Under the pieces are notes generated by a model. That model saw nothing but the letters and a program-made list of their open reading frames with translations. It searched no databases and was not told where the DNA came from. The position numbers were made by a program, and so were the translations under genes. Of a DNA stretch of 64,000 nucleotides, positions 1 to 64,000 are shown in pieces; positions within the stretch are counted from its first letter, which is position 1; every line of letters starts with the position of its first letter. The DNA comes from Vicinamibacteria bacterium (GTDB lineage Bacteria; Acidobacteriota; Vicinamibacteria; Marinacidobacterales; Marinacidobacteraceae): positions 2,528,001-2,592,000 of the forward strand of contig OY821641.1 of the NCBI GenBank assembly GCA_963555995.3, written 5' to 3'.

Positions 1-650
1 AAGGTGTCGAGGATGACCGAGAAGCTGTCGCCCCAGCCGATGTTGCGGTTGTCGCGGCGCATCTCGTTGGTCATGAACTCTTCCGGATGGTGCTCTTCCA
101 GATCGGCGGCGACATAGAGGCTGTCCGCGTCGTAGAGCACCCAGACGCGCGTCGCTTCCGAGACCGGGGCGCCCTCGTCGGGTTCCTGCTGGGTGAAGCC
201 CTCCGCCGCCGGCACCTGGTCGTAGACCGGGTCGTCGAGCACCCCGTCCACGGTGAGCGGCTCGGCGAGCCGGAAGGCGCGGATCGTGACCCGGCCCTCC
301 GCGTCGCGGCTGACCGCCTCGTCCGCCGCGGGTGCGGGAGGACCGAGGATGCGGTCCGCGATGGACGAACTGAGATCCTGCTGGCTGTCGGCGAGCCGTC
401 CGGAACCGCGGGAGGACACCGCCAGATCGTCCTGGCTGTCCTGGAGCCGCTGTTCAGGAGGCGGTGGATTCACACCGTCCTGGGCGGCCGCGCTGCCGGC
501 CGCCAGAAGCACCCCGGCCGACAGCAGGGTCGCCACGTAACGCAGCCCGCGATGCGCCCTGCGGACCGGCGGTTTACGGTGCGTGATCCCCAGCGTCCCA
601 GTCTCCGAATTCAGGATGAACGGCCAGTGTAGCGGCGATGTTCCGTCCAT
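1..650 (-). CDS. Secreted DUF5916 / CBM9-like sugar-binding domain protein, 5' part (runs off the window start; start codon uncertain, ATG 650 or GTG 536)
   Basis: Manual minus-strand translation: signal-like VATLLSAGVLLAAGSAAAQ, then LTVDGVLDDPVYDQVPAAEGFTQQEPDEGAPVSEATRVWVLYDADSLYVAA...MRRDNRNIGWGDSFSVILDT, typical of this family. Absent from the ORF track because the stop lies outside the window. Confidence 0.7.
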   Translation of the reverse strand, partial: MDGTSPLHWPFILNSETGTLGITHRKPPVRRAHRGLRYVATLLSAGVLLAAGSAAAQDGVNPPPPEQRLQDSQDDLAVSSRGSGRLADSQQDLSSSIADRILGPPAPAADEAVSRDAEGRVTIRAFRLAEPLTVDGVLDDPVYDQVPAAEGFTQQEPDEGAPVSEATRVWVLYDADSLYVAADLEEHHPEEFMTNEMRRDNRNIGWGDSFSVILDT

Positions 651-735
651 TCCCAACGTGTTCCGGCGGGGTGGCGGACCCGGCCATCCGGCGGTACCGG
701 GGTGGGGCGTGGCGCGGCCCCGCCGGTCGCGCGGC

Positions 736-1728
736 TCAGGTCTCGGACGCGGCCTGACCGCGAAGCCGGTCGAAGAAGTCCGCCTCGTCCCCGGCGGCGA
801 ATGCCGCCTCCACCGCCGCCTCAGCGGTCACCGCCGGACCGCCCGCAAAGCGCGTGGGAAACGCCGCAGAAACCGCGATGCCCCGGCGGCGCAGGATCTC
901 GCGGGCGCTCTCGGCGCGCGCCTCGGCGCGGTGCGCTCCCAGCAGGGGGTCGTCGTCGGGACCCGTCCCCTCCCGTACTCCGAGCGCCCGCCCCACCCGG
1001 CGCAGCACCGCCGATGTCTCCGCCGAGATCACCGGCTCGTTCAGCGCGCGGTGGATTTCCGGGGCGCTCCAGCCTGGAAAAGCACGGCTCACCCCCGACG
1101 GCAGGTAGCCGGTCTCCTCCAGCACGTAGATGCGCAGCTCCGGCCGCAACCCACGCGGCCGGGACGGCGCATAGGAGTCGGGAACCTCCACCCACAACTC
1201 GGGAAAACCCCACTCCTCGTAGAGCACCAGCTTGTCGCGGCGGGTGTCCCGCGTGTTGTCCACCTCCAGCACCACGTCCGGATACGCGTCCTCCCCCACG
1301 TCCACGAACAGCCGGTTCGCCGAATCCGCACCCTCGGGCCGCAGAAACACCGTCTGGTCCGGGTACATCACCCGCACCTGTCCCGAGTCCCGATCCAGCA
1401 GCCGCAACTGCGCCTCCCCGCAACAGACGATCGGCGACCCCCGCGTCATCGCGATCTCGCGCGCCAACTCCGCGAGCCTCGCTCCCGGCTTCGCATGGGA
1501 CAGGTGCTCCGGCTCCCGGAGCATCCACGCGCATTCGACCTCCGAGTCGAAGAACTCCACCTTCACGTCCTCGTCGAGGGCCTCGTATTCCCGCAGCGTC
1601 ATTCGGCAGGAATCGCACCCCACGAACTCGAGGGCGCTCACCGGCGTCCAGCGCCGCTTCCTCCCCTGCCGGCTCCCGGAGCCCTCCGGCGCCGGCGTCA
1701 CCCCTGCTCCCGAGTACATCGTCGTCAT
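736..1728 (-). CDS. Uma2-like (PD-(D/E)XK) putative endonuclease, paralogue 1
   Basis: Motifs MYPDQTVF, YPDVVLEVD, KLVLYEEWGFPELWV, SRAFPG; clearly paralogous to 3081..4109. Confidence 0.8.
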   Translation of the reverse strand: MTTMYSGAGVTPAPEGSGSRQGRKRRWTPVSALEFVGCDSCRMTLREYEALDEDVKVEFFDSEVECAWMLREPEHLSHAKPGARLAELAREIAMTRGSPIVCCGEAQLRLLDRDSGQVRVMYPDQTVFLRPEGADSANRLFVDVGEDAYPDVVLEVDNTRDTRRDKLVLYEEWGFPELWVEVPDSYAPSRPRGLRPELRIYVLEETGYLPSGVSRAFPGWSAPEIHRALNEPVISAETSAVLRRVGRALGVREGTGPDDDPLLGAHRAEARAESAREILRRRGIAVSAAFPTRFAGGPAVTAEAAVEAAFAAGDEADFFDRLRGQAASET

Positions 1729-1755
1729 TGTAGGGCGGGGCACGGACTCCGCGAA

Positions 1756-2322
1756 TCACCGCTGATTCGGCTGTCTGAACCCGTACCAAGCCGAGAACGC
1801 CAGCGTCGCCACCCGCCGGGCCACGCTCCGAACACCGGCGGGAAACCACGCCAGTTCACGGCCCGCGCCAGCGGGCGACCGTGCGGAGCGCGCGCGAACC
1901 CCGCGCAGGCGGGCAGCCCTGGCCTGCGCCCCGATCGGCTGACAGCGCGCGTGGGGCACGATTCCGCCGGCTTCGTCGAGCGGATAGGTCGCCGGAAGGC
2001 CAGCCGCGCGAAGGCCCGGAGCGGTGTGTGCGTCACAGACGACCTGGCGGGACGGCAGCGCGCAACCCACGAGGGTCGGTCCGGTGTCATCGCGCAGATC
2101 TTCCGGCTCGTACGGCCAATCGGCAATGAAGGCCAGCAGATTGAGGCGGGCCGTCGCCCTGTCTTCGTTGAGATAGAGCACCGGAAAACTGTCCGGCGGA
2201 TTCCAGCGACCACCGCGCCGTGCGGCGAAGCTGGTATCGAGGGGATTGGTCCACCCGGGATCGGCCACCCGCCACCAGACGTGGCGCTCCGGCAACGGTT
2301 CGCGGAGGAGGTCCACAGTCAA
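1756..2322 (-). CDS. RES-domain toxin (putative NAD+ phosphorylase)
   Basis: WWRVADP...GGRWNPPDSFPVLYL...E...CQPIG...GVRARSA pattern; TTG at 2322 overlaps the antitoxin stop (alternative GTG at 2316). Confidence 0.8.
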   Translation of the reverse strand: MTVDLLREPLPERHVWWRVADPGWTNPLDTSFAARRGGRWNPPDSFPVLYLNEDRATARLNLLAFIADWPYEPEDLRDDTGPTLVGCALPSRQVVCDAHTAPGLRAAGLPATYPLDEAGGIVPHARCQPIGAQARAARLRGVRARSARSPAGAGRELAWFPAGVRSVARRVATLAFSAWYGFRQPNQR

Positions 2323-2768
2323 CCCGGAACGTTCTCGAACCGGAACATGTCGCGGCACGCACGGAGGAGCGAGCGCGTGTCGCCCCGCGCCAGCAGGTCC
2401 ATCAGCGACACGCCGCCGAGCGCCGGTATCGGGCGGCGCACGACGGCGGGAATGCGGTCCCGCTTGAGATAGCGCGTCAGCAGTTCGGTGGCGGCGGCCA
2501 GATCGGCCAACGCGTCCGCGCGCGCCGGCGGCGCTCCCCGAGCCAGCCACTTCCCCACCGCCTGACGGCTGACGCCGAGCAGCCGGGCCGCTTCGGCCTG
2601 GCTGACACCCCACACCCGGAGCGTCCGCTCCAGGGATTCCCCGGCGCGTCGCCGGTCGAGAGACTGCGCGAACGCGTCGAGCCACGCACCCTCGTGCCGG
2701 TGCGCGGCGAAGACCTGCTCCGCCGCCTCTTCCGGGTTGCTCTCCAGGACCGCAGTCACTTCACCCAT
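2319..2768 (-). CDS. Xre/MbcA/ParS-type antitoxin (HTH + toxin-binding C-terminal domain)
   Basis: HTH VSQAEAARLLGVSRQAVGKW; C-terminal RRPIPALGGVSLMDLL; directly upstream of the RES gene. Confidence 0.8.
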   Translation of the reverse strand: MGEVTAVLESNPEEAAEQVFAAHRHEGAWLDAFAQSLDRRRAGESLERTLRVWGVSQAEAARLLGVSRQAVGKWLARGAPPARADALADLAAATELLTRYLKRDRIPAVVRRPIPALGGVSLMDLLARGDTRSLLRACRDMFRFENVPG

Positions 2769-2907
2769 ACCGCAACCATATGTCAACCGCTACCAAACGT
2801 CAACTCACCACGGCGTACCGTCACGGGAGCTGCCTCGGTCCGCAAGCGGCGCTCACGGCCGGAAGGATTCGCATTCGCGAAACGGAATCTGATGAACCGC
2901 CGCACCG

Positions 2908-2926
2908 CAACCTGAGAATCAGCCGA
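2908..2926 (+). repeat. 19-bp direct repeat CAACCTGAGAATCAGCCGA, copy 1
   Basis: Exact second copy at 4376..4394. Confidence 0.85.
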
Positions 2927-3080
2927 GGCCCAATCTGATGATCAGCCGAAGGGCGCCGAAGGGTGTCCTCCGTCACGTCCGTCCGTCGAGCCGCGCGTTG
3001 AAGGCCGTCGCCGACAGGGCTGCGGGCCACGACCGCCGCGGGCGGGCGCCGGACCATTCTCCCGACGCGGCGCCCGGCGG

Positions 3081-4109
3081 CTATCGCCGCAGTCGGCGAA
3101 AGAAGGCCGCTTCACTCGTCGCCGTCGAGGCCGCCGTCACGAGGGCCTCGTCGGAGGCGTCCGCCAGGAGCGCCCGCTGGCCGGGCGGGGGGAACTCCGC
3201 GGAGAGCCGGATTCCGCGGCGCTCGAGGATCCGCCGTACCAATCCCGCGCGCCCTTCCGCCCGCCCTTCGGCGAGTCCTTCGGCGAGTCCTTCCGCGTGC
3301 TTCTCGCGGCCGAACGGCCCGAGCAACGGATCGTCCTCCGGCCCGGTTCCCTCGCGCGCCCCGAGGGCTCTCCCCACCCGCACCAGCACTGCGGCGGTCG
3401 CTTCCGAGGTCACCGGCTCGTTGAGGCCCTCGTGGATCTCGGCCGCGAGCCAACCCGGGAACGCCCGGCTCTCCTCGGAAAGGACGTAGCGGTCCTCCTC
3501 CAGCAGGTAGATCCTCAACTCGGGCTTCAAGCCCCGTGGCCGGCTCGCGGAATACGTCTCCGGAACCTCCACCCACAGCTCCGGAAACCCCCATTCCTCG
3601 TACAGCTTCAGCTTGTCGCGTCTCGTGTCGCTGGTGTGGTCCACCTCCAGCACGACATCCGGATAGGTGTCCTGGCCCACCGCCACGAACGACGGGTTCA
3701 CCGGGTCCGCGCGTTCCGGATGCAGGTAGATCATCTCGTCCGGGTGCATGGCCCGCACCTGCCCGAACTCCGAATCCAGGAGCTTCACCGAAGCTTCGCC
3801 GATGCAGCGGATCGGCGAGCCCCGCGTCATGGCGATCTGACGCACGAGCGCCACCAGCATCCGCACCGGCCGTTCGTGGGGAATGGTGGGCCCGTCCCGC
3901 AGCATCCAGGCGAGCCCCGTTTCGGAGTCGAAGAACTCGATCTTCCGCGCGTCCTCCGGGTAGGCCTCGTACTCCGCGAGCGTCATCCGGCAGGATTCGC
4001 AGCCAACGAACTCAAGCGCCGAGACCGGGGTCCAGCGACGCCTGCGCCGGGGCCTCCCGGAACCCGGTTTCCTGCCCGTCGCCGGCGCGGCCGATTCGGT
4101 CCCGTACAC
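3081..4109 (-). CDS. Uma2-like putative endonuclease, paralogue 2, with Rpn-like AEGxAEG tail
   Basis: Same motifs as paralogue 1 (MHPDEMIY, YPDVVLEVD, KLKLYEEWGFPELWV); tail HAEGLAEGLAEGRAEGRAG. Confidence 0.8.
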   Translation of the reverse strand: MYGTESAAPATGRKPGSGRPRRRRRWTPVSALEFVGCESCRMTLAEYEAYPEDARKIEFFDSETGLAWMLRDGPTIPHERPVRMLVALVRQIAMTRGSPIRCIGEASVKLLDSEFGQVRAMHPDEMIYLHPERADPVNPSFVAVGQDTYPDVVLEVDHTSDTRRDKLKLYEEWGFPELWVEVPETYSASRPRGLKPELRIYLLEEDRYVLSEESRAFPGWLAAEIHEGLNEPVTSEATAAVLVRVGRALGAREGTGPEDDPLLGPFGREKHAEGLAEGLAEGRAEGRAGLVRRILERRGIRLSAEFPPPGQRALLADASDEALVTAASTATSEAAFFRRLRR

Positions 4110-4185
4110 GCCTCGATTCTAGCGGCGAGACCGGGCCGGAAGGGGGTCCGGCTTCTCCCGGAACCGCTTCTTCGTCGTCCCGCCC

Positions 4186-4374
4186 TCACGCAAGCCAGTC
4201 TTCGAGCCGGAGGCCGGGGATACGCTCGAAGTGTCGGGGGTTGCCGGTCACGAGGACGCCTTCGAGCGCCAGCGCGTGCGCGGCGATGGCAGTGTCGAAG
4301 TCCTCGAGGAGAACGCCCCGCCGCGCCAGGTCCGCCTTGATCGCTCCGAAAACGCTGCTGAGAACTGCCGCATC
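4186..4374 (-). pseudogene. vapC: VapC/PIN toxin, C-terminal half only
   Basis: Manual translation FGAIKADLARRGVLLEDFDTAIAAHALALEGVLVTGNPRHFERIPGLRLEDWLA*; no start codon, in-frame stop at 4387-4389 inside the direct repeat. Confidence 0.8.
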
Positions 4375-4375
4375 A

Positions 4376-4394
4376 CAACCTGAGAATCAGCCGA
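4376..4394 (+). repeat. 19-bp direct repeat, copy 2
   Basis: Identical to 2908..2926; coincides with the truncation point of the vapC fragment. Confidence 0.85.
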
Positions 4395-4583
4395 AAGACC
4401 GACACCCGGATCAGGACGGCGCTCGGGCCGACCGTGCCGCGAGCCAACCGCGCCCGGTGACCGGAAAAGCCGTTTCGCTTCGACTTTTCCACAAAGCGGC
4501 GCGAAATCCGCTCTTCGTGGGAATTTTTCGGCGCAATTCTCGTCTATGTCCTCGGGGGGCCTCGTCCCCCAAGGGAGATCCAG

Positions 4584-4994
4584 ATGAGCCCAGTGACGAA
4601 GACCCGCGCCAAGCCGAAACCCGCCGTGGTTGCCACGGACCGGCCCGGAACCTATTCTGTCGCCGACCTCCTCCGCGCGATGCTTGCCGACAACGTTCCC
4701 GCCGCGACTGCGAACCTCGTCGGCGTGCTCCAGAACATCCTGGATCGGGTGAGCGCGCTGGAGCGGCGGGTGGACGGACTCGAAGCCCGCATGGACAGGC
4801 TTGAGGCCCGTATGGACAGGCTTGAGGCCCGCATGGACAGGCTTGAGGCCCGCATGGACAGGCTTGAGGCTCGGGTCGCCGCCATCGAAACGGCGGTCGC
4901 GGCGTTGGCGGCGCGGTTCGACACCACCCAGCGGCTTCAGTGGGCCACTCTCGGGGCGCTGATCGTCTTCGGGGTCGCCAGCCTGGCGCGCTGA
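4584..4994 (+). CDS. Small coiled-coil protein with C-terminal membrane anchor
   Basis: RBS-like AAGGGAG upstream; heptads (MDRLEAR)x4; hydrophobic end WATLGALIVFGVASLAR. Confidence 0.75.
   Translation: MSPVTKTRAKPKPAVVATDRPGTYSVADLLRAMLADNVPAATANLVGVLQNILDRVSALERRVDGLEARMDRLEARMDRLEARMDRLEARMDRLEARVAAIETAVAALAARFDTTQRLQWATLGALIVFGVASLAR
4791..4870 (+). repeat. 21-bp coding tandem repeat ATGGACAGGCTTGAGGCCCGY, about 4 copies
   Basis: Units start at 4791, 4812, 4833 and 4854. Confidence 0.9.
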
Positions 4995-5203
4995 GGCGCA
5001 TCGCGCCGTCCGGATCCGTCGCGCCCGGTGGGAAACACCCGCCGCCCGCTGAACGGAACATTGCGGGGTGCCCGGAACCGCTCCACAACGCCTGACTACG
5101 GCCCAAACGTCCGAGGGCGAATCCCAGCAACCAGAGGGGCGTTGGAACCGAGCGCGGGGACGATGCGCGTCCGTCGGGTCCGAAGCGGAACCGCCGCCGT
5201 CCC

Positions 5204-5455
5204 TTACGGAATGCGGTCCTCCGGCACCGGAGGCTGCCCACGGTGACGCCGCAGCAGCCGGCGCGCCGCCTCGATGTCGGCCCTCGACGCCCGCTCGGTG
5301 AAGAACTCGGCGGTCTTCTGCGCGGCCAGTTTCTCGGCCACCGCCGTCGTCACGAACTGATTGATGCTGGTTCCGTCGGCTCGGCTCACTTCCGCAACTG
5401 CCGCCTTCAGCGAGGCCGGCAGGCGCAGGGGATAGGTGCTGACTTGTTTCTTCAC
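5204..5455 (-). CDS. Ribbon-helix-helix (HicB-like/CopG) antitoxin, without an intact toxin
   Basis: STYPLRLPASLKAAVAEVSRADGTSINQFVTTAVAEKL; only a possible toxin tail (LLPREALNSLR, ~5455-5500) remains upstream. Confidence 0.8.
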   Translation of the reverse strand: MKKQVSTYPLRLPASLKAAVAEVSRADGTSINQFVTTAVAEKLAAQKTAEFFTERASRADIEAARRLLRRHRGQPPVPEDRIP

Positions 5456-5573
5456 GAAGAGAGTTCAAGGCCTCACGGGGCAAGAGCCGGGTGATTCTGA
5501 TCGGTTTTGCGGACGTGATGGACTTCACGCGTTCACGCCGTCCGCGCTGAAGGCCCTCCCCGCCGATGACTGA

Positions 5574-5690
5574 CGACCGGTTCTTCTGGATGCCAATGTG
5601 CTGATCAGCGCCGCACCTTGGTCGCAGGGTGCACCTCGTAGCACGGTGGGCCCCGTCGCTCGCCGAAGTGGCGTGGTGGTCGCCGCTTGA
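5574..5690 (+). pseudogene. PIN-domain toxin, N-terminal fragment
   Basis: RPVLLDANVLISAA matches the PIN first-strand motif, then diverges and stops. Confidence 0.55.
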
Positions 5691-6229
5691 ACGTCGCGCC
5701 TTAGTGTGGTCTGTGGCGATCTCGGTGCGCGTCGTGGAGCCGTCGGTTCGCTTCCATCGTGTCGGACGCTGTTGTGCCGTGTAGCCGACCCGCGGTTACG
5801 CTGCTGATGGCCCGCCAAGTGCCGCAGTCCTCGTCGTTGCTGAACCCCACATCACCCCGCGCGATCTCCACCACCTGCCGCCCGCCACCGGACACGAAAT
5901 CGTTGGCAAGCACGTCGTCGATGACGCTCCCGCCAAACCCGCTCAGTCGTTCCCAATAGCACCCATCCCGCGCGTCCGTCTCATAGACCCCGGGCTCTAG
6001 CTGCCCACCGACCAGCCAGGTCCCCGGCGGGATCGTTCCCGCAGGGGGTGGCGACTCCGGGCTCTGGTCCCATGTTCCGCAGTCCTGGTCCGTGTTGAAC
6101 GCCAGGTCGGTTGGGTCAATATCCACGATCTCCTGGGGGGAATCGAAGCTGATGAACTCGTTGGCGATGGTGTCCGCGAGGGCCCCGCTGAGCCCCGAGA
6201 GGCGTTCCCAATAGCAAGCGTCATCCGGG

Positions 6230-7606
6230 GGCTCTTCACGGTTTCGTGTGGAAACAGGCCGCAGCCGGGCTGAGATCCAGCCCGCCCAGGGGAAGTAGAT
6301 CGCCTCCCGGAAGCGGGCGCGGTTTCGGGAGGGTGCTCGGGAGGCGTCGTTTTATGCTGGCGTGATGACGTACATCACCCAGCATTACCAATCGCTTCTC
6401 GGCTTGCGTCCCCCGTGGCAGGTGTCGGAGGTCCTGGTGCGCCACGAGACGGAGGAGGTTGAGGTGATGGTGGTGTGGACGGGAGGCCGCCTGGCGTGCC
6501 CGGAGTGCGGCGAGGCGGGTCAGCGGCACGACGGGCGGCGGCGGCGCTGGCGGCATCTGGACACGATGCAGTATCAGACCTGGTTGGTGGCGGAGATCCC
6601 GCGGGTGCGCTGCACGGTGCATGGGGTGCGACAGGTGGTTCCCCCGTGGGCGGATGCGAACTCCCGATTCACGGCCCGTTTCGAGGGGCTGGTGATCGCC
6701 TGGCTTCTGGAAGCGAGCGCCTCGGCGGTCGCGCGGCAGTTCGGTCTTTCGTGGGGTCAGGTGGCGGGTATCCAGCACCGGGCGGTGCGGCGGGGGCTGG
6801 CGCGCCGGGAGCTCCGTCCGCCCCGTCGGATCGGGGTGGATGAGACCTCCTTCCAGAAGCGGCACGAGTATGTGACGGTGGTGAACGATCTGGCAGGCAG
6901 CGTCCTGTATGTCGCTGACGGGCGGAGCCAAACGGCTCTTGACGGCTTCTTCGAGGAACTGGGGTCGGAAGGGTGTGCCGAGCTTGAGCAGGTGGCGATG
7001 GACATGGCGCAGCCGTACATCCGGTCGGTCCGGGAGAACACCGAAGCGGAGATCGTGTTCGACAAGTTCCACGTGTTTCAGCACCTGGGACAGGCGGTGG
7101 ACCGGGTGCGCCGGGAGGAGCATCGGGAGTTGCTGCGCTCCGGGGACGACCGGCTCAACAAGAGCAGGTACCTGTGGCAGATGAAGCCGGGGACGCTGAA
7201 TCGCCGGCAGCAGTTGAAATTCGCCACCCTGCGGAACAGTGAACTCCGGGTGGCGCGCGCCTGGGCGATCAAGCAGTTGGCCGCAACCCTGTGGGGATAC
7301 CGGGTCCGGGGCTGGGCCGAACGCCGGTGGAAGCAGTGGTACGGCTGGGCCATCCGCTCACGCCTGGAACCCATCAAGCGTGTCGCTCGGATGATCAAGC
7401 GACACTGGGATGGCGTGATCAACGCCGCCACCTCCACCGTCACCAATGCACGCGCCGAGGCCATCAACTCGCGCATCCAGTGGCTCAAGAAGATGGCCTG
7501 CGGTTACCGAAACCGCGCCCGCTTCCGGGAGGCGATCTACTTCCACCTGGGCGGGCTGGACCTCAGCCCGGCTGCGGCCTGTTTCCACACGAAACCGTGA
7601 AGCGCC
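6230..7606 (+). mobile_element. ISL3-family insertion sequence, 1377 bp, 8-bp target duplication CATCCGGG, ~100-bp terminal inverted repeats
   Basis: Ends GGCTCTTC / GAAGCGCC; CATCCGGG at 6222-6229 and 7607-7614; IRs 6230-6328 and 7507-7606. Confidence 0.95.
6362..7600 (+). CDS. ISL3-family transposase
   Basis: CPECG zinc finger, IGVDETSF, AMDM, FDKFHV, TNARAEAINSRIQ, GYRN motifs. Confidence 0.97.
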   Translation: MMTYITQHYQSLLGLRPPWQVSEVLVRHETEEVEVMVVWTGGRLACPECGEAGQRHDGRRRRWRHLDTMQYQTWLVAEIPRVRCTVHGVRQVVPPWADANSRFTARFEGLVIAWLLEASASAVARQFGLSWGQVAGIQHRAVRRGLARRELRPPRRIGVDETSFQKRHEYVTVVNDLAGSVLYVADGRSQTALDGFFEELGSEGCAELEQVAMDMAQPYIRSVRENTEAEIVFDKFHVFQHLGQAVDRVRREEHRELLRSGDDRLNKSRYLWQMKPGTLNRRQQLKFATLRNSELRVARAWAIKQLAATLWGYRVRGWAERRWKQWYGWAIRSRLEPIKRVARMIKRHWDGVINAATSTVTNARAEAINSRIQWLKKMACGYRNRARFREAIYFHLGGLDLSPAAACFHTKP

Positions 7607-8067
7607 CATCCGGGTTCGTGAAGTAGCGGCCGGGCTCGATGTCCGAGCCGACCAGCCAAGTGCCGGCTCCGAACGAAGTCCGCTCCGTAGTCGGTGGCAC
7701 GGGCGCCGGTGGTGGTGCGGCGGGAGGTGCCGGCGTTGGCGGGGGGGGCGAGGTCGGGGGTGCGCCATCGCCGCCGCACCCAACGAGAGCACAGATGCCA
7801 ATCGCTACGGCCACAAACCGGTTCATGCCTGGAACTCTCCTTCCCACGACCAGTTCCGTCTCGGAGGAAAACCAGCCGTCCACACTTTGTGTGAGATTGT
7901 CACTTCCCAAAGAGAATACATGGAGAAAGTCGGGATGATGCTGCCGATCAACTCCGGCCCAAGCCGCTGGCGAACGTCGTGAGGTGCCGACCGGGAGTCG
8001 GCGCTCCCTGACACGCGACCCATCCCAAACAGGCGCTACACGCCCACCGCGGCCCTGCGGGCCGCGG

Positions 8068-8300
8068 TGCCGGTCTGAAGACCGGCGCTCCCGGCCGGGG
8101 GCGTCCTTCCGTCTGAGTACCGTGCGGTCCAAGCCGTTCCGCGCCGTAGGGATGGATGAAGTTGCGACGTGCGCGGCGCGGAGCGCCGCGCGTGCCGGTC
8201 GGAGACCGGCGTTCCCAGCCGGTGCGCGCTTCTTCGCCGGTTGGGTCGGGTTGCGTTTCGCCTCCCGGACGGCGATGCCGGCCGGAGGCCGGCGCTTCGA
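8068..8300. repeat. Cluster of three REP-like palindromes (GCCGGTC-x-GACCGGC core with GGAAC/GGAGC foot)
   Basis: Copies near 8068, 8193 and 8277; the same family recurs at many intergenic sites. Confidence 0.8.
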
Positions 8301-8344
8301 GCCGTTCCTGCGGTACGGGTTCGGCCCCGGAGAAGGGGGGAAAG

Positions 8345-8378
8345 TGTGAAAGGGGGGAAACCCTTCCCCCCTTTCACA
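8345..8378. repeat. Perfect 15-bp stem hairpin TGTGAAAGGGGGGAA-ACCC-TTCCCCCCTTTCACA downstream of the tRNA
   Basis: Exact inverted repeat; possible terminator or processing structure, but only a short U run follows on the tRNA strand. Confidence 0.7.
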
Positions 8379-8542
8379 AAAATGACAGCGCAAAATCGGA
8401 ACTCGCCGAAGCGCGCCGCAGGCACGCAAGGGAGTTTCGATTTCCGGCACGAAGTGCCGGGCGGAGCCGGGAGGGGGCCTCGTTCCATGTCTCCGCAGCA
8501 CCGCTTGGAACGTCCCAGCGCCGGCCCCCTCCCGGCTCCGCA

Positions 8543-8617
8543 TGGTGCGCGGTGCGGGATTCGAACCTGCGACCCCCTGCGTGTAAGGCAGGTGCTCTGC
8601 CGCTGAGCTAACCGCGC
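8543..8617 (-). tRNA. tRNA-Val (anticodon TAC)
   Basis: GCGCGGTTAGCTCAGCGGCAGAGCA-CCTGC-CTTACAC-GCAGG-GGGTC-GCAGGTTCGAATCCCGC-ACCGCGCA-CCA cloverleaf with encoded CCA. Confidence 0.97.
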
Positions 8618-8743
8618 AATTCCGGGGGAGGGCTCGGGATTCTCGCAGCAACCGGGGGCACCGGTGAAAGATCCGGCGCGTCGCCGGGTAGTTCTCCAGT
8701 GAATGCCGGAACCACGGCGAGTCCGGTTCCGTTAGGAGAGAGC

Positions 8744-9835
8744 ATGAAGCGCAAGTCCCTGCTCCTGTTGACAGGCGCGACGGTCCTCGGCGTGGCCGGG
8801 GCCGGCGTGTTCGTCGTTCCGAACCTGACCCGGGTGAGCGAGGCGCGCGAGATCGCGCCCGCCGCCGAGGAAGCGGCGCCGACGCCGGTGAGCGTCGTCG
8901 AGGCGCGGCTCGGCCCGGTGGCCCTCCACCTCACCACCACCTCGGCCGTGGAAGCCGAACGTACCGCGCAGGTGCTGTCCGAGACCTCGGGCGTCCTGAC
9001 GGAGATCAGCATCCGCGAGGGCGATTCGGTCGCCGCCGGCCAGGTGCTGGCGCGGGTGGACGCCCGGGAGCGGCGGCTCGCCTTCCAGCAGGCCGAACTC
9101 CGGCTCTCGCGCGCCGAATCGGAACTCTCGCGCCAGCAGCGGGCCTTCGAGGCCGATCTGGTCGCCGCGTACGAGTACGAGAAGGCGCGCTTCGACCGGG
9201 ACCTCGCCGCCTCGGAACTGGAGACGGCGCGCCTCGAACTCGAACGCACCGAGATCCGCGCCCCCTTTGCCGGCAAGGTGACGGAGGTCCTGCTGGTCGA
9301 GGGCGGCCGGCTGGAGCCCGCCCAGCACCTGCTGACGCTCGCCGACCTGGGCACCCTGATCGCCCGGCTCTACGTGCCGGAACGGGACGTGGCCGGCCTC
9401 GCGCCCGGCCAGCCCGCCGTCGTCCGTCCCGAGTCCGACGCAAGCGGGACCGGCATCACCGGGCGCATCCGGGAAGTCAGCCCCATCGTGGATCCGGGCA
9501 CCGGCACCGTGAAGGTGACGGTGGCGCTGCCCGCGCCGGCGGGAACCGTGGTGCGGCCCGGTTCCTTCGCGCGGGTCGTCATCGAGACCGGCCGGCGCGA
9601 GAACGCGCTGCTGGCCCCCAAGCGGGCCGTCGTCCATAGCGAGACCGGCTCCCACGTCTTCGTGGTCGAGGAAGGCAGGGCCGTCCGCCGCGACGTGACC
9701 GTGGGGGTGGAGATGGAGAGCCCCGAGGGCGCGTTGATCGAGCTTGCGAACGGGCTCGAACCCGGCGCCCGCATCGTGGTCGCCGGCCACGGAGCCCTGA
9801 ATCCCGGCGCCCCGGTCGAAGTCCTGAACAACTGA
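8744..9835 (+). CDS. RND efflux periplasmic adaptor (membrane fusion protein)
   Basis: N-terminal TM, lipoyl halves (EGDSVAAGQVLARVD; IRAPFAGKV), SPIVDPGTGTVKV; RBS AGGAGAG before ATG 8744. Confidence 0.93.
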   Translation: MKRKSLLLLTGATVLGVAGAGVFVVPNLTRVSEAREIAPAAEEAAPTPVSVVEARLGPVALHLTTTSAVEAERTAQVLSETSGVLTEISIREGDSVAAGQVLARVDARERRLAFQQAELRLSRAESELSRQQRAFEADLVAAYEYEKARFDRDLAASELETARLELERTEIRAPFAGKVTEVLLVEGGRLEPAQHLLTLADLGTLIARLYVPERDVAGLAPGQPAVVRPESDASGTGITGRIREVSPIVDPGTGTVKVTVALPAPAGTVVRPGSFARVVIETGRRENALLAPKRAVVHSETGSHVFVVEEGRAVRRDVTVGVEMESPEGALIELANGLEPGARIVVAGHGALNPGAPVEVLNN

Positions 9836-9866
9836 CCGACCCGCTCCCCGCCCGGAGGAACGCCCC

Positions 9867-12800
9867 GTGAAATCCCTGATCGCCGCCTGCATCCGGCGCC
9901 CGGTGAGCGTCGGCATGTTCACCGTGGCCGCCTGCGTCTTCGGGCTCGTGGCCCTCGGCCGGCTGCCGGTCAACCTGCTCCCGGAGATCTCCTACCCCAC
10001 CCTGACGGTCGAGACGCGGATGCCGGGCGCCGCCCCCATCGAGGTGGAGACGCTGGTGACCCGGCCCATCGAGGAGGCCGCCTCCGTGGTCCCGGGCCTG
10101 CGCCGCGTCACCTCGCGGTCCCGCGCCGGCGCCTCCGAGGTCACCCTCGAGTTCGTCTGGGACACCAACATGGACTTCGCCGGGCTCGACGTGCGGGAGA
10201 AGCTCGACAGCGTCCTGCTCCCGGAGGACGCCGAACGGCCCCGGCTGCTGCGCTTCGACCCGGCCTCGGACGCGATCTTCCGCATCGGGGTCTCCGGCGA
10301 CCTGCCGCTCTCGAACATCCGGCAGTGGACCGAGGAAGACCTCAAGAAGGACCTCGACGCGGTGGACGGGGTCGCCGCCGTCCGCATCGAAGGCGGGCTG
10401 GTGCGCGAGATCCAGGTGGACGTGGACGAGGGCCGGCTCGCCGCCTACGGCATCACCGTCGCGGAGGTCCGGGACGCGCTCGCGGCCAACAACGTGAACC
10501 TCGCCGGGGGCAGCGTCTATGAGGACGAGGCGCGCTATCTGGTCCGCACCCTGAACGAACTGGACACCCTCGACCGCATCCGCGCGGTGATCGTGAAGGA
10601 CACCGGCGGGCGGCTCGTCCGGCTCCGCGACGTGGCCGAGGTCCGTTCGGGCTTCAAGGACCAGGAAGTGATCCTCCGCCAGGGCGGCGACGAGGGCGTC
10701 GAGGTCCGTATCTTCAAGGAGGGCGACGCGAACACGGTTCAGGTGGCCGAGGGAGTCCGGTCCCGGCTCGAAGCGCTGGAGGAATCCGTGCCCGCAGGAC
10801 TAGCCCTCGCGGTGCTCTTCGACCAGTCGCGGTTCATCGAGGGCGCCATCTCGGAGGTGGTCCGGAACGCCTGGGAAGGCGGACTGCTCGCCATCCTGGT
10901 GATCGCGCTCTTCCTCCGGGACCGGCGCTGCACCGCGGTGGTGGCGATGGCCATCCCGGTCTCGGTGGTCGCCACCTTCTTCGTGATGCAGCAGATGGGG
11001 CTCTCGCTGAACATCATGTCGCTCGGCGGGCTGGCGCTCGGGGTGGGCATGCTGCTCGACGACTCGATCGTGGTGCTGGAGGCGATCCACCGCCGGCACG
11101 CCGGCGGCGAGGGCGCGCGCGAGGCGGCGGTCGGCGGGACCGTCGAGGTCGCCGGCCCGGTGATCGCCTCGACGCTCACCACGGTCGCCGTCTTCCTGCC
11201 CATCGTCTTCGTGGAGGGCGTCGCGGGCCAGCTCTTCCGCGACCAGGCGCTCACCGTCTCCATCTCCATCCTGGCGTCCCTCGGTTTCTCGCTGGCGCTC
11301 ATCCCGGTGCTCTCGAGCCGGGGGATGATCGCGCCCGGCGCCGCCGAACCGAGGCGGGCTACAACCGCCGTACGGACGCTCCGCGGGCTGCGCCGCGGAC
11401 TCCGCTGGATCGGACGCGGGCTGATGGTCCCCCTGCGGCCTGTCGCGTCCGCCTTCACCGCGGCGGAGGGCGCCGTGGCGCGCGCCTACCCGCCGGTGCT
11501 GCGGGCGGCGCTCCGCCACCCGGTCACCGTCTTCGCGCTGGCGGCCGGGCTCTTCGCCGGTTCGCTGGCGGTGGGACGGGCCGGGATCGGCGTGGAACTC
11601 ATCCCGGCGCTCTCGCAGGGCGAGTTCCACTTCGACGTCCATCTCCCCGAGGGGTCCGCGGTGGCCGCGACCGACACGGTGGTGGACGCCGTCGGCGAAT
11701 CGGCGCTGGAAGACCCGGCCGTGCTCCGGGTGACCACCGAGGCGGGCGCCGCCGCCGGCGGCGGCTTCACGGGCGGCGCCGGACGCGCCGAGCACCAGGG
11801 CCGCGTCCAGGTCACGATGGCCGACCCGGGGGACAAGCTGGCCGAGGCGGCGGTGATCGAACGGATCCGCGCGGACCTCGCGGGACAGCCGGGCGTCCGC
11901 TACGAGTTCGGACGCCCGTCCTGGTTCAGTTTCCGGCAGCCCGTCGAGGTGGAGGTCTATTCGGAGGAACGCTCGCTGCTGGTCCCGAGCGCCCGCCGGG
12001 TGCAGGCGGCGGTCGCCGACGTGCCCGGGCTCGCCGACGTGCGCTCCACCGCCGAGGCGGGGAGCCCCGAGATCCGGGTGCGCTTCGCCGCCGACCGGCT
12101 CGCGAGCCTGGGCCTCACGGTGGACCAGGCGTCGGAGGGGCTGCGCTCCAAGCTGCGCGGCGAGGTCGCCACCCGGCTCGACGAGGGGGACCGGCGCATT
12201 GACGTGATGGTGCGGGGGGGCGAGAGCCTCCGCTCCCGCACCGCGGCGGTGCCGGAGCTGATCGTCCACGCCGAGGAGGCGCGGCCAGTGCCGCTCCGGG
12301 CGCTCGGGAACGCCGAGATCGCTGAGGGACCCGCCGAGCTCCGCCGGGTCGGACAACGGCCCGCGGTGGTGATCTCCGGCAACCTCGACGGCGCGGACCT
12401 CGAGAGCGCCACCACGGCCATTGATTCCCGCATCGCGGGACTCGGGCTCGCCCCCGGCGTCTCCACCCGGTTCGGGGGCCAGCGCGAGGAGATGGAGCGC
12501 TCCTTCGCGAGCCTGGCGCTCGCCATCGGGCTCGCGATCTTCCTCGTCTATTTCGTGATGGCGAGCCAATTCGAGTCGCTGCTGCACCCGTTCCTGATCC
12601 TGTTCACGATCCCCCTCGCCGCGATCGGGGTGGTCGGGGCGCTGCTGCTCTCCGGGTCCACGCTGAGCGTGATCGTCCTCATCGGCGTCGTGATGCTGGC
12701 CGGGATCGTGGTGAAGAACGCCATCGTGCTGGTGGACTGCATCAACCGGCTGCGGCGCGAGGGGATGGAGAAGGCGGAAGCGATCGTCGCGGCGGGCCGG

Positions 12801-13004
12801 ATCCGGCTGCGGCCGATCCTGATGACCACGCTGACGACCATCCTGGGGCTGACCCCGATGGCGCTCGGGCTCGGCGAAGGCGCGGAGATCCGGGGGCCGA
12901 TGGCCATCACCGTCATCGGCGGACTGCTCGTCTCCACCCTGCTCACGCTGGTGGTGATCCCGACGGCGTACTCGGTGTTTGACCGGAAGAGGTTTGCGGC
13001 GTGA
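9867..13004 (+). CDS. RND efflux permease subunit 1 (AcrB family)
   Basis: 1045 aa; LPVNLLPEISYP, GMLLDDSIVVLE, GIVVKNAIVLVD, RLRPILMTT. Confidence 0.95.
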   Translation: MKSLIAACIRRPVSVGMFTVAACVFGLVALGRLPVNLLPEISYPTLTVETRMPGAAPIEVETLVTRPIEEAASVVPGLRRVTSRSRAGASEVTLEFVWDTNMDFAGLDVREKLDSVLLPEDAERPRLLRFDPASDAIFRIGVSGDLPLSNIRQWTEEDLKKDLDAVDGVAAVRIEGGLVREIQVDVDEGRLAAYGITVAEVRDALAANNVNLAGGSVYEDEARYLVRTLNELDTLDRIRAVIVKDTGGRLVRLRDVAEVRSGFKDQEVILRQGGDEGVEVRIFKEGDANTVQVAEGVRSRLEALEESVPAGLALAVLFDQSRFIEGAISEVVRNAWEGGLLAILVIALFLRDRRCTAVVAMAIPVSVVATFFVMQQMGLSLNIMSLGGLALGVGMLLDDSIVVLEAIHRRHAGGEGAREAAVGGTVEVAGPVIASTLTTVAVFLPIVFVEGVAGQLFRDQALTVSISILASLGFSLALIPVLSSRGMIAPGAAEPRRATTAVRTLRGLRRGLRWIGRGLMVPLRPVASAFTAAEGAVARAYPPVLRAALRHPVTVFALAAGLFAGSLAVGRAGIGVELIPALSQGEFHFDVHLPEGSAVAATDTVVDAVGESALEDPAVLRVTTEAGAAAGGGFTGGAGRAEHQGRVQVTMADPGDKLAEAAVIERIRADLAGQPGVRYEFGRPSWFSFRQPVEVEVYSEERSLLVPSARRVQAAVADVPGLADVRSTAEAGSPEIRVRFAADRLASLGLTVDQASEGLRSKLRGEVATRLDEGDRRIDVMVRGGESLRSRTAAVPELIVHAEEARPVPLRALGNAEIAEGPAELRRVGQRPAVVISGNLDGADLESATTAIDSRIAGLGLAPGVSTRFGGQREEMERSFASLALAIGLAIFLVYFVMASQFESLLHPFLILFTIPLAAIGVVGALLLSGSTLSVIVLIGVVMLAGIVVKNAIVLVDCINRLRREGMEKAEAIVAAGRIRLRPILMTTLTTILGLTPMALGLGEGAEIRGPMAITVIGGLLVSTLLTLVVIPTAYSVFDRKRFAA

Positions 13005-13047
13005 GGACTTCGGGGCGTCTCGCGTTTCGCCTCGCTTCGCTCGGCGG

Positions 13048-13097
13048 TGCCGGTCTGAAGACCGGCGCTCCCACCGGCGCTCCCACCGGCGCTCCCA
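13048..13097. repeat. REP-like palindrome with its end triplicated (CCGGCGCTCCCA x3) between the two RND genes
   Basis: Direct reading of 13048-13097. Confidence 0.8.
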
Positions 13098-13101
13098 CGG
13101 C

Positions 13102-16100
13102 ATGAGTCTTCCCAAACTCGCCGTGAACCGGCCCGTCACCACCGCGATGGTGCTGCTGAGCCTGCTGGTGCTGGGAGGCATCTCGTTCAGCCGGATCCCC
13201 CTCGCCTTCCTGCCGGACGTGGACTTCCCCGGGGTCTTCGTGACCGTCCCCTACCCGAACGCCAGCCCCCGGCAGATCGAGCGCGAGATCGTGCAGCCGC
13301 TCGAGGAGGCGCTCGCCACCATCCCCGGCGCCCGCCGGATCAGCTCCACCGCCACCGCCGACAGCGCCGACCTCCAGCTCGAGTTCACGTGGGGCGAGAC
13401 GGTGGACGTGGCCCGCGCGAAGGTGTTCGAGGCTGTCGAGGACGCGCGCCCGGACCTGCCGAGCGACGTGCGGGAGATCTACGTCAACACCTTCTCGACC
13501 ACCCAGATCCCGATCGTGGAGGCGCGGATCTCCGCCTCCGGCATGGACCTCTCGGCGAACTACGACCGTCTGGAGCGCCGCATCGCCGACCCCATCCGCC
13601 GCATCCCGGGGGTCGCCCGGGTGGACCTCAACGGGGTGGAGCCGCGCGAGGTGCGGATCAACCTGCGCCTCGACCGGCTCGCCGCCCACCGCCTCGACCT
13701 CGGCGAGATCGTGGACCGCGTCTCCAACATGAACCGCAACGTCTCGCTCGGACGCATCCGGACGGACGGCGAGGTGACCCCGGTGCGCGGGTTCGGGGCC
13801 CTGTCGGCGATCGAGGAGATCGGGAGCCTGCCGCTGGACGACCAGGGCCTCTCGGTCGCCGACGTCGCCGACGTGACCTACCGGGAGCCGCCGATCCCCT
13901 TCGGCCGGCGCCTGAACGACGAGACCGCCATCGCGCTCACCGTTTACAAGAGCGCCCAGGCGAACACCGTGGAGGTCGCCACCGCGGTCACCGAGCGGAT
14001 CGAGACCGAGATCGCCAGCGACCCGTCGCTCGCCGGCATCAACCTGTTCGTCTGGGACGACCAGGCGGAGGAGATCACCTCCGGACTCGCCGGCATCCGC
14101 ACCGAGGGCCTGCTGGGCGCGATCTTCGCCGTCGTCCTCCTCTTCCTGTTCCTGCGCCGGGTGGACACCACTTCGATCATCAGCCTGACGATCCCGATGT
14201 CCATCATCGCGACCGCGATCGTCCTCTACTTCGCCGGACGCTCCCTCAACGTCCTGTCCATGATGGGCATGATGCTCGGCATCGGCCTCCTGGTGGACGA
14301 CGCCATCGTGGTCCTCGAATCCATCGTGCGCGAGCACGGCCGGGGGATCCCCGCGAAGGCGGCGGCGGTCACCGGCGCCCGGGCGGTCTCCGGGGCGGTG
14401 ATCGCCTCGACGGTCACCACCGCGGTGGTGTTCCTGCCGACGGTGGTGGGCCCGAAGAACCAGATGTCCATCTGGCTCGGGGAGATCGGCCTCGCGATCA
14501 CGCTGACCATCTTCTGCTCGCTGTTCATCTCGCTGACCCTGATCCCGCTGGTGAGTTCGCGCCTCCTCGCCAGGAAGCCCTCGGTCGCGCCCCGCTGGAC
14601 CGAGCGGCTGGGCGAGCTCTACCAACGGGTCCTGCGCTTCACCCTGCGCCGCCGCTGGATCACCGCCGGCGTCGCCGCCGCCTTCCTGGCCACCGCGGTC
14701 CTGCCGTTCTTCCTCGGGCTCTCCACCGCGATGTTCTCCGGGACCAACCGGAACCGCATCTACCTCGCCTACGAGTTCGACGACTTCCACTTCAAGGAGG
14801 ACGCCCGGCTCGCGGTGCTGGCCGTCGAACGCGAACTCGGGGACGTCCGGGAGGAACTCGGGATCGCTTCGGTGTACAGCTACTTCGCCGAGAACGAGGC
14901 GCAGACGGTGATCTCGTTCGCGGACGAACACATCTCGGACGCCGAAGGCAGGGAGATGAAGCAGCGGGTCGAGGAGGTGCTGCCCACCCTGCCCGGAACC
15001 CGGATCGTGTTCGGCGACGACGACGAGGCAACCGGCGGCGACAGCATGTTCTTCCGGGTCCGGTTCTACGGCGAGGACTCCGAGCGGCTCGCCGGGATCG
15101 CGAGCGAAGCCCAGGACCGGGTGGCCGGCGTCACCGGGGTGGCCGACATCCAGAGCGCCGGGGACAACCCCCGGAAGGAGGTGGTGGTGCGGCCGCGGAC
15201 CGAGGAAGCCGCCCGGCTCGGCATCAGCCCGCGGGACCTCGCCGAGATCTTCGGCTTCACGCTGGGCGGACGGCCGCTCCGCCGCTTCCAGACCGAGGAT
15301 CGGGAAGCCGAAGTGCTCCTCATGATGTCCCAGGCGGACGTCTCGCGGGTGGAGGACCTCCGCAACTTCACCCTGATCACCGGCGGCGGCGTCCCGATCG
15401 CGTTCGGCAACCTGGCCGACTTCGAGATCGTCGAGCGCAGCCGGACGATCCAGCGGGTGGACCGCAAGGCGGTGGCCACGCTCCGCGCCTCCTACGAGGG
15501 CGAGGCGTGGGAGGACGCCCGCGCCGCAATCGAGGAGGAGCTCGACGCCATGGCGCTCCCCGCCGGCTATTCGTGGTCGTTCGGCGAGCGGATCAACCGG
15601 CAGGACACCGACCTCCAGAACATGGCGGTGAACTACCTGCTGGCGCTCCTCCTCATCTACATCGTGATGGCGGCCCAGTTCGAGTCGCTCATCCATCCCC
15701 TCGCGATCCTGATCTCGATCCCCTACGCGCTCTGGGGCGCGTCCTGGACGCTGCTCGCCACGAACAGCCCCTTCAACCTGATGGCCCAGATCGGCATGCT
15801 CATCCTCATGGGCATCGTGGTGAAGAACGGCATCGTGCTCATTGACCACGTGAACAAGCTCCGCCGGGACGGCATGGACCGCACCGAGGCCCTCCTGGTC
15901 GGCGGCCGCGACCGCCTCCGCCCCATCCTGATGACCGCGGGCGCCACCATGCTCGCCCTCGTCCCGATGGGCATCGGCCGGACCGGGCTCGACGGCCTCT
16001 ACTACTTCCCGCTCGCCCGCACCGTCATCGGCGGCCTCGCCGCCTCCACCGTCCTGACGCTCGTCATCCTGCCCTTCTTCTACACCCTCCTCGACGACCT

Positions 16101-16182
16101 CGCCACCAAGGCCCGCCGCGTCTGGCGGGCGAGCACCCCGACGGCTGCGGTTCCAGCGGCCGAACCAGCCCAAGCCTCCTGA
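13102..16182 (+). CDS. RND efflux permease subunit 2 (likely heteromeric pair with subunit 1)
   Basis: Starts MSLPKLAVNRPVTT; GLLVDDAIVVLE, GIVVKNGIVLID, RLRPILMT. Confidence 0.95.
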   Translation: MSLPKLAVNRPVTTAMVLLSLLVLGGISFSRIPLAFLPDVDFPGVFVTVPYPNASPRQIEREIVQPLEEALATIPGARRISSTATADSADLQLEFTWGETVDVARAKVFEAVEDARPDLPSDVREIYVNTFSTTQIPIVEARISASGMDLSANYDRLERRIADPIRRIPGVARVDLNGVEPREVRINLRLDRLAAHRLDLGEIVDRVSNMNRNVSLGRIRTDGEVTPVRGFGALSAIEEIGSLPLDDQGLSVADVADVTYREPPIPFGRRLNDETAIALTVYKSAQANTVEVATAVTERIETEIASDPSLAGINLFVWDDQAEEITSGLAGIRTEGLLGAIFAVVLLFLFLRRVDTTSIISLTIPMSIIATAIVLYFAGRSLNVLSMMGMMLGIGLLVDDAIVVLESIVREHGRGIPAKAAAVTGARAVSGAVIASTVTTAVVFLPTVVGPKNQMSIWLGEIGLAITLTIFCSLFISLTLIPLVSSRLLARKPSVAPRWTERLGELYQRVLRFTLRRRWITAGVAAAFLATAVLPFFLGLSTAMFSGTNRNRIYLAYEFDDFHFKEDARLAVLAVERELGDVREELGIASVYSYFAENEAQTVISFADEHISDAEGREMKQRVEEVLPTLPGTRIVFGDDDEATGGDSMFFRVRFYGEDSERLAGIASEAQDRVAGVTGVADIQSAGDNPRKEVVVRPRTEEAARLGISPRDLAEIFGFTLGGRPLRRFQTEDREAEVLLMMSQADVSRVEDLRNFTLITGGGVPIAFGNLADFEIVERSRTIQRVDRKAVATLRASYEGEAWEDARAAIEEELDAMALPAGYSWSFGERINRQDTDLQNMAVNYLLALLLIYIVMAAQFESLIHPLAILISIPYALWGASWTLLATNSPFNLMAQIGMLILMGIVVKNGIVLIDHVNKLRRDGMDRTEALLVGGRDRLRPILMTAGATMLALVPMGIGRTGLDGLYYFPLARTVIGGLAASTVLTLVILPFFYTLLDDLATKARRVWRASTPTAAVPAAEPAQAS

Positions 16183-16224
16183 CCGTCAAGGACCACCCTC
16201 ACCTCGCGAACATCACACCCCCGG

Positions 16225-16333
16225 CTTGGAACGCCGGTCTCCAGACCGGCACGCGGGCCGAAGGCCCGCAACCGCACCCCCTCCACCCGGCGGCGCGACC
16301 GAAACGGCTTGGAACGCCGGTCTCCGACCGGCA
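16225..16333 (+). repeat. Two tandem REP-like palindromes (CTTGGAACGCCGGTCTCC(A)GACCGGCA)
   Basis: Copies at 16225 and 16308, between convergent genes. Confidence 0.85.
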
Positions 16334-16354
16334 CCGCCCGCCGCAGGCGGGCGA

Positions 16355-19300
16355 TCAGTCGGTCTCGAACCCGTGATTCCGGAACTTCAGCGTTCCGCAG
16401 TTCTCCTCCACCACCCGCCGCACGGTTTCGGGCGCCCCGCCGGGGACTTCGGCCTGGATCTCCACCGTGACCGTCACCTTGGCCTTCGGCAACGTGGTCA
16501 GGTGGTCGAGCACTTCCTCGGCCACCTTCCCGAAGTCGCGCGCCGCCCGGGCCGCGTTCAGTTCCACGGACCCGTAGAACCGGCGATGGACCTCGGGCGA
16601 CTCGGGCTCGGCATCGGGATCGGCCGAATCCGGCGCGTCCGGGGCATCGGGCTGCTCCACCTCACCCGGTTCAGCCTGGCCCCCCGTCTCCCGCGCTCGC
16701 TGGGCGAACGCCGCTTCCGGTCGCACCACCACGCTCAGGCTGCCGATCTCGACGGCGGCCCCGGCCTGTCCGACCCGGAGCCCGAGGTATTCCCCCTTCT
16801 CCTCGTCGAACCCGCCCGCGTAGGCGAAGTTCGGGCAGGTCAGCTCGGCCGCTCCCCGCGCGATCCCCTCGGCGAGCGCCTTCCGGTTCTTCAGGCGCGG
16901 CAGGTAAAGGTACGACGCGAGATCCCCAAGAAGCTGCTTCGTGCCGAGATGGTCCGCATCCCGCCAGAGCTTCCCGTCGTTCATCGCCATGCGGAGCCGG
17001 AGCGGTCCCAGCGTCGAGATCAGCTTCTCTTCCCGCACCATCGCCTTCGACATCCTGGCCGCAAGCGACGGCTCGTCGCCCGACAGCCGGGTCTCGCCCC
17101 ACGTCACCGGAGCGCCGGGACCGGCTTCGGTCGGCTCCAGCGCCACGACCCACGCCTGGGCGATCCGGCCGTCCACCGCGGTCTCGAACTCCGCGCGCTT
17201 CGCCTCCGCCTGGCGCTTCTGCGCCGGTTCGAGTTCGAGGTCGTCGTCGTCGCAGATCGAACGCCACGCCATCAGGAACCGCACGCCATCACGGACCACC
17301 TCCATCCGCCGGGAATCCGCCGCGAGGAAGAGCAGCGCGTTCCGATGGACGCGCGGCCCGCTACCGCGGCTTTCGAGGAACTCCAGCGCCCTCGGGACGG
17401 CAAGGTCCGGCTCGCCCTTCGCCGCGTGCGGGAACGCCGGTCCGAGGATCACCAGGCCGGCATCCGTCTCGTCGGGAACGTCGGCGGGCGACTCCGGCGC
17501 GATGTGGACCCGCTCGAACTCCCCGCGTCCTTTCTGCCGGCGCAGCCGCTTCACCAGCTCGGCGTCCACCTCGGCGCGCTCGATGGCGGCGGCGCGGTCG
17601 TCGGCGAGGCGCGCAACGCTCGGCCTGGTGGCGAACCAGTGCCGCGACCCGTCCTGGTAGAGGTAGGTCGCCCGGTCGGAAAGACGCCGCAGCGCGTCCC
17701 CGTAGGCGGAGACCGACTCCCCCGGCTGGGCGCAGGCGAGCCGGATCTGCCGGTCGTCAATGCCGCGGTTCCGGCCCGTCGCCGCCGGCGCGGACCCCAC
17801 GAACACCGAGCGCGCCACGCGGCGGGTGGCGGACAGCTTGCCGAACCGGGGGGACTCCCGGTCCACCTGGGCGGAGGTCGCGTGGCTGCCGTCCACGTCC
17901 TTCCCGATGACCGCGCTCCAGTTCCCTTCGAGGTATTTCAGGATCTCGGGCCGCACCGCCCCGTCGTCCAGCGGCACGAACGACGGGAGGATGAGCAGGC
18001 CCGGGTCCCCCTGTTCCCAGAGCGCCTGGATGACGGCGGCCATGAACCGCAGCACCCCGCGCGTCCGCTGGAACTTGTCGAGGCCGCCCCAGTCGTCGTA
18101 GAGCCGGTCGAAGAGTTCCGGATGGATGGGATACGCCGCCTCCATGCGGCGGCGGTAGGCGCTTTCCCCGCACCCCGCGGGGAACTCCCGTCCCCCCTTC
18201 GCATACATGGCGATGAACGCCTTGAGGACGGCGTCGCGGGAGATGTAGTCCGACTTCGCGGGCAGGGGTTCGAAGAGGCGGCGGCGGACGATCTCGAAGC
18301 CCTCCTCGGCGGTCGCCGGCAGCCACGGGGACTCCATCCGCCCGAAGGTGTTCCGCAGCCGCTCGAGCGCCTGCTGCCCCCCTTCCCCGCCGATCTCCAC
18401 CTGCGACGCGGGAAGGCTCGCGACCACCATCGCGCCGGGCGCGGCGCGCGCCGCCTCGGTGAGCGACTGCACGAAGGTCAGGTTTGCGTCGAACGACCCC
18501 GCCGCCGGCGGCTCGGGCAACCGGTACAACTGGCGAATGAAGGCGACCCATTCGTCAATGAGCACGATGCAGGGAGCCGTCTTCGAGAACAGCTCCACCA
18601 GTCGTTCCGAGCCGGGGCTCAACCCCTGCTCATCCGACCGGGCGACGACCGCGTAGCCGTCCGGCCCGCCGAGTTGCCACGCCATCTCTCCCCAGAGCGT
18701 GCGGGTCCGCGTCCCGTCCTCCTTCTCGCGCGGCTCGCTCGGCGAGAGATTCGTGCCCACCAGCACCGCCCGCCGGCCCTTCGGCAGCGCCTCCACACCG
18801 AAGTCCCGCATCAACTCCTCGACGCCGGGCAGCCGGTTCGCGCGCACCGGCCCGAACAGGTGGTAGAGCGCGAGCATCGAGTGCGTCTTGCCGCCCCCGA
18901 AGTTCGTCTGCAGCTCGATCACTGGGTCCCCGCCCGTGCCGGAAAGCCGCAGCACCGCGCTCCGGAGCAGGGAGCGGATCCCAGTGGTCAGGAAGGTGCG
19001 GCGGTAGAAGTCCTCGGGGTCGCCGTATTCGGATCGCGCCGTCCCCGCGTGCACCTGCGCGAGGTCGGCCGCGAACTGCGCCTGCTGGTAGTTCCCCGAG
19101 CGCACGTCCTCGTGCGGGACGATCACCTGCCGCCACGAGCGGAGCCCGGACTGCGGCTTCGGCTCCGCCACCCCCCGCTGCTTGACCCGGTTCCGCGCGC
19201 TCTGGTCGCTGATGATCCGCAGCAACTCCTGGCGGATGGAGTCGGCGGCGGCGGCCTGCGACGACGCGCCGACCGAGGCGAGGAGGCGCTGCGCCGTGTC

Positions 19301-19636
19301 GAGCGCCCGGTAGGTGTCCTCGGAACTGAAGGGCTTCTCGTGCGCAAAGGCGTTCCGGATCTCGCGCAGTTCGCTCACCCAGGACCGTTCGGCGTGGCCG
19401 AGGGTCTCCCGGAAGACGCTCTGCCAGTTGTCCGCCATCGCCCGCAGCACGGCCTGGCTGTCCCACTGGACCTTTCCGTCACGGTCGCGGGACAGCGCGA
19501 AGGGCCAGTTGGAATCCAGCCGCGCGTCCCAGTCCCGGCCCAGCCGGCTGCGGAGGCTCCGTTCGACGAAAGGAGCGAGACCCTCCCGCACCGCGTCCAG
19601 CGCCCGCTGCACCCGGTCGCGGTTCGTTACGGCCAT
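16355..19636 (-). CDS. Swt1-like HEPN + DUF499 AAA+ ATPase
   Basis: Start MAVTNRDRV; HEPN motif ELREIRNAFAH; Walker A LQTNFGGGKTHS; Walker B VLIDEW; YPIHPE; FQRTRGVLR. Confidence 0.92.
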   Translation of the reverse strand: MAVTNRDRVQRALDAVREGLAPFVERSLRSRLGRDWDARLDSNWPFALSRDRDGKVQWDSQAVLRAMADNWQSVFRETLGHAERSWVSELREIRNAFAHEKPFSSEDTYRALDTAQRLLASVGASSQAAAADSIRQELLRIISDQSARNRVKQRGVAEPKPQSGLRSWRQVIVPHEDVRSGNYQQAQFAADLAQVHAGTARSEYGDPEDFYRRTFLTTGIRSLLRSAVLRLSGTGGDPVIELQTNFGGGKTHSMLALYHLFGPVRANRLPGVEELMRDFGVEALPKGRRAVLVGTNLSPSEPREKEDGTRTRTLWGEMAWQLGGPDGYAVVARSDEQGLSPGSERLVELFSKTAPCIVLIDEWVAFIRQLYRLPEPPAAGSFDANLTFVQSLTEAARAAPGAMVVASLPASQVEIGGEGGQQALERLRNTFGRMESPWLPATAEEGFEIVRRRLFEPLPAKSDYISRDAVLKAFIAMYAKGGREFPAGCGESAYRRRMEAAYPIHPELFDRLYDDWGGLDKFQRTRGVLRFMAAVIQALWEQGDPGLLILPSFVPLDDGAVRPEILKYLEGNWSAVIGKDVDGSHATSAQVDRESPRFGKLSATRRVARSVFVGSAPAATGRNRGIDDRQIRLACAQPGESVSAYGDALRRLSDRATYLYQDGSRHWFATRPSVARLADDRAAAIERAEVDAELVKRLRRQKGRGEFERVHIAPESPADVPDETDAGLVILGPAFPHAAKGEPDLAVPRALEFLESRGSGPRVHRNALLFLAADSRRMEVVRDGVRFLMAWRSICDDDDLELEPAQKRQAEAKRAEFETAVDGRIAQAWVVALEPTEAGPGAPVTWGETRLSGDEPSLAARMSKAMVREEKLISTLGPLRLRMAMNDGKLWRDADHLGTKQLLGDLASYLYLPRLKNRKALAEGIARGAAELTCPNFAYAGGFDEEKGEYLGLRVGQAGAAVEIGSLSVVVRPEAAFAQRARETGGQAEPGEVEQPDAPDAPDSADPDAEPESPEVHRRFYGSVELNAARAARDFGKVAEEVLDHLTTLPKAKVTVTVEIQAEVPGGAPETVRRVVEENCGTLKFRNHGFETD

Positions 19637-19774
19637 TTCGGGCCAGCGTACCGCCTCCGGGAAATCCGACCAACCGGTGCGGGCCAAGGAAGGGGATACC
19701 AAACAACGAGAACCACGGGCAGACAATGGACCGCCGACCTTTGGGTCGGCATCGCCCGCCTACTGGTAGGTGAA

Positions 19775-20281
19775 ATGCGTAGCGCCTATCTCGACAATGG
19801 CACCGCAACGGCGACCCCGACTATCGCGTCTCGAACGCGGACCCAACCGCGCGGAACGGAGAACTCTGGCGCCAGGCCGCGACTGGTGTTCGACGCTACC
19901 ATTCAGCGCATCCAACATTCGCTTACTACGCAGACGCGCTTCGAGCGCCGTCTTCACCTCCTCGCTGAGGAAGCGGCGGCCGAGGGGTACGCCTTCAACC
20001 CAGACTCCGAGGTGACGTTCCGCTGGTTTCTGAACCGATACCCGTTCTTGAAGGCAGGCCGGCTCTTCTTGATGGACAACGGCAATCTGCGGGCGACGTG
20101 GAAGGGCGAGCGGAAAACCCACGTCGGCCTCCAGTTCCTACCGGGTGACGCGGTTCAATACGTCATCTTCACCCGCCGACCCTCCACACGGAGAATCTCG
20201 AGTGTCCACGGGTATGACACCGTGGACGCAATTCCTCGACTCTTGGCCGCCTACGACCTCGGAGACATCTTGGAAAAATGA
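19775..20281 (+). CDS. Hypothetical protein (globular C-terminal region LFLMDNGNLRATW...HVGLQFL...VQYVIF)
   Basis: Lower-GC, protein-like tail of the long shadow ORF 16226..20281; AGGTG before ATG 19775; stop overlaps the next ATG. Confidence 0.7.
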   Translation: MRSAYLDNGTATATPTIASRTRTQPRGTENSGARPRLVFDATIQRIQHSLTTQTRFERRLHLLAEEAAAEGYAFNPDSEVTFRWFLNRYPFLKAGRLFLMDNGNLRATWKGERKTHVGLQFLPGDAVQYVIFTRRPSTRRISSVHGYDTVDAIPRLLAAYDLGDILEK

Positions 20282-20370
20282 GCGGCGTGCCCGTTCCGCC
20301 CGACGACCATATGGTTGGCTACGTGCGACCGACCGATATGACCGCTGACACGCCTCATACCAGCACGTAG
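20278..20370 (+). pseudogene. Truncated partner gene (MSGVPVPPDDHMVGYVRPTDM...)
   Basis: ATGA overlap with the upstream gene; stops after 30 codons near the 3' end of the SIR2 gene. Confidence 0.45.
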
Positions 20371-20437
20371 CCGTGCGCGGCTGGGAATACGAAGCCAAGC
20401 CATCTCTCGCTCGTCTGACGAGACTCCGTCCTCGCGT

Positions 20438-23400
20438 TTACGCTTCGGCAAACCGTACCTCCGGCAGTGGGTCGGCCTCACACTCCGCCACCCAAGCGCG
20501 TACCACCTCTTCACTGTCCCATCCTCGATTCGCTAGCGCGAGCGCGAGTCGCGCGCAGTTTCGGCGAAGAACCGGCACGTCGCTCTCGTCACCGCCTATC
20601 CGGTCGTAGCGAAGCTCTTCCAGCAGGAAGCCCAGTCCCTGAATCGCCAACAATGCAACCCGGTCTCGCAACACTTCCGGCCCTTCCTTCACAAACCAGC
20701 ACGCTATGTCCAGCGCTGGCCGAAGGACGTGTCGCCGCCGAATAGCGACAATATGCCCGATTTCCTGCACCAGCTCTTCCGGAACGGCAGGCACGCGATC
20801 CGGAGCCGTGGCCGCTCCTCTCGCCCAGTGATATATCCCCCAAACCGCTCCCTCGGCGCACTCACGCGAGTCTGACGCCAACGAAGTGTGAATCATTGTG
20901 TTCATATCATTCCCGTAGTCGGGTCTTCCACTAAGGATGCCGATAACCAACGGAAGTCCAGAAACGGTCGATTCGTTCATTGCCTTGACCTTCTCAAAGA
21001 GAAGGTCGGCTGTGCGCTCTGGAACACTTACGTGAAGAAAAATCCCACACAGCGCTCGCACCTGGTTAATCCGTAAGGATTCACCAAAATTGTCTCTGAA
21101 GACCGTTACGATCTCATCGGTGCTCTTGGCCCATGTCTCCACTTTTGCCACGAATTCCCTTCGTGCGGCCTCCGGCATAGAAACTGATCTGTCTGCATTC
21201 TGAAAGTTGGAAAGTACACCGTTTACTTCCTGAAATGCGTCCAGTGCCGGAGTATCCGATGTCGCACTCAATCGTTTCCACACTTTCCAAAACCGACGAA
21301 GCGCGAGACCCGGGTCCGGCTCTGGGAGGTATACGAATGTCCACATCGGAATCCCCTTCGCCTCGGGCAATCCCTTGACCATCCGGCCCTTCGGTCTCCA
21401 GAGAGCATTCGCTACCTTCTCCTCCTCTTCGGGCGTAAAGCGACGCCACGCATTCAACAAATATGCGCGGTGAATTGCTCGCCGCCTCGCAATTTCGTCC
21501 GCGCGCAAACCGCGCACGATCAATTCCGCTGCCGCTCCCCATTCTTCCTGGATTCCCGTAGTCCTCTCTGGCGGCTTCCAATCCGCCCAAACGCCGTCGC
21601 AGGGGTCGGGGTACCTAAACGTTCCGACAAAGCCATCAAGCCCCAGAATCGGTGCGTTCAAGAGCTTCAATACCACACCTTTCTGTTCGTTCGCCGCCAA
21701 GGCCTCCCAACTACGAGATAAAAGATTCGACATCGGCGCATCGTGAAATGGATGCTTCGCATATTCCGGTCTAGAGTAGCGCTGTAGTCCGTCCATCAGA
21801 ACGGAATGCGCCGCCTCTGGTTCAAGACGGACCGCCAATCTAGACAAACATTCCATGGCAACGCGCACCCTCTCCGAGGCAACGACGCCACGATCTTCTG
21901 CCGACCCAACACTTCGGTCGTAGAACGCCAACGACCGTTCACACATGGCCTTCAGATCACCCACTACGCGCTTGGACATCGCCGCTACTCGTACACGACC
22001 AAAGACTCGGTCGAACGACTTGTCTCTGTCGTACGTCGTGATGCGTAGGCACAGACGTGCGGCTAGTTCAGGCTCGTCGGACTCCATGACCTCAAGAGCC
22101 GCGTTCATGAGGTCGGACCCCACTCTGAAATCCCATGCGGTCGGCGCAAGTCCAGCGACCTCGCAGAGTCGGACGGCCCGGTGCGCGGCGCGCCACCGCT
22201 CGTACTTCGCCGTTGACCAAGACTCACCCGATAGGACCGTTCGGTCCAGATCGAAAGGAGTCGCCTCCAGAGATTGTTTCTCGGGACGAAGGGCATTCAT
22301 AAAGAAGGATTTTTCAAGGCCCGCATCGCAATGAATTCGGCCAAGCTCACGCCAACGCCGCCAAATCCCCGGAGCCTCGTGCCCGTTGTGGCGGTACGCG
22401 TTCCCGAGCAGCGACCAGAGTAACCAGCCTTCTCTCGACGAATTCGCGAAACGCCGGCTCGAATTCGCGCCGGTCCTAAGGATCTCGAGCGTCCTTCGGA
22501 GCAAGCTCTCGGCAGCGTTCTCGTGGTGGAGTTCCAAGAGCAGACTGGCTTTCCGCATGCTCCACACCGGATCGGCATCCTCGGTTGACCATTCGTCAAG
22601 CAACGAGGCCATAGCCTTGTGGTCAAGCGAATAGGCGGTCCAGAGAGCGCGTTCGAATTGTCTTGTGTGGCCGACGTGTGGATCCTCACTGCGGAAAGGA
22701 TCAAGCAACGCAAGCAACCGGTCGAAACCAGTCTGGTCAAACCGGAGTCGAGCGGCTCTCAAAAGGAAGAACACCAGAGAGCACCATTGGTTCCAAAGCG
22801 TCGGAAGCCGACCGTCAGAGTCATGTATGCCGGTGGCGAAAAGTGAGGTCGGAACCTCCTCATCGACAAGCCGCTCGCAAGCATGCTGAAGCTCCTTCGA
22901 TGGTGGGTCCATGAGGATCGAGCGACGCCATACAATTTCGTACACTGCGGAAAGCCTCTTGGCAAAAGAGTCGGTCTCGGTAGTGCGAAGAATCGATTCC
23001 TCCCAGTGGTCCGTTGCAGACGTTAGGGAGTGTCTTTGAGATGAAGGCAGGACAAGCCAACCCGGATAGATGGACCGGTTGCGGCACCAAGTCTCCAGAG
23101 TGTTTTCTATGTCACGACGCGACGCCTCAGACGCGGCCTTTGGAAAACTGTGCCACGGATCAGCTACAGGGCTACGACTAACGATCGTGGATACCGGAAG
23201 AAGCAGTGTCGGAATCTTCGATGGTTCAGGCGGAGGCTCTGGCCATTCGGTAAGGTCGTAAGGGCGACCGTGCTCCAGGGTGCGCACAACCCACTCAGTG
23301 GCGTACCGGCCTCGGAGATGTTCGGGCCACTGGGACGCCTTTGGATGACGAGCGAGGTCAATAGGAATGACATTCCTGTCCTCCAACATCTGCCTTCGGT

Positions 23401-24178
23401 GAGGCGTGAGATTCTGCCATCCGACGAGGTACAGCTTCCACGCATGGCTTCCAAGATTGTCTCGGACCCAACCATGCCACTGTAGGAAATTCGGGTCATC
23501 GCCCGAGAAGCCGATGAGGCAAAGAACGGACTCCAGCATGGCCTGCTGGACCATGTTGACGAAGGCCGCGAAGTCCGCAGGATAGCGGCGATAGTGCTCT
23601 TCGGTGCAGATGAGTGGAAATTGTGATGGGACCGAGCCGTGCAGCTTGACGATGCGGGGTGCTTTGCTCAGAGGAATGTCTTCGACGCGGTTCACTACAC
23701 GGTAGTGCCGACCCGAAAGTCTGTTGTTTGTCCTCTCCAGAAGCGTGTCCCAGTTCGTAGTAAAGACATCGCGCCAAGGCAATTCCAAGAGGTTGTAATG
23801 CAGGGGACCAGGGAGGAAGTCGTCGTCACGGACTGCACTTCGGAGAAACCGATACAGCTCCGCGCGGCCGAACGCCGCCTCATACTCTTGGGCGGTACGG
23901 GGTATGGACAGTGAACGCCCTGGCTTCCCCCGAACGGCGCCGTGGCCGAACTCGCGTGAGAGTCTCCGCTGCATCGCGTGGCCAATATCTGTCCAGAGTG
24001 GAGGGTCGCCGGTGGCGGGTGGCCGGCGTTCGGCATTCCTGCTGAACCCGGCGCCAACGAGAACGACCGCGCCATTGGTTGTGTCATCCCAAAGTGCCTC
24101 CCGGATGTGGTTCATGTGGACCTGACCATCGAAGGTTTCGTGGTCGGAGGAATCGGACGGAGGCGAATGTGACGTCAT
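20438..24178 (-). CDS. Large SIR2-domain protein (defence-associated sirtuin, DSR1-like)
   Basis: VLVGAGFS, FTTNWDTLLE, IVKLHGS, IGFSGDDPNF, then ~900 aa helical region; visibly lower GC than the flanks. Confidence 0.88.
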   Translation of the reverse strand: MTSHSPPSDSSDHETFDGQVHMNHIREALWDDTTNGAVVLVGAGFSRNAERRPPATGDPPLWTDIGHAMQRRLSREFGHGAVRGKPGRSLSIPRTAQEYEAAFGRAELYRFLRSAVRDDDFLPGPLHYNLLELPWRDVFTTNWDTLLERTNNRLSGRHYRVVNRVEDIPLSKAPRIVKLHGSVPSQFPLICTEEHYRRYPADFAAFVNMVQQAMLESVLCLIGFSGDDPNFLQWHGWVRDNLGSHAWKLYLVGWQNLTPHRRQMLEDRNVIPIDLARHPKASQWPEHLRGRYATEWVVRTLEHGRPYDLTEWPEPPPEPSKIPTLLLPVSTIVSRSPVADPWHSFPKAASEASRRDIENTLETWCRNRSIYPGWLVLPSSQRHSLTSATDHWEESILRTTETDSFAKRLSAVYEIVWRRSILMDPPSKELQHACERLVDEEVPTSLFATGIHDSDGRLPTLWNQWCSLVFFLLRAARLRFDQTGFDRLLALLDPFRSEDPHVGHTRQFERALWTAYSLDHKAMASLLDEWSTEDADPVWSMRKASLLLELHHENAAESLLRRTLEILRTGANSSRRFANSSREGWLLWSLLGNAYRHNGHEAPGIWRRWRELGRIHCDAGLEKSFFMNALRPEKQSLEATPFDLDRTVLSGESWSTAKYERWRAAHRAVRLCEVAGLAPTAWDFRVGSDLMNAALEVMESDEPELAARLCLRITTYDRDKSFDRVFGRVRVAAMSKRVVGDLKAMCERSLAFYDRSVGSAEDRGVVASERVRVAMECLSRLAVRLEPEAAHSVLMDGLQRYSRPEYAKHPFHDAPMSNLLSRSWEALAANEQKGVVLKLLNAPILGLDGFVGTFRYPDPCDGVWADWKPPERTTGIQEEWGAAAELIVRGLRADEIARRRAIHRAYLLNAWRRFTPEEEEKVANALWRPKGRMVKGLPEAKGIPMWTFVYLPEPDPGLALRRFWKVWKRLSATSDTPALDAFQEVNGVLSNFQNADRSVSMPEAARREFVAKVETWAKSTDEIVTVFRDNFGESLRINQVRALCGIFLHVSVPERTADLLFEKVKAMNESTVSGLPLVIGILSGRPDYGNDMNTMIHTSLASDSRECAEGAVWGIYHWARGAATAPDRVPAVPEELVQEIGHIVAIRRRHVLRPALDIACWFVKEGPEVLRDRVALLAIQGLGFLLEELRYDRIGGDESDVPVLRRNCARLALALANRGWDSEEVVRAWVAECEADPLPEVRFAEA

Positions 24179-24375
24179 GAGTTCGGGCGCGGGGTGTTGG
24201 AGCGGGCATGGGCCAGAAGTCCAAGCTGCTCTCACGGAGAACCCTCGTCAGACTATCCGAACGGGGCGGTGGAAGGCGCGGTGAAGCCGTGTCCCGAGTC
24301 GAGCCTCGGTAGAGGCGGCGAGATGTCCGGCGCGTCGTCTCGGCGATCACTTCACGGCAGACTGGATGATTCAGG

Positions 24376-27297
24376 TTAGAGGAGCCCGGGTTGACTGCTT
24401 GAGACGATCGCGGTGGGGGCGAGGTCCGTCAGGCGGGGCCAGAGCTGAACCAGTTCGTTCCAGACGAGGGCTTCCTCGGCGAGTTTCTTCCGGTCGCAGA
24501 TGCCGTAGAGGCGGTAGGCGAGGGCGTGGGCAGCGGCGGCGCGGTCGCCGAGGCGGGCGACCAGGGCGGCGGCGGACATCTCGCCACCATCCTCGTGGCG
24601 ACGGGCGACGTGCTGGGCGCACTCCCAGACGGTGACGCGATCGTCGGTCTCTGGGGACCAGTCGGGGGCGAGTTCGTCGCGGCGGAGGAGACGCACTTTG
24701 CCCGCCGTCGCTTCCAGGATGCCGGCGTGGACCACGCCCTCGACGGCCACGCCGCGGGCGGTGGCGAGGGTCTCCGCGTCGCCGTAGGGGCTGGGTTCCA
24801 TGCCCTTGGTCTCGAACCAAGTGATGGCGAATCGGGTCCACGGGTCGTAGTCGGCGTCCTGGGCGGAGAGGATCTGGTCGAGTTCGGCGTTGATGAGGGC
24901 GAGCGCCATGCGGACCGTCATCGGGGAGTCGTCGGCTTCGAGGACGCGGGAGTAGCGGGTGAAGATCGCCATACCAGGACCGATGGCGGCCTGCGCGAGG
25001 TCCACCGGGGCGATGTTTTCGGCCTGGAGGCGAGCGATGGCTCCGGGGAGTTCGGTGTGGAGGGCGCTGAGGAAGCCGCGGCGGGTGGTCGAAGGAGCGT
25101 TTTCGCGTCGCTTTCGACAGGCGAGCACGATGCTGGAAGCAAGCGCGTTCGCACCTGCTCCTATCATCCGGTTCGCCAGTTCGGTTCGCATCGGCCAGGT
25201 GCCGGTGACGCTGAATCCCGACTTCGACACGGCGTCGAGGAAGGTTTCCCAACCTGTGCTTGAGACACCGGCGCCGTCCTTCCTCTCGGATTGCTTGAAG
25301 GCGTAGTAGATAGTCGTTGGGAACACCGGATGTGACTGTTCCGAGAGTCGGGAAATAGCGCGGGACATCCCCGTGAGAAAGAAGAGTTCTGCTTCCCTGC
25401 GCCCTCCATGGCGATACGGTGCCGCAACCAGCTCCTGAGCCTTCGGAACGGCAACGGTTGCGAAGAGATCCGGAAAGACTGACTTCAAGGAACGCCGGAG
25501 CCACACGTAGAAGAAGTCCGAGAGGTCCGCATAGGCGACGTTGTCGTAGTAGGGCGGGTCGGTGGAGACCAGCCTCCGGTCGGCACCTGCAAGAGACATC
25601 GCGTCGGCCAGCGAAGTTCGTCCGCGCTCGGTGCCCGTAAGGGATTGGACGGCAGGCTGTCCCCACGCCAAGGCACTCGCGTACCCGCCACCCGAGGCGC
25701 TGAACGGATTGGCTTCTCCATAGTCCCAAGCCATCGCAATCGCCTGCCGAGAGAAGAGCCCTCGCAGACTGGCGGTTCGCGCGGACCCACCCGTCGAAGA
25801 ACGTACGCCGGCCGGGCCGGTGTCCCAAGTGCACAGTGCGTTGTTGCGATCCGCGAAACGGCTCACGGAAAGGCCGAGATAGCCGGCTACAGCCTCCCCG
25901 TAGGTCCGGGCAGTACCGCCACCGATATGGATGGATGCTTCGTCGTCCGGCAAATCCGCGGTCACTGCGTCGCGTCGGACGCGTTCCAGCGCTTCACCGA
26001 CCAAGTCGGAGAACGTCGTCAGTGCGACGAGTTGTCGGGGCGTGAAGAGATCGCCCCACTGCGTTAAGCCATAGGGAACGCAGGTTCCTCCCGTGAGACG
26101 GGCAGGCACATTGCCTTGCGGCCGCCATGCATGTTCGGCGCTGCCCGCCGCGTCCTCCATCTCCGCGGTCGGGGACAAGTAGATCCGCTCGCGATCTCCC
26201 TCCGCCACCACCGCCATCAGCCGCGCCCCCATGCGGCCCGCCGTACCCGTAGCCTTGACGTGATCGCCGGCCATCGGCGAGCCCGAGACCAAGCACTGGA
26301 AATTCGCTCCCCGCCCCAGCTTCGTCCCCGCTTTCGCCGCCGCCTGATCCGGCGGTTCACCCACTCTCACCTCGAACCGATAGCGATCCCCTTCCACCAC
26401 CGGCTCCACATACGCCTCCTTTCCCTTCTTCGTCGAGAGCATGAAGGTCGAGACCAGCGGAACGTCCACATGCGAAAACGCCGGATTCGGGCTCGGCACC
26501 GTCCGCGCCCAGAGCCATGCGATAACGGTGAGTTCCCGCCCCTCGTAGCGCTCCAGGTCCGGGCGCTCCGCCACCATCTCCGGGGTGATCCGAGCCTTCG
26601 GGTAGAGATAGCCGATCCGTCGCTCCGCCTCGTCGCGCATCCACTTCCCGTAGTAGCGAACGTCCTCCGCGAGCCCCGCCGCCCCCCGCCACTCCCGTCC
26701 CGCCACCGACTTCCGCGCCCGCGCCTCCGGGTTCACCGGCGGCCTCCCCGCGAACCGGGGCGGAATCTCGATCATCGCCTTGTTGATGAGCACCGCCACG
26801 GGGTTCAGGTCGCTCGCGTGCGCCTCCAGTCCGAGCCGCTGCGCCTCCAGCGGGATCGCCCCGCCCCCGGCGAACGGGTCGTGGAACGCCGGCAGCTTCT
26901 TCGGGTCGAAGAGCTCCGCCGCCCGCGGGTGGTCCGTGTTGTCCGCGCACGTCCGGCGCCAAGACTCCCGGATCTCCGCCCGCGCCGCCTCGAGCACCTC
27001 CTCGTTCGTGGTGTTCTCCCAGAGGACCAGCCTCCGCAGAATCCCGAACAGCCGCTCGCGCTCCCGGTCCTGCTCCTCCTCGGTCGGGAAGAGTTCCGGC
27101 CGCCCCGACGGATCGTCCACCAGTTGCGCGAACAGCACCGCCCGCGCCGCCGCCAGCGGACGCCGCGCCCACCAGAGATGCAGCGTGCTTGGGTGCCCGT
27201 GCCGGATGGACTTCTCCCGCGCCGCCGCCCGGTTGATGTCGTCGAGCGGCAACGCCACCTCGATGAGCTTGGGGACGGTCCGGACAGGGGCGGTCAT
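24376..27297 (-). CDS. DUF1156-family adenine DNA methyltransferase
   Basis: KLIEVALPL, LHLWWARRPL, motif I DPFAGGG, motif IV TDPPYYD. Confidence 0.93.
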   Translation of the reverse strand: MTAPVRTVPKLIEVALPLDDINRAAAREKSIRHGHPSTLHLWWARRPLAAARAVLFAQLVDDPSGRPELFPTEEEQDRERERLFGILRRLVLWENTTNEEVLEAARAEIRESWRRTCADNTDHPRAAELFDPKKLPAFHDPFAGGGAIPLEAQRLGLEAHASDLNPVAVLINKAMIEIPPRFAGRPPVNPEARARKSVAGREWRGAAGLAEDVRYYGKWMRDEAERRIGYLYPKARITPEMVAERPDLERYEGRELTVIAWLWARTVPSPNPAFSHVDVPLVSTFMLSTKKGKEAYVEPVVEGDRYRFEVRVGEPPDQAAAKAGTKLGRGANFQCLVSGSPMAGDHVKATGTAGRMGARLMAVVAEGDRERIYLSPTAEMEDAAGSAEHAWRPQGNVPARLTGGTCVPYGLTQWGDLFTPRQLVALTTFSDLVGEALERVRRDAVTADLPDDEASIHIGGGTARTYGEAVAGYLGLSVSRFADRNNALCTWDTGPAGVRSSTGGSARTASLRGLFSRQAIAMAWDYGEANPFSASGGGYASALAWGQPAVQSLTGTERGRTSLADAMSLAGADRRLVSTDPPYYDNVAYADLSDFFYVWLRRSLKSVFPDLFATVAVPKAQELVAAPYRHGGRREAELFFLTGMSRAISRLSEQSHPVFPTTIYYAFKQSERKDGAGVSSTGWETFLDAVSKSGFSVTGTWPMRTELANRMIGAGANALASSIVLACRKRRENAPSTTRRGFLSALHTELPGAIARLQAENIAPVDLAQAAIGPGMAIFTRYSRVLEADDSPMTVRMALALINAELDQILSAQDADYDPWTRFAITWFETKGMEPSPYGDAETLATARGVAVEGVVHAGILEATAGKVRLLRRDELAPDWSPETDDRVTVWECAQHVARRHEDGGEMSAAALVARLGDRAAAAHALAYRLYGICDRKKLAEEALVWNELVQLWPRLTDLAPTAIVSSSQPGLL

Positions 27298-27391
27298 GGC
27301 CTCCCTATTGTCCCCGGTCGGCCGACTGGAGCCGACGAGTCCAGATCGCTCGGCAGCGGGACAGGGGACAGTCGGTGCATCCTGATGTGCT

Positions 27392-27420
27392 ACAATTGAT
27401 ACTTAGTTGCATTCAATTGT
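27392..27420. promoter_or_regulatory. Inverted repeat ACAATTGA-N13-TCAATTGT in an AT-rich divergent promoter region (candidate TA operator)
   Basis: Exact 8-bp arms; lies between the methylase start (27297, -) and the dinJ-like start (27468, +). Confidence 0.55.
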
Positions 27421-27467
27421 GACTGATCAGATTAGTTTTGATATTCGAATAGAGGATAACTACGCAA

Positions 27468-27764
27468 ATGGCCAAGACCGAACAAATCCATATCCGGGTC
27501 GAACGGGAACTGAAGTCCGAGGCGGAAGCCGTGCTCGCAACCTTGGGCCTGAGACCTACGGAGTTCGTTCGAATGGCGCTCAGGCAGGTTGTGCTTCAGC
27601 GCGGGCTGCCGTTCGCCGTTCGGATCCCCAATGCCGAGACCATGGCGGCCCTCAACGAGCCCATCGCCAACCTGCAGCAGTTCGCCACGGCGGACGAGCT
27701 CATCGCCGACCTGCAGGCCCAGATCGGTGACAAGGGCGCTACCGAACAAGGAGACATCGAATGA
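27468..27764 (+). CDS. dinJ: RelB/DinJ-family antitoxin
   Basis: KTEQIHIRVERELKSEAEAVLATLGL...GLPFAVRIPNAETMAAL. Confidence 0.92.
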   Translation: MAKTEQIHIRVERELKSEAEAVLATLGLRPTEFVRMALRQVVLQRGLPFAVRIPNAETMAALNEPIANLQQFATADELIADLQAQIGDKGATEQGDIE

Positions 27765-28057
27765 AGGCAGGAACTGGACCGAGGAGACCGCCGAAGACGA
27801 TCTCTTACGCCACACAGTTCAAACGCGATCTCCGTCGTGCGCGCAAGCGAGGCTGGGACCTGGAGAAGCTCTGGCCGATCGTCAGGATCCTGTCGAACGC
27901 CGAACGATTACCCGTGAACGCGCGGGCACACAAGTTGAGCGGCAAGGAACGTGACTTATGGGACTTACATGTCGGTCCAGATTGGATTCTGATCTATGAA
28001 ATCTGTGGAGACCGTCTCATCCTGAGGCGGACGGGAACGCACTCGGAGCTCTTCTGA
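27761..28057 (+). CDS. yafQ: YafQ-family mRNA interferase toxin
   Basis: QFKRDLRR, HKLSG, LHVGPDWILIY, RTGTHSELF; ATGA overlap with dinJ. Confidence 0.92.
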   Translation: MKAGTGPRRPPKTISYATQFKRDLRRARKRGWDLEKLWPIVRILSNAERLPVNARAHKLSGKERDLWDLHVGPDWILIYEICGDRLILRRTGTHSELF

Positions 28058-28209
28058 AAGCGGGGCGATCCGCGCCGAGGCTGGGGCCGCTCACTCTTGG
28101 TGGCCCGGCAAGCGTCCACTGGCTGCTCGGACAGCACCACCGCCCGGTTGATGTCGTTGAGCGGCAGCGCCACCTCGGTCAGCCTGGGGCGGAAGTCCGA
28201 ATTCGGCAT
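28058..28209 (-). pseudogene. Internally deleted 5' remnant of a second DUF1156 methyltransferase
   Basis: RLTEVALPLNDINRA-VVLSEQPVD vs KLIEVALPLDDINRA...RAVLFAQLVD in the intact gene. Confidence 0.75.
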
Positions 28210-28376
28210 TCGCCACGGGTAGTGGCTCGCCCTCGCGTTCGGGGCTCACCGTCACGCTGCCCTGTTACGCTTCCGCTGCGAGGCCGAACGGAGATCCCGC
28301 CGGGATCACATGCTGCCGACCCGATGGGCGAGAGCGGCAGATGCCTCACCTCACGTGGACCGAGCCGAGGATTCCA

Positions 28377-29717
28377 ATGCGCCAACCCGACGAGTTCCTG
28401 ATTCAGGATGTCCGGTGCTTCCAGGGCGAGCAGCGTGTCCGCCTGCGCCCGATCACCCTTCTCGTCGGTGAAAACAGCACCGGCAAGACGACGCTGCTCG
28501 GCTGCTACAGCGCGCTGGATCGGCTGCTTGCGACCCGCCTGGCGGAGCCGTTCGAGTTCAGTTACGAACCCTTCTCCATGGGGTCGTTCCGCGACATCGT
28601 TCGATCGAGACGAGGGCGCGAAGGACGGATCACCGAGTTCCGTCTGGGCATCGGAACGCAGCACACAGGCAACGGGCTTCCCCCGCATGATGTGGTGGCG
28701 ACCTTCGAGGAACGGGGATCACAGCCGGTAGTCAAGTCTTGGCGTTATCAGTTCCAGCAACACGGATTCCTGGAATTCCGCCGGACCGCGACTGACGGAA
28801 CGACGGTCGCGATCGAGGGTGCGGAGATGGACTTCGAATCTCCTTTGGACCACGTCGCGTATCGCCTTGACTTTGCATCTGCAGACCGACCACTAGCGGA
28901 CCGCCAGCCTGCACTCCATCGGATACTCGAATACCTCAACGAACTCCGTGAGAGTCCGCGCGAGCTTTCCCTACCGCTGCACACTTTTCTGTTTCCTCCG
29001 GTAACTCCCCTGATTCCCGTGGCTCCGCTTCGAGCCAAGCCGCACCGAACATACGACCCGATCCGAGAGTCCCTCAGCCCGGAAGGCACGCACGTCCCGA
29101 TGCTGATGATGCGGCTCCATCACTCGGAAAGTCAGCGGTGGGGGGCGTTGCGAAACGACCTCGTAGCCTTCGGAAAGAACTCGGGCCTGTTCTCGGACAT
29201 CAAGGTGAAACGTCACGGTCGGCAGATCAGTGATCCGTTCCAGATCCAGGTGAAGGTCCATTCAGGATCCCACGCCAACATCATGGACGTCGGGTACGGA
29301 GTAAGCCAGAGCCTGCCCATTCTGGTCGAGCTGTTGAGGCCGGAGGTCACCGAGTCCAAGGCGTTCCGCGGAAAAAACGCCTCGTTCCGATTCCTGCTCC
29401 AACAGCCGGAAGTACATCTGCATCCACGCGGCCAGGCTGAGCTGGCGAGTTTCCTGGTCAACTCCGTCAAGAAGCGTGGGCACCAGTTTCTCGTTGAAAC
29501 GCACAGCGACCACATCATCGACCGGATTCGCATATCGGTCATGAAGAAGATGCTCAAGCCGGAGGACGTATCCATTCTGTACTTCGAGCCGCACCGTAAC
29601 TTCGTCACGCTCCACAACATTGGGCTCGACGAACAGGGCAACATCCTCAACGCGCCTCCCGGATACCGGGATTTCTTCATGCGCGAGACGGAGGCCCTGC
29701 TTGGGCTGGACGGGTGA
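28377..29717 (+). CDS. ABC-type (AAA_15/AAA_21-like) ATPase with DUF3696-like C-terminus
   Basis: Walker A GENSTGKT, signature-like DVGYGVSQ, LLQQPEVHLHP, H-loop VETHS, tail IGLDEQGNILNAPPGYRDFF. Confidence 0.88.
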   Translation: MRQPDEFLIQDVRCFQGEQRVRLRPITLLVGENSTGKTTLLGCYSALDRLLATRLAEPFEFSYEPFSMGSFRDIVRSRRGREGRITEFRLGIGTQHTGNGLPPHDVVATFEERGSQPVVKSWRYQFQQHGFLEFRRTATDGTTVAIEGAEMDFESPLDHVAYRLDFASADRPLADRQPALHRILEYLNELRESPRELSLPLHTFLFPPVTPLIPVAPLRAKPHRTYDPIRESLSPEGTHVPMLMMRLHHSESQRWGALRNDLVAFGKNSGLFSDIKVKRHGRQISDPFQIQVKVHSGSHANIMDVGYGVSQSLPILVELLRPEVTESKAFRGKNASFRFLLQQPEVHLHPRGQAELASFLVNSVKKRGHQFLVETHSDHIIDRIRISVMKKMLKPEDVSILYFEPHRNFVTLHNIGLDEQGNILNAPPGYRDFFMRETEALLGLDG

Positions 29718-29727
29718 CGGTGGTTCG

Positions 29728-30168
29728 ATGTGTCTGATCGTTGATGCCGACCGGATGGGCATCTTCCTCGAGACGCCGGAACACGCGGACGCCAAACCGG
29801 TCCATCAATGGCTGCGGCGGGGCGTCGGACGGCTGGTGTACTCGACGGGAGGAAAGTTCGATTCCGAGCTCTACCGACGGGCGCGGGAGCTACTCGGAGC
29901 CTACCGTCGCGCGGGCAGCGCGACGTTGGTTCCCGAAGACACGTTTCGGGATGATGCGCTCCGGCTAAAGGAGGAAGCTCGGCTCCGCTCCAACGACGCG
30001 CACGTTCTGGCGCTGGCGCGAGCCAGCCGCGCGCGACTTCTCTACACGGGCGACAAGAGTCTTCAGGACGACTTCAGGGACCCCCAGATCATCAGCAACC
30101 CCCGGGGCAAGATCTATTCCGGGGCAAAGAACCGCCGCCTGCTGAACGCCAACGCCTGTCCGTCGTAG
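29728..30168 (+). CDS. PIN-like domain protein
   Basis: MCLIVDAD...SNDAHVLALARASRARLLYTGDKSLQDDF fits the PIN acidic-residue pattern; 10 bp after the ATPase stop. Confidence 0.75.
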   Translation: MCLIVDADRMGIFLETPEHADAKPVHQWLRRGVGRLVYSTGGKFDSELYRRARELLGAYRRAGSATLVPEDTFRDDALRLKEEARLRSNDAHVLALARASRARLLYTGDKSLQDDFRDPQIISNPRGKIYSGAKNRRLLNANACPS

Positions 30169-30258
30169 CGTCATCCGCGCCGGTTGCGCGCTCCCGCGCG
30201 ATGCCGACCGGAGGTCGGCGGTCCCTGGCCGGCGCGCTGTCAGATCAAACTGGCGGGC

Positions 30259-33762
<3,504 letters not shown>

Positions 33763-34178
33763 GCCGGACGCCTGGGCGTACTAACGTTCCCGCGGCCCGG
33801 AGGACATTCTGCGCCGGCCGGCCGAGGGATCGTCGGAGTGGGGCTGCGCCTGGTAGCCCCGTGGGACCGCCCAGCGGTTTTCGACGCCGCCGTTTGACCC
33901 CCTTGAACCGGACCAGGCATCCGGCCAGCTCTCGCGCAACACGGGGGAGCAGTCCTTGTCGAGCATGGTAGCCGTCCTGTCGAGCCGGCAACCGCCCCAC
34001 GGCGGCCAGATGCCGGGTGCGATGGATCAGCCGCGCACCCGCAGGGTCTCTGAGGGGGCGCCCGGCGTGGCGTCAGACAGGTCACGAGGAGGCATCGCAA
34101 CGGCATTCGACCCGGAAATCTCGATATGTCGCACCGGATTTTCCGGGTTAAAACGCTCCGGCGGCACCGGCCGTTCCA

Positions 34179-34266
34179 CTAGGAGCGCCAATTTTCGAGC
34201 CGGAGGCCGAGGATGCTCCCCAGATGGGTGGTGTTCTCGCTCACCAAGACTGCGTCGAACATTCAC
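34179..34266 (-). pseudogene. vapC: VapC toxin remnant (start fused to frameshifted C-terminal tail)
   Basis: GTG overlapping the antitoxin stop, then AVLVSENTTHLG / ILGLRLENWRS*, similar to the VapC tail at 4186. Confidence 0.65.
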
Positions 34267-34517
34267 GGCTCCGGAGGCCGCCTGCTCTTCCGGTTCGCCT
34301 TGATGGCTGTGCGCATCTGGGCCAGGATCCGCTGGAGTTCCGGGTCGCTGCCCGCCGCCCGGAGTTCCTCCACGAACGCCGGGCTCCACGCGGCGTCGCC
34401 AAGGAGGCTGCGTTCGAGCGCTTGGACGATGTAGCGATTCCGCGTGAGCCGCAGGTCCTTCGCTCGGCGGTCCACGGCGGCCAACAGGTCGCCGGAGAGG
34501 TGGATGGCGGTGCTTAT
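34263..34517 (-). CDS. RHH (CopG/VapB-like) antitoxin; expected start codon reads ATA
   Basis: STAIHLSGDLLAAVDRRAKDLRLTRNRYIVQALE is an RHH fold; alternative TTG start at 34484. Confidence 0.65.
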   Translation of the reverse strand: MSTAIHLSGDLLAAVDRRAKDLRLTRNRYIVQALERSLLGDAAWSPAFVEELRAAGSDPELQRILAQMRTAIKANRKSRRPPEP

Positions 34518-34613
34518 GGATGGAACACTATCTATCCGGTGGTTCGGGTGGCGGAGGATGGATGCCTTCCCCCGCTATCAGCGCTGCGCGCTCTGCGGCC
34601 CTGCCGGGCCGCG

Positions 34614-34843
34614 TGCCGGCTGAAGCCGGCGCTCCAAGCCGTACGTGCCACCTCCGCTCTTGAGTTCCACGCCGAGGTGGGGGCCGTCTTGTCCGGGTGG
34701 GGTTGTGACGTGCGCGGTGCGGAGCACCGCGCGTGCCGGTCTGAAGACCGGCGGTCCCGGTCGGCGCGCCACCGGGTCCGTCCGGCGTTGGCGGTTTCGC
34801 GGCCCGGGTGGGCCGCGATGCCGGCCGGAGGCCGGCGCTCCGA
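34614..34843. repeat. Cluster of three REP-like palindromes
   Basis: Copies near 34614, 34735 and 34820, at the island boundary. Confidence 0.75.
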
Positions 34844-34889
34844 GCGCGGAACCGGGTAGGCTGCGCAGCGTAGTGGTCCGTAGGCGGCA

Positions 34890-35621
34890 ATGAACGGGAA
34901 CGGCAGCGGAGCGGACGGCGCGCTCGCCGTGTCCATGCGGGACGTGACGAAGGTGTACCAGATGGGGGAGGTGGAGGTGCACGCGCTCCGGGGGGTGAGC
35001 GTGGACCTGGAGGTGGGGGGCTTCCTGGTGCTGCTGGGGCCGTCGGGGAGCGGCAAGTCCACCCTGCTGAACATCCTGGGCGGGCTCGATGTCCCGACCT
35101 CGGGGCGGGTGCTCTACCGGGGGCAGGACCTGACGCGCGCCGACGAAGGTGAGCTGACCCGGTACCGGCGGCGGCGGGTGGGGTTCGTGTTCCAGTTCTA
35201 CAACCTCATCCCGTCGCTTACCGCCCGCGAGAACGTGGAGCTCGTGACCGAGATCTCCGAGGACCCGCTCCCCGCACAGGAGGCCCTCGACATCGTCGGG
35301 CTCAAGGGCCGGAGCAGCCACTTCCCCTCGCAGATGTCCGGCGGCGAGCAGCAGCGGGTGGCCATCGCCCGCGCCATCGCCAAGCGGCCCGACATCCTGC
35401 TCTGCGACGAACCCACCGGAGCGCTCGACATCACCACCGGCATCCAGGTGCTCGAAGCGCTGGAGCGGGTGAACCGCGAGTACGGGGCGACCACCGCGAT
35501 CATCACCCACAACGCCGCGATCGCCACCATCGCGGACCGGGTCATCTCGCTCGCCGACGGCCGCATCTCCCGCGAGCAGGTCAACGACACGCGGGCCGCC
35601 GCCTCCACGATCCAGTGGTGA
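34890..35621 (+). CDS. ABC transporter ATP-binding protein (MacB/LolD type)
   Basis: [32 protein letters not shown]. Confidence 0.95.
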
Positions 35622-35628
35622 GGACGCC

Positions 35629-37995
35629 GTGATCCGCGCGCTCGACCGCAAGCTGCTCCGCGACCTCTGGCGGGTCCGCTCCATGGGGCTCGCCATCGCG
35701 GTGGTGGTCGCGTCGGGGATCGCGCTGCTGGTCGCGTCGCTCATCTGCTTCGACTCGCTGGAGACGACGCGCGACCGTTACTACGCCCGGAACGAGTTCG
35801 GGGACGTCTTCGCGAACGCCAAGCGCGTCCCCCGCTGGGTCGCCGGGAGCCTCGACGAGCTGCCCGGGGTGGTCCGGGCGGACACCCGGGTGGTCGCCGG
35901 CGTGACGCTCGACGTGCCGGGCAGCAGCGAGCCGGTCAACGGCCGCCTCATCTCGCTCCCGGACAGCGGCCGTCCGGTCCTGAACGGCGTGACCCTGCGC
36001 AGCGGGCGCTGGCCCGACCCCGGACGCGCGGAGGAGGCGATCGTCAACGAACGCTTCGCCCAGGGGCACGGGCTCGAACTCGGCGACCAGGTCTTCGCCG
36101 TGATCAACGGCCGGCGCCAGCGGCTCGAGATCGTCGGGACGGCGCTCTCCCCCGAGTACGTCTATGCCATCGCCGGCGGCGACCTCCTGCCGGACCCGAC
36201 GCGGTTCGGGGTGTTCTGGATGGCGCGCCGGCACCTCGCCACCGCCTTCGACATGGAGGGCGGGTTCAACGACATCGCGCTGTCGCTCGCCGAGGGCGCC
36301 GCGCCGGAGCCCGCGATCGCCGAACTGGACCGCCTGCTGGAGCCCTACGGCGGCCTCGGGGCCATTCCCCGCGCCCAGCAGATCTCCCACTGGTACCTCC
36401 AGAACGAGTTGACCGGGCTGCGCGGCATGGCGCTCCTCATGCCCATGATCTTCCTCGGGATCGCGGCGTTCCTCCTGAACGTCGTCCTCCGGCGGATGGT
36501 CGCGGTCCAGCGGGAACAGATCGCGGTGCTCAAGGCCATCGGCTACTCCAACCTGCGCCTCGGGCTGCACTTCACGCAGTGGGCGGTGGTGGTGTCCGTC
36601 CTGGGCGGCGTGCTCGGGATCGCGCTGGGCGCCCTGATGAGCGCCGGGATGCTCAACCTCTACATGGAGTACTTCCGCTTCCCGGACCTGATCCTCCGCT
36701 GGAGCTGGGGGCACATCCTCGGCGCCCTGGTGGCCTGCGGGGCGGCGTCGGTGCTGGGCGCCGCCGCGGCGGTGAAGAGCGTGGTGCGCCTGCCGCCCGC
36801 GGAGGCGATGCGGCCGGCGGCGCCGGACACCTTCCGGGTCTCGCTGCTGGAACGGCTGGGCCTGCGGCGGTGGCTAACGCAGCCGCTCCGCATGGTGCTC
36901 CGCAACCTCGCGCGCCGGCCGGCCCGCGCCGCCATGTCCGTGATCGGCATCGCCTTCTCCGCCTCGATCATGGTGCTCGCGAGCGCCGCCATGGACTCGT
37001 TCGAAGAGCTGATGCAACTCCAGTTCAACGTGGTCCAGCGCCAGGACGTGACCGTGACCTTCTTCGAACCGGAGGGGCGCGCCGCGTTCTACGAGCTGGC
37101 GTCGGTGCCGGGCGTCGTCGAGGTCGAACCCCTGAACGGCGCCTCCGCGCGCCTGCGGAACGGGAACCGGAACCGCCAGGTCGGGATCCAGGCGCTCCAG
37201 CCCGACGCCCGGCTGCAGCGGGTGGTGGGCGCCGACTACCAGCCGGTGCGGTTCGACCGCACGGGCCTGATCCTGTCCCGGAAGCTGGCCGACGTGCTCG
37301 GCGTGGCGCCGGGGGACACGCTGCGGGTGGAGGCGCTCCAGGGGACGCGGCCGGAGCGGGACATGGTGGTGAGCGCCACCGTGGACGACCTGATGGGCGT
37401 TTCGGCGTACATGGAGCCCGAGGCGCTCCGCCGCTTCCTGAGCGACTCGGCGACCATGAGCGGAGCGGCGCTCGGGCTCGATCCGGCGGCGCGCGACTCG
37501 GTGTACGCCGCGCTGAAGGGGATGCCGGTGGTGGCGGGCGTCGCGCTCCAGCACGCGATGCTCGAGAACTTCGAGACCTTCGTCGCCGAGAACATGAACA
37601 ACACGATGGCGGTCAACCTGCTCTTCGCGATGGTGATCGCGTTCGGCGTCATCTACAACACGGCGCGCATCTCCCTCTCCGAGCGGAGCCGCGAACTCGC
37701 GAGCATGCGGGTCATGGGCTTCACCCGCGCGGAGATCGGCATCGTGCTCTTCGGCGAACTCGCCATCCTCACGGCGGCGGCGATCCCGGTGGGGCTCGGG
37801 CTCGGCTACTCCATGCTCGCCGGCATGCTGGCCGCCTACGAGACCGAGCTGTTCCGGATGCCGCTGGTCACCGAACCGGGCACCTTCGCGTGGGCCTCGG
37901 CGGCGGTGGTCGTCGCGATGGGGCTCTCGGCGCTGGTGGTTCGCCATAAATTGAACCGGCTCGATCTCGTGGAAGTCCTCAAGACGCGGGAGTAA
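35629..37995 (+). CDS. ABC transporter permease (duplicated FtsX/MacB domains)
   Basis: QREQIAVLKAIGY and ERSRELASMRVMGF motifs, many TMs. Confidence 0.92.
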   Translation: MIRALDRKLLRDLWRVRSMGLAIAVVVASGIALLVASLICFDSLETTRDRYYARNEFGDVFANAKRVPRWVAGSLDELPGVVRADTRVVAGVTLDVPGSSEPVNGRLISLPDSGRPVLNGVTLRSGRWPDPGRAEEAIVNERFAQGHGLELGDQVFAVINGRRQRLEIVGTALSPEYVYAIAGGDLLPDPTRFGVFWMARRHLATAFDMEGGFNDIALSLAEGAAPEPAIAELDRLLEPYGGLGAIPRAQQISHWYLQNELTGLRGMALLMPMIFLGIAAFLLNVVLRRMVAVQREQIAVLKAIGYSNLRLGLHFTQWAVVVSVLGGVLGIALGALMSAGMLNLYMEYFRFPDLILRWSWGHILGALVACGAASVLGAAAAVKSVVRLPPAEAMRPAAPDTFRVSLLERLGLRRWLTQPLRMVLRNLARRPARAAMSVIGIAFSASIMVLASAAMDSFEELMQLQFNVVQRQDVTVTFFEPEGRAAFYELASVPGVVEVEPLNGASARLRNGNRNRQVGIQALQPDARLQRVVGADYQPVRFDRTGLILSRKLADVLGVAPGDTLRVEALQGTRPERDMVVSATVDDLMGVSAYMEPEALRRFLSDSATMSGAALGLDPAARDSVYAALKGMPVVAGVALQHAMLENFETFVAENMNNTMAVNLLFAMVIAFGVIYNTARISLSERSRELASMRVMGFTRAEIGIVLFGELAILTAAAIPVGLGLGYSMLAGMLAAYETELFRMPLVTEPGTFAWASAAVVVAMGLSALVVRHKLNRLDLVEVLKTRE

Positions 37996-37999
37996 CGGA

Positions 38000-39229
38000 A
38001 TGAAAAAGCGACGCCGGCTCATCTTCTGGGGCATTGGCCTGACCGCGCTCATCGCGCTGATCGCCCTCGGGTCCCGCCCGCGCCCGATCCCGGTGGACAT
38101 CGCTTCGGTGGTCCAGGGGACGCTCTCGGTGACGCTCGACGAGGAGGGCGAGACGCGCGTCCGCGACCGCTTCGAGATTTCGGCGCCGGTGGCCGGCCGC
38201 GTCCTCCGCATCGAACTCGAACCCGGCGATCCGGTGCTGGCGGCGGAGAGCGTCCTCGCCACCTTCCTGCCGGCCTCCCCCGTGCCGCTCGACCCCCGCC
38301 AGCGGGCCGAAGCCGGGGCCGCGGTCGAGGCGGCCGAGGCGGCGGTGGGACGGGTCGAGGCGCTCCACGAGCAGGCGGCGCAGGAGCGCGCCTTCGCCGA
38401 GTCCACCCTGAACCGGCTGCGCCGCCTCCGGGAAGAGGGCGTCTCCTCCGCGGAGGCGCTGGAGTTGGCCCAGCTCGAACTCGATACCCGCCAGGAAGCG
38501 CTCGAGGCCGCCGAGTTCGCGGTCCGGGACGCCCGCGGCAACCTGGCGCTCGCCCGCGCCCGGCTGCAGCGGTTCCGCTTCCGCACCGGCGACGCGGCGA
38601 CCGGGAATCCGGAGGCGATCCAGATCTTCTCGCCGGTGGACGGGGTGGTGCTGCGGCGGCTCCGCGAGAGCGAGGCGGTGGTGCCCGCCGGCGAGCCGCT
38701 GCTGGAGGTCGGGGACCCCCGCGAACTCGAGGTCGTGACCGACTACCTCTCGAACGACGCGGTGCGGATGCGCGCCGGACAGGCGGCGCTCATTGACCGC
38801 TGGGGCGGCGACCGCCCGCTCGCCGGCCGGGTGCTGCGGGTCGAGCCCTCGGGCTTCACCAAGATTTCGGCGCTCGGCGTCGAGGAGCAGCGCGTCAACG
38901 TGGTCATGGAGCTCGAAGAGCCCTACGAAACGCGTTCCAGCCTCGGCGACGCCTACCGCGTCGAGACCCGGGTGGTGGTCTGGGAGGCGGAGGACCAGGT
39001 GAAGGTGCCCGTCGGGGCGCTCTTCCGCCGGGGCGAGAGCTGGGCGGTCTTCGTCGTCGAGAACGACACCGCCAGCGAACGGGCCGTCGAGATCGGCGAG
39101 CGCAACCGGCAGGAGGCGCAGGTCCTCGGTGGCCTCGCGGTCGGCGACCGGGTGGTCGTGTATCCCGGGGACAGCGTGGCCGACGGAGTCCGGGTGGCGC
39201 CGGCGGCGGCGAGCGCGGCGTCCGGATGA
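38000..39229 (+). CDS. Efflux periplasmic adaptor (HlyD/MacA-like)
   Basis: ISAPVAG, SPVDGVVL, PSGFTKISALGVEEQRV. Confidence 0.92.
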   Translation: MKKRRRLIFWGIGLTALIALIALGSRPRPIPVDIASVVQGTLSVTLDEEGETRVRDRFEISAPVAGRVLRIELEPGDPVLAAESVLATFLPASPVPLDPRQRAEAGAAVEAAEAAVGRVEALHEQAAQERAFAESTLNRLRRLREEGVSSAEALELAQLELDTRQEALEAAEFAVRDARGNLALARARLQRFRFRTGDAATGNPEAIQIFSPVDGVVLRRLRESEAVVPAGEPLLEVGDPRELEVVTDYLSNDAVRMRAGQAALIDRWGGDRPLAGRVLRVEPSGFTKISALGVEEQRVNVVMELEEPYETRSSLGDAYRVETRVVVWEAEDQVKVPVGALFRRGESWAVFVVENDTASERAVEIGERNRQEAQVLGGLAVGDRVVVYPGDSVADGVRVAPAAASAASG

Positions 39230-40482
39230 CGGACGACTCGGGGGCGGCCGAGCTTCGGGAGACGTTCCGGCGGGTGCGGCGGCAGACCGCCGAACTCGCG
39301 GCGCCGCTCGCCATCGAGGACTACGTGGTCCAGTCCCTGCCGGAGGCGCGTCCGGCGAAGTGGCACGTGGGCCACACCTCGTGGTACTTCGAGACGTTTG
39401 TCCTGGGCCGCGAGGGCGCCGGCCAGGCTCCGATCCGACCGGACTACCGGGAGATCTTCGGCGTCTCCGACGCCGGCGTCGAGATCCGCCACGACCGGGG
39501 CGTGCTGTCGCGGCCCACGGTGGCGGAGGTGTACGAATACCGGCGCCAGGTGGACGACGCGATGTCGGAGCTGCTCGCCGACGAGCTTCCGGAGGAGGTC
39601 CGCGAACGGGTGGTGCTCGGGCTGCACCACGAGCAGCAGCACCAGGAGCGGATGCTCGCCGACCTGAAACACCTGTTCTCGCGGAACCCGCTCCACCCCG
39701 CTTACCGGGAGGCGTCCAGCGAGCCGCGAGGCGGCGCCGTCCCGCCGCTCCGGTTCGTCTCGTTCGCCGGGGGGAGGCAGACCGTCGGGTATGCGGGAAC
39801 GGGGTTCGCGTATGACAACGAGAGGCCCCGGCACGAGCGGCTGGTCGCTCCGTTCCAGCTCGGCTCGCGCCTGATCACGAACGACGAGTACCGGGAGTTC
39901 ATCGAGGAGGGCGGCTACCGCGAGCGTTCGCTGTGGCTCGCGGACGGGTGGGAAGCCCGCGTGGCGGGCGGCTGGGAGGCGCCGCTCCACTGGGTCCGGC
40001 AGGGCGACGGCTTCAACGAGTTCTCGCTCGCCGGGCTGGCGCCGCTGGCGCCCGCGGCCCCGGTCGTCCACGTGAGCTGCTTCGAGGCCGACGCCTTCGC
40101 GCGCTGGCGGGAGGCGCGGCTGCCCACCGAGTTCGAATGGGAGTCGGCGGCGGCGGACCAGCCGGTCACCGGGACGTTCCTCGAAGACGGCCACCTGCAC
40201 CCCCAACCCGCGCCGGCCGCGGCGCACCGCGGGGCGTCCGGCCCCGTGCAGCTCTTCGGCGACGTCTGGGAGTGGACGGCCAGCCCCTACCTCCCCTACC
40301 CCGGCTTCCGCCCGTCCGGAGTCTTCGGCCAGTCGAGCGGCCGTTCCATGTCCGGCCGCATGGTGCTCCGCGGCGGCTCCTGCCTCACCCCCGCCTCCCA
40401 CATCCGCGCCACCTACCGCCACGTCCTCCGCCCCGACGCGCGCTGGCAGGCCACGGGCATCCGCATCGCCCGCGACGGATAA
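39226..40482 (+). CDS. egtB: EgtB-like sulfoxide synthase homologue (DinB_2 + FGE-sulfatase fold), divergent active site
   Basis: KWHVGH, GLHHEQQHQE, FAYDNERPRH, RLPTEFEWE, GDVWEWT, VLRGGS; ATGA overlap with the adaptor gene. Confidence 0.85.
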   Translation: MTDDSGAAELRETFRRVRRQTAELAAPLAIEDYVVQSLPEARPAKWHVGHTSWYFETFVLGREGAGQAPIRPDYREIFGVSDAGVEIRHDRGVLSRPTVAEVYEYRRQVDDAMSELLADELPEEVRERVVLGLHHEQQHQERMLADLKHLFSRNPLHPAYREASSEPRGGAVPPLRFVSFAGGRQTVGYAGTGFAYDNERPRHERLVAPFQLGSRLITNDEYREFIEEGGYRERSLWLADGWEARVAGGWEAPLHWVRQGDGFNEFSLAGLAPLAPAAPVVHVSCFEADAFARWREARLPTEFEWESAAADQPVTGTFLEDGHLHPQPAPAAAHRGASGPVQLFGDVWEWTASPYLPYPGFRPSGVFGQSSGRSMSGRMVLRGGSCLTPASHIRATYRHVLRPDARWQATGIRIARDG

Positions 40483-40489
40483 CCGTGTG

Positions 40490-40689
40490 CCGGCTTGGAA
40501 CGCCGGTCTCCAGACCGGCACCGTCCCGCACAGCGGGACGAAACCGCGTACCCCCACCCACCCTCACGGCACCGCCGGCTTGGAACGCCGGTCTCCAGAC
40601 CGGCATCGTCCCGCAGAGCGGGGCGAAACCGCGTACTGCGGCGCACTCTGACGGCACCGCGGGCTCGGAGCGCCGGCCTCCGGCCGGCA
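40490..40689 (+). repeat. Two tandem ~85-bp REP-containing units plus a third REP between egtB and egtD
   Basis: CCGGCTTGGAACGCCGGTCTCCAGACCGGCA..GTCCCGCA..GCGGG..CGAAACCGCGTAC near 40490 and 40575. Confidence 0.85.
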
Positions 40690-40762
40690 TCGCGCGGGAG
40701 CGCGGAACCAGTTCTGATGGCCCAACGTCACGCCAACGAGAGGTCGCCCGGCCACGCTGTCC

Positions 40763-41701
40763 ATGCCTGACTTCGCGGTAACCCGCGCCGCCGCCCGCGC
40801 CGAGATCCGCTCCGATCTCCTCCGCACCCCGCCCTCCATCTCCCCCAAGTTCTTCTACGACCGCGTCGGCTCCGACCTCTTCGACCAGATCACCCGCACC
40901 CCCGAGTACTACCTGACCGCGACCGAGATCGCGATCCTCGAGACCAACCTCGACGAGATCGCGGCCGGCAGCGGCCCGCGCGCCGTCCTCGCCGAAATCG
41001 CCGCCGGCAGCGCCCGCAAGGCGCGCATCGTCCTCGGCGGGCTCGTAGCTCCCGCCGCCTACGCGCCGGTGGACATCGCCGAGGACACGCTCGCCGGCCA
41101 GGCGGCGGCGGTGCGCCGCGACTTCCCGGACCTGAACGTGATCCCGGTCGCCGCGGACTTCTCGCGCGACTTCGCCCTCCCGGCGTTCCACTTCGACCAC
41201 GGCCGGATCGCGCTCTTCTACGCGGGCTCCTCGCTCGGGAACTTCGAGCCTGCGGAAGCGTCGGCTTTCCTCGGGCGGCTCGCGCGCGCCGCCGGCCCTG
41301 GCTCCCGCCTCCTGCTAGGGGTGGACCGGAAGAAGGACCCGGCGGTCCTCAACCGCGCCTACAACGACCCCGGCGGCCTCAACGCCGCCTTCAACCGCAA
41401 CATCCTGAACAACGCGAACCGGCTGGCGGACGGCGACTTCGACCCGGAGAAATGGATCCCGCACCAGTTCTACGCCGAAGAACGTGGCCGCATCGAGCTG
41501 TGGCTCGAAAGCGCCGCGGACCAGACGGTCCGGGTCGCCGGGGAGACCCTGCATTTCGCCGCCGGCGACCGCATCCACACCGAGAACTCCTACAAGTACG
41601 ACGTCGAGGAAGTCCTCGCCCTCGCGGCCCCGGGATGGCGCCCCCTCCACCACTGGAGCGACCGCGCCGAGCGCTTCAGCGTCTTCCTTCTCGCCGCCTG
41701 A
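40763..41701 (+). CDS. egtD: EgtD-like amino-acid N-alpha-methyltransferase (Methyltransf_33)
   Basis: PKFFYD, PEYYLT, GSSLGNF, AYND, IHTENSYKY. Confidence 0.87.
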   Translation: MPDFAVTRAAARAEIRSDLLRTPPSISPKFFYDRVGSDLFDQITRTPEYYLTATEIAILETNLDEIAAGSGPRAVLAEIAAGSARKARIVLGGLVAPAAYAPVDIAEDTLAGQAAAVRRDFPDLNVIPVAADFSRDFALPAFHFDHGRIALFYAGSSLGNFEPAEASAFLGRLARAAGPGSRLLLGVDRKKDPAVLNRAYNDPGGLNAAFNRNILNNANRLADGDFDPEKWIPHQFYAEERGRIELWLESAADQTVRVAGETLHFAAGDRIHTENSYKYDVEEVLALAAPGWRPLHHWSDRAERFSVFLLAA

Positions 41702-41708
41702 GTTCGAT

Positions 41709-42347
41709 TCAGGACGAAGGGGCGAGGCGTGCGATCGTCGCGTCGAGCACCGCCGTCCATCCCTCCCGCGTCACCTCGCGATACGCCACCTCGCCGACGA
41801 AGCCGCTGCTCATCACGTGGTCCGGACTGACCTCGCGCAGTTTCGTCAGGCTCTGGGCCAGATCGGCAGCGCTGCCGCCGGAACCCGGCAGCACCAGCGT
41901 GGACCATTCCCCGTCCCACTGGAAGATCGTGTCGCCGCTGAAGAGATAGGACTTGCCGTACGGCGACTGGTAGAAGAAACAGATACTGCCGTCCGTGTGT
42001 CCCGGCGTGTGGATGATGGCGACGTTCTCGATCCGGTCAGCGCCCGCTTCGAACAGGAGATCCGGTTCGCCGTGGACGCCGACGAATGGGGCCTCGATCG
42101 CACTACAACCGAGCTTGCAACCGAACCGGGCTCGGATCCGCGTCTGGGACGGGCCGGCCTCGTCCCGGTGGGTGAGGAGCTGATAGGCAATCCCACCCAA
42201 TGCCGCCATCTCCTTCAGATCGTCTTCGTTTCCCGTGTTGTAGAACAGGATGTTCCCCGTCGGGCGCACGAGAAAGTAGGCGTGGGTATTCAGGATTCCC
42301 GCACGATGGATCGTGCTCTGCCACAGGTCGGGCTGGAGCTGTTTCAT
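41709..42347 (-). CDS. Metallo-beta-lactamase fold protein
   Basis: [22 protein letters not shown]; start MKQLQPD. Confidence 0.85.
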
Positions 42348-42459
42348 GGGGGAATGATGGCTCCCCAATGATCGCCGGTATGCTCGTGGTCTCGGCATCC
42401 CGGACGTCGGGCAATCGCCGCCCGGAGACCCACACCCTCGTAGTCGAGGTTCCGAATCC

Positions 42460-42927
42460 ATGCTGGCGACAGGCTTCCTCGGGACGCGGGCGGACGCCTT
42501 CGTGGACGCGGCGGTGGTGTTCTTCGTGGCCGCTCCGTTCCTGATGGCCCTTGCGCTGCGGCTCGCGGCGCAACACCGCTACCGCGCCCACCGCGGGCTT
42601 CAGGTGGGGGTGCTGCTCGGGGCGATCGTGGCAGTGCTCCTGCTGGAGGGCAGCATCCGATTCGGCGGCGCCATGGATGCCTTCGCGTTGAGCGCGTACC
42701 ACGGCACCGCGACGCTGGCTGGCCTCTTCGGCGTTCACCTCGCGGTCGCGATCCCCACGTTTGTCGCCTGGTGTGTCCTGGCGGTCCTGTCGTGGCGCCG
42801 TTTCCCCGGCGTCTTGCCGGGTTCCTTCGGGCCGCGACACCAGTTCTGGGGCCGGCTCACCTTCGCCGGCCTGTGGTTCACCTGCGCAACCGGCGTGGGC
42901 CTCTACGTAATGAGCTTCGCCCTCTGA
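42460..42927 (+). CDS. DUF420-like 4-TM membrane protein
   Basis: Hydrophobic segments with spaced His (RAHR, GVHL, RHQFWGR), end TGVGLY. Confidence 0.75.
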
Positions 42928-43140
42928 GACCTCGGTCAGTCCTCGACCGCATCGTCGCAACCCCTCATCCGCTTTCCGGATCCTTCACCCGTGGCCGGCC
43001 CGCCGTGGCCACCGGCGCCAGGACACTCTCCATCTCCCGCACCCTCGCCCCCCGGGGAACGCCGGCGCCCAAGCGTAGAATGAGCCGATGCTCACCCGTG
43101 ATCCGGGGTTGAAGCGCCGCATGTGGGAGAACCCAGCGGC

Positions 43141-43446
43141 ATGAGTCCCAGACTGCACATCTCCCGGGATGACATCGCGGCGTTCTGCAGAAAACACCGG
43201 ATCCGGAAGTTCTCGCTGTTCGGGTCCGTGCTCCGCGACGACTTCGGGCCGGACAGCGATGTGGATGTGGTGGCGGAGTTCACGCCGGACGCACGGTTCG
43301 GGCTGTTCGAGCTCGTGGACATGCAGGACGAGTTGAGCGCCATCGTGGGAAGAAAGGCGGACATCCACGAGTTCCGGTCGTTGCGGCCGTGGATGCAGGA
43401 GGAAGTCGCCGCGTCCATGGAACTGTTCTATGAAGCGCCGGAGTGA
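43141..43446 (+). CDS. Minimal nucleotidyltransferase (MNT) antitoxin
   Basis: SLFGSVLRDDFGPDSDVDVV motif. Confidence 0.9.
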   Translation: MSPRLHISRDDIAAFCRKHRIRKFSLFGSVLRDDFGPDSDVDVVAEFTPDARFGLFELVDMQDELSAIVGRKADIHEFRSLRPWMQEEVAASMELFYEAPE

Positions 43447-43471
43447 CGCCGGGCCCGTTCGGGGCCTTTGA
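43430..43471 (+). pseudogene. Possible stub of the partner HEPN (DUF86) toxin, MKRRSDAG...
   Basis: ATG overlapping the MNT 3' end where the HEPN gene normally starts; stops after 13 codons. Confidence 0.4.
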
Positions 43472-43567
43472 TTCCGAACGGCGTTTTTCTGGAATTGACG
43501 GCAAAGGTTGCACTATCTTGAGACGGGGTTGCGGTGCGCGCCGAGGTGAGCACCGTCCCGCGGGTCA

Positions 43568-43802
43568 GCGTTGCGCCGTGCGCGGTGCGGAGCACCGCGC
43601 GTGCCGGTCTGGAGACCGGCGTTCCAAGCCGGTGGCGCCGCGGTGGGCGGGGGTGGCGTTGCGCCGTGCGCGGTGCGGAGCACCGCGCGTGCCGGTCTGG
43701 AGACCGGCGTTCCAAGTCGGTGGCGCCGCGGTGGGCGGGGGTGGCGTTGCGCCGTGCGCGGTGCGGAGCGCGGCGGGTGCCGGGCTGGAGACCGGCGCTC
43801 CC
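43568..43802. repeat. 88-bp tandem repeat x ~2.7, each unit holding a REP palindrome
   Basis: GCGTTGCGCCGTGCGCGGTGCGGAGC at 43568, 43656 and 43744. Confidence 0.9.
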
Positions 43803-43830
43803 ACCCCCCCACTCCCCGATAATCCGCGGC

Positions 43831-45771
43831 ATGACCCGACTTGCTGTTCTGCTCTTCCTTGCCGCGTTCGCGGCTGAAGCTTCCGCGCAGCCGGAGGACT
43901 CCGCGACTCCGCGCGTGGAATGGCCGACCTGGGGCGGGGATCCCGGCTCGATGCACTACTCCCCGCTTGCCCAGGTGAACCGGGAGAACGTCGCCGGCCT
44001 GCAACTGGCCTGGGAGTGGGACACCGGCGAGGGGCCGCTCCGGGGGCCGCGGCTTCCGGTGCCCGACAACCCGGTGCGGCCGGGGAGCTTCGAGAACACC
44101 CCGCTGGTGTACGACGGGGTGATGTACGTGAGCACCTCCTACAACAAGGTGGTGGCGCTGAACCCCGACACCGGCGAGGTGCTCTGGACCTACGACCCGC
44201 GGATCACCGAGTGGGGACAGGTCCCGAACGGCACCGGGTTCGTCCACCGGGGGGTCGCGCTCTGGGAGAACGACACCGGTGACCGGCGCGTCTTCCTGAA
44301 CAGCCGCTGGCGGCTCATCTCGATCGACACCGTCACCGGCGAACCCGACCCCTCCTTCGGGGACGGCGGCGAGATTGACCTCACCGCCCAGCTCCTCTGG
44401 CCCATCAACCGCCTCCACTACACGCAGACCTCGCCGCCGGTCGTCTTCGAGGACCTGGTCATCATGGGGAACGGCGTCTGGGACCGGTTCGTCTATGAGC
44501 GCGACCCGCCGGGGAACGTGCAGGCGTTCAGCACCCGCACCGGCGAGCTGGTCTGGTCCTTCAACCTGATCCCGCAGCCCGGCGAGTTCGGGAACGACAC
44601 CTGGGAAAACGGCGCCTGGGACCGGGTGGGCCACACGAACGTCTGGGCGCCCATGTCCCTCGACGCCGAACGGGGGCTCGTCTATCTCCCGGTGGGGACG
44701 CCGAGCAACGACTACTACGGTGGACACCGCCTCGGCGACAACCTCTTCGCGGAGGCCATCGTCTGCCTCGACGCCCGCACCGGCGAGCGGGTCTGGCACT
44801 TCCAGACGGTGAAGCACGGACTCTGGGACTACGACCTGCCGGCCGCGCCCACCCTGCTCACCATCAACGTGGACGGCCGGGAGATCGACGCGGTCGCCGC
44901 TCCCGCGAAGACCGGATTCGTTTACGTCTTCGACCGGGTGACCGGCGAGCCGGTCTGGCCCATCGAGGACCGCCCCGTCCCGGCGAGCGACGTCCCCGGC
45001 GAACGGGCCGCCGAGACCCAGCCCTTCCCCACGAAGCCGGCGGCGTTCGCGAAGCAGACCTTCACCGAGGACGACGTCATCGCCTTCACCCCCGAGCTGC
45101 GCGACGAAGCGCTCGCGATCATCCGCAAATACCGCATGGGAGGGCTCTACACCCCGCCGTCGCTCGGCGGCACGATCGCCAACCCGGGGATCCTCGGCGG
45201 CGCCAACTGGGGCGGCGCGGCGGCCGATCCCGAGACCGGGGTCATCTACATCAAGGCCAACGAGTTCCCGTCGCTCCTCGCCATCACCGAGGCCGACCCC
45301 GACGAGACCGAGGGCCGCTACTGGCTCGACCGGGACCGCCGGTCCCTGAACCTGCCGAACGGGCTGCCGATCAACAAGCCGCCCTACGGCACTCTCACCG
45401 CCATCGACCTGAACACCGGCGAGCACCTCTTCCAGGTCCCGGCGGGCAACAACCCGCTGGTCCGGGATCACCGGGCGCTCGAAGGCGTGGACCTCGGGGA
45501 CGAGCGGCTCGGGATCGTGGGCGCGCCGGGGCCGATGGTCACCGCCGGCGGGCTCGTCTTCTTCAGCGGGGGCGCCGACCACCTCTTCGCCCTGGACAAG
45601 ACCACCGGCGAGGAGCTCTGGGCCCACCCGCTCGGGGCGAGTTCCTACGCGAACCCGATGACCTACGAATCCCCGGAGGGAACCCAGTTCGTGGTGATCG
45701 CGGTGGGACGCGGCACCGGCAACAAGCTGGTCGCGTTCTCGCTCGGGGAGCCGGCCGCCGCCGGCAACTGA
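43831..45771 (+). CDS. Secreted PQQ-dependent dehydrogenase (glucose/quinate/shikimate family)
   Basis: Signal MTRLAVLLFLAAFAAEASA; YSPLAQVNRENV, WHFQTVKHGLWDYD, KPPYGTL, ANPMTY. Confidence 0.92.
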   Translation: MTRLAVLLFLAAFAAEASAQPEDSATPRVEWPTWGGDPGSMHYSPLAQVNRENVAGLQLAWEWDTGEGPLRGPRLPVPDNPVRPGSFENTPLVYDGVMYVSTSYNKVVALNPDTGEVLWTYDPRITEWGQVPNGTGFVHRGVALWENDTGDRRVFLNSRWRLISIDTVTGEPDPSFGDGGEIDLTAQLLWPINRLHYTQTSPPVVFEDLVIMGNGVWDRFVYERDPPGNVQAFSTRTGELVWSFNLIPQPGEFGNDTWENGAWDRVGHTNVWAPMSLDAERGLVYLPVGTPSNDYYGGHRLGDNLFAEAIVCLDARTGERVWHFQTVKHGLWDYDLPAAPTLLTINVDGREIDAVAAPAKTGFVYVFDRVTGEPVWPIEDRPVPASDVPGERAAETQPFPTKPAAFAKQTFTEDDVIAFTPELRDEALAIIRKYRMGGLYTPPSLGGTIANPGILGGANWGGAAADPETGVIYIKANEFPSLLAITEADPDETEGRYWLDRDRRSLNLPNGLPINKPPYGTLTAIDLNTGEHLFQVPAGNNPLVRDHRALEGVDLGDERLGIVGAPGPMVTAGGLVFFSGGADHLFALDKTTGEELWAHPLGASSYANPMTYESPEGTQFVVIAVGRGTGNKLVAFSLGEPAAAGN

Positions 45772-45812
45772 ACGGTATCCTTCCGGGTCGCCCCGTCCGA
45801 GGAGATTCGCCG

Positions 45813-46337
45813 ATGCCCCTGCCCCCGCTCTACGACCCCGACGCCGTCCGGCCCATGTGGGAGGAACTGGCCGACTGCCGGGTGGACCCGCTCCACCAGC
45901 CCGAAGACGTGGACGACCTGCTGGCGAAGCCGGGGACCGCCCTCGTGGTGGTCAACTCGGTCTGCGGCTGCGCGGCCGGCTCGGCGCGCCCGGGCGTCAC
46001 CATGGCGCTCCAGCACACGAAGATCCCGGACCACCTCGGGACGGTCTTCGCGGGGGTGGACCGCGACGCCACCGACCGCGCCCGGTCCCACATGACCGAC
46101 GTGGCGCCGTCGTCGCCGTCCATCGCGCTGTTCAAGGACGGCCAGTTGATCCACATGCTCGAGCGGCGGCACATCGAGCGGATGTCGCCGGACATGGTCG
46201 CCGGCAACCTGGCGGCGGCGTTCGACGCGCACTGCGAGGCCGAGGGGCCGTCGGTGCCGCGCGAGGTCTGGGAGCGGTCGGCGCGCGAGCGGATGTGCGG
46301 CTCGAACGTCCCGATCTTCAACCCGACGTTCCGGTAG
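45813..46337 (+). CDS. BrxA/BrxB-family bacilliredoxin (YphP-like)
   Basis: VNSVCGCAAGSARPG, TVFAGVD, PSSPSIALFKDG. Confidence 0.92.
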   Translation: MPLPPLYDPDAVRPMWEELADCRVDPLHQPEDVDDLLAKPGTALVVVNSVCGCAAGSARPGVTMALQHTKIPDHLGTVFAGVDRDATDRARSHMTDVAPSSPSIALFKDGQLIHMLERRHIERMSPDMVAGNLAAAFDAHCEAEGPSVPREVWERSARERMCGSNVPIFNPTFR

Positions 46338-46359
46338 CCGGCGCGACCCCGTTTCCGGC

Positions 46360-47034
46360 GTGTCGGGGAACGCGGAGCCCGGGTTCCCGGCCTCGGCGCT
46401 CTTCCTGACCGTCGAGGGCATCGAGGGCAGCGGCAAGTCCACGCTGGTCGGGGGGCTCGCGGACCGGCTGCGGAATCGGGGCCGCCAGGTCACCGTCGCG
46501 CACGACCCGGGGGGCACCGCAGTTGGCACGCGAATCCGGGAACTGCTGCTGCGCGGCGATGGACCGCTCGCGGCGGAGGCGGAACTCGCCCTTTTCTTCG
46601 CGGCGCGGGCGCAGAACATCGCCGAGGTGATTCGCCCGGCGCTCCTCAGGGCCGAGGTGGTGATCTCCGACCGCTTCACCGACTCCACGATCGCGTATCA
46701 GGGCGGCGGCCGGGGACTCCCCGTCGAACGGATCCTGGCGGTGGACCGGGCGATCACCGGTGGTTTCCGCCCGCACCTGACGTTGTTGCTCGACTTGCCG
46801 GCAAAGAGTGGAATCGCGCGGCTTTCGCGGCCCGGTCTCTTCGGGCCTACCGACCAAGGTAAAGGCACCGACCGGATCGAAAAGGAGGACTCCCAGTTCC
46901 ACACGAAGGTTCGCGAGGAGTTCCTCCGGATCGCGCGCGAGGAACGCGAGCGGGTCAAGGTGATCGCCGCCGACCAGACGCCGGGCGCGGTTCTCGAAGC
47001 GGCGTGGACGGCGGTCTCCGCCCGGCTCGGCTAA
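46360..47034 (+). CDS. tmk: Thymidylate kinase
   Basis: EGIEGSGKST, SDRFTDSTIAYQG, DRIE. Confidence 0.95.
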   Translation: MSGNAEPGFPASALFLTVEGIEGSGKSTLVGGLADRLRNRGRQVTVAHDPGGTAVGTRIRELLLRGDGPLAAEAELALFFAARAQNIAEVIRPALLRAEVVISDRFTDSTIAYQGGGRGLPVERILAVDRAITGGFRPHLTLLLDLPAKSGIARLSRPGLFGPTDQGKGTDRIEKEDSQFHTKVREEFLRIAREERERVKVIAADQTPGAVLEAAWTAVSARLG

Positions 47035-47037
47035 GCG

Positions 47038-48135
47038 ATGGCCTCGTTCCCCATCGGCCCGCCGTTCCCCCGGCTCGCCGCCCTGGCGGCAGGCGGCCGG
47101 CTGCCGCAGAGCCTGCTCCTGACCGGCCCGTCCGGCGCCCCCACGGTGGAGGCGGCCGTCGCGCTCGCGGCCATCGTGAACAGCGCCGACCGGGACCCGG
47201 AGTCCGAGGCCACCCGGGTGCTGCACCAGCGGATCGTCCACACCGATGCGGCGGCGCAGGCCGGCGGAGCGGCGGGCGAGTGGACGGGTCCGGCGGCCGG
47301 CCCCTACCCCGACGTGCGCGTCCTGCGGCCCGAGAGCGGCAAGCCGATCCGGGTGGACGAGGTCCGCGAGGCCATCGCCGGGACCCGCACGCATCCCTTC
47401 GAGGGACGCCGCCGGGTGCTGGTGATCGAGGCCGCCGACACCATGAACCCGCCCGCGGCGAACGCGCTCCTCAAGACCCTCGAGGAGCCGCACCCCTGGC
47501 TCGGGCTCATCCTCTGCGCCGGCGGCGAGGCGGCGCTCCTCCCCACCATCGTCTCGCGCTGCCAGCGCTGGCGCTTCGCCGCGCCGACGACGCCCGAGGT
47601 GGCGGCCCGGCTCCGCGAGGAACACGACTACCCCGCCGACGAGGCCGCCATCGCCGCGGCCGCCGCCCGCGGGGACCTCCGGCGGGCGCTCGCGCTGCCG
47701 CGAGACCGGCTGCTGCCGCTGGCGGAGGAGGCCGAACGGATCGCGGCGGTGGTCGGGAAGGGAATCCCCCCGGCGGCCCGGACGAAGCTGACCGAACGCT
47801 TCACGCGGGCGGCGCCCCGCGGCCGCAAGACCGGCCAGCTCGACGAGCTGGCGACGGTGCTGGTGCTGCTCCGCGCCACGCTCCGGGACCTCGCGGCGCT
47901 GCGGTCGGGCGGCGCGGCGCTCTCCGGCGACCATGAGCGCCTGCAGAAGATCGCCGACCTCGCCCCCGAGCGCGCCTTCGCCGAGGCGCTGCTGCTCGTC
48001 GAGGAGACCGACCGCGCCATGTACCGCTCCTACGGCAACAAGCGGATGCAGTTCGACGCGCTCCTCCTCGCGTTCAACGAGATCGCCCGCCCCATCGTCC
48101 TCGCCCGCCGCCGCGCCCAGCCGACGAGCCGGTAG
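47038..48135 (+). CDS. holB: DNA polymerase III delta-prime subunit
   Basis: AANALLKTLEEP, LLPTIVSRCQ; canonical position after tmk. Confidence 0.9.
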   Translation: MASFPIGPPFPRLAALAAGGRLPQSLLLTGPSGAPTVEAAVALAAIVNSADRDPESEATRVLHQRIVHTDAAAQAGGAAGEWTGPAAGPYPDVRVLRPESGKPIRVDEVREAIAGTRTHPFEGRRRVLVIEAADTMNPPAANALLKTLEEPHPWLGLILCAGGEAALLPTIVSRCQRWRFAAPTTPEVAARLREEHDYPADEAAIAAAAARGDLRRALALPRDRLLPLAEEAERIAAVVGKGIPPAARTKLTERFTRAAPRGRKTGQLDELATVLVLLRATLRDLAALRSGGAALSGDHERLQKIADLAPERAFAEALLLVEETDRAMYRSYGNKRMQFDALLLAFNEIARPIVLARRRAQPTSR

Positions 48136-48285
48136 GCGGTTGGGAACGCCGGCCTTCAGGCCGGCACCGTCCGCCACCGGCGGACGAAACCCCGGAGTGC
48201 TCGACGGTCCGGTCGTGGAGCCCTCCTGACATGATCCGGAACCCCAGACCCGGCGCTCCGTAAACCTCCCCGAAGGAGACCACCC

Positions 48286-48840
48286 ATGACGACCGTCCTC
48301 TCCCTCTGGCTGCCGATCCTGGTCGCCGCCGTCGCCGTGTTCCTCGCCAGTTCCGTGATCCACATGATGCTGGGTTTCCACAGGAACGACGTCGGGGCGA
48401 TCCCCGACGAACGGAAGGTCGCCGACGCGCTCCGGCCCTTCGCCATCCCGCCCGGGGACTACGCGATGCCCCACGGCCACGCGAAGGAAATGCACACGCC
48501 GGATTTCATCCGGAAGATGCAGGAGGGGCCGGTGGCGATCGTCACGATCCGGCCGAACGAACCGGCGAAGATGGGCAAGAGCCTCGCCCTGTGGTTCGGC
48601 TACTCGCTGGCGGTCGGGGCCGTCACCGCCTACGTGGCGGGCTCGACCCTGAGCATCGGAGCGGAATACGGCGAGGTGTTCCGAGTGGTCGCCGCGGTGG
48701 CCTTCGCGGGCTACTCGCTCGCCATCCTCCAGGCCTCCATCTGGTGGGGACGAAGCTGGGGTTACACGTTCCGCACGATGGCCGACGGGCTGATCTACGG
48801 CCTGCTCACCGGGGGCGTCTTCGGCTGGCTCTGGCCGTAG
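48286..48840 (+). CDS. Conserved hypothetical membrane protein
   Basis: RBS AAGGAG; about 4 TMs; GC3-rich codons. Confidence 0.8.
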   Translation: MTTVLSLWLPILVAAVAVFLASSVIHMMLGFHRNDVGAIPDERKVADALRPFAIPPGDYAMPHGHAKEMHTPDFIRKMQEGPVAIVTIRPNEPAKMGKSLALWFGYSLAVGAVTAYVAGSTLSIGAEYGEVFRVVAAVAFAGYSLAILQASIWWGRSWGYTFRTMADGLIYGLLTGGVFGWLWP

Positions 48841-48850
48841 CAGAAACGGG

Positions 48851-49270
48851 ATGTTCCGCCGACGAGGCGCCGCCCGGTCGCTGGCGGCGGCCGGCCTCGC
48901 CCTCGTGATGGTCGCCGGAAGCTGCTCCATCGCCCTGGTCCACGGTCCCCCGAGCGCGGGCGAAGCGGACCACGACCCGACGGGCCGCTACGAGACCGGC
49001 GTGCCCTGCACCGCCAGCCGGACCTGGCCGGTCGTGGACGCCGTCGTGCTGCTGGCCACCCTCGTGAAGGTGGCGAACTACGGGGAGGACCAGCGGGACG
49101 AGACGCTCAGCGGCCTGCTCGGGGCGGCGGCGTTCGGGATCTCGGCGTGGATCGGGCACCGGCGGACCAGCGCCTGCCGCGACGCGCAGGCGGCGGCCGT
49201 CGGGCCTGCGATCCAGACCGGGCACCGCGGCGGTGCGACGGGGCCCACGCCTGGACCCGTCCGTCTGTAA
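48851..49270 (+). CDS. Hypothetical exported/membrane protein
   Basis: Signal-like N-terminus with Cys; CT..WPVVD and two hydrophobic helices. Confidence 0.6.
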   Translation: MFRRRGAARSLAAAGLALVMVAGSCSIALVHGPPSAGEADHDPTGRYETGVPCTASRTWPVVDAVVLLATLVKVANYGEDQRDETLSGLLGAAAFGISAWIGHRRTSACRDAQAAAVGPAIQTGHRGGATGPTPGPVRL

Positions 49271-49354
49271 CTTTCCCGCGCGGCGCACGTAGAAGGAGAG
49301 AGACCAGCGCGGTCGGCCTCACGGCCGGGCTGGTCGGACCGACGGGGAAACGCC

Positions 49355-49858
49355 ATGAAGTATCTGTTGCCGTTGTCATTGATCCTGGCGTCGGGGTGCG
49401 TGAACTCCGCCATGCGGGTCGAGCACACCATCGCCGAGCTGGACCGCCTGCCGGGCCGCGCGGAACCCGTGCGCACGGCCTGTCGCGACCAGTCCGAAGG
49501 AGCAGCGAACCATCTGCCCGTGCAGCTCCGGTCTGAGGCCGGACCGCGCGCGGCGGAAACCGCGTTCGTGGACTGCATGGACGTCATGAGCGTCTTCGTC
49601 TCCGTGGCGATGGAGAACGGGGATACCACCGGCGACGGGTTGGGAACCATCCGCAACCGGTTGGCGGGCCTCGATGCCGAATCGCTCACCGATACCTGCG
49701 ACGAGCACTACCCAGCCTGGCTGGCGCTGTGGGTTCAGGAAGGCCGCTTCCGGGTGCTGGACACCAGCGTTGTGCACGACGAGACCCTGGTGCGGTACGA
49801 GTTCTGGATGCAGCGCTGCCGCCGGGTCCTGCGCCCGGTCGCGGCAGCGGCCCCGTAG
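49355..49858 (+). CDS. Hypothetical lipoprotein
   Basis: MKYLLPLSLILASGC lipobox. Confidence 0.7.
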   Translation: MKYLLPLSLILASGCVNSAMRVEHTIAELDRLPGRAEPVRTACRDQSEGAANHLPVQLRSEAGPRAAETAFVDCMDVMSVFVSVAMENGDTTGDGLGTIRNRLAGLDAESLTDTCDEHYPAWLALWVQEGRFRVLDTSVVHDETLVRYEFWMQRCRRVLRPVAAAAP

Positions 49859-50199
49859 GGCCGCCGACCATCGGGAGCTGAAGCCGCGGGAAGGGCCTGG
49901 AGCGCCGGCTGAAGTCGGCGCTCGCAGCGCGGCGCGCAGCGGACGGCGCGACGCTGGCGCGCGCAATACCGTTCGGCTTTCGGTCCATCACCGCGAACAG
50001 CGGGACGACGTCCGCGAGCCTTCGGCTCGCTGTGCCGGCTGAAGCCGGCGCTCCAGGCCTTTCCGCCGTTCGATGCCCGGCGGGGTGCGCGGGAGAACAC
50101 GCGCGTGAGCGTTGCTCCCGGTGGGGGTTCGTGACCGGCGCCGCCGTCGCGTCGGACGGGTCCGGGGGAGGCCGCCGGGCGGCTGGTAAGGTGCGGGGC

Positions 50200-51744
50200 G
50201 TGACCCGGCGCCGCCTGCCCATCGGCATCCAGACCTTCCGCAAGATCCGCGAGGGCGGCTTCTACTACGTGGACAAGACGGCCTTCGCGCGCCAACTGAT
50301 CGAGGAGGGGACCCACTACTTCCTGTCGCGGCCGCGCCGGTTCGGGAAGAGCCTGTTCCTCGACACCCTGAAGGAGCTGTTCGAGGGCAACGAACCCCTC
50401 TTCCGGGGGCTCGCCATCCACCCGGACTGGGATTGGTCGAAACGCCACCCAGTGGTACGGCTGAGCTTCGGGAGCGGGGACTTCCGAACGGACGGACTCG
50501 CCGAGGTCGCGGAGGCGCGCCTCGAGGAGATCGAGGAAGACCTCGGGGTGGCGGGCCGCCCGGGGCTGGCGTCCGAGCGGTTCCGCCGCCTGCTCCGCGC
50601 GCTGCACCGGGAGACCGGGGAACGCGTGGTGGTGCTGGTGGACGAGTACGACAAGCCGATCCTCGACGCCCTCCGGGAGCCGGAAGTGGCGCGGCGCAAC
50701 CGGGACTTCCTGCGCGGGCTCTACAGCGTGGTCAAGGACGCGGACGCGCACGTCCGGTTCAGCTTCTTCACCGGCGTCAGCAGGTTCTCGAAGGTGAGCG
50801 TGTTCTCCGGGCTGAACAACCTGACCGACCTCACGCTCGAGCCGCCGTATTCCTCGCTGTGCGGGTACACCGAGGCGGACCTCGACGAGGTGTTCGCCCC
50901 GGAGCTCGCCGGGCTGGACCGGGAGCGCGTCCGGGAGTGGTACAACGGCTACCGCTGGCGGGGGCCGGAGCGTGTGTACAACCCGTTCGGGATTCTGCTG
51001 CTGTTCCGGCAGCGGGAGTTCCGGGCGCACTGGTTCGAGACCGGTTCCCCCTCGTTCCTCGTCGAAACCCTGGCCGAGCGGGGCCTGGGACCCCTCGATC
51101 TGGAGACGATGATCGGGGAGGAGGCCCTGCTGTCGCGTTTCGACGTGGACGACATCGGGGCCGAGGCGCTGCTGTTCCAGACCGGCTACCTCACCATCGC
51201 CGGGGAGGTGGAGGCCGGGGACAAGCGACTGTTCCGCCTGGGGTATCCGAACCGGGAGGTGCGCCAGAGTCTGAGCGCGGAGCTCCTGCGGGTGCTGGGG
51301 GCGGATCCCTCGCGGCAGGGGGCGCGCGAGCTCCGGCTGCGGGAACTGCTGGCGGCGGACGACTTCGCGGGGATGGAAGAGCTGTTCCGGGGGGTGTTCG
51401 AGGCGATCCCCTACGAGTGGCACACGAAGAGCCCGGTGGCCCGCTACGAGGGGTACTACGCGAGCGTGGTGTACGCCTTCTTCGCGTCGCTGGGGCTGGA
51501 CATCCGGGTGGAGGAGAGCGGGCGGCGCGGACGGGTGGACCTGGCGGTGCTCGCGCCGGGGCGGGTGCTGCTGTTCGAGTTCAAGGTGGTGGAGGAGGGG
51601 CCGACGGGCGCGGCGCTCGGGCAGTTGCGGGCGAAGGGGTACGCGGAGAAGTACCGCTCGCGGGGGGAGCCGATCCACCTGATCGGGGTGGAGTTCAGCC
51701 GGAAGACCCGGAACCTCGCAGCCTTCGAGGTGGAGCGCGCCTGA
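50200..51744 (+). CDS. AAA-ATPase-like protein with C-terminal PD-(D/E)XK nuclease domain
   Basis: LPIGIQTF, YVDKT, SRPRRFGKS, VDEYDKP, GRVDL...FEFK. Confidence 0.92.
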   Translation: MTRRRLPIGIQTFRKIREGGFYYVDKTAFARQLIEEGTHYFLSRPRRFGKSLFLDTLKELFEGNEPLFRGLAIHPDWDWSKRHPVVRLSFGSGDFRTDGLAEVAEARLEEIEEDLGVAGRPGLASERFRRLLRALHRETGERVVVLVDEYDKPILDALREPEVARRNRDFLRGLYSVVKDADAHVRFSFFTGVSRFSKVSVFSGLNNLTDLTLEPPYSSLCGYTEADLDEVFAPELAGLDRERVREWYNGYRWRGPERVYNPFGILLLFRQREFRAHWFETGSPSFLVETLAERGLGPLDLETMIGEEALLSRFDVDDIGAEALLFQTGYLTIAGEVEAGDKRLFRLGYPNREVRQSLSAELLRVLGADPSRQGARELRLRELLAADDFAGMEELFRGVFEAIPYEWHTKSPVARYEGYYASVVYAFFASLGLDIRVEESGRRGRVDLAVLAPGRVLLFEFKVVEEGPTGAALGQLRAKGYAEKYRSRGEPIHLIGVEFSRKTRNLAAFEVERA

Positions 51745-51844
51745 ACGGCGCGCGGGCCGGGCGCGCCTCGGGCGACGGATTCCCCCGGTGGGGGTTCCCG
51801 GCCGGTCGGCGGGCTCCGGCGCCGCTTGACTACGATAAGGCCCC

Positions 51845-52687
51845 ATGCGACGCGCCATCCTCCCCGTCCTCCTGCTCACCCCGCTCGCCGCCGGCTGCGG
51901 CGGCGACCCGGCGCCCGAAGCGGGCGGCCCGGACCCCGCCGCCGGGGCGGACGCGACTCCAGCGGCGGAGGAGGCGCTGTGCCTCGACATGGGGCCGCAG
52001 ACACCGCGGGACATCGCCGACCCGGCGGGGCTGAACACGGACATGTTCCCGCTGGCGCCCCCGGCCGGCGAGTTGAACCTCTGCAACCTCCACACCCACA
52101 CCAACGCGGAGCACAAGGGCCCGGGATTCAGCGTCTTCGTGAGCGATGCCGAGGACGGCGGCTACGCCTGCAACGAGACGGCGGATCTCACCCCCGCCGA
52201 GCTGGAGCCCGCCGAGGGGGCCTACGGCGGCGTGAACCCGGGGGACACGATCGAGGTCCACTGGGTCCACACCTCGTGCGACGCGGCGCCGGGCGTCGGG
52301 CTCGGCTCGTGCGTCCCCGAAACCTGCGAGGACCCGCTCCTCCGCGTGGAGGCGCAGGTGTTCCTCGTCGTCAACGACCCGGAAGCGCTCGACTTCACCA
52401 CGATGACCTACGGCGGCAACATCAGCGGCGGCCGGCATCAGGCGAAGGCGATCCCGTCCACCACCGGGGAACCGGTGCTGTTCCGCGGCTCGACCACCGG
52501 CCCCTCCTACGACCAGAGCACCTGCTCTCCCGTCCGGGTCACCTGGAACGTGCGGCCGCAATGCGCCCGGCTGGACATCCACTCCCTCCACCGCTGGGCC
52601 GCGTCAGGCAACGTCTTCGACGAGACGAAATCCCACGGAGTCCGGCAACTCGTCACCGCCCCGGAACTCCTCGCCCCCATCGAGTAG
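51845..52687 (+). CDS. Delta-class carbonic anhydrase-like lipoprotein
   Basis: Lipobox LAAGC; GPQTPRDI, LCNLHTHTNAEHK, IEVHWVHTSC, GSTTGP, CSP..VTW. Confidence 0.8.
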   Translation: MRRAILPVLLLTPLAAGCGGDPAPEAGGPDPAAGADATPAAEEALCLDMGPQTPRDIADPAGLNTDMFPLAPPAGELNLCNLHTHTNAEHKGPGFSVFVSDAEDGGYACNETADLTPAELEPAEGAYGGVNPGDTIEVHWVHTSCDAAPGVGLGSCVPETCEDPLLRVEAQVFLVVNDPEALDFTTMTYGGNISGGRHQAKAIPSTTGEPVLFRGSTTGPSYDQSTCSPVRVTWNVRPQCARLDIHSLHRWAASGNVFDETKSHGVRQLVTAPELLAPIE

Positions 52688-53069
52688 GTCGCCCCCCGAC
52701 GGGGCCGGCGGAACGGCTCAGGCTCGGAGCGCCGGCCTCCGGCCGGCATCGCCGACCGCAGGAAGGCGAAACGCACGCCGCCGCCGATTCCCATGGCGCG
52801 GTCCCAACCGGGAACGGGCGGCGCCGCCCGAAACGAGCCGATGTGGCCCCGTTCAAAGGGAGGAGCGCTGTCAGCACGGGTTTCGCGCTCCCGCGCGATG
52901 CCAGCCAGAGGCTGGCGCTCCGACCCGGATCGCCCGTCGAACCCCGCGTGGGTCTTGCCACAGGCTATTGAGCAAGGGCCGCTCGGGGAGAGCGGCCCCT
53001 GAGCCGACAGCACGCTGCCGGCGGGTAGCTATGCGGAATGGTGCGCCAGTCGGAGCCGCGCGGCGCGCG

Positions 53070-54875
53070 TCAGTGGCGCCCCGGGCCGGCCCCCGGTCCC
53101 GCCGGGATGATCGGCAGGATGACCTTCGAGGGCCGGTCGGCGTCGTGGTAGATCGTGTTCTCCGCGATGACCACCGGCATGTCCTCGTCCATCTCGCGGC
53201 CGGTGTTGCCGTTCGGCAACCACTTCGGGAAGGAACTGCTGGAGACCGTCATCCGGATGCGGTGGCCCGCCTTGAAGAGGTTCGAGATGGGGTACATCTC
53301 GATGGTGAACTTGTACACCTCGCCCGGGTTCATCAGGACGGGCGCCTCGTCACCCTCGCGGTAGCGCGCGCGCAGGAGGTTCTGGCGGAGGGTCTGCGAG
53401 TAGCCGTCCGGGTGCACATCGGTGATCGTCACCGTCCAGTCGGTGTCCACCGCGCTGGATGAGGCCCAGAGTTCCACCGTCGGCATCCCGGTGACCTCGG
53501 TGTCCTCCTCGAGCACCGGCGTCGTGAAGGTCAGGCTGCGGCGGTCGGCGGGCCGGTTGTCGCGGGCGCCCATGGGCTGGATGAACAGGTCGCCGCCGAT
53601 GGACAGCACCGGATCGCGCGGGTCGTACTCGTAGGTGTCCGGCGCCTCGTCGCCGGGCGGTTCGGTGGAGAGCGTCCCGTCGTTCAGCGAATCAATGGAA
53701 TCGCTCTTCGCCGCCCGGAAGTAGTAGTCCGTCCGCACCTCGCGGGCGATCGGATACTCGTTCTCCCGCCGCCAGGTGTTCGCGCCCATGATGAACAGGC
53801 TCACCTTCGGCTCGTCCATGATGCCGTTGTCAATGCCCTTCAGGTGGTAGTCGAACCACCTGAGGCGCAGCGCGTTGTAATCAATGGCCGCCTCCGGCCC
53901 GAAGTCGAGATCGCCGATCACCCGGGCGTTGATGAGGCCGGCCCCGTGGAGCCACGGCCCGATGAACAGCCGCTGGGTGTCCCGGGCGTTCGCCATGCCC
54001 TGGGCCTGGATGCCGTTGAAGTGCCCCACCTGCGAGTGCGGATAGCGGTCGTACCAACTCGCGTAGTGCATGATCGGCGTGTCGATCTGGTCCCACTGCT
54101 CGTCCACCGCGTACTGCCGCCAGTAGTCGTTGTAGTACGGGTTCTCGATCATGTCGGTCATCATGCGGGTGAGCATGCTCCGGCCCATCGGCGCCTCGGT
54201 CTCGAGTCGCTGCTGGTGCCACTGCATCCAGGCCTGGTCGGCGCCGACGTAGCCGGTCCGCCGTCCGGGGTCGTCGAGCGGCACCGGCTGGACCATCTCG
54301 TTCTGCGAGAGCAGCCAGGTCGGCATGATCATGTGGAGCGCGCCGCCCGCCCAGTAGAGGTCCTTGTAGGCGTTCGAGGCCGAGTGCGCGCAGAACATGG
54401 CGGCCAGGTGCGGCGGCCGGGTCGGCGCGGTCAGGTACTGGTTGAAGCAGGTGAACGAGAGCCCCTGCGTCCCGACCTTACCGGTGGACCACGGCTGGGT
54501 GCCCGCCCACTCGATGGTGTCGTAGCCGTCCTGCCGCTCGTGCCACGCCTGGTCGAGCAGCCAGTGGTAGGTGCCCTCCGAGTTGTAGCGGCCACGCTCG
54601 TCCTGGACGATCGCGACGTAGCCGCGCTGGGCGAAGTACGGCGCGAACCGGTGCGCGCAGTCACCCTTGTTGTACGGCGTCCGCTCCAGGATGACGGGCC
54701 ACGGCCCGTCCCCCTGGTTGTTGGGCATGTACACGTCCGTGGCCAGGTTGGTGCCGTCGCGCATCGGCACCATCACCTCCTCGCAGGTGTAGGGCTGGGC
54801 AGCGGCGGCGCCGGCCGCCAGCAGCATGAGTGCGGCGCCAAACAGAATCCGCGTCGAACAGCTATTCAAGACCAT
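53070..54875 (-). CDS. CocE/NonD-family serine hydrolase (secreted)
   Basis: VPMRDG, RTPY, QDERG, DGYDTIEW, nucleophile GLSF, IGPWLH; signal peptide after ATG 54875. Confidence 0.92.
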   Translation of the reverse strand: MVLNSCSTRILFGAALMLLAAGAAAAQPYTCEEVMVPMRDGTNLATDVYMPNNQGDGPWPVILERTPYNKGDCAHRFAPYFAQRGYVAIVQDERGRYNSEGTYHWLLDQAWHERQDGYDTIEWAGTQPWSTGKVGTQGLSFTCFNQYLTAPTRPPHLAAMFCAHSASNAYKDLYWAGGALHMIMPTWLLSQNEMVQPVPLDDPGRRTGYVGADQAWMQWHQQRLETEAPMGRSMLTRMMTDMIENPYYNDYWRQYAVDEQWDQIDTPIMHYASWYDRYPHSQVGHFNGIQAQGMANARDTQRLFIGPWLHGAGLINARVIGDLDFGPEAAIDYNALRLRWFDYHLKGIDNGIMDEPKVSLFIMGANTWRRENEYPIAREVRTDYYFRAAKSDSIDSLNDGTLSTEPPGDEAPDTYEYDPRDPVLSIGGDLFIQPMGARDNRPADRRSLTFTTPVLEEDTEVTGMPTVELWASSSAVDTDWTVTITDVHPDGYSQTLRQNLLRARYREGDEAPVLMNPGEVYKFTIEMYPISNLFKAGHRIRMTVSSSSFPKWLPNGNTGREMDEDMPVVIAENTIYHDADRPSKVILPIIPAGPGAGPGRH

Positions 54876-54964
54876 GGGGACTACCTCCAATCCGTCAAGT
54901 CGGTAGGACCGGCGACGGTACGTGCGACCCTCCGGCTCTGTCAACGGGGATAGTGGCGCGCCGG

Positions 54965-55120
54965 CTTGGAACGCCGGTCTCCGACCGGCACGCGCGGCGC
55001 TCCGCGCCGCGCACGTCGTGCCGCTCCTCGCGCCCGATGACACCACCGGCTGGAACGCTCTCCCACCGGACGGCACCCCCGCCCGGAACGCCGGCTTCAG
55101 CCGCCACCACCCGCCGCAGG
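54965..55120. repeat. REP-like palindrome cluster abutting the hicA stub
   Basis: Copies near 54965 and 55085; another at 55511. Confidence 0.75.
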
Positions 55121-55202
55121 CTGCCGGCCTTGCCTCCACGAAACGACGGGAGGCGAGGATGCGGCAGACATCCCGGCCGGAAAGAACGCGCCGCCTACTG
55201 GG
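55121..55202 (-). pseudogene. hicA: HicA toxin N-terminal stub
   Basis: RRVLSGRDVCRILASRRFVEAR ends just before the expected GSH motif, at REP-derived sequence. Confidence 0.7.
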
Positions 55203-55416
55203 CGGCGACCTCAACCTGCGTCACGTAGATCTCTCCACGAAGGCGCCGGTCGAGTTCCTCGGCGGAGGCGGTCTCGAAGAAGAGGGTCAGCGCTTCCGTC
55301 AGGTTCGCGCGTGCTTCGGCAACGGTGTCTCCCTGGCTCGCGACATCCACTTCGGGACACAGCGCGACATATCCGTCGGCCTCACGTTCAACGATTGCAG
55401 TCAGGTGGCGCGTCAT
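55195..55416 (-). CDS. hicB: HicB-family antitoxin (short form)
   Basis: TAIVEREADGYVALCPEVDVASQGDTVAEARANLTEAL. Confidence 0.9.
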   Translation of the reverse strand: MTRHLTAIVEREADGYVALCPEVDVASQGDTVAEARANLTEALTLFFETASAEELDRRLRGEIYVTQVEVAAQ

Positions 55417-55589
55417 CGCGCCCTCATCCTATCGCCACTCCGACGCCGATCCCCACCCTCCCGGACGGCGCCCCCGGCTGGGAACGCTCTCCCGCACGAC
55501 CGCACGACGGCTTGGAACGCCGGTCTCCAGACCGGCACCGCCCGCCGCAGGCGGGCGAGAAGCGGAGCAGCGCTCCCGGCGTCCAGCTC

Positions 55590-57194
55590 TCACTTCGGAA
55601 TCTGTCCAGCCCGGGATTCCGGGAGGGCCCCGCCCAGCAGCAGGTCCCGGAACCACTCCGGCGGCGCAGCGCCGGGCCGGAGCGTGATCGCCCCGACCCG
55701 GTTGTCCGCGACGAATGTTTCATCCGCGAGCCACGATGCCGCGCTCACGTCTGGCACGAGCAGCAGGGTCGCGTCGGATCGTTCCCCGTCCCAGCGGAGC
55801 GCGTCCTGATAGGGGTGGGCGGATTCCGCCATTCCGCCCACGATCCCCTCCGGGCGCGCGCGGTACTTCGCGTCAAGGACCACGAAACCGGAACCTTCCG
55901 CCAGCCCCTCCCGATGCAGGACGAGATCCGGCACGAACTGGGCGGAAACCGACCGCAAGTCCGCTCCGTGCCGCGACGCGGTCTTCTGCAGGAAGAGAGA
56001 GATCGCAGCGCGGTCGCCGCGCCGGAACCGGACCCACCGGCGGTCGCCCTTCTCCCGTCCCTGTGACTTCCGCCATTCCGCCTCCGGAAGCCATTCCCGC
56101 AGCCGACGCGCCAACTCCACGAAGCACCACCGCTCGTAGATCTCCCAAGTCGGGCTGAGCGGGAGGTCGTCCTCGGCGTCGCGATGGATTCCGGGCCGGA
56201 GGGCCTCCCACCCGGTCCGCCAGAACTGCGCGTACATCGGGTGCGCGGCGACGGCGTTCAGCCCGGCCGCGGTGATCTCGGGCCGCCGGGCGTCCCGGAA
56301 GGGCGACTTCCGCTCGGCGCGCTCGAAGCGCCGGGACATCCGGTCCAGAATCTCTTCCCAGCGGGGTAGCCGCGTCCGGAACCCGGTCCGGGTCTCGGCC
56401 TCGCCTTCCTTCCCCGCCTCGTCCCGCAGCCGTTCCCGCACCCGTCCGGCGCGTCGCCGGAGCGCCCGCAGCATGGTGAGCGCGGCGCGGTTCGCGGGAG
56501 CGTCGAGGCTGCGCTCGGCGGCCGGCGTGTCCAGGAACGGCGGGCTCGCGGGTGACGCCCCCATCTCCGCCGGGCGCGTCTGCGGGAGCGCCGCAAGCGC
56601 CGCCGGTTCGCGCAGCGCGGTGCGGAGCGTGCGGAGGTCGGCGCGGCGCACCCGGTGGAGCGGGACCCACTCCCGCCGGGTGCGCAACACGCTGCGCGGC
56701 TCACGGTGGATCGCGGCGATGGCGCGGACGAGCGCCCCTTCCCGGCGGCGGAGGCGCTCCAGCGCGACCAGCGGATCGTCCGCTTCCCCGAGAGCGCCGA
56801 GCCGTTCGCGGGCAGGCTCCGTCCCGAGCACCAGTTCGGGATCGTGGTCGAGGATCTCCGTCAACATGCGGTCGAAGGTTTCCGGGTCCGCCTTGTCCGG
56901 GTCCGGACTCACGCCGAGCCGCCAGCTCCCGAGCGCTGTTCCATCCGGTGCGAGAAGTTCGGCGCGCACCGGCCCGGCGTAGTAGCCGGGCCTCCAGACC
57001 CAGATCGCCTCTCCCGCTTCCAGGGGCTCGTCGTCCACCAGCAGACGGCATCCCTCAGGCATTCCCCGGCCTTCGGGAATCCGGAGCTCCGCCTCGCGCA
57101 ACTCGGAGAACGCGACGTTCGGCCCGGCGGGGTCGAGGGTCACCCACCCCTCTTCCCGCCGCACCTGGAGAGGAACGTGAGGAACGGTTGCCAC
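55590..57194 (-). CDS. DUF2357 / PD-(D/E)XK McrC-like nuclease
   Basis: WEIYERWCF, VPDLVL, VLDAKYR; 4 bp downstream of the McrB-like gene. Confidence 0.85.
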   Translation of the reverse strand: MATVPHVPLQVRREEGWVTLDPAGPNVAFSELREAELRIPEGRGMPEGCRLLVDDEPLEAGEAIWVWRPGYYAGPVRAELLAPDGTALGSWRLGVSPDPDKADPETFDRMLTEILDHDPELVLGTEPARERLGALGEADDPLVALERLRRREGALVRAIAAIHREPRSVLRTRREWVPLHRVRRADLRTLRTALREPAALAALPQTRPAEMGASPASPPFLDTPAAERSLDAPANRAALTMLRALRRRAGRVRERLRDEAGKEGEAETRTGFRTRLPRWEEILDRMSRRFERAERKSPFRDARRPEITAAGLNAVAAHPMYAQFWRTGWEALRPGIHRDAEDDLPLSPTWEIYERWCFVELARRLREWLPEAEWRKSQGREKGDRRWVRFRRGDRAAISLFLQKTASRHGADLRSVSAQFVPDLVLHREGLAEGSGFVVLDAKYRARPEGIVGGMAESAHPYQDALRWDGERSDATLLLVPDVSAASWLADETFVADNRVGAITLRPGAAPPEWFRDLLLGGALPESRAGQIPK

Positions 57195-57198
57195 CGCG

Positions 57199-59451
57199 CT
57201 ACCGCCAGAAGCGGAAACTTCCGGTCTCGTCGAGATCCTGGACGAGTTCCCTGACCTTGCGCGCCGAGTCCTTCAGCCCGGCGCCATCGAGCACTTCCCG
57301 GCACTCCTTGAGGGCCTTCCGGTATCGCTCCGAGTCGTCGCCGCGCAGCTTGGGAAGCACCTTGGCGTAGGCGATCTGATCGAGCGCCTCCTCGAACGAC
57401 ATCTCGGCGGAATCCGCGGCGCGCCGTTCGAGGAAGGCGACGAACTCCGAGATCACCCGCCAGCCGAAATGGAGCCGGGCCGGACTCAGCGCCGCCATCA
57501 ACTCGTTCAGCAGCTTCCGAACACGATCCCGTTCGTCGCCGGCCAGCTCGCACGCCTCCCAGCCCGGCCACGCGTCCACCTCGATGTCCCAGAACTCCCG
57601 CGTGAACGCCCGGTCCAGCACCTTGTCCGAGAGTCCCATCGTCGTCTCGTCCATGTTCACGGTGCCGATGAGGACCAGGTTCCGGGGATAGGGAATGCGC
57701 TGCGGCACGCCGAGCGCCATCTCGTCGGAGTCGTGGAACTCCACCATGCCGCCCTCCCGCTCCATCGCGCTGAGCAGCGGCGCGAGGTACTGCTCCGGAT
57801 GGGACAGGTTCATCTCGTCCAGCACGGCGACGTGGACCTCCTTGGGATTCCCCGCCGCGTGCAGCAGGAAGCGCTGGAAGTCGGTTCCCGCGTAGGCGCC
57901 GTCCAGCGGGTTCACGTACCCGAGGAGCGGGCTCGGGTCGTGCCAGCCGGGCGCGGCGGACACCGCGCAGAGCCGGACGGACGACTCGTCGTCGGCGCCC
58001 GTCAGGGCCCGCCCGTACTCCATCGCGAGCTGGGTTTTGCCGCTGCCCGAGAGCCCCGCGAGGATGGCGAAGTGGCGCCGTTCGTTCGCCCAGAGGCCGA
58101 GGTGGAGCGACTCGATCAGCTCGCGGGAGAAGGCGAGGTCGCGTTCGCTAGCGGCGGCCTGGACCCTTTCAACGATCTCACCGAGCGGCGGCACGAACAC
58201 CACCGGGATCGGGTCGTCGTCCTCGTAGCGTTTGGGGAACCAGTGACGCAGGAACCTGTCGTGGTCCTGCTCGGCTCCGTTGAACGTGAAGTCAATCAAG
58301 GCGTCCGCGGCCCAGGGAAGCGTTCCTGAACCGGGCGTGACTTTCCAAAGCGTCGTCCGTTCCGTGTAGAAGTACCACTCGCGGTGTGGTTCCATGGGCG
58401 TCCACTGCACACGGAGTTTGCGACCGTCTCCCATGTTCTCGGTCACGACACCGGTCGCCTTGATCGCCATCGTGGATGTGCTTTCACCCCTGTTGTCGAA
58501 CGGGAGACCGTGTTTCTTGGTGTAGGTGGACTTGATGGCGATACGGTCTCGGCGCTCTATCGACTTGACGCCATCCAGATACCTGTCGTCGTAACCGTTC
58601 TCCCATACACCGTCCCGCAGGAAGCGATCGGTCTGGTCCTCGTTGCCGAAAATCGCTCCGACGAACCAGCAGGGGCGATCTTCTGCGGGCTCAGGCGCGG
58701 CTCCCCCGCCACCGGCGACCGCGAACAAGACCGACTGCGCTTCCAGCCGGTCCCTGGGCCGTTCAAGGCCGGATTCGCGAGCGCGTCGAACGAGTTCGTC
58801 GAGGAATCCCAGTGCGTGGTCGTAGTGTGAGCCCTCGTCGCCGCTGGGGGCAGACGCCGGATGTCCGGTGCGTTCGTACGTCTCGGCGAACTCCGTCACC
58901 TTGTAGGGCGGAAACTGGCGGGCGTCGCGAGCCATCAGGAGAACGGCGATCCATCTCAGACGTGTGCCGGTGCCCTTAGTGGGCGCTTGCTTACCGCTGG
59001 GCAACCTGTCGGGAATCAGAGCCGTGAACGCGCGAATCCGATCGGCAGTTGACAGGCCGATGTCCTCAGCCCAGATTACTCGCAGAGCTTTCCGAGCTTC
59101 GTCCGGCTGCTCGCTGAACCAGTTACGCAGGCCGGTCTTGTCATAAGTGGAGGTGAGGTTGTTGCTGATCGCCTTCGCGACCGCGTCGAGGCAGTTCTCA
59201 TCACCCTGCAGAACGGCCCGACGGGCTTCCTGAAGCTGTCGCTCGATGGCGCGCTTGTAGTCGAGTTCTTCGCTATCCAGACGGCCAGTCTCGATGTAGC
59301 TACGCACTTCATCGAGGTAGAGGTTCCATCGACGGGTCACGCGCGCTCTTCCGGCAATCTCCGAAAGCCCCTCTGGCCCGTACTTGCGGCGTTTCGTCTC
59401 TATTGCCTTCTGCCCCGCCGATGGCGGTCCGCTTGGTAGATCCCTCGTCAT
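57199..59451 (-). CDS. McrB-like AAA+ GTPase with long composite N-terminus
   Basis: GLSGSGKT, LDEMNL, GTVNMDETT, LSDKVLDRA, KVLPKLRG. Confidence 0.9.
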   Translation of the reverse strand: MTRDLPSGPPSAGQKAIETKRRKYGPEGLSEIAGRARVTRRWNLYLDEVRSYIETGRLDSEELDYKRAIERQLQEARRAVLQGDENCLDAVAKAISNNLTSTYDKTGLRNWFSEQPDEARKALRVIWAEDIGLSTADRIRAFTALIPDRLPSGKQAPTKGTGTRLRWIAVLLMARDARQFPPYKVTEFAETYERTGHPASAPSGDEGSHYDHALGFLDELVRRARESGLERPRDRLEAQSVLFAVAGGGGAAPEPAEDRPCWFVGAIFGNEDQTDRFLRDGVWENGYDDRYLDGVKSIERRDRIAIKSTYTKKHGLPFDNRGESTSTMAIKATGVVTENMGDGRKLRVQWTPMEPHREWYFYTERTTLWKVTPGSGTLPWAADALIDFTFNGAEQDHDRFLRHWFPKRYEDDDPIPVVFVPPLGEIVERVQAAASERDLAFSRELIESLHLGLWANERRHFAILAGLSGSGKTQLAMEYGRALTGADDESSVRLCAVSAAPGWHDPSPLLGYVNPLDGAYAGTDFQRFLLHAAGNPKEVHVAVLDEMNLSHPEQYLAPLLSAMEREGGMVEFHDSDEMALGVPQRIPYPRNLVLIGTVNMDETTMGLSDKVLDRAFTREFWDIEVDAWPGWEACELAGDERDRVRKLLNELMAALSPARLHFGWRVISEFVAFLERRAADSAEMSFEEALDQIAYAKVLPKLRGDDSERYRKALKECREVLDGAGLKDSARKVRELVQDLDETGSFRFWR

Positions 59452-59668
59452 TCTCGCTACTCCTTGCCCAAGGCCTCCATAGCCTCCCCTCAAGCTAAGG
59501 GGCTACGTCTTCGGGGTGGCGTCCGCAGCCCTTCTGCTCCAGGCCCAAACTGAGTTCGGTCATTCCGTTCCCCTCTCCCGGACGGCGCCGGGGCGCGAAT
59601 GATCCCAACGTGGCGCGCCGAAACCTGTCATTCATCGGGCCGGCGGCGCGGCCCCGCGTTCCCGGCGC

Positions 59669-60859
59669 CTACGGGGCCTTCTCCAGGCGCACCGCCCGAG
59701 TGCGCACCGCGAGTAGCCGGCGCTCACCGTCCAGCTCGTGGTACACGACGATGGAGTGTTCGCGCGCCTCATCTGCGGCGACGTCGAAGGCATTGAGCCA
59801 CTCTGCCATCCGCGCCCGGACGGCGTGGTCCGCCTGGCGGATCGCCTCGATCCGCCGGAGGCGGGCGTCCGACTCCCTCTCCAGCCGGCGGCGCACCATG
59901 TCCGGCAGCTTCTCCACCCACCACCTCCGAGACTCCGCGTGCTCCTGGCGGAGTTGGCGCTGGAAGGCCCCCACCCGGTCCGCGTCGAAGGCCGTGTGGA
60001 AGTCGCCGACGCACCGTTCCGCCTTCTTCCGGAGCTCCGACTCGCGGTGCTCCACGAACTCGTGATCGTTCTGGAGCGTTAGACACACGTGGAGCATGTC
60101 GGCCCGGAGGTCGAGAATGGCGGCGAGGTGGAACCGGGCGAGATCGGCGACGGCGTGCCGCGCCTCGGGCTCCGAGGTGACCGGCGCCTCCACCAACAAC
60201 CCGAACTGGGCCCGCAACTCGCTCGCGGTCTTCCGGGCCAGCGTCAGCGTCGTCGCGCTGTCGGCCCCGAAGCGCCCGAACCGCGCGTACTCGGCCGCCA
60301 AGCCGTCCACCATGCTCGCCGCCGACTCAAAGCAGGCGTAGTCCCGGGCCTCCAGGACCTTCCGCACCCGCTCGACCTCCTCGACGAGCGCACCGAGTTC
60401 CCGCTGCACCCGATTGAGCCGCGCGGTCACCACGACCGCCGAGACGGTTGCAAACAGCATCAGCGGCGCCACCACCGGCGTCAGGGCGGTGCTGGCGGCG
60501 ACGAAGGGCGCTTGGGCGACGATTCCGCCCGGCCCCATGACCGCCGAGCCGACGCCGGTGCCGATCGTCATGAGCGTTGCCGGATTCGCCGTTGCCAGAA
60601 AGACGTTCCCCGCGAGCAGCGAGGAAGACGCCACGCTCCCGGCGCCCAGCGCCGGCAGGAGCCAGGCGCTCTCGACGATCCCGCCCGATTCGTGCGGTTG
60701 CTTCCCCGACTCGCGCCATGCCGCCCGCAGCAACTCGCTGGCGCTGGTCCCGAGGTCCACGAGCGCGAGCGAGCGCCCCTCGCGGGTCAGAACCTGTCCG
60801 ACCGGGTTCTGCGGCGCTTCCGGCGCAGGCTCAGACTTGTTCACGGCGTCCATCTCCAC
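59669..60859 (-). CDS. Hypothetical protein with Gly/Ala-rich hydrophobic segment and helical C-terminus
   Basis: 396-aa ORF with coding-like composition, co-oriented with the McrBC-like genes. Confidence 0.7.
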   Translation of the reverse strand: MEMDAVNKSEPAPEAPQNPVGQVLTREGRSLALVDLGTSASELLRAAWRESGKQPHESGGIVESAWLLPALGAGSVASSSLLAGNVFLATANPATLMTIGTGVGSAVMGPGGIVAQAPFVAASTALTPVVAPLMLFATVSAVVVTARLNRVQRELGALVEEVERVRKVLEARDYACFESAASMVDGLAAEYARFGRFGADSATTLTLARKTASELRAQFGLLVEAPVTSEPEARHAVADLARFHLAAILDLRADMLHVCLTLQNDHEFVEHRESELRKKAERCVGDFHTAFDADRVGAFQRQLRQEHAESRRWWVEKLPDMVRRRLERESDARLRRIEAIRQADHAVRARMAEWLNAFDVAADEAREHSIVVYHELDGERRLLAVRTRAVRLEKAP

Positions 60860-60899
60860 ATCGCGATGTTACGGGTTCGGTCCGGCGCATACCCCGAGG

Positions 60900-61517
60900 T
60901 CACGCGAAGTCACCCCGCGCCTCCCCTTCCGCGGCGGCGATGGCCCGGCGGTTCTCTCCCCGCTTCAGGAGGGCCAGCGGCGTGACGCCATCCAGCGACG
61001 ACCGCGGCGTGGTCAGCCAGACCCACGCGGCGTAGCCGTCGGAGAAACAGGGGACGATCCGGTCCAGCCCATCGGGGGGTCGGCCCCGCTCGTCGAGTTG
61101 CCCGGCCGGAAAAACATAGCCGCGCCGAGCGCTCTGCCAGCCGACGATTCTGCCCTTGCCGAGGTGGTTGAGGACGGATTGGCGGGTCTTGAAGCCCATG
61201 CGGGCGGCAAGTTCGTCGGAACTCAGAACGACTTCGCCGGGTCCGGGGCGCGTGATGGCGGATAGCCGTCGTGCCGCCTCCTCGGCGCTGACCTGATGGG
61301 GCGCCTCACCACGGATCGTCTCGGGCTCCACGGCCGGTGCGGACGTTCCCTCGGTCGCCAGGGTGGCCGCCACCGCCGCCAATGCGGAACCCACGGCCTC
61401 GGGATGTTGCGCCAGGGTGGCGATGTGGCGGGCGCTCAGATGGCGAGCGGCCGTGTGGACCACGTTTTCCAGCGCCCGGACTGGGCTTGTCTCTGCCTCG
61501 ATGACCGTGTTCTTCAT
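60900..61517 (-). CDS. HTH + Xre/MbcA/ParS-like antitoxin, no intact toxin
   Basis: LSSDELAARMGFKTRQSV, YVFPAGQ, WVWLTTPRSSLDGVTPLALLKRG. Confidence 0.8.
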   Translation of the reverse strand: MKNTVIEAETSPVRALENVVHTAARHLSARHIATLAQHPEAVGSALAAVAATLATEGTSAPAVEPETIRGEAPHQVSAEEAARRLSAITRPGPGEVVLSSDELAARMGFKTRQSVLNHLGKGRIVGWQSARRGYVFPAGQLDERGRPPDGLDRIVPCFSDGYAAWVWLTTPRSSLDGVTPLALLKRGENRRAIAAAEGEARGDFA

Positions 61518-61676
61518 GCCGTTGGCCTCACGACTGGATATTCGTCCATTTCGCCTATTCTGTCAACATGGTGTTTGGACCCGTGTTGTTTTTCCGCGTA
61601 AATCGGATCCCGGAGGGAACGACTTACCAGAAAGACGAGCGGTCCCGCTTTTGCCGCACGGCGTCACGCCGCGACG

Positions 61677-62804
61677 TTAGGGGTCCGGTGCAGCGTCCGG
61701 CCCGGTGGGGCGGGTCGCCCGGTAGGCCTGGCGGGGGTGGCTGCGGCTCTCGGGGTAGTGCAGTTCGAGGTGTCCGGCCTTCGTCATCGGGGTCAGGTAC
61801 CGGCGCTTCAGGTAGTTCGTGTCGAAACCGAGCCATGCCGCCAACTCGGCGGGACGGGTCCAGCCGCGAGCCTCCGTGATCTCAAGAATCAACCGGCGCA
61901 CAACGTCGGGGAGCGGGCGCGACGTCTGGCGGATCGCGCGGAGCTCGATCTGCATGTACTCGGGGATGTCGTCCGGCAGCGGCGGCGGGGTCGCCGGAGC
62001 GGGGACGGACGCCGGTTTCGGAGACGCCTTGCGCCGTCGGGCCGGCGCGGGGGACGGTTTCGGTCCGGGTCGCGGTTTCGGCGCAGGCGGCGGTCTCGAC
62101 TCGGGCGGCGGTCTCGACTCAGGCGGCAGTCCCCGCTCCGGGCGTGCCGCGGACCCGACCGGCCTCTCCGGGCGGACGGCTTCCGGTGCGGAGGCGGAGG
62201 ACGCCTCCCGTTGGGCGGCGGGTGCCGGCGGGTCGGGGGCGGGACCGCCACCGTCAGCGGTCCGGTCCGGGTCCGGCGCCGGAGCCGGGACCGGGTCGTC
62301 CATGACCTCTTCCAGGAACCGGGCGGCCCGCTTGGTGAGATCCGTGGCGCCGTCGGTGAACGTGGCGAAGGCGGCCCCCCACAGCACCATACGTTCGCCG
62401 AGGACGGCGCACCAGACCCCGAGCCGACCCAGCCGCCCCTCGGCGCTGCTCCAGTTCCGGCCCCAGGAGCCGACCCGCGCGCCGAGGTTCTGCACTCGGC
62501 GGCCGAGGAATCCGGCGAGCCGCAGGGCCTTGACGACCCGGCCCGAGCCGCGTCCCAGCCAGCGGAGGAAGCGGAGGAACCACTCGCCCAGCCGGACGAG
62601 CCACAGCCAGACGCCGACCCCGAACGTCCAGAGCCGCGGGCGCGGCTTCAGGACGAAGCGGCGGATGCCGGCGAGCCCGGGCGGCTGGCGCGACTCCAGG
62701 AGTCTGCGGACGGACTCGACCGTCTCGACCTCACCGGGATCCTCGCCGTGGGAGGAGGACGGAGGCGGCTCGTCCAACGGCTGCCGAAGGTTCAGGACGC
62801 CCAC
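61677..62804 (-). CDS. Protein with Trp/Arg-rich amphipathic N-region, Pro/Ala linker and C-terminal winged-helix domain
   Basis: WTFGVGVWLWLVRLGEWFLRFLRWLG; linker; AELAAWLGFDTNYLKRRYLTPMTKAGHLELHYPESRSHPRQAYR resembles the wHTH tail of Fic and AlbA/ATP-binding regulators. Confidence 0.75.
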   Translation of the reverse strand: MGVLNLRQPLDEPPPSSSHGEDPGEVETVESVRRLLESRQPPGLAGIRRFVLKPRPRLWTFGVGVWLWLVRLGEWFLRFLRWLGRGSGRVVKALRLAGFLGRRVQNLGARVGSWGRNWSSAEGRLGRLGVWCAVLGERMVLWGAAFATFTDGATDLTKRAARFLEEVMDDPVPAPAPDPDRTADGGGPAPDPPAPAAQREASSASAPEAVRPERPVGSAARPERGLPPESRPPPESRPPPAPKPRPGPKPSPAPARRRKASPKPASVPAPATPPPLPDDIPEYMQIELRAIRQTSRPLPDVVRRLILEITEARGWTRPAELAAWLGFDTNYLKRRYLTPMTKAGHLELHYPESRSHPRQAYRATRPTGPDAAPDP

Positions 62805-62884
62805 GCCGGTCAGCGCGCCCCGGCGGTTCGGGGAGTGGACGGGGAGCCGGGCATGTGCTTTCGGAGGAACCGAGGCGCGGTCGT

Positions 62885-63417
62885 CAACCTGTGTGATTCA
62901 GGCCGCCTGCGAGTCCGAGCCTGTGTGATTCAAACCGCCTGCCGGGTCAAGCCTATGTGATTCAGCCTGTCTCACGCCCCGAGCCTATGTGATTCAGCAC
63001 GTTTCGCGCCCCGAGCCTATGTGATTCAGACCGTCTCACACCCCGAGCCTATGTGATTCGGCCCGTCTCGCGCCCCGAGCCTATGTGATTCAGCACATCT
63101 CGCGCCCCGAGCCTATGTGATTCGGCCCGTCTCACGCCCCGAGCCTATGTGATTCGGCCCGCCTCGCGCCCCGAGCCTATGTGATTCAGCACATCTCGCG
63201 CTCCGAGCCTATGTGATTCAGCACGTCTCACGCCCCGAGCCTATGTGATTCGGCCCGTCTCACGCCCCGAGCCTATGTGATTCGGCCCGCCTCGCGCCCG
63301 AGCCTATGTGATTCGGCCCGTCTCACGCCCCGAGCCTATGTGATTCGGCCCGCCTCGCGCCCGAGCCTATGTGATTCGGCCCGTCTCACGCCCCGAGCCT
63401 ATGTGATTCAGCACGTC
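62885..63417. repeat. Non-coding tandem array, 17 units of 32 bp (consensus CCGAGCCTATGTGATTC-RGCMCGTCTCRCGCC)
   Basis: GTGATTC starts at 62893, 62925, 62957, 62989, 63021, 63053, 63085, 63117, 63149, 63181, 63213, 63245, 63277, 63308, 63340, 63371, 63403. Confidence 0.97.
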
Positions 63418-63426
63418 GGCCCACGC

Positions 63427-63474
63427 TGTCAAGCGACAGATAAAACTGGGCCGCTGGCGACATCTAAAACTGGG
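63427..63474. mobile_element. Probable IS21-family terminus
   Basis: TGTCAA start and two GCGACA..TAAAACTGGG motifs 24 bp apart, the repeated-box layout typical of IS21 ends. Confidence 0.6.
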
Positions 63475-64000
63475 GGCGCTTCACGGTTTCGTGTGGAAAC
63501 AGGCCGCAGCCGGGCTGAGGTCCAGCCCGCCCAGGTGGAAGTAGATCGCCTCCCGGAAGCGGGCGCGGTTTCGGTAACCGCAGGCCATCTTCTTGAGCCA
63601 CTGGATGCGCGAGTTGATGGCCTCGGCGCGTGCATTGGTGACGGTGGAGGTGGCGGCGTTGATCACGCCATCCCAGTGTCGCTTGATCATCCGAGCGACA
63701 CGCTTGATGGGTTCCAGGCGTGAGCGGATGGCCCAGCCGTACCACTGCTTCCACCGGCGTTCGGCCCAGCCCCGGACCCGGTATCCCCACAGGGTTGCGG
63801 CCAACTGCTTGATCGCCCAGGCGCGCGCCACCCGGAGTTCACTGTTCCGCAGGGTGGCGAATTTCAACTGCTGCCGGCGATTCAGCGTCCCCGGCTTCAT
63901 CTGCCACAGGTACCTGCTCTTGTTGAGCCGGTCGTCCCCGGAGCGCAGCAACTCCCGATGCTCCTCCCGGCGCACCCGGTCCACCGCCTGTCCCAGGTGC
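63475..64000 (-). mobile_element. Second copy of the ISL3 element (3' part, runs off the window)
   Basis: Reverse complement of roughly 7081-7606, same transposase C-terminus and same GAAGCGCC end. Confidence 0.97.

Follow-up and report, generated by a model that had tools for sequence, protein, structure and literature searches.

Winged-helix genes with adjoining helically phased DNA arrays in one acidobacterial group: candidate cognate binding and membrane tethering

Here, we analyze a 17-unit array of DNA repeats and the winged-helix gene beside it, both located in a stretch of 64,000 nucleotides (the window). The locus raises two questions: do the array and the gene belong together, and if so, what could the pair accomplish? 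An earlier note on this DNA had proposed a single module in cis, in which the array is bound by the neighboring protein and tethered to the membrane.

The array and the winged-helix gene in the window

The array (62883–63424, without strand) consists of 17 units with inter-unit spacings of 32 bp (14 times) and 31 bp (twice), as the earlier note had counted, and has a TRF score of 715. On the gene strand, the site reads GAATCAC-ATA-GGCT with the GGCT end toward the gene start. The exact core, CCGAGCCTATGTGATTC, is present in 14 of the 17 units, while the three gene-proximal units have 5, 1, and 2 core mismatches, confirming that the units closest to the gene are the most degenerate. All six frames are closed (the longest open stretch has 69 codons and the remaining five have at most 31), and the array is non-coding, as previously suggested. 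Unit 1 is separated from the start codon by a spacer of 78 bp (62805–62882, without strand), in agreement with the approximately 80 bp noted before; we found no sigma-70-like promoter in this spacer. The link between gene and array is not an assembly artefact, as contig 26 of run X6, from a separate study, runs through the gene and into the array up to its third unit, with 54 differences over 1121 letters (∼95% identity). X6 and other runs are labeled as sponge or reef metagenomes.

A CRISPR array or the RNA array of a type III toxin-antitoxin system was rejected because the spacers are near-copies of each other and an Rfam search of the array gave no match up to an E value of 1. Three further readings were also dropped: for XerD arms, the partner arm is absent; for an integron, the cassette structure; and for a TIGR-like array, the second conserved box. 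The last array unit directly abuts a solo element end (63427–63474, plus strand), which we take to be IS21-like from its end structure. An ISL3 element (63475–64000, minus strand) is inserted in this end and extends past the window; it has an 8-bp duplication at the insertion and five identical copies in the genome, and is a bystander. On the other side, directly downstream of the winged-helix gene, the gene at 60900–61517 (minus strand) has a weak match to the C-terminal part of Xre/MbcA/ParS antitoxins, and no cognate toxin was seen beside it. At 55590–59493 (minus strand), just downstream of the cassette, lies a McrBC-like pair consisting of an AAA_5-type ATPase (a weak match) and a DUF2357 protein with a PD-(D/E)XK nuclease, followed by a CocE/NonD-type hydrolase.

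The winged-helix gene (61677–62804, minus strand) encodes a protein of 375 aa, and the position of its start codon matches the starts of the homologues. The protein has a disordered start, an amphipathic/hairpin domain, a Pro linker, and a winged helix. In the AlphaFold model, long N-terminal helices are followed by a disordered linker and a confidently predicted winged helix (pLDDT about 90–96). The winged-helix domain (61710–61979, minus strand) is identified by Pfam, AlphaFold, and Foldseek as related to Fic-like_C; the Pfam match to PF21247 (E value of 0.0012, 19.1 bits) is below the curated cut-off of 27 bits, and the six paralogues in the genome of the window (G000) score 18–24 bits. Foldseek ranks the Fic protein Dde_2494 (4rgl) first and DIP2311 (3lmm) third, with E values of 0.05–0.1, i.e., above 0.001, and a profile of the winged helix retrieves AlbA_2-HATPase-type ATPases carrying related tails; related winged helices fall into 2313 clusters. 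Judged from these models and profiles, the C-terminal winged helix has a fold related to that of Fic and AlbA_2-HATPase tails.

The N-terminal helical domain (residues 41–168; 62301–62684, minus strand) is cationic and is predicted to form a helical hairpin. Its strongest amphipathic helix (residues 68–85; 62550–62603, minus strand) has a hydrophobic moment of 0.65 and a charge of +3 and is predicted to bind the membrane surface. The window protein has no transmembrane segment, the best 19-residue Kyte-Doolittle mean being 1.35, and a transmembrane anchor, as opposed to an amphipathic helix, is unsupported. Among the homologues, 49 of 52 have an amphipathic 18-residue window with a moment of at least 0.5 compared with 10% of control segments, the median net charge of the N-terminal domain is +15, and transmembrane-like hydropathy is reached in a single N-terminal domain of the 52; some of the N-terminal helices are rich in Trp and Arg. 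Fold searches with the N-terminal domain, which is composed of helices and a hairpin, return generic hairpins only (Z at most 9.5), and neither Pfam nor the ESM Atlas has a match to it. In the window protein, Pfam and NCBIfam have no match to a ParB CTPase domain and an FtsK-type translocase domain is absent; the earlier description of an amphipathic region, a Pro linker, and a C-terminal winged helix without an enzymatic domain holds. The pooled dN/dS of 18 family pairs amounts to 0.41 in the N-terminal domain and to 0.35 in the winged helix; both domains are under purifying selection.

Gene and array form a recurring unit

Homologues are present in all 15 other genomes of the genus, in 21 of the 27 other genomes of the family, and in 2 of 173 further genomes sampled from the class, with up to nine winged-helix matches per genome; one homologue carries the name Acidobacteria bacterium. 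Using a fixed detector on 66 domains of at least 55 bits, taken from most of the listed loci, we found an adjoining phased array at 53 homologue loci but at only 12 of 600 random control genes, and nine of these 12 read as neighbors of family arrays. Reading by eye adds seven arrays (60/66), one of which has two copies only. Of the remaining six loci, two show no array; the other four are a locus at a contig end, a locus interrupted by an IS element, a partial tandem copy, and a locus with arrays of other words in front. Genes with a poor array include L206 of G008 (two copies) as well as L209 and L225 (none clear). Among 56 loci that were read, the array lies upstream in one orientation at 42 and downstream at 14; therefore, of the expectation that homologues have an upstream array, the adjoining array stands while the upstream position does not hold throughout. 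Arrays range from two units to a span of ∼2.7 kb, and their size is extremely plastic. At G013:C4:976292-979021, a dispersed array of ∼2.7 kb has alternating 31- and 33-bp units. Several gene copies in the family are broken. Altogether, gene and array form a recurring unit, and the family belongs to one acidobacterial group.

Many of the 84 neighbor genes scanned (of 116 called) encode toxin-antitoxin, IS, MmeI, Uma2, Fic, AlbA_2, or AAA_14 proteins, and no rep, par, or translocase gene is among these 84. Scans of JGI metagenomes by protein and by pattern gave no match, and a scan of GTDB contigs with a triple 8-mer (21 of 64 parts) gave 119 loci, all of them lacking both the extended core and a winged helix of the family. 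The window word was not found in viral contigs, while ATCGACCGGA had 30 matches there, nearly all in two copies or with a spacing that is a multiple of three, with no long family array. A literature search covering main texts and few subscription papers returned no account of this family. It is apparently undescribed, although its kind, i.e., a protein with cognate direct repeats, is already known; its notable feature is a code of words distributed over many paralogues.

This code is evident within G000, in which each of the six paralogues has its own adjoining phased array and each array has a different word. Reading the core words at 56 loci with hand-set anchors, we identified 23 central words in one common frame, W-A-W-Y-G-A/C-C-N-N-N-R-G-Y-T, of which A2, G5, G12, and T14 are near-fixed. 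The period is constant across 21 word classes, and different words have spacer sub-motifs in common. GANTC is present in only 2 of the 56 cores; the idea that the array senses methylation was not borne out.

Across genomes, similar helices pair with similar words. The predicted recognition helix (D328 and the helix 329–342; 61779–61823, minus strand) is the part of the protein whose changes track the DNA word best. Most of the 15 close homologues have an FDTNYL helix, and their loci are predicted to have the window word or one close to it. If the residue at the position of D328 is His, base 6 is C (20/20), while with other residues it is A (34/36); the predicted covariation of core and recognition helix was thus observed, although in the tree of the N-terminal domain this rule corresponds to one or two independent events only. 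Within the His clade, a single nested Asp helix is paired with an Asp-type word. In partial correlations that allow for the rest of the protein and in which locus pairs are not independent, the strongest correlation with word change is seen for windows of 11 residues over the recognition helix and over the basic loop that precedes helix 1, while the top single columns scatter and often lie outside the helix. Because gene and array are passed on together, independent covariation events are few.

In-gene repeats with the same site frame also occur in HATPase-winged-helix genes from two other families, L296 (G097:C129) and L298 (G145:C54); the gene with an Asp helix has an Asp-type word. In many related ATPases, 7-residue repeats immediately precede the winged-helix domain; because the two genes that were read as DNA have the family frame, these coding repeats might be sites for the encoded protein itself. 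This other architecture gives independent support for the link between helix and word. In the HATPase_c_4-winged-helix proteins P0065–P0186, in-frame repeats are located just before the domain.

Eight congener loci (L179, L180, L181 [read by eye], L182, L183, L188, L198, and L216) have the same flanks but four different words. Because flank identity is 84–96% compared with 59–73% over array and gene, we conclude that array and gene are exchanged as a block. This proves that gene and array travel together, but not that one binds the other. In some pairs at this locus, a trypsin-like gene behind the block seems to travel with it. From the helix-word link and the adjoining arrays, the winged helix very probably binds the neighboring array as a row of cognate sites.

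Arrays dispersed round the chromosome

In G000, six further arrays have the window word, with 3–18 units each; one is split by an IS21-type element. They adjoin unrelated genes, among them those for CusA-like, QueG-like, Fic, and MmeI-like proteins (named by reading the translations). Because of these six arrays, the window word is not confined to one cis locus and the proposal of a single cis module does not hold. The earlier note had also held that the same array beside unrelated genes would indicate an ordinary minisatellite; such same-word arrays do exist, but all six paralogues own arrays of different words. All 83 exact YTRTGTGATTC sites in G000 are inside the seven window-word arrays, and two core positions outside this search pattern are invariant in 83/83 units, while the spacers are variable. 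The words of the other paralogues likewise form dispersed arrays, and a AAGACCGTAG array of 10 units has no matching gene in G000.

The 205 site spacings in G000 are 12, 20–22, 31–34, 42–43, 62–65, 75, and 97 bp, with a single exception at 24 bp, and follow a helical phase with R of 0.93 at 10.7 bp. As anticipated from the window array, sites are therefore spaced at whole turns of the DNA helix. Merged into 24 loci, the arrays are spread round the chromosome more evenly than random (P = 0.009 in a single post hoc test). A replication-strand bias was rejected, as the window word is present on both strands of both replichores. A role in origin function or segregation fits poorly with arrays that lie all round the chromosome and are lineage-specific and with a gene that was not found in 6 of the 27 other family genomes; similarly, iterons of an origin and a plasmid centromere were rejected based on the 24 loci and the lack of rep or par genes among the neighbors scanned.

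In seven congeners with at most 20 contigs, presence of the gene and presence of the word agree in 7/7 genomes for the window word, 7/7 for ATCGACCGG, and 6/7 for GCGACATG. Arrays without a gene occur in G009 (GCGACATG), G013 (GACGCATG), and G004 (three units), and six fragmented assemblies have ATCGACCGG arrays for which no gene was found. Conversely, the array beside one G014 gene has decayed and gives no strict match. Dispersed arrays in G014 and G017 match paralogues of the same genome. A generic pattern detected no array in five gene-free family genomes, but the same pattern missed three of five gene-bearing genomes; in the other two it detected real arrays, each matching the genome's own paralogue. 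Thus, dispersed arrays mostly match paralogues of the same genome, with exceptions. For five dispersed G000 arrays compared with five congeners, 24 of 25 orthologous spacers lack an array, while three units of a different word were found in the remaining one; target duplications were not evident at these arrays.

A candidate tether and competing readings

We favor a model of cognate binding and avidity-driven membrane tethering, drawn by analogy with Noc and BldC, to which we assign, as a whole chain, a probability of roughly 40%. In this model, the recognition helix would, with high probability, read the variable middle of the word. With phased sites, every bound protein would face the same side of the DNA, such that weak membrane-binding helices could act together, as in Noc, and the bound proteins would clamp the array DNA to the inner membrane via their cationic amphipathic helices. 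The array beside the gene may also set the expression of that gene, and dispersed arrays, seeded from existing ones, would be extra anchor points. Among the observations in line with this chain are the arrays owned by 6/6 paralogues and found at 53/66 homologue loci, the link between helix and word, the agreement of word and gene in congeners, the amphipathic helix in 49/52 homologues, and the even spread of the arrays. However, patchy presence, lineage-specific array sites, and toxin-antitoxin and IS neighbors fit a housekeeping tether poorly. Moreover, the cationic domain could bind DNA rather than lipid; we notice that the related winged helix of CbFic2 is described as binding DNA non-specifically with high affinity (PMC10628234).

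Noc of Bacillus subtilis has an N-terminal amphipathic helix, the weak membrane affinity of which is described as requiring nucleoprotein assembly (PMC4331003). In that account, Noc binds DNA site-specifically, at sites scattered round the chromosome; for the window family, site-specific binding and an N-terminal amphipathic helix are predicted, and its arrays are dispersed round the chromosome as well. Noc is a ParB-like CTPase acting on 16-bp sites, while the window family has no enzyme domain, a patchy distribution, and many paralogues whose words differ; its arrays consist of tandem direct repeats. The repeats of Subirana and Messeguer, as presented in the accessible text of their reports, have fixed periods (20–21 and 52 nt) and species-specific words, and a protein partner and some route of transposition are postulated (PMC8161180, PMC6749651). 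The arrays described here are similarly non-coding, dispersed, and of fixed period and variable sequence; in contrast to those accounts, in which the partner is unnamed, they mainly have a period of 32 bp, their host belongs to the Acidobacteriota, and a candidate partner gene adjoins them, with a correspondence between its helix and their word. Schlafen/AlbA_2-HATPase_c_4-winged-helix and Fic-winged-helix proteins (PF21247) have a homologous C-terminal winged helix, but the window protein lacks their nuclease, ATPase, and Fic domains, and its repeats adjoin the gene instead of lying within it and occur in dispersed arrays too. A paper on Schlafens lists the ATPase-HTH architecture, and its main text does not describe DNA repeats near these genes (PMC13056530).

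In Rep/iteron, ParB/centromere, and Streptomyces TraB/clt systems, a winged-helix or HTH protein is combined with cognate direct repeats that adjoin its gene. Members of these families vary in specificity, and clt-like sites are also chromosomal; TraB is defined by its FtsK-type translocase domain. By comparison, no replicon, ParA, or translocase motor was seen among the neighbors scanned beside the genes of the window family.

With the proposed pairing, a candidate protein partner can now be named for bacterial repeats of fixed period and variable sequence, the function of which is open in published work. Six paralogues with six words in one genome provide a built-in control. By extension, the winged-helix tail common among Fic and Schlafen-ATPase proteins may recognize repeats of the protein's own, and the 23 natural helix-word pairs could supply small orthogonal DNA-binding domains. 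If the proteins indeed tether arrays, or are membrane toxins held by them as discussed below, they would constitute a new link between chromosome and membrane without an enzyme domain.

Because of the fast turnover and the defence-type neighborhood, three other readings compete with the tether. It is possible, but unlikely, that the protein is a membrane toxin sequestered on DNA, for which the arrays would be a sponge that holds a membrane-damaging domain on the chromosome. Degradation of the DNA by phage, or array loss, would then free the protein and harm the cell in abortive infection or addiction, and new words would avoid cross-talk or decoys. The Trp/Arg-rich helices, array lengths between two units and ∼2.7 kb, the exchange of alleles as blocks, the winged helix in common with Schlafen/HATPase proteins, and neighbors that are mostly toxin-antitoxin, IS, MmeI, Fic, AlbA_2, and similar genes are all compatible with this idea, and some bacterial Schlafens are described as acting against phage (PMC13056530). 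However, PADLOC models matched two of the six paralogues, weakly, and the window protein over its Pro linker only; the N-terminal domain resembles generic hairpins; a transmembrane segment is absent; and genes and arrays are each lost separately. We consider it similarly doubtful that the family as a whole is a DNA-antidote system, in which a parked membrane-damaging protein is freed upon destruction of the chromosome, symbiont strains exchange at least 23 orthogonal pairs of helix and word, and hosts grow matching sponge arrays.

It is also rather improbable that the protein is solely a regulator or roadblock that oligomerizes on the array, controls its own gene, and stops transcription past gene ends, with the N-terminal domain serving as a protein-interaction hairpin. 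The precedent is BldC of Streptomyces, which binds head-to-tail on direct repeats in variable number; in the accessible text, BldC is MerR-like with 68 aa, has one regulon, and, unlike the window protein, is presented without an amphipathic domain (PMC5859096). Such a role would agree with the 42 of 56 arrays located upstream of their own gene in one orientation and with convergent spacers, which hold 11 of 18–20 dispersed arrays compared with 18% of all spacers (based on our own crude gene calls); however, convergent spacers also simply tolerate insertions, and the conserved amphipathic helix, arrays of tens of units, and the lineage-specific positions are left unexplained.

A selfish or near-neutral cassette, in which the protein binds its word and bound arrays grow and spread to new sites through recombination or IS21-type elements with no gain for the host, is quite unlikely. 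Five of 17 IS21-like ends are within 200 bp of an array, three of them within 18 bp, compared with an expected 2.4% of intergenic bases (P = 4e-5); these five ends are at 63427 in the window and at 692158, 2173784, 2319911, and 3309580 of G000:C1, and IS21-like elements may target or mobilize arrays. Together with this proximity, lineage-specific arrays without visible target duplication, the spacer sub-motifs in common between words, and the broken gene copies speak for such a cassette, while purifying selection on both domains, the constant period across the 21 word classes, and the lack of a catalytic domain with which the gene could move itself speak against it. Finally, it is very unlikely that the array is a common minisatellite or a repetitive RNA next to which the gene lies by chance: the same word does occur beside unrelated genes and a 192-nt stretch folds at a z-score of −3.2, a value that repeats inflate, but the detector found arrays at 53/66 homologue loci compared with 12/600 control genes, the short hairpin of the window word is not apparent by eye in other words, Rfam has no match, and the spacings follow the turns of the DNA helix.

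Three other regions of G000:C1 caught our attention. At about 3.32–3.43 Mb, the cumulative GC skew falls by ∼23,000 over 110 kb, far more steeply than elsewhere; this region is possibly a giant gene cluster or a foreign segment. At G000:C1:679391-682348, nine single TTGACC-type sites, mostly ∼300 bp apart, form a repeat with a longer period and adjoin short arrays of two family words. A CRISPR array at G000:C1:1462147-1466199 has 67 repeats with a 61-bp period, and an IS21-like end lies at its border, at 1466218.
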